The notes beneath the pieces are model-generated. The model saw only the letters and a program-made list of their open reading frames with translations, did no database searches and had not been told where the DNA came from. Below are positions 1-5,439 of a DNA stretch of 5,439 nt, piece by piece; position 1 is the first letter of the stretch, and each line of letters begins with the position of its first letter. The stretch is from Candidatus Thorarchaeota archaeon. Lineage in GTDB: Archaea; Asgardarchaeota; Heimdallarchaeia; Hodarchaeales; Hodarchaeaceae. The DNA lies in the NCBI GenBank assembly GCA_048882505.1, contig JBHLRO010000062.1, positions 1 through 5,439 on the forward strand. The letters are read 5' to 3'. Both the position numbers and the translations under genes were made by a program.

Positions 1-384
1 CCCTTTGATGCGAAACACCTGGCCTGTGGTGACGGGGGCGTGAATGAAACGCTCTTTGAGAAGGGAGGACGACACCACCAACGTGTATTTTGGATCAGTG
101 GGTCGAAACACCACGGTACGAGCGACTTGTTTCCGAATACCTTGACACTGCACGAAATCACCTACCTTCACGTTCAAGTTGTCACGAATCATTCGATCCA
201 TCCGAATAATGGGTAATTTGTCATCCACCCCTTTCGTGGCGAACACTTGCACCCCGATCCTGGGGTTTTTGCCCTCGGGTGAGATTGCAAGGTAGTCAGC
301 GCGGTCAAGGCCGTACAGGAGCATTTGGGAGGGCTCCATTCGTACGAACCCCTGGCCTTCATCGCTCGGATAGGCGTGGGCCAG
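1..384 (-). CDS. CDC48/VCP/VAT-type N-terminal domain protein (CDC48_N double-psi barrel plus start of CDC48_2). Runs off the left edge and lacks its own start codon; any AAA domain is outside the window.
   Basis: Manual translation 384->1: LAHAYPSDEGQGFVRMEPSQMLLYGLDRADYLAISPEGKNPRIGVQVFATKGVDDKLPIIRMDRMIRDNLNVKVGDFVQCQGIRKQVARTVVFRPTDPKYTLVVSSLLKERFIHAPVTTGQVFRIKG. This matches the archaeal CDC48 N-domain pattern (VAEAYxxDxGxGxxRxxP...IIRMDxxxRxNxxVxxGDxV...VVxxP...LxxRxxxxPVxxG). The frame is closed upstream by TGA at 403-405 with no ATG before the homologous region. Absent from the ORF track. Confidence 0.85.
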   Translation of the reverse strand, partial: MAHAYPSDEGQGFVRMEPSQMLLYGLDRADYLAISPEGKNPRIGVQVFATKGVDDKLPIIRMDRMIRDNLNVKVGDFVQCQGIRKQVARTVVFRPTDPKYTLVVSSSLLKERFIHAPVTTGQVFRIKG

Positions 385-398
385 ATCAGATACAGCAG
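384..398. repeat. Left copy of imperfect 15-bp direct repeat flanking the AT-rich insert
   Basis: gatcagatacagcag (384-398) vs gagcaggtacagcag (2653-2667): 13/15 identical, same orientation, each near a GC/AT transition. On the minus strand they encode LLYLI and LLYLL. Confidence 0.55.
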
Positions 399-551
399 GG
401 AATCAATGATCGCCAATATCTATTGATACTATTTTGGAACAATTCTTGGTTTAAGATCGATAATCCAGTATTTCTTGTTTCAATTTCAGGTTTCATGATC
501 GATGTGATGTTTTTTAATAGACTCTCCATACTCGGTGAGATCAGGTTAATC

Positions 552-937
552 TTAATTTTTCTTGTCATATAATGATAGTAAATCACCAATAGGAGATATG
601 CATAAATAATGAATCGATTTACCTCTTCTTTTGATACAATCGTCGCGTGAGTTCCTTTCTGTGCAGCTTCCTAAATGCTATCTAAGCGGTCACCAAGGAA
701 TTTGATATGTGATCCGACTAAATCATTGAAACGCTTCGATTCACTTGATTCTTCAACAAAGGCCATAATTCTATTAATATAGTTGCTTTTCGCTAATTTT
801 AATAACTTCTCTTCTTCATCAATGACCTTCTTCTCATCTTCACGAGGAGAATATACCGCATCTGCTAAATCCTACTAGATTCTTCTCAAATTATGAACAG
901 CATTCGATCAGTCTACTGGATTTTCTGATTTTAAATT
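552..937 (-). pseudogene. 5'-truncated pseudogene of a conserved helical protein resembling the HEPN/DUF4145-like C-terminal domain of AbiTii-type defence proteins
   Basis: One frame reads NLKSENPVD*SNAVHNLRRI**DLADAVYSPREDEKKVIDEEEKLLKLAKSNYINRIMAFVEESSESKRFNDLVGSHIKFLGDRLDSI*EAAQKGTHATIVSKEEVNRFIIYAYLL. After a 1-nt shift near 591 it continues IGDLLSLYDKKN* (TAA 552-554). Stops are at 908-910 (TGA), 875-877, 872-874 and 671-673 (TAG). It matches a family I recall with motifs SENPEDWSNAVHSCRRILQDLAD, NYINR, GSHLxFLGDRLD, AQKGSH and YLLVGD. The pseudogene call is firm; the family name is from memory. Confidence 0.7.
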
Positions 938-1014
938 TGAAGGGGAAATGAGTAGGATAATTCCTAAAATTTGTTTGCTGCTAAGCACCTCACTTATTTT
1001 TATTCACTGTTTAT

Positions 1015-1536
1015 TTATGGTTCTACACCTTCAAAATAATAAACATCTACAGCGTCCACTGCTCCACTTCCATAACCATATATACTATCATTTATCCAGA
1101 TATTTACCCTGATTATTTTCCCTGTATATCCGAAAGTATATGATTGCCATGAGGTTGTAAGAGTAAATATCTCAGAACCACCACCGCCGCCGCCTTCAGT
1201 ATAAATATGTAATCGTAATTTCATTGTGCTATCAGGTGATAAACTTTTAGATTTAACTTTTAACACCCAATATTCACTCGGTTGCCCAGAATAAGTTTGA
1301 AAAATCTGTCCTGCGGTAGTTATGTTTGCACTATAATCACCTTCAAAAGCATCAGTACAACGTGAAGTACTTGAAGACTCACTCCAATATACTAAATCGG
1401 AAGATGAGTACCAAGACTCTAAACCTCCATCATTTACTATTGAAACCTTCTTAAGAGCCTGTGTTTGTATGGGAAAAACCATCAAAAGAGCTATTCCTAT
1501 AAACAGCGCCATAAAAACATATCGTCTATTTATCAT
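1015..1536 (-). CDS. Secreted CBM4/9-like (galactose-binding-like beta-sandwich) protein, 173 aa, paralog 2
   Basis: Best start is ATG 1536 (MINRRYVFMALFIGIALLMVFPIQTQA|LKK), preceded by RBS-like GGAGCTGA just after the upstream stop. It has a Sec-type signal peptide and the motifs IVNDGGLESW, AFEGDYSA, QTY, LTTSWQSYTF and AVDAVDV typical of CBM_4_9-like folds. No catalytic or membrane-anchor domain is seen. Confidence 0.8.
   Translation of the reverse strand: MINRRYVFMALFIGIALLMVFPIQTQALKKVSIVNDGGLESWYSSSDLVYWSESSSTSRCTDAFEGDYSANITTAGQIFQTYSGQPSEYWVLKVKSKSLSPDSTMKLRLHIYTEGGGGGGSEIFTLTTSWQSYTFGYTGKIIRVNIWINDSIYGYGSGAVDAVDVYYFEGVEP
1177..1194 (-). repeat. (GGC)3(GGT)3 triplet run encoding Gly6
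   Basis: Plus strand accaccaccgccgccgcc; the protein reads EGGGGGGSE. Confidence 0.9.
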
Positions 1537-1550
1537 CTTCTCAGCTCCGT

Positions 1551-2087
1551 TTATGGATCTACTTCCAGCCAACCAAAATCAAGGGCATCTATTAGAACAT
1601 GAGGTGTTATCTCATAACATCCAACCATGATTCCAGTTGGAATCCCTGTATAACTGTTTGAAAAAGAAGTCCACGATGTTGAAGTAACATCTTTGGTTGA
1701 AGAATCATATCCACCTTCATATAAAATAACTAATATTATCCCCGTATAGGACCCTGCCGATTCCAGCCGGGCTTTCAATCTTAATGTCCAAGTACGTGAA
1801 GATAATCCAGAATAGTCTTGGGATATCCATTCTGCTTGAACATCGAATTCAACACTATAAGACCCACTGTAAGGTATAGGATTTTTTAAATAAGTCCCAC
1901 CTACATTTTTTTCATCCCAGTAAGTCAGGTCATTTTCATCATTCCAGTATTCGACACTACCATCAGTTATTATTGAATGCCATTTGAGAGCTGATACTTG
2001 TGTCACAGGAAATGACATAAAGAGAGCTATTCCCAGAGATAACGCCAGAAAGGCGTTTCGTTTTGTCATCAATTTTTGTATTTTCAT
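1551..2087 (-). CDS. Secreted CBM4/9-like protein, 178 aa, paralog 1
   Basis: ATG 2087 with AGGTGA 7 nt upstream. Signal peptide ...AFLALSLGIALFMSFPVTQVSA|LKW aligns with paralog 2 (GIAL.M.FP....ALK..SI..DG..E.W....DL.YW.E; YSGSYS ~ FEGDYS; TSTSWTSF ~ TTSWQSY; LIDALD ~ AVDAVD). Ends in VDP. Confidence 0.85.
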   Translation of the reverse strand: MKIQKLMTKRNAFLALSLGIALFMSFPVTQVSALKWHSIITDGSVEYWNDENDLTYWDEKNVGGTYLKNPIPYSGSYSVEFDVQAEWISQDYSGLSSRTWTLRLKARLESAGSYTGIILVILYEGGYDSSTKDVTSTSWTSFSNSYTGIPTGIMVGCYEITPHVLIDALDFGWLEVDP

Positions 2088-2094
2088 TTCTTTT

Positions 2095-2100
2095 TCACCT
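2095..2100 (-). promoter_or_regulatory. Shine-Dalgarno AGGTGA for the gene starting at 2087
   Basis: Minus strand AATAGGTGAAAAAGAAATG; matches the GGAGGTGA consensus at 7-nt spacing. Confidence 0.7.
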
Positions 2101-2156
2101 ATTGAATTTCACGTTTATTCTGATCATGGATCCCAGGCTTTTTCACGCATTGGTTT

Positions 2157-2273
2157 TCACTGTTTATGGTCTAAGATTGCAGCACTAGTAGGACTCGCGT
2201 GAATCCCTACAATAATTCCAAGTATTATCAACAAAGCCAAGAGTTTAGGTGTTCTAGTTATCGAATGTTCCAT
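2157..2273 (-). pseudogene. 38-aa ORF that is almost entirely a signal peptide; probable remnant of a secreted-protein gene
   Basis: MEHSITRTPKLLALLIILGIIVGIHASPTSA|AILDHKQ*, with GAAGGTGG upstream. The ATG overlaps the end of the preceding frame. Below the ORF track cutoff. Confidence 0.6.
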
Positions 2274-2604
2274 ATCCTGCGTCCACCTTCATTTTGATCA
2301 GGGGTCACTTCTTCAAATCCCCGTCTCGGTTTCTTCATTCTTCTCTGAATGAAATCGAATTTAAGCACCTTAATTGTGGGATCAAAGGCGCTACTGATCC
2401 TTTCTAGGATCTGTCTAGATTAGTATGACTCCATTTAAAAGCGATAAAGGCCCACTTTTTCACTAGGATTTCATGAAAATTAGTGAATAAATCACCAAAT
2501 GCATCGTCTAGATTTTCAAGAAATTTAGCATTTTGGGTATGATATTTGTCAAACAAAGACATCTGATAGACCTGTTTTCCTTCCATTACCTCAAATATGG
2601 TCAT
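2258..2604 (-). pseudogene. Hypothetical protein (~115 aa) with one apparent frameshift near 2404-2419
   Basis: Track ORF 2404..2604 (MTIFEV...KWSHTNL) can continue, by restoring 1 nt, into an open frame 2419->2258 (RQILERISSAFDPTIKVLKFDFIQRRMKKPRRGFEEVTPDQNEGGRRIWNIR*). That frame's end overlaps the next ATG. No family recognised. Confidence 0.45.
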
Positions 2605-2621
2605 GCTTTATGGTCATGTTT
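2596..2621. repeat. 13-bp-period tandem duplication at the right end of the AT-rich insert
   Basis: tatggtcatgctt (2596-2608) / tatggtcatgttt (2609-2621), 12/13 identical. Confidence 0.8.
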
Positions 2622-2751
2622 GGTTCGGTTTGACCCTCTTCTGGTGTTTGACGAGCAGGTACAGCAGCGTGATCCGTTGCGTGTCCGTGGGCGCAGTGAC
2701 CCGTACCACAGGCGCTAACACAATCCTCTGCAGGGGTTCCGTCTCGCTCAT
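2614..2751 (-). pseudogene. 45-aa ORF translationally coupled to the longin gene; probable detached 5' end of the CDC48-like gene
   Basis: ATG 2751-2749 overlaps the TGA of the upstream gene (ATGA). Reads MSETEPLQRIVLAPVVRVTAPTDTQRITLLYLLVKHQKRVKPNQT*. Its codon phase is the same as the CDC48-N frame at 384. Confidence 0.6.
2653..2667. repeat. Right copy of imperfect 15-bp direct repeat
   Basis: gagcaggtacagcag, 13/15 identical to 384-398. Confidence 0.55.
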
Positions 2752-3533
2752 TCCTCTTCACTGGGTACCTCGACCATGATGGTGCGCGTGTGGGATGCTT
2801 CGTCCCAGTAAACTTCATGATCCAGGCTGAAGTTCGAGAGTAACTCCTCTAGGATTTCCGTATAGAAACAGGCCCGCGGTTCCTGACATAGATGGCAGTT
2901 CTCACACTCCAACACGTACTGCGTATCGTTCCGATAGATAAAGTCGCCGTCCACCCGACTGAGCAGTCTGTCCACGAGACTCAATCGGCGCTCGATCTGC
3001 TGAGCGTGTCCGTAGGTGACCGCCTGGCGAACTAATCGCTGTGCTATCATGGCCGCTCGCTCGAACAAATCCACCTCCACAATTTCCTCTTCCATGAGCA
3101 GCCGTTCCTCCACTAGGGTGAGGATCAAGTGTAACTGAACATCGATCCCTCGCAGATAGGTCACCGCCTCCTGTTTAAACGGATCAAATTGGGTGACATC
3201 GAAAACAATGGACTGGTCGGTGTCGAGGGGAATGGTGGGGTATTGGTGACAGAACGTGTCGTGGAGGAGGGTCAGTGGATGTTCCACCCACTGGGGCCGT
3301 ACTCGAGCATCGAGCACCAAAACAAAGATGATCCCATTCTGGCAGTAAAATAACATCTGCTCCCGTCTCATCTGGATCGATTGGAGGACATCTTCCTTCA
3401 CCTGGGCGGTGAAACTAACTAACGCACTGACGAGATTGGCCTGGATCAGAGCAGACTCAGGGGCGTTCAGCTCAGGAAACGTAACGTGGAAGAGCAGCCC
3501 CCCATGTTCAATGATCGCAAATAAGGCTTTAAT
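2748..3533 (-). CDS. Longin-domain protein fused to a C-terminal Cys-containing V4R/Bet3(HNOX-like)-fold domain, ~261 aa; start codon uncertain
   Basis: The frame is open well upstream of the track's GTG 3401, to the TAA at 3612-3614. It reads IKALFAIIEHGGLLFHVTFPELNAPESALIQANLVSALVSFTAQVKEDVLQSIQMRREQMLFYCQNGIIFVLVLDARVRPQWVEHPLTLLHDTFCHQYP, which fits the longin pattern (beta-beta-alpha-beta-beta-beta-alpha; GxxLF, LxSAxxSF, IFVLxxD, FxxxY). The C-terminus has YVLECENCHLCQEPRACFYTEILEELL followed by beta strands, V4R-like. Confidence 0.75.
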   Translation of the reverse strand: MKALFAIIEHGGLLFHVTFPELNAPESALIQANLVSALVSFTAQVKEDVLQSIQMRREQMLFYCQNGIIFVLVLDARVRPQWVEHPLTLLHDTFCHQYPTIPLDTDQSIVFDVTQFDPFKQEAVTYLRGIDVQLHLILTLVEERLLMEEEIVEVDLFERAAMIAQRLVRQAVTYGHAQQIERRLSLVDRLLSRVDGDFIYRNDTQYVLECENCHLCQEPRACFYTEILEELLSNFSLDHEVYWDEASHTRTIMVEVPSEEE

Positions 3534-3540
3534 ATGCGCG

Positions 3541-3545
3541 CCTCC
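3541..3545 (-). promoter_or_regulatory. Candidate Shine-Dalgarno GGAGG, 7 nt before ATT 3533
   Basis: Minus strand GGTGGAGGCGCGCATATTAAAGCC, immediately ahead of longin strand beta1. Confidence 0.45.
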
Positions 3546-3759
3546 ACCGAGCGTGTCTGGGGAGGTGATCTGGTTGGTCTCCGGGCATTCACCCCCGCGC
3601 GCTTGCCCATCTTACCAGGTGAGGAGCGAGTCCCATTTTTTTCCATCGGTCACTCCCCTATCCTCCTTATCTACTCGACATCCCTCTATGCCATGGATCC
3701 GATTCTAACATCTGCCTTCAGATCAGAAAATCCGACCCTTAACCCTTTGGAATGTCCGT

Positions 3760-4050
3760 TTAAGCAAGGCCCAATACCGCCGTGAGCGGTCCCTGACAAT
3801 GGGGACAAACTGGTGACTCGATGAGAGTAGCGAGTGTGGCATAACAGGTGCCGCACAGGCAGATCTCACATTGGGGACACCAGTAGGCAGACTCGTGCGC
3901 GGCGTGCAGGCGTTCATCGATCTGGCAGAGGAAGGGCAGTTCCAATTGCAAGTCATAGGGGATGGTCAATTTCGGGAATCTTAATGCCAGAAGATTCTGG
4001 CTTAAGAGGTTCATTCCAACCACCTTCGCTGGATTCTTTTCATCTACCAT
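3760..4050 (-). CDS. Small protein (96 aa) with a C-terminal RING-like Cys-rich zinc finger (TFIIH p44 C4C4-like spacing)
   Basis: FLCQID-x9-YWCPQC-x3-LCGTC-x13-CPHCQGPL. The CxxD/CxxC/CxxC/CxxC arrangement could bind two Zn. Confidence 0.7.
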   Translation of the reverse strand: MVDEKNPAKVVGMNLLSQNLLALRFPKLTIPYDLQLELPFLCQIDERLHAAHESAYWCPQCEICLCGTCYATLATLIESPVCPHCQGPLTAVLGLA

Positions 4051-4126
4051 AGGACCGAGTCCCTCTTATAAACCTGGAATAAAATCTGACACCCCTGGAT
4101 CAACCAGGGATGCCTCGGCTAGAAGC

Positions 4127-4510
4127 TCAACGAAGGACCGCCCTGCGACATTGTTCTTCGTATCTGGCCATCTCAGCTGTCGCTTCGACCACCCACGGGC
4201 ATCCCCAGCGGCGTGCATTCTCCAAGACTTCATAGGCGTACTGGTTAGTCCGACACCCCTGGCGGATTATAACGGGCTCACAATCCATCGTCCCTTCGAA
4301 CACGATTTGGCCATCTTTGAGCGTACCTTTGGGCGGTTTATCACACTGCAGTTCAAAGCGGATATCCGCGAACACCTTGGGAATTTGATCCCAGATTCGT
4401 TTATAGGACTGACACATCCGTTCAGGTAATGTCTGCGCAATTTCGGCGCCTCTCTCGTATTGAAAGAGAATTTGGGCGTCCCGCAGGACTACTCGTTCAT
4501 ATTCTGGCAT
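4127..4510 (-). CDS. Hypothetical protein (127 aa from ATG 4510); may be frameshifted and really end at 4066
   Basis: GAGGTGG lies 7 nt before ATG 4510 (MPEYERVVLRD...), favouring it over ATG 4555. An alternative frame is open 4266->4069 (…RSFVELLAEASLVDPGVSDFIPGL*). No family recognised. Confidence 0.6.
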   Translation of the reverse strand: MPEYERVVLRDAQILFQYERGAEIAQTLPERMCQSYKRIWDQIPKVFADIRFELQCDKPPKGTLKDGQIVFEGTMDCEPVIIRQGCRTNQYAYEVLENARRWGCPWVVEATAEMARYEEQCRRAVLR

Positions 4511-4517
4511 ATACCAA

Positions 4518-4524
4518 CCACCTC
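4518..4524 (-). promoter_or_regulatory. Shine-Dalgarno GAGGTGG for the gene starting at 4510
   Basis: Minus strand AGAGGTGGTTGGTATATG. Confidence 0.65.
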
Positions 4525-5250
4525 TCATCTGTTTAGTAGAAGAAAAGGTATGCATGCTGTAAAAACCAGCAATTTGATACCTAAGTATCCTTCCTACGAT
4601 GATGCCCTATATTAGTTTTACCATCCGAATTATCTACTCCCCTTTTCTTTTAAAGCACGATTCATCTAGTATACCTACTTTCAAGCCTTATAGGAGGGTG
4701 AAGGATTTACACCAAGAGGATTCTCAAGAGGATACAAGATGAGGATTAATCTTACTGTAACATTCCCTGATATATCAAAATCATGCAGATTAAATTCCTT
4801 ATTTCAGCTTTTTAGATTAATTGATTCCTTCTTGCTCTCGATTCACTGATTGCAGGTATTTCTCAGATCACAAGGATCAGGTCTAGCAAAAAAAACCTCC
4901 ATAGATCAAGACAAATAAGCTACCAAATCATTCAAACATATATCTTTTATAAGGTATCTAATAATAAGCTCATAGGTATTTGTATAACAAATTTCAGGTT
5001 GATAGGGAGTTGAGAAGAGGTAGAGAATGACAAGTCCCTGTTTTCGATTGAAAATACAAAGGCGGGAAGATTAATATTCTTCCGATTCACAAGGGTTCAA
5101 TAAGGTTTCTAATAGAATGATTTCTGACTTAGACACAATATCAATTTGAAACAATCTTTGGATTGATCATACTACGAAATGGAGAGAAGTTGCGCATTGG
5201 TTTCGGGGGATAACTGCGTAGCCCTGGGGGCGCATCACTGACTGTCACGG

Positions 5251-5439
5251 TTAGGTCCAGCCTTTGATAACCTGTAAGACGAATTCCATCACGTCGATAT
5301 CGGTCTGTCCGGGGCCGTTCTCAGTAAGGAAGTTGGCAATCTTGGCGTGATCTTGGATGTCTAGGTTATCAAACACCTGGGGATGAAGGCGTTGGAGGCG
5401 GTTTAGCAACATGGCCCCTTGCGTAACCTGAATCAAACT
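5251..5439 (-). CDS. C-terminal part of a hypothetical protein entering from the right edge
   Basis: Frame open to the window edge: SLIQVTQGAMLLNRLQRLHPQVFDNLDIQDHAKIANFLTENGPGQTDIDVMEFVLQVIKGWT*. Helical, protein-like composition with GC-rich codon usage. Confidence 0.65.
   Translation of the reverse strand, partial: SLIQVTQGAMLLNRLQRLHPQVFDNLDIQDHAKIANFLTENGPGQTDIDVMEFVLQVIKGWT

What the first reader, a model, noticed from the sequence alone, without database searches (positions are those of the whole stretch)
1..2751. CDC48-like gene split by a 2.27-kb AT-rich insert; removing it restores one ORF
Seen: the 45-aa coupled ORF at 2751 (...QRITLLYLLV) and the start-less CDC48-N frame at 384 (AHAYPSDEGQG...) are in the same codon phase. 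Deleting 384-2651 (2268 bp, a multiple of 3) gives MSETEPLQRIVLAPVVRVTAPTDTQRITLLYLLVAHAYPSDEGQGFVRM..., which supplies the hydrophobic first strand (LxVAxAY) expected of CDC48_N. A 13/15 direct repeat (384-398, 2653-2667) lies at both composition breaks. A 13/15 match is not rare across 5 kb, so its weight comes from its position. Inference: integration or TSD-generating insertion of cargo DNA with no mobility gene. The left end offers a possible replacement start (TTG 416, MAIIDSLLYLI) that is 1 nt out of frame.
Basis: partly seen in the sequence, partly recalled or inferred. Interest (0 to 1): 0.75.

Follow-up and report, generated by a model that had tools for sequence, protein, structure and literature searches.

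The report
Split Cdc48-N pseudogene in alien island
The two gene pieces really are remnants of one small ATPase-less "Cdc48 N-domain" gene, but it is a broken copy lying in foreign GC-rich DNA of an Asgard archaeon, about 60 codons are missing, and the DNA between the pieces looks like the host's own, so this is ordinary gene decay and not an excisable insert.

Summary
The raw observation holds. A 13/15 repeat lies near both junctions.

The link between the pieces is supported. An intact 277-aa paralogue on contig C1 starts with a peptide homologous to the 45-aa ORF and continues into a region 57% identical to the CDC48_N frame.

The "insert whose removal restores the gene" reading is not supported, for five reasons:
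- The C1 paralogue and the only outside relative (P0002/L033) both carry a ~60-residue beta subdomain between the two parts. The window has no trace of it.
- The repeat copies are 2269 bp apart, so repeat-mediated excision gives the wrong frame.
- orf45's homology runs ~20 nt past the proposed splice point.
- The genome is 41% GC. The "insert" has a native tetranucleotide signature, while the flanks are extreme outliers.
- There is no recombinase, terminal inverted repeat, tRNA, intron or BHB motif, and no empty site in 82 related genomes or in metagenomes.

The protein is a stand-alone N-domain protein, not a Cdc48 ATPase. Earlier notes of this scan cover this contig and the C1 paralogue.

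The parts
1..383 (-). 3' remnant of the stand-alone Cdc48 N-domain gene ('G3'). It covers the double-psi barrel and the start of the beta-clam, equivalent to residues 98-225 of the intact paralogue. It has no usable start and runs off the contig end.
   Evidence: Pfam CDC48_N E 8.3e-12. 57% identity to C1par residues 98-225. DNA homology to the paralogue begins at 383/384. Groups with C1par at 99/96 support.
384..398 (.). Left copy of the 13/15 direct repeat. It lies just outside the gene-derived sequence.
   Evidence: D13. No homology to the paralogue upstream of 383.
384..2631 (.). Intervening segment of about 2.25 kb at 36% GC with a host-typical signature. The right end is uncertain (2614-2652).
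   Evidence: Tetranucleotide correlation with the genome is 0.889, the 72nd percentile of genome windows. Change-points at 401 and 2622. No DNA or protein relatives in 21 sister genomes. No second copy in this genome.
386..880 (-). Decayed ORF-like frame inside the segment, with an internal TAG and no start. Its stop (388-386) abuts the left junction.
   Evidence: Frame 1018 has few stops compared with the other frames. No paralogue in the genome.
1015..1572 (-). Secreted protein gene (probable start ATG 1536): signal peptide plus a CBM_4_9-like beta-sandwich.
   Evidence: Atlas feature score 0.93 and structural TM about 0.7 to CBM_4_9 clusters (a lead only).
1551..2087 (-). Paralogue of the secreted protein gene (37% identity).
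   Evidence: Only itself found in the 5.8-billion-protein index.
2157..2273 (-). 38-codon ORF resembling the signal peptide of the two secreted paralogues. Probably the stump of a third, internally deleted copy.
   Evidence: Sequence comparison. Shared 3'-end motif (D2/D3). This is my inference.
2404..2604 (-). 66-codon orphan ORF at the right edge of the segment.
   Evidence: no family, no paralogue.
2614..2751 (-). orf45, the 5' remnant of the same gene ('G5'). About 40 codons (2751 to ~2632) are gene-derived. The frame then reads a few codons into the junction and stops.
   Evidence: Homology to the C1par N-terminus and to the L033 protein ('VKHQKR' vs 'IRHQRR', 67 of 5000 shuffles).
2653..2667 (.). 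Right copy of the 13/15 repeat. It lies inside gene-derived sequence (codons TLLYLL).
2748..3611 (-). Longin-like gene of the GC-rich island, translationally coupled to orf45. Its N-terminal ~70 codons have no start codon after an in-frame TAA (3614-3612).
   Evidence: 47% identity over 283 residues to the 297-aa C7 paralogue, reaching window position 3599. The first start codon is GTG 3401. Faint, sub-threshold longin hits in the paralogue.

Best explanation
The window holds the two remnants of one gene for a small, ATPase-less Cdc48/VAT-type N-domain protein. Its architecture is: N-terminal peptide, small beta subdomain, double-psi barrel, beta-clam. The gene belongs to a GC-rich (52-57%), compositionally foreign, strain-specific island in a 41%-GC Hodarchaeales-type Asgard genome.

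An illegitimate rearrangement broke this copy. About 60 codons (the beta subdomain and part of the linker) were lost, and about 2.25 kb of host-like DNA now lies in their place. That DNA carries a small array of secreted CBM-like protein genes and a decayed ORF. What remains is a pseudogene: a 45-codon stump (orf45) and a start-less N-domain frame. Their shared reading phase is a coincidence with a one-in-three chance, and the 2268-bp 'excision' does not rebuild the ancestral protein.

Shown here: the homologies, the missing segment, the composition polarity, the frame arithmetic and the absence of mobility features. Inferred: the order of events, the recombination mechanism and the loss of function.
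For: 1. One gene, two pieces. C1par (277 aa) matches orf45 at residues 8-38 and the window frame at residues 98-225 (57% identical). In a six-frame search of the genome, the best non-self hit of orf45 is exactly that N-terminus (27.3 bits; next best 23.1).
2. Missing segment. C1par residues 39-97 have no counterpart in the window or the genome. P0002/L033, the only outside relative below 1e-30 among 1.84 billion representatives, carries the segment and the N-peptide. The tree is ((window, C1par) 99/96, P0002) 90/92, so by parsimony the segment was lost here. AlphaFold places a beta subdomain at residues 48-83 (pLDDT 57-75) ahead of a confident N-domain at 94-270.
3. Junctions. The left homology boundary is at 383/384. 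The right is near 2632 by peptide homology and 2622 by composition.
4. Frame. Deletion through the repeat removes 2269 bp and gives the wrong frame.
5. Polarity. The genome is 41.1% GC, and only 0.6% of 400-bp windows reach 52%. Tetranucleotide correlation with the genome is 0.889 for the intervening segment (72nd percentile), against 0.07 and 0.05 for the flanks (0.1 percentile).
6. The island is degraded elsewhere too. The longin-like gene lacks a start for ~70 conserved codons after an in-frame TAA. The canonical slot for the gene between the nuclease and orf62 is empty in this island.
7. No mobility or splicing features were found: no Pfam, PHROG or PADLOC recombinase, no Rfam family, no tRNA, no terminal inverted repeats, no BHB motif.
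Against: - The 13/15 repeat touching the left homology boundary and lying near the right one is unlikely by chance (3 of 2000 shuffles; about 0.005 expected from the window-wide rate). It hints at a short-homology or target-duplicating event that this explanation does not use.
- Both remnants are still open frames (134 and 45 codons), so the break is recent, or the N-domain piece may still be made from ATG 339.
- Short stand-alone N-domain proteins without any leader exist (P0004-P0006), so a protein without the beta subdomain is not structurally impossible.
- With only three family members, the 'ancestral architecture' rests on a thin tree.
- Reads and the assembly graph could not be inspected.
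Confidence: 0.6

Rival explanations
1. Short-homology (Campbell-type) or target-duplicating integration. A circular or linear piece of host-derived DNA recombined at the 15-nt sequence CTGCTGTAYCTGMTC and left the two repeat copies. The target was an already dead copy of the gene, internally deleted and frame-shifted.
For: The repeat lies at both junction neighbourhoods (3 of 2000 shuffles), and its left copy abuts the homology boundary at 383/384 exactly. Another GC-rich island of this genome was read in an earlier scan note as circle-mediated integration into a dead gene (a lead only).
Against: The predicted pre-insertion allele is out of frame and lacks ~65 codons, so an extra earlier event is needed. 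orf45's similarity to relatives continues past the right copy ('KHQKR'), and the composition break is at 2622. The copies differ at 2 of 15 positions although both gene remnants are still open. The statistical test is post hoc.
Confidence: 0.13
2. A cargo element inserted precisely into an intact gene with a target-site duplication, and its removal (2268 bp) restores a functional ORF.
For: Same phase and an uninterrupted fusion whose junction 'LLVAHAY' resembles the first strand of short stand-alone N-domain proteins such as P0005. The repeat lies near both breaks.
Against: The repeat spacing of 2269 is incompatible with a 2268-bp excision. About 60 residues present in both nearest relatives are absent. 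There is no recombinase, TIR or tRNA. No empty site was found in 82 genomes of the class, GTDB representatives or JGI metagenomes. The 'cargo' is host-like and single-copy.
Confidence: 0.06
3. Not an insertion into a gene. Two separate alien fragments, each a piece of a different copy of the gene family, landed on either side of a native 2.25-kb locus.
For: Small alien patches embedded in host-like DNA recur in this genome, for example the 0.9-kb orf96+orf142 patch on C22 at 88% nt identity. The intervening DNA is host-like.
Against: It requires two independent events that place the 5' and 3' parts of the same rare family in the correct order, the same strand and 2.25 kb apart. The intervening genes are not conserved at any locus in 21 sister genomes.
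Confidence: 0.1
4. Assembly artefact. C62 is a chimeric or collapsed path in the de Bruijn graph, and the two pieces are not neighbours in the real genome.
For: The window is a whole 5.4-kb contig. Its right end shares a 77-mer with C44 and its left end has no partner. Its two ends are neighbours (~276 nt apart) in the paralogous C1 island, which suggests a cycle or duplication in the graph.
Against: The assembly uses k = 77 (50 end-to-end 77-mer links). The junctions share only 8 exact bases, far too few to create a false join. The composition changes lie inside the contig, not at a graph node.
Confidence: 0.08
5. RNA-level removal. The 2.27 kb is an intron (group I/II or tRNA-type BHB) spliced from the mRNA.
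For: Earlier scan notes report BHB-type introns in mRNAs of this genome (a lead only). The length of 2268 is a multiple of 3.
Against: No Rfam family at E <= 1. Pairing between the junctions is no better than shuffled controls (78% of shuffles at least as stable), and only three relaxed BHB-pattern hits appear. The segment carries its own intact genes with signal peptides.
Confidence: 0.01

Closest known systems
VAT-N / Cdc48 (p97) N-domain: double-psi beta-barrel plus beta-clam (PDB 1cz4; Pfam PF02359 and PF02933)
   Same: The window frame and its paralogue match CDC48_N above the Pfam cut-off. The paralogue also shows a weak CDC48_2 match and is modelled confidently as barrel plus clam.
   Different: There are no AAA+ D1/D2 modules. 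The intact paralogue stops at 277 aa, and the nearest relatives are 190-300-aa stand-alone proteins. It also has an extra ~95-residue leader (peptide plus small beta subdomain), found so far only in C1par, P0002/L033 and, as a stump, in the window.
Developmentally excised intervening elements in bacterial genes (Bacillus subtilis skin element in sigK; Anabaena nifD element). From my own knowledge; not checked in papers here.
   Same: A gene is split into two co-oriented pieces by kilobases of unrelated DNA flanked by short direct repeats.
   Different: Those elements encode a site-specific recombinase, have exact repeats, and excise to give the complete gene. Here there is no recombinase, the repeat is imperfect and out of register with the frame, and ~60 codons are missing.
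Integrated mobile elements of Heimdall-group archaea (aloposons, HeimV/HeimM; Wu et al. 2022, PMC8813620)
   Same: Strain-specific DNA inserted in a Heimdall-group genome.
   Different: According to the paper, aloposons carry tandem giant genes, a ParA-like ATPase module and integrate at tRNA sites. The segment here is 2.25 kb, host-like in composition, and has no tRNA and no such genes.
Ordinary pseudogenisation in horizontally acquired islands by illegitimate recombination or indels
   Same: Alien composition, scattered diverged paralogous copies (C1, C7, C22, C44), a second damaged gene in the same island, and loss of internal codons.
   Different: Nothing essential differs. The unusual detail is that the filler is host-like DNA with intact genes, and that a 15-nt imperfect repeat marks the junction neighbourhoods.

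Membership tests
Cdc48/VAT/p97 AAA+ ATPase | N-domain (double-psi barrel, Pfam CDC48_N) | tested here: met
   Window frame E 8.3e-12, 45.6 bits against a cut-off of 35.1. Paralogue E 3.6e-12.
Cdc48/VAT/p97 AAA+ ATPase | Tandem AAA+ modules D1 and D2 following the N-domain | tested here: not met
   The window's gene runs off the contig at the equivalent of residue 225, so it cannot be read directly. Its sister paralogue (99/96 support) ends at 277 aa with no AAA module, and so does P0002 at 263 aa. True ~770-aa Cdc48 genes of this genome are only ~30-34% identical.
Stand-alone leader + N-domain family (C1par / P0002 type) | N-terminal peptide of the type (K/R)I(V/L)(V/L)xP... | tested here: met
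   orf45 against C1par: score 59, reached by 0-1 of 5000 shuffles. The motif is also present in the L033 protein.
Stand-alone leader + N-domain family (C1par / P0002 type) | Small beta subdomain (~residues 45-90) between the peptide and the barrel | tested here: not met
   No trace in the window at relaxed thresholds. It is present in C1par and P0002. The window's copy is therefore a remnant, not an intact member.
Transposon / IS element with target-site duplication | Transposase gene and terminal inverted repeats | tested here: not met
   No Pfam, PHROG or PADLOC match in the insert ORFs. No inverted pair joins the two ends. No second copy in the genome.
Transposon / IS element with target-site duplication | Direct duplication of the target flanking the element, whose removal restores the target | tested here: not met
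   A 13/15 repeat exists, but removing one copy plus the interior deletes 2269 bp, shifts the frame and still lacks ~60 codons.
Integrative element (tyrosine/serine recombinase, att sites) | Integrase gene; att core often in a tRNA gene | tested here: not met
   No integrase domain. No tRNA in the window.
Self-splicing or tRNA-type (BHB) intron | Ribozyme core, or a bulge-helix-bulge formed by the two junctions | tested here: not met
   No Rfam match at E <= 1. Junction pairing is no better than shuffles.
Intein | Continuous in-frame coding through the insert | tested here: not met
   The gene's frame stops at 2616-2614, and the insert carries many stops in that phase.

The most novel reading that the evidence does not exclude
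C62 may be most of a ~5.7-kb cycle in the assembly graph, either a small circular molecule or a tandem duplication. In this reading, alien island genes and a host-derived gene cassette were joined by recombination at a 15-nt imperfect homology. That would be a snapshot of integrase-free, circle-mediated gene shuffling in a Heimdall-group archaeon. The hint is that the contig's two ends (residue ~225 of the gene, and codon ~6 of orf62) are direct neighbours, ~276 nt apart, in the paralogous C1 island.
Probability: 0.1. Interest if true: 0.5.

Novelty: new member of a known kind. Interest (0 to 1): 0.22.

Why it matters
Mostly as a correction.
- The locus should be annotated as a disrupted stand-alone N-domain gene, not as a Cdc48 ATPase and not as a gene carrying an excisable element.
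- The gene caller's 113-aa product (P0003) is a truncated fragment.
- The GC-rich DNA, not the AT-rich DNA, is the foreign part of this genome. Readers of other windows of this genome should apply the same polarity.
- The small family behind the gene (N-peptide, beta subdomain, barrel, clam), seen next to an ERCC4-HhH nuclease on C1 and ~4 kb from one on the outside contig (L033), is rare: three members among billions of proteins. It may deserve its own look, and the intact C1 copy is the one to study.

Tried and rejected
- Word-index search with the paralogue and with a secreted-protein ORF: each found only itself.
- Search for an intact orthologue or empty site. The 82 other genomes of the class gave only ordinary ~770-aa Cdc48 genes. 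GTDB representative contigs gave none. JGI metagenomes gave only the distant L033. IMG/VR gave none for the N-domain or the longin-like gene.
- Insert DNA or protein in sister genomes: nothing beyond 40-nt chance hits and one weak protein hit.
- Rfam at E <= 1: no hit. BHB scan and junction duplex against shuffles: negative.
- PADLOC and PHROGs on eight island proteins: no hit.
- Self-comparison of the paralogue's leader with its C-terminal clam, to test an Nc-Nn-Nc duplication: no BLASTP alignment. AlphaFold gives only moderate confidence for the leader and none for residues 1-31. Whether the N-peptide belongs to the lost subdomain therefore stays open.
- Search for the gene's missing C-terminus or a partner for the contig's left end: none in the bin.
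- Searches failed on a coordinate slip of mine and were repeated correctly.


Full report
CONTEXT
The window is an entire contig (C62, 5439 bp) of an 83-contig, 4.32-Mb assembly. Earlier notes of this scan call the organism a Heimdall-group, Hodarchaeales-type Asgard archaeon (I did not verify this). The assembly behaves like a k = 77 de Bruijn graph. Fifty pairs of contig ends share exact 77-mers. C62's right end links to C44, which links on to C42. C62's left end has no partner in the bin.

OBSERVATION
- The 45-codon ORF at 2751-2614 (minus) overlaps the stop of the upstream gene in an ATGA motif.
- The minus frame 402-1 is open, has no ATG/GTG/TTG before ATG 339, and matches Pfam CDC48_N above the curated cut-off.
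- Both frames have the same phase, and deleting 384-2651 (2268 bp) gives the quoted fusion.
- The 13/15 repeat at 384-398 / 2653-2667 is real.

Three details weaken the picture.
- The repeat copies are 2269 bp apart. Any excision in the repeat's register gives '...LLYL[L/I]WPTPIRAMK', which is the wrong frame.
- The repeat is one of 38 such pairs in the window and ranks 13th of 39 repeat families. Its position near both junctions is nevertheless unusual: 3 of 2000 local shuffles, in a post-hoc test.
- Composition change-points lie at 401 (support 381-422) and 2622 (support 2589-2655). The right copy therefore sits about 30 nt inside the GC-rich side.

ARE THE TWO PIECES ONE GENE? YES.
Contig C1 carries an intact 277-aa paralogue, C1par (C1:367650-366820). 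Its residues 98-225 are 57% identical to the window frame. Its residues 8-38 match orf45 residues 9-39, with 13 of 31 identical. Only 0-1 of 5000 shuffles of orf45 reach that score. In a six-frame search of the whole genome, the best non-self hit of orf45 is exactly this N-terminus.

DOES REMOVING THE INSERT RESTORE THE GENE? NO.
C1par has about 60 residues (39-97) between the peptide and the barrel, and nothing in the window or the genome matches them. An exhaustive HMMER search of 1.84 billion representatives found only one other protein below 1e-30. This is P0002 (263 aa), encoded on metagenomic contig SDBT01011948.1 (L033), and it carries the same segment. With its GTG start it also carries a version of the N-peptide.

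The tree is ((window, C1par) 99/96, P0002) 90/92, so by parsimony the segment was present in the window's ancestor. AlphaFold models it as a small beta subdomain (residues 48-83, pLDDT 57-75) ahead of a confident barrel-plus-clam N-domain (94-270, pLDDT above 90). Residues 1-31 are not modelled with any confidence.

On the right, orf45's 'KHQKR' still has counterparts: 'KLSKK' in C1par and 'RHQRR' in L033, the latter reached by 67 of 5000 shuffles. The shared phase is most simply a one-in-three coincidence.

WHICH DNA IS FOREIGN?
The genome averages 41.1% GC, and only 0.6% of 400-bp windows reach 52%. The intervening segment (36% GC) correlates with the genome's tetranucleotide profile at r = 0.889, the 72nd percentile of genome windows. 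The flanks give r = 0.07 and 0.05, the 0.1 percentile. The split gene therefore lies in alien DNA and the filler is host-like.

The island genes have diverged copies elsewhere in the genome.
- The 345-aa gene, the ERCC4-HhH nuclease, the N-domain gene and orf62 are on C1.
- The longin-like gene is on C7 and C9.
- orf96 + orf142 lie on C22 at 88% nt identity, as an isolated 0.9-kb GC-rich patch.

The N-domain family is absent from the 82 other genomes of the class. The longin-like family, in contrast, is native to the order, and the window's copy is only 48% identical to the native-composition copy. No viral, defence or phage family matched. The island therefore looks like diverged second copies of lineage-typical genes, not a recognisable virus.

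It is damaged in other places as well.
- The longin-like gene has ~70 conserved codons with no start codon after an in-frame TAA.
- In this island the slot between the nuclease and orf62, where C1 has the N-domain gene, holds only ~52 nt.

WHAT IS THE FILLER?
All of its ORFs lie on the gene's strand.
- A 66-codon orphan ORF.
- A 38-codon stump resembling a signal peptide.
- Two intact paralogous secreted proteins (37% identical) with a CBM_4_9-like fold, by Atlas features and structure (a lead only).
- A decayed ORF whose stop (388-386) abuts the left junction.

The segment has no second copy in the genome, no relatives in 21 sister genomes, no recombinase, no terminal inverted repeats, no tRNA, no Rfam family and no BHB motif.

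MOST LIKELY HISTORY (INFERENCE)
A copy of the stand-alone N-domain gene in an acquired island was broken by illegitimate recombination, which replaced ~60 codons with ~2.25 kb of host-like DNA. The remnants are still open, so the event is recent or the 3' piece is tolerated.

The repeat keeps one variant alive: short-homology or target-duplicating integration into an already dead allele. I cannot exclude that variant. It does not rescue the claim that excision restores the gene.

An assembly chimera is unlikely, because the junctions share only 8 exact bases in a k = 77 graph.

COMPARISON WITH KNOWN THINGS
The protein part is a VAT-N/Cdc48-type N-domain. The nearest solved sequences are double-psi barrels derived from it, and 1cz4 itself. 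It is not a Cdc48 ATPase. The disruption resembles ordinary pseudogenisation in acquired islands. It lacks the defining features of IS elements, integrative elements, aloposons, introns and inteins.

VERDICT
The mechanism and the polarity are wrong, and the feature itself is ordinary. Interest is low. The intact C1 paralogue and the possible graph cycle are the only threads worth following.

Noticed in passing
window 1-3 and 5437-5439; C1:366976 and C1:366699: The two ends of contig C62 (the N-domain gene at the equivalent of residue 225, and orf62 at codon ~6) are direct neighbours, ~276 nt apart, in the paralogous C1 island. Together with the 77-mer link to C44, this suggests that C62 is a cycle or duplication in the assembly graph, closed by a short unbinned edge.
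   Followed up: partly
window 2748-3614 (minus): The longin-like gene is conserved with its 297-aa C7 paralogue up to window position 3599, but it has an in-frame TAA at 3614-3612 and no ATG/GTG/TTG until 3401. It is either N-terminally damaged or uses an unusual start.
   Followed up: partly
L001:6818-8418 (C1) and L033:5722-6540 and 10455-11114: The stand-alone leader + N-domain gene lies next to, or within 4 kb of, an ERCC4 + helix-hairpin-helix nuclease gene, both in this genome and on the only outside contig that has the family. This may be a functional pairing.
   Followed up: partly
L004:5246-6118 (C22:55245-56117): An 88%-identical copy of orf96 (four-Cys-pair zinc ribbon) plus orf142 sits as an isolated 0.9-kb GC-rich patch between ordinary membrane-protein genes. 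A 52-nt piece of its upstream region recurs 2.6 kb further on (C22:58737-58788).
   Followed up: partly
window 990-1014, 2143-2167 and the ends of ORFs at 1015, 1551, 2157: The secreted-protein genes and the 38-codon stump end in the same '...CCATAAAC...' motif. The stump looks like the signal peptide of a third paralogue joined to that 3' end, pointing to an internal deletion within a three-gene array.
   Followed up: no
window 403-418 and 3508-3523: A 15/16 direct repeat (TCAATGATCGC[C/A]AATA) links the DNA just inside the left junction to the start-less N-terminal part of the longin-like gene.
   Followed up: no
window 4556-5200: A second host-like AT-rich block (r = 0.82 with the genome signature) separates orf62 from orf142. 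Its first ~75 nt are shared with the C22 copy, so they are probably the promoter region of orf142.
   Followed up: partly

What the first reader, a model, noticed from the sequence alone, without database searches (positions are those of the whole stretch)
2748..3533. Longin + V4R/Bet3-like fusion: both TRAPP fold types possibly in one polypeptide
Seen: an N-terminal longin-pattern domain (partly hidden by the track's late start) and a C-terminal CxxCxxCx5C-FY-x-ILxxLL domain. Established: eukaryotic TRAPP core is built from longin subunits (Bet5, Trs20, Trs23) and Bet3-family subunits (Bet3, Trs31, Trs33), which share a fold with prokaryotic V4R domains. Asgard archaea encode both longins and V4R/Bet3-like proteins. 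Inference: a single-chain fusion could be a Rosetta-stone link between the two folds, or a ligand/metal-regulated GTPase regulator. The second canonical V4R Cys motif is not evident, so the fold call is tentative.
Basis: partly seen in the sequence, partly recalled or inferred. Interest (0 to 1): 0.75.

Follow-up and report, generated by a model that had tools for sequence, protein, structure and literature searches.

The report
Asgard longin plus TRAPPC3/V4R-like fusion protein
This gene from a Heimdall-group Asgard archaeon does join the two protein folds that build the eukaryotic TRAPP trafficking complex in one chain, but the architecture has been noted in the literature and this copy is a divergent paralogue with a damaged start.

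Summary
The minus-strand frame 2748-3533 (open up to 3611) encodes a longin domain (residues 1-132) followed by a 4-Cys alpha/beta domain.

- **Homology:** the family aligns over both domains (hhalign 97%, E 1e-11) with a second Heimdall-class family whose C-domain passes Pfam V4R. Three of the four Cys align with Cys of Thor-type TRAPP-family proteins, relatives of the crystallised, Zn-binding Thor-TRAPPC3.
- **Distribution:** full-length relatives were found only in this archaeon's own order.
- **Prior knowledge:** Tran et al. 2024 already show a Heimdall longin-TRAPPC3 model. First-stage notes of this scan flagged the family on other DNA.
- **This copy:**
  - it has no orthologue in the 23 other genomes of its order searched;
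  - its GC3 is 0.65, against a genome mean of 0.38;
  - an in-frame TAA cuts it off from its likely GTG start, so it may be defective.
- **Function:** a role as a GTPase platform or regulator is inferred, not shown.

The parts
2748..3533 (-).
   Evidence: Translation without stops. 49-51% identical to the paralogue on contig C7 and to P0004/P0005.
3138..3533 (-). Longin domain, residues 1-132 (strand-strand-helix-strand-strand-strand-helix-helix)
2751..3131 (-). C-terminal TRAPPC3/V4R-like domain, residues about 135-261 (helix-helix-strand-strand-[Cys loop]-helix-strand-strand); its first helix continues the last longin helix
2868..2906 (-). Cys cluster C210-x2-C213-x2-C216-x5-C222, between strand 2 and the following helix; probable metal site
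   Evidence: Conservation. hhalign places C213 and C216 on the CxxC, and C222 on the helix-start Cys, of Thor-type TRAPP-family proteins. The crystallised Thor-TRAPPC3, a relative of these, binds Zn through 4 Cys (PMC10933270).
3021..3065 (-). Helix 157-171, the counterpart of the family's conserved LG..vG.RLL helix; both glycines are replaced in this copy
   Evidence: Family consensus. hhalign aligns it with the LG..iG helix of Thor-type TRAPP and of the longin-V4R sister family.
3534..3611 (-). 26 further in-frame codons upstream, homologous to the N-terminal extension of the C7-type paralogues; contains ATC 3569-3567 and a GGAGG (3545-3541) 7 nt before ATT 3533
3612..3614 (-). In-frame TAA that separates the body from the upstream GTG start
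   Evidence: It aligns with a sense codon (Leu/Ser, codon 5) of the homologues.
3651..3666 (-). In-frame GTG (3653-3651) preceded by GGAGG (3666-3662, 8-nt spacer): likely ancestral start, 13 codons before the TAA
   Evidence: Read from the sequence. With the TAA read through, the frame would be 301 codons, against 297 aa in the homologues.
3399..3401 (-). GTG used by the gene caller (217-aa product P0002); it would truncate the longin domain
3760..4050 (-). Upstream co-oriented gene, 96 aa, Cys/His-rich with RING/B-box-like spacing (weak Pfam hits only)
   Evidence: A second copy (83% aa identity) lies on contig C22, and the domain is widespread in the genus.
4127..4555 (-). Upstream co-oriented gene, 142 aa, orphan
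   Evidence: The only relative among 5.8 billion proteins is the C22 copy of the same genome. Window 3758-4629 is 87.6% identical to C22:55245-56117.

Best explanation
The locus encodes a divergent member of a Heimdall-class family of two-domain proteins. An N-terminal longin domain is joined through one continuous helix to a C-terminal domain of the TRAPPC3(Bet3)/V4R superfamily. In this subfamily the usual V4R C-terminal Cys pair is lost. All four metal ligands sit instead in the loop between strand 2 and the next helix (C-x2-C-x2-C-x5-C), the place where Thor-TRAPPC3 and PoxR tie the sheet to that helix with Zn.

Shown: the two folds, the homology chain, the conserved Cys4, and the restriction of full-length relatives to one order.

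Inferred: the longin half is a docking platform for a small Ras-superfamily GTPase, as in Bet5/Trs23, Mon1-Ccz1, MglB and SRX. The TRAPPC3-like half is a metal-stabilised module for dimerisation or for binding a small hydrophobic ligand, and it sets or senses the state of the platform. The protein would then be a single-chain, TRAPP-like GTPase regulator or adaptor.

This particular copy is a compositionally foreign paralogue (GC3 0.65). An in-frame TAA cuts it off from its likely GTG start. It is therefore either translated from a non-canonical ATC/ATT start or recently inactivated.
For: - **C-domain structure:** the AF2 topology is helix-helix-strand-strand-helix-strand-strand. Every natural match that covers the whole domain belongs to the Bet3/V4R/H-NOX/BcsD superfold. 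ESM Atlas leads point to V4R, BcsD and HNOB. The best Atlas shape match of the full model is a 265-aa Asgard cluster in which 75% of members carry V4R.
- **Homology chain:**
  - family versus longin-V4R sister family: hhalign 97.4%, E 1.3e-11, 227 columns over both domains;
  - C-domains alone: score 21.2, against a shuffle null of 11.8 +/- 2.0, maximum 17.9;
  - sister C-domain passes Pfam V4R at E 1e-13 and aligns with Thor-type TRAPP at 94%;
  - family C-domain versus Thor-type TRAPP: score 25.4, P 0.0023, 0 of 200 shuffles reach it. This equals the score between Thor-type TRAPP and canonical V4R, 24.9.
- **Metal site:** three Cys align with Cys of Thor-type TRAPP-family proteins. Thor-TRAPPC3 binds Zn through 4 Cys. 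Members that lack one Cys have a compensating Cys.
- **Coupling of the domains:** one helix, residues 113-142, spans both domains, and the full model has pTM 0.78.
- **GTPase link:** a Rab-like GTPase lies 0.6 kb downstream of the C9 paralogue.
Against: - No member hits Pfam V4R or TRAPP at E up to 1.
- hhalign to canonical V4R finds nothing.
- The C-domain-only profile links have P of only 0.002-0.01.
- The GTPase neighbour is kept only in one 92%-identical relative and in no other genome. No neighbour is conserved across the family. The function therefore rests on analogy.
- For this copy: there is no canonical in-frame start above GTG 3401 and there is a TAA at 3612-3614. The conserved glycines of the LG..vG helix are lost in this clade, which sits on a long stem branch of 1.85.
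Confidence: 0.6

Rival explanations
1. This copy is a pseudogene or a decaying xenologue. The family is real, but the window's gene is no longer made as a full-length protein.
For: An in-frame TAA lies 13 codons after a GTG that has a good GGAGG, at a position where homologues have a sense codon. There is no ATG, GTG or TTG in frame until 3401, inside the longin domain. The copy has no orthologue in the 23 other genomes of its order searched. Its GC3 is 0.65 against a genome mean of 0.38, sd 0.04. It sits next to a duplicated orphan cassette. It lies on a long branch.
Against: The 287 codons are open, where chance would give about 5e-6. Every family-invariant residue is kept, including all four Cys. 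AF2 folds it confidently. An ATT with GGAGG 7 nt upstream, and an ATC, are available as table-11 starts just before the domain. The roughly 30-aa N-terminal extension is absent from most family members, so losing it need not matter. An assembly error could not be checked.
Confidence: 0.35
2. The Cys cluster holds an iron-sulfur cluster rather than structural zinc. The C-domain would then be a redox, O2 or NO sensor that switches the longin platform.
For: The spacing C-x2-C-x2-C followed by a fourth Cys resembles ferredoxin-type and WhiB-type 4Fe-4S motifs (my knowledge of those families, not tested). Four ligands are maintained by compensation. The related H-NOX and V4R folds are sensor domains. 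The organism belongs to an anaerobic lineage.
Against: Three of the four Cys align with Cys of Thor-type TRAPP-family proteins, whose crystallised relative was shown by X-ray fluorescence to bind Zn through 4 Cys (PMC10933270). No tool here can tell metals apart.
Confidence: 0.25
3. The C-terminal domain is not related to V4R/Bet3. It would be an independent alpha/beta plait with a Cys knuckle, and the matches would reflect a common arrangement.
Against: Collinear profile alignments to two independent V4R/TRAPP families exceed every column shuffle. They place the CxxC, the helix-start Cys and the LG..G helix in register. The full-length alignment to the Pfam-V4R-bearing sister family runs through the C-domain. 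All natural whole-domain structure matches belong to one superfold.
Confidence: 0.15

Closest known systems
Heimdall longin-TRAPPC3 protein MBD3190748.1 (AF2 model; Tran et al. 2024, Commun Biol 7:273, Fig. 9g and Suppl. Fig. 10g)
   Same: It has the same architecture, an N-terminal longin domain and a C-terminal TRAPPC3-type domain, and comes from the same archaeal group. The authors modelled it as a homodimer.
   Different: I could not obtain its sequence, so I could not test whether it belongs to this Cys-loop subfamily, to the Pfam-V4R-bearing sister family, or to neither. The paper gives one model and no family analysis.
Heimdallarchaeia longin-V4R family found here (for example L130:1165-2040, L128:1070-1900; 270-300 aa)
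   Same: It is homologous over both domains (hhalign 97.4%, E 1.3e-11). It shares the CxxC after strand 2 and the Cys-x-FF-x-G helix start.
   Different: The sister family keeps the canonical V4R C-terminal Cys pair and passes Pfam V4R. It was found in 16 of 61 genomes of the class searched, and not in this genome with that query. The window's family lacks that motif, has four Cys in one loop, often ends after strand 3, and was found full-length only in one order.
Thorarchaeal TRAPPC3 (PDB 7YH2, 7YH3) and eukaryotic Bet3-family TRAPP subunits (TRAPPC3/5/6; PDB 2J3T, 3CUE, 7B6D)
   Different: Those are single-domain proteins of about 160 aa that pass Pfam TRAPP; this domain does not. Their fourth Cys lies in strand 4; here it lies 3 residues before the CxxC. 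Eukaryotic Bet3 has no metal site. Membership of a multi-subunit TRAPP complex is not shown for this protein.
TRAPP longin subunits Bet5/TRAPPC1 and Trs23/TRAPPC4, and tri-longin GEFs (Mon1-Ccz1, Fuzzy-Inturned)
   Same: These are the best structural matches of the N-domain. In TRAPP these longin subunits pack against Bet3 to make the Rab-binding surface (established: Cai et al. 2008, PDB 3CUE).
   Different: There the two folds are separate chains; here they are one chain. No GEF activity or GTPase partner is known for this protein.
Bacterial and archaeal V4R sensor domains (PoxR/DmpR/XylR N-domains; Pfam PF02830)
   Different: No direct sequence or profile similarity was found. The canonical C...ExxC...C pattern, seen in this genome's own thioredoxin-V4R-V4R protein, is absent.

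Membership tests
Longin domain (SNARE-like fold) | Strand-strand-helix-strand-strand-strand-helix-helix sandwich of about 120-130 residues, including the C-terminal third helix that roadblock domains lack | tested here: met
Longin domain (Pfam PF13774 / PF19036) | Score above the Pfam gathering threshold | tested here: not met
   The window protein hits Longin at E 0.2, 12 bits, against a cut-off of 26.2. 9 of 16 family members hit Fuz_longin_1, best E 5.3e-6; whether any member passes the cut-off is not listed.
Pfam V4R (PF02830) | HMM match; helix-start Cys plus the C-terminal E/C-x2-C ... C pair in strands 3-4 | tested here: not met
   None of 16 members hits at E up to 1. hhalign to canonical V4R domains gives P 0.16-0.64. 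The C-terminal Cys pair is absent. Only the helix-start Cys (C222) has a counterpart.
Pfam TRAPP / Bet3 family (PF04051) | HMM match above the cut-off | tested here: not met
   None of 16 members hits, and the family was not found in the own genome. The profile-profile score to Thor-type TRAPP is 25.4, P 0.0023, above all 200 shuffles. That is a remote relationship, not membership by the family's own rule.
TRAPPC3/V4R/H-NOX superfold | Two-layer fold: N-terminal helices, a strand hairpin, a helix, a second strand hairpin, in that order | tested here: met
TRAPPC3/V4R superfamily | Metal (Zn) site that ties the strand-2 region to the following helix | tested here: inconclusive
   Four conserved Cys lie at that junction, and three are in register with Cys of Thor-type TRAPP-family proteins. 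The presence and identity of a metal cannot be tested here.
TRAPPC3/V4R superfamily | Dimer through the two N-terminal helices | not testable with these tools
   No decisive test was available. This needs SEC-MALS or a structure.
TRAPP complex (Rab GEF) | Assembly of Bet3-family and longin subunits that binds a Rab and speeds nucleotide exchange | not tested
The genomic link to a Rab-like GTPase exists only for the C9 paralogue and one close relative.

The most novel reading that the evidence does not exclude
The family is a single-chain proto-TRAPP. A Bet5-like longin domain and a Bet3-like domain, rigidly joined, would together form the exchange surface for an Asgard Rab-like GTPase, with the Cys4 site acting as a metal or redox switch. 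It would then be a living Rosetta-stone fusion showing that the longin-Bet3 partnership of TRAPP predates eukaryotes.
Probability: 0.15. Interest if true: 0.8.

Novelty: new variant of a known kind. Interest (0 to 1): 0.42.

Why it matters
TRAPP, the Rab1/Rab11 exchange factor, is built from exactly these two folds. How and when they became partners is an open point in the origin of eukaryotic membrane traffic.

Fusion of the two folds in the archaeal group closest to eukaryotes is independent evidence that they work together. The analysis here goes beyond the single published model:

- there are at least two homologous fusion families in Heimdallarchaeia;
- one of them, the window's, has rebuilt its metal site and is confined to one order;
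- intact paralogues, one of them next to a Rab-like GTPase, are named as concrete material for biochemical tests.

The window's own copy is the least suitable member, because its start is damaged.

Tried and rejected
- **Homodimer prediction:** the full-length protein was run with complex prediction and gave no verdict (median score 0.00; one of three runs 0.42). I draw nothing from it.
- **Sequencing reads:** The TAA at 3612-3614, expression and possible assembly error could not be checked, and read laying was not used.
- **RNA genes:** Rfam and tRNA scans of the window found nothing, so the GC-rich island is not an RNA gene.
- **PDB sequence searches:** only chance-level hits, namely the SRX domain at E 0.22 for the longin part and prefoldin at E 0.19 for the C-part.
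- **Distant C-domain relatives in the own genome:** a search with profile A3 found only the three paralogues.
- **Conserved gene neighbourhood:** none was found beyond close relatives.
- **Identity of the published MBD3190748.1:** accession look-ups and the paper's supplement gave no sequence.
- **Programmed frameshift from the out-of-frame ATGs (3646, 3610):** rejected as the main reading. Homology to the paralogues continues in the body's own frame upstream of the G-run, up to the TAA. Slippage on the A7 run leads only to stops (read).
- **Chimeric contig:** not supported. One end overlaps contig C44 by 77 identical bases, and the upstream cassette has an 87.6% copy on C22.

Full report
**What is there**

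The window is a whole 5,439-bp contig (C62) of a 4.3-Mb, 94.6%-complete Asgard MAG. Its nearest named relatives are labelled Heimdallarchaeota or Promethearchaeota. On the minus strand a frame is open from 3611 to the TGA at 2750-2748.

The gene caller's product (P0002, 217 aa) starts at GTG 3401. That start falls inside the first domain.

**Relatives**

- Two paralogues lie in the same genome. One is on C7 (297 aa, 49% identical). The other is on C9 (244 aa, 26% identical).
- A profile search of 1.84 billion representative proteins found only about 14 full-length clusters. More than 100 further hits match the N-terminal 100-130 residues alone. Those hits carry longin Pfam families.
- Across 400 genomes of the phylum, full-length matches occur only in the own genus and in two genomes of the same order. 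Elsewhere only the longin part matches.

**N-terminal domain**

An AlphaFold2 model built on 16 family members has pLDDT 83 and pTM 0.78. Residues 1-132 form a strand-strand-helix-strand-strand-strand-helix-helix unit.

| Comparison | Result |
|---|---|
| Foldseek best hits | TRAPPC1/Bet5 (7b6d_C, 2j3t_C) |

This is a longin domain. Pfam sees it only below threshold.

**C-terminal domain: structure**

Residues 104-261 modelled alone have pLDDT 86.5. The order is a long helix that continues the last longin helix, two more helices, a strand hairpin, the Cys loop, a helix, and a second strand hairpin. Apart from the shared first helix, this is the order of V4R and Bet3.

The structure searches are weak but point one way.

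- After de novo designs, Foldseek lists Bet3-family TRAPP subunits (2j3w_B at E 4.6e-3; 7b6d_F at TM 0.44). H-NOX, TPC6, Thor-TRAPPC3 and BcsD follow.
- AFDB clusters add TRAPPC6B, a 4-vinyl-reductase protein and a haem-NO-binding protein.
- ESM Atlas leads add V4R, BcsD and HNOB.
- The best Atlas shape match of the full-length model is a 265-aa Asgard cluster in which 75% of members carry Pfam V4R.

**C-terminal domain: sequence**

No family member hits Pfam V4R or TRAPP. A profile of the C-domain finds nothing against the canonical V4R domains of this class's thioredoxin-V4R-V4R proteins.

The Atlas lead pointed to a second family, which I recovered from the genomes. Its proteins are 270-300 aa, with a longin-like N-half and a C-half that passes Pfam V4R at E 1e-13 to 1e-9. 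It occurs in 16 of 61 genomes of the class searched. It was not found in this genome with that query.

| hhalign comparison | Result |
|---|---|
| Window family vs sister family, full length | 97.4%, E 1.3e-11, 227 columns over both halves |
| Longin halves alone | 97.9% |
| C-halves alone | score 21.2; column-shuffle null 11.8 +/- 2.0, maximum 17.9 |
| Crossed halves | nothing |
| Sister C-half vs V4R | 97% |
| Sister C-half vs Thor-type TRAPP (Pfam PF04051) | 94% |
| Window family C-domain vs Thor-type TRAPP | score 25.4, P 0.0023, 112 columns; 0 of 200 shuffles reach it |
| Thor-type TRAPP vs canonical V4R (accepted relatives) | score 24.9 |
| Longin half vs Thor-type TRAPP (negative control) | score 13.1 |

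The alignments put several features in register:

- the family's LG..vG.RLL helix on the LG..iG helix of the Thor-type proteins;
- C213 and C216 on their CxxC;
- C222 on the Cys that starts the next helix.

Those Thor-type proteins have exactly four Cys. The crystallised Thor-TRAPPC3 binds Zn through four Cys that tie the sheet to that helix (PMC10933270). Here the fourth ligand has moved. Strand 4 carries no Cys, and some members end after strand 3. C210 sits three residues before the CxxC instead. Two distant members that each lack one Cys have an extra Cys after C222.

I conclude that the C-domain is a remote, remodelled member of the TRAPPC3/V4R superfamily. It is somewhat nearer to the TRAPPC3 side, and it is not a member of either Pfam family by their own thresholds.

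**Function**

No neighbour is conserved across the family. The C9 paralogue is followed by a small zinc-ribbon gene and a Rab-like GTPase. That GTPase is kept only in one 92%-identical relative.

The functional reading therefore rests on what the two folds do elsewhere. Longin domains are GTPase platforms in TRAPP, Mon1-Ccz1, MglB and SRX. TRAPPC3/V4R domains dimerise and bind small hydrophobic ligands (established literature). The shared helix and the pTM of 0.78 suggest rigid coupling.

I put about 35% on a GTPase-regulator or adaptor role for the family. The fold and homology part I hold at about 80%.

**This copy**

- In a maximum-likelihood tree it is sister to the C7-type copies (100/100) on a long stem, with its own branch of 0.55.
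- It has no orthologue in the 23 other genomes of the order searched.
- Its GC3 is 0.65. The mean for 2,162 long frames of the genome is 0.38 (sd 0.04), and its nearest relatives have 0.40-0.42.
- The 2-kb window around it is among the highest 0.25% in GC.
- The two co-oriented genes upstream are a 142-aa orphan and a 96-aa RING/B-box-like protein. They form a cassette that is 87.6% identical to a copy on contig C22, which lacks the longin gene.
- At the 5' end an in-frame GTG (3653-3651) has GGAGG 8 nt upstream. Thirteen codons later comes a TAA (3614-3612), where homologues have a sense codon.
- After the TAA the only in-frame starts before the domain are ATC 3569 and ATT 3533. The ATT has GGAGG 7 nt upstream.
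- The body is intact and keeps every family-invariant residue.

I cannot decide between a downstream non-canonical start, a recent nonsense mutation and an assembly error.

**What is known already**

Tran et al. 2024 (PMC10933270) show an AF2 model of a Heimdall protein with an N-terminal longin domain and a C-terminal TRAPPC3 domain. They note it in the discussion. No other paper in the library mentions that accession. I could not obtain its sequence.

First-stage notes of this scan had flagged the same architecture on the C9 paralogue and on four other genomes, without follow-up. One of them gave the lead to the Bet3-like LG..G helix, which I tested with hhalign.

**Verdict**

The kind is known. 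This subfamily, with its relocated Cys4 site and narrow range, is a variant of it. This particular copy may be defective.

Noticed in passing
window 3758-4629 and G000:C22:55245-56117 (L068:4248-4999): A GC-rich two-gene cassette (142-aa orphan plus 96-aa Cys/His-rich RING/B-box-like protein) is present twice in this genome at 87.6% DNA identity. The C22 match to the 142-aa protein includes an in-frame TGA near its 5' end, and the ORF called there is 127 aa. The 142-aa protein has no other relative among 5.8 billion proteins. The RING-like domain recurs in many larger proteins (about 550-600 aa) of the genus.
   Followed up: partly
window 2500-4630: A compositional island of 51-53% GC lies in a 41% GC genome and is flanked by 34-38% GC. 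The three genes in it have GC3 of 0.52-0.65, against a genome mean of 0.38. The CDC48_N-like fragment at 1-339 is also GC3-rich (0.63). The two secreted-protein genes between them have GC3 of 0.24-0.27.
   Followed up: partly
window 1015-2087 (minus strand): Two tandem paralogous genes (185 and 178 aa, 37% identical) have an N-terminal hydrophobic segment and no Pfam hit. The 185-aa one has a Gly run. They are probably secreted or membrane-anchored proteins.
   Followed up: no
window 1-339 and 5251-5439; G000:C1:366514-367314; G000:C44 end: The contig starts inside a gene with a CDC48_N-like domain (Pfam E 8e-8, just under the cut-off). It ends inside a gene whose last 62 residues are 71% identical to a stretch on C1. 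That stretch lies 277 bp downstream of a 55%-identical CDC48_N-like stretch. The two contig ends therefore seem to carry parts of two paralogues of one gene type. The last 77 bases are identical to the end of contig C44, which is an assembly overlap.
   Followed up: partly
L003:2414-3374 (G000:C9): The C9 paralogue of the target is followed by an 87-aa zinc-ribbon protein (two CxxC pairs) and a 189-aa Rab-like small GTPase. The GTPase neighbour recurs only in the closest relative, G070.
   Followed up: partly
L004:763-2361 (G000:C22): The only Pfam-detectable V4R protein of this genome is a 532-aa thioredoxin-like domain followed by two V4R domains. This architecture is conserved in 38 of 41 genomes of the class searched.
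   Followed up: no
f31 genomes, e.g. G320:C81:53728-57050: Thor-type genomes carry two Pfam-TRAPP genes about 3 kb apart. They look like a conserved pair of Bet3-like paralogues.
   Followed up: no
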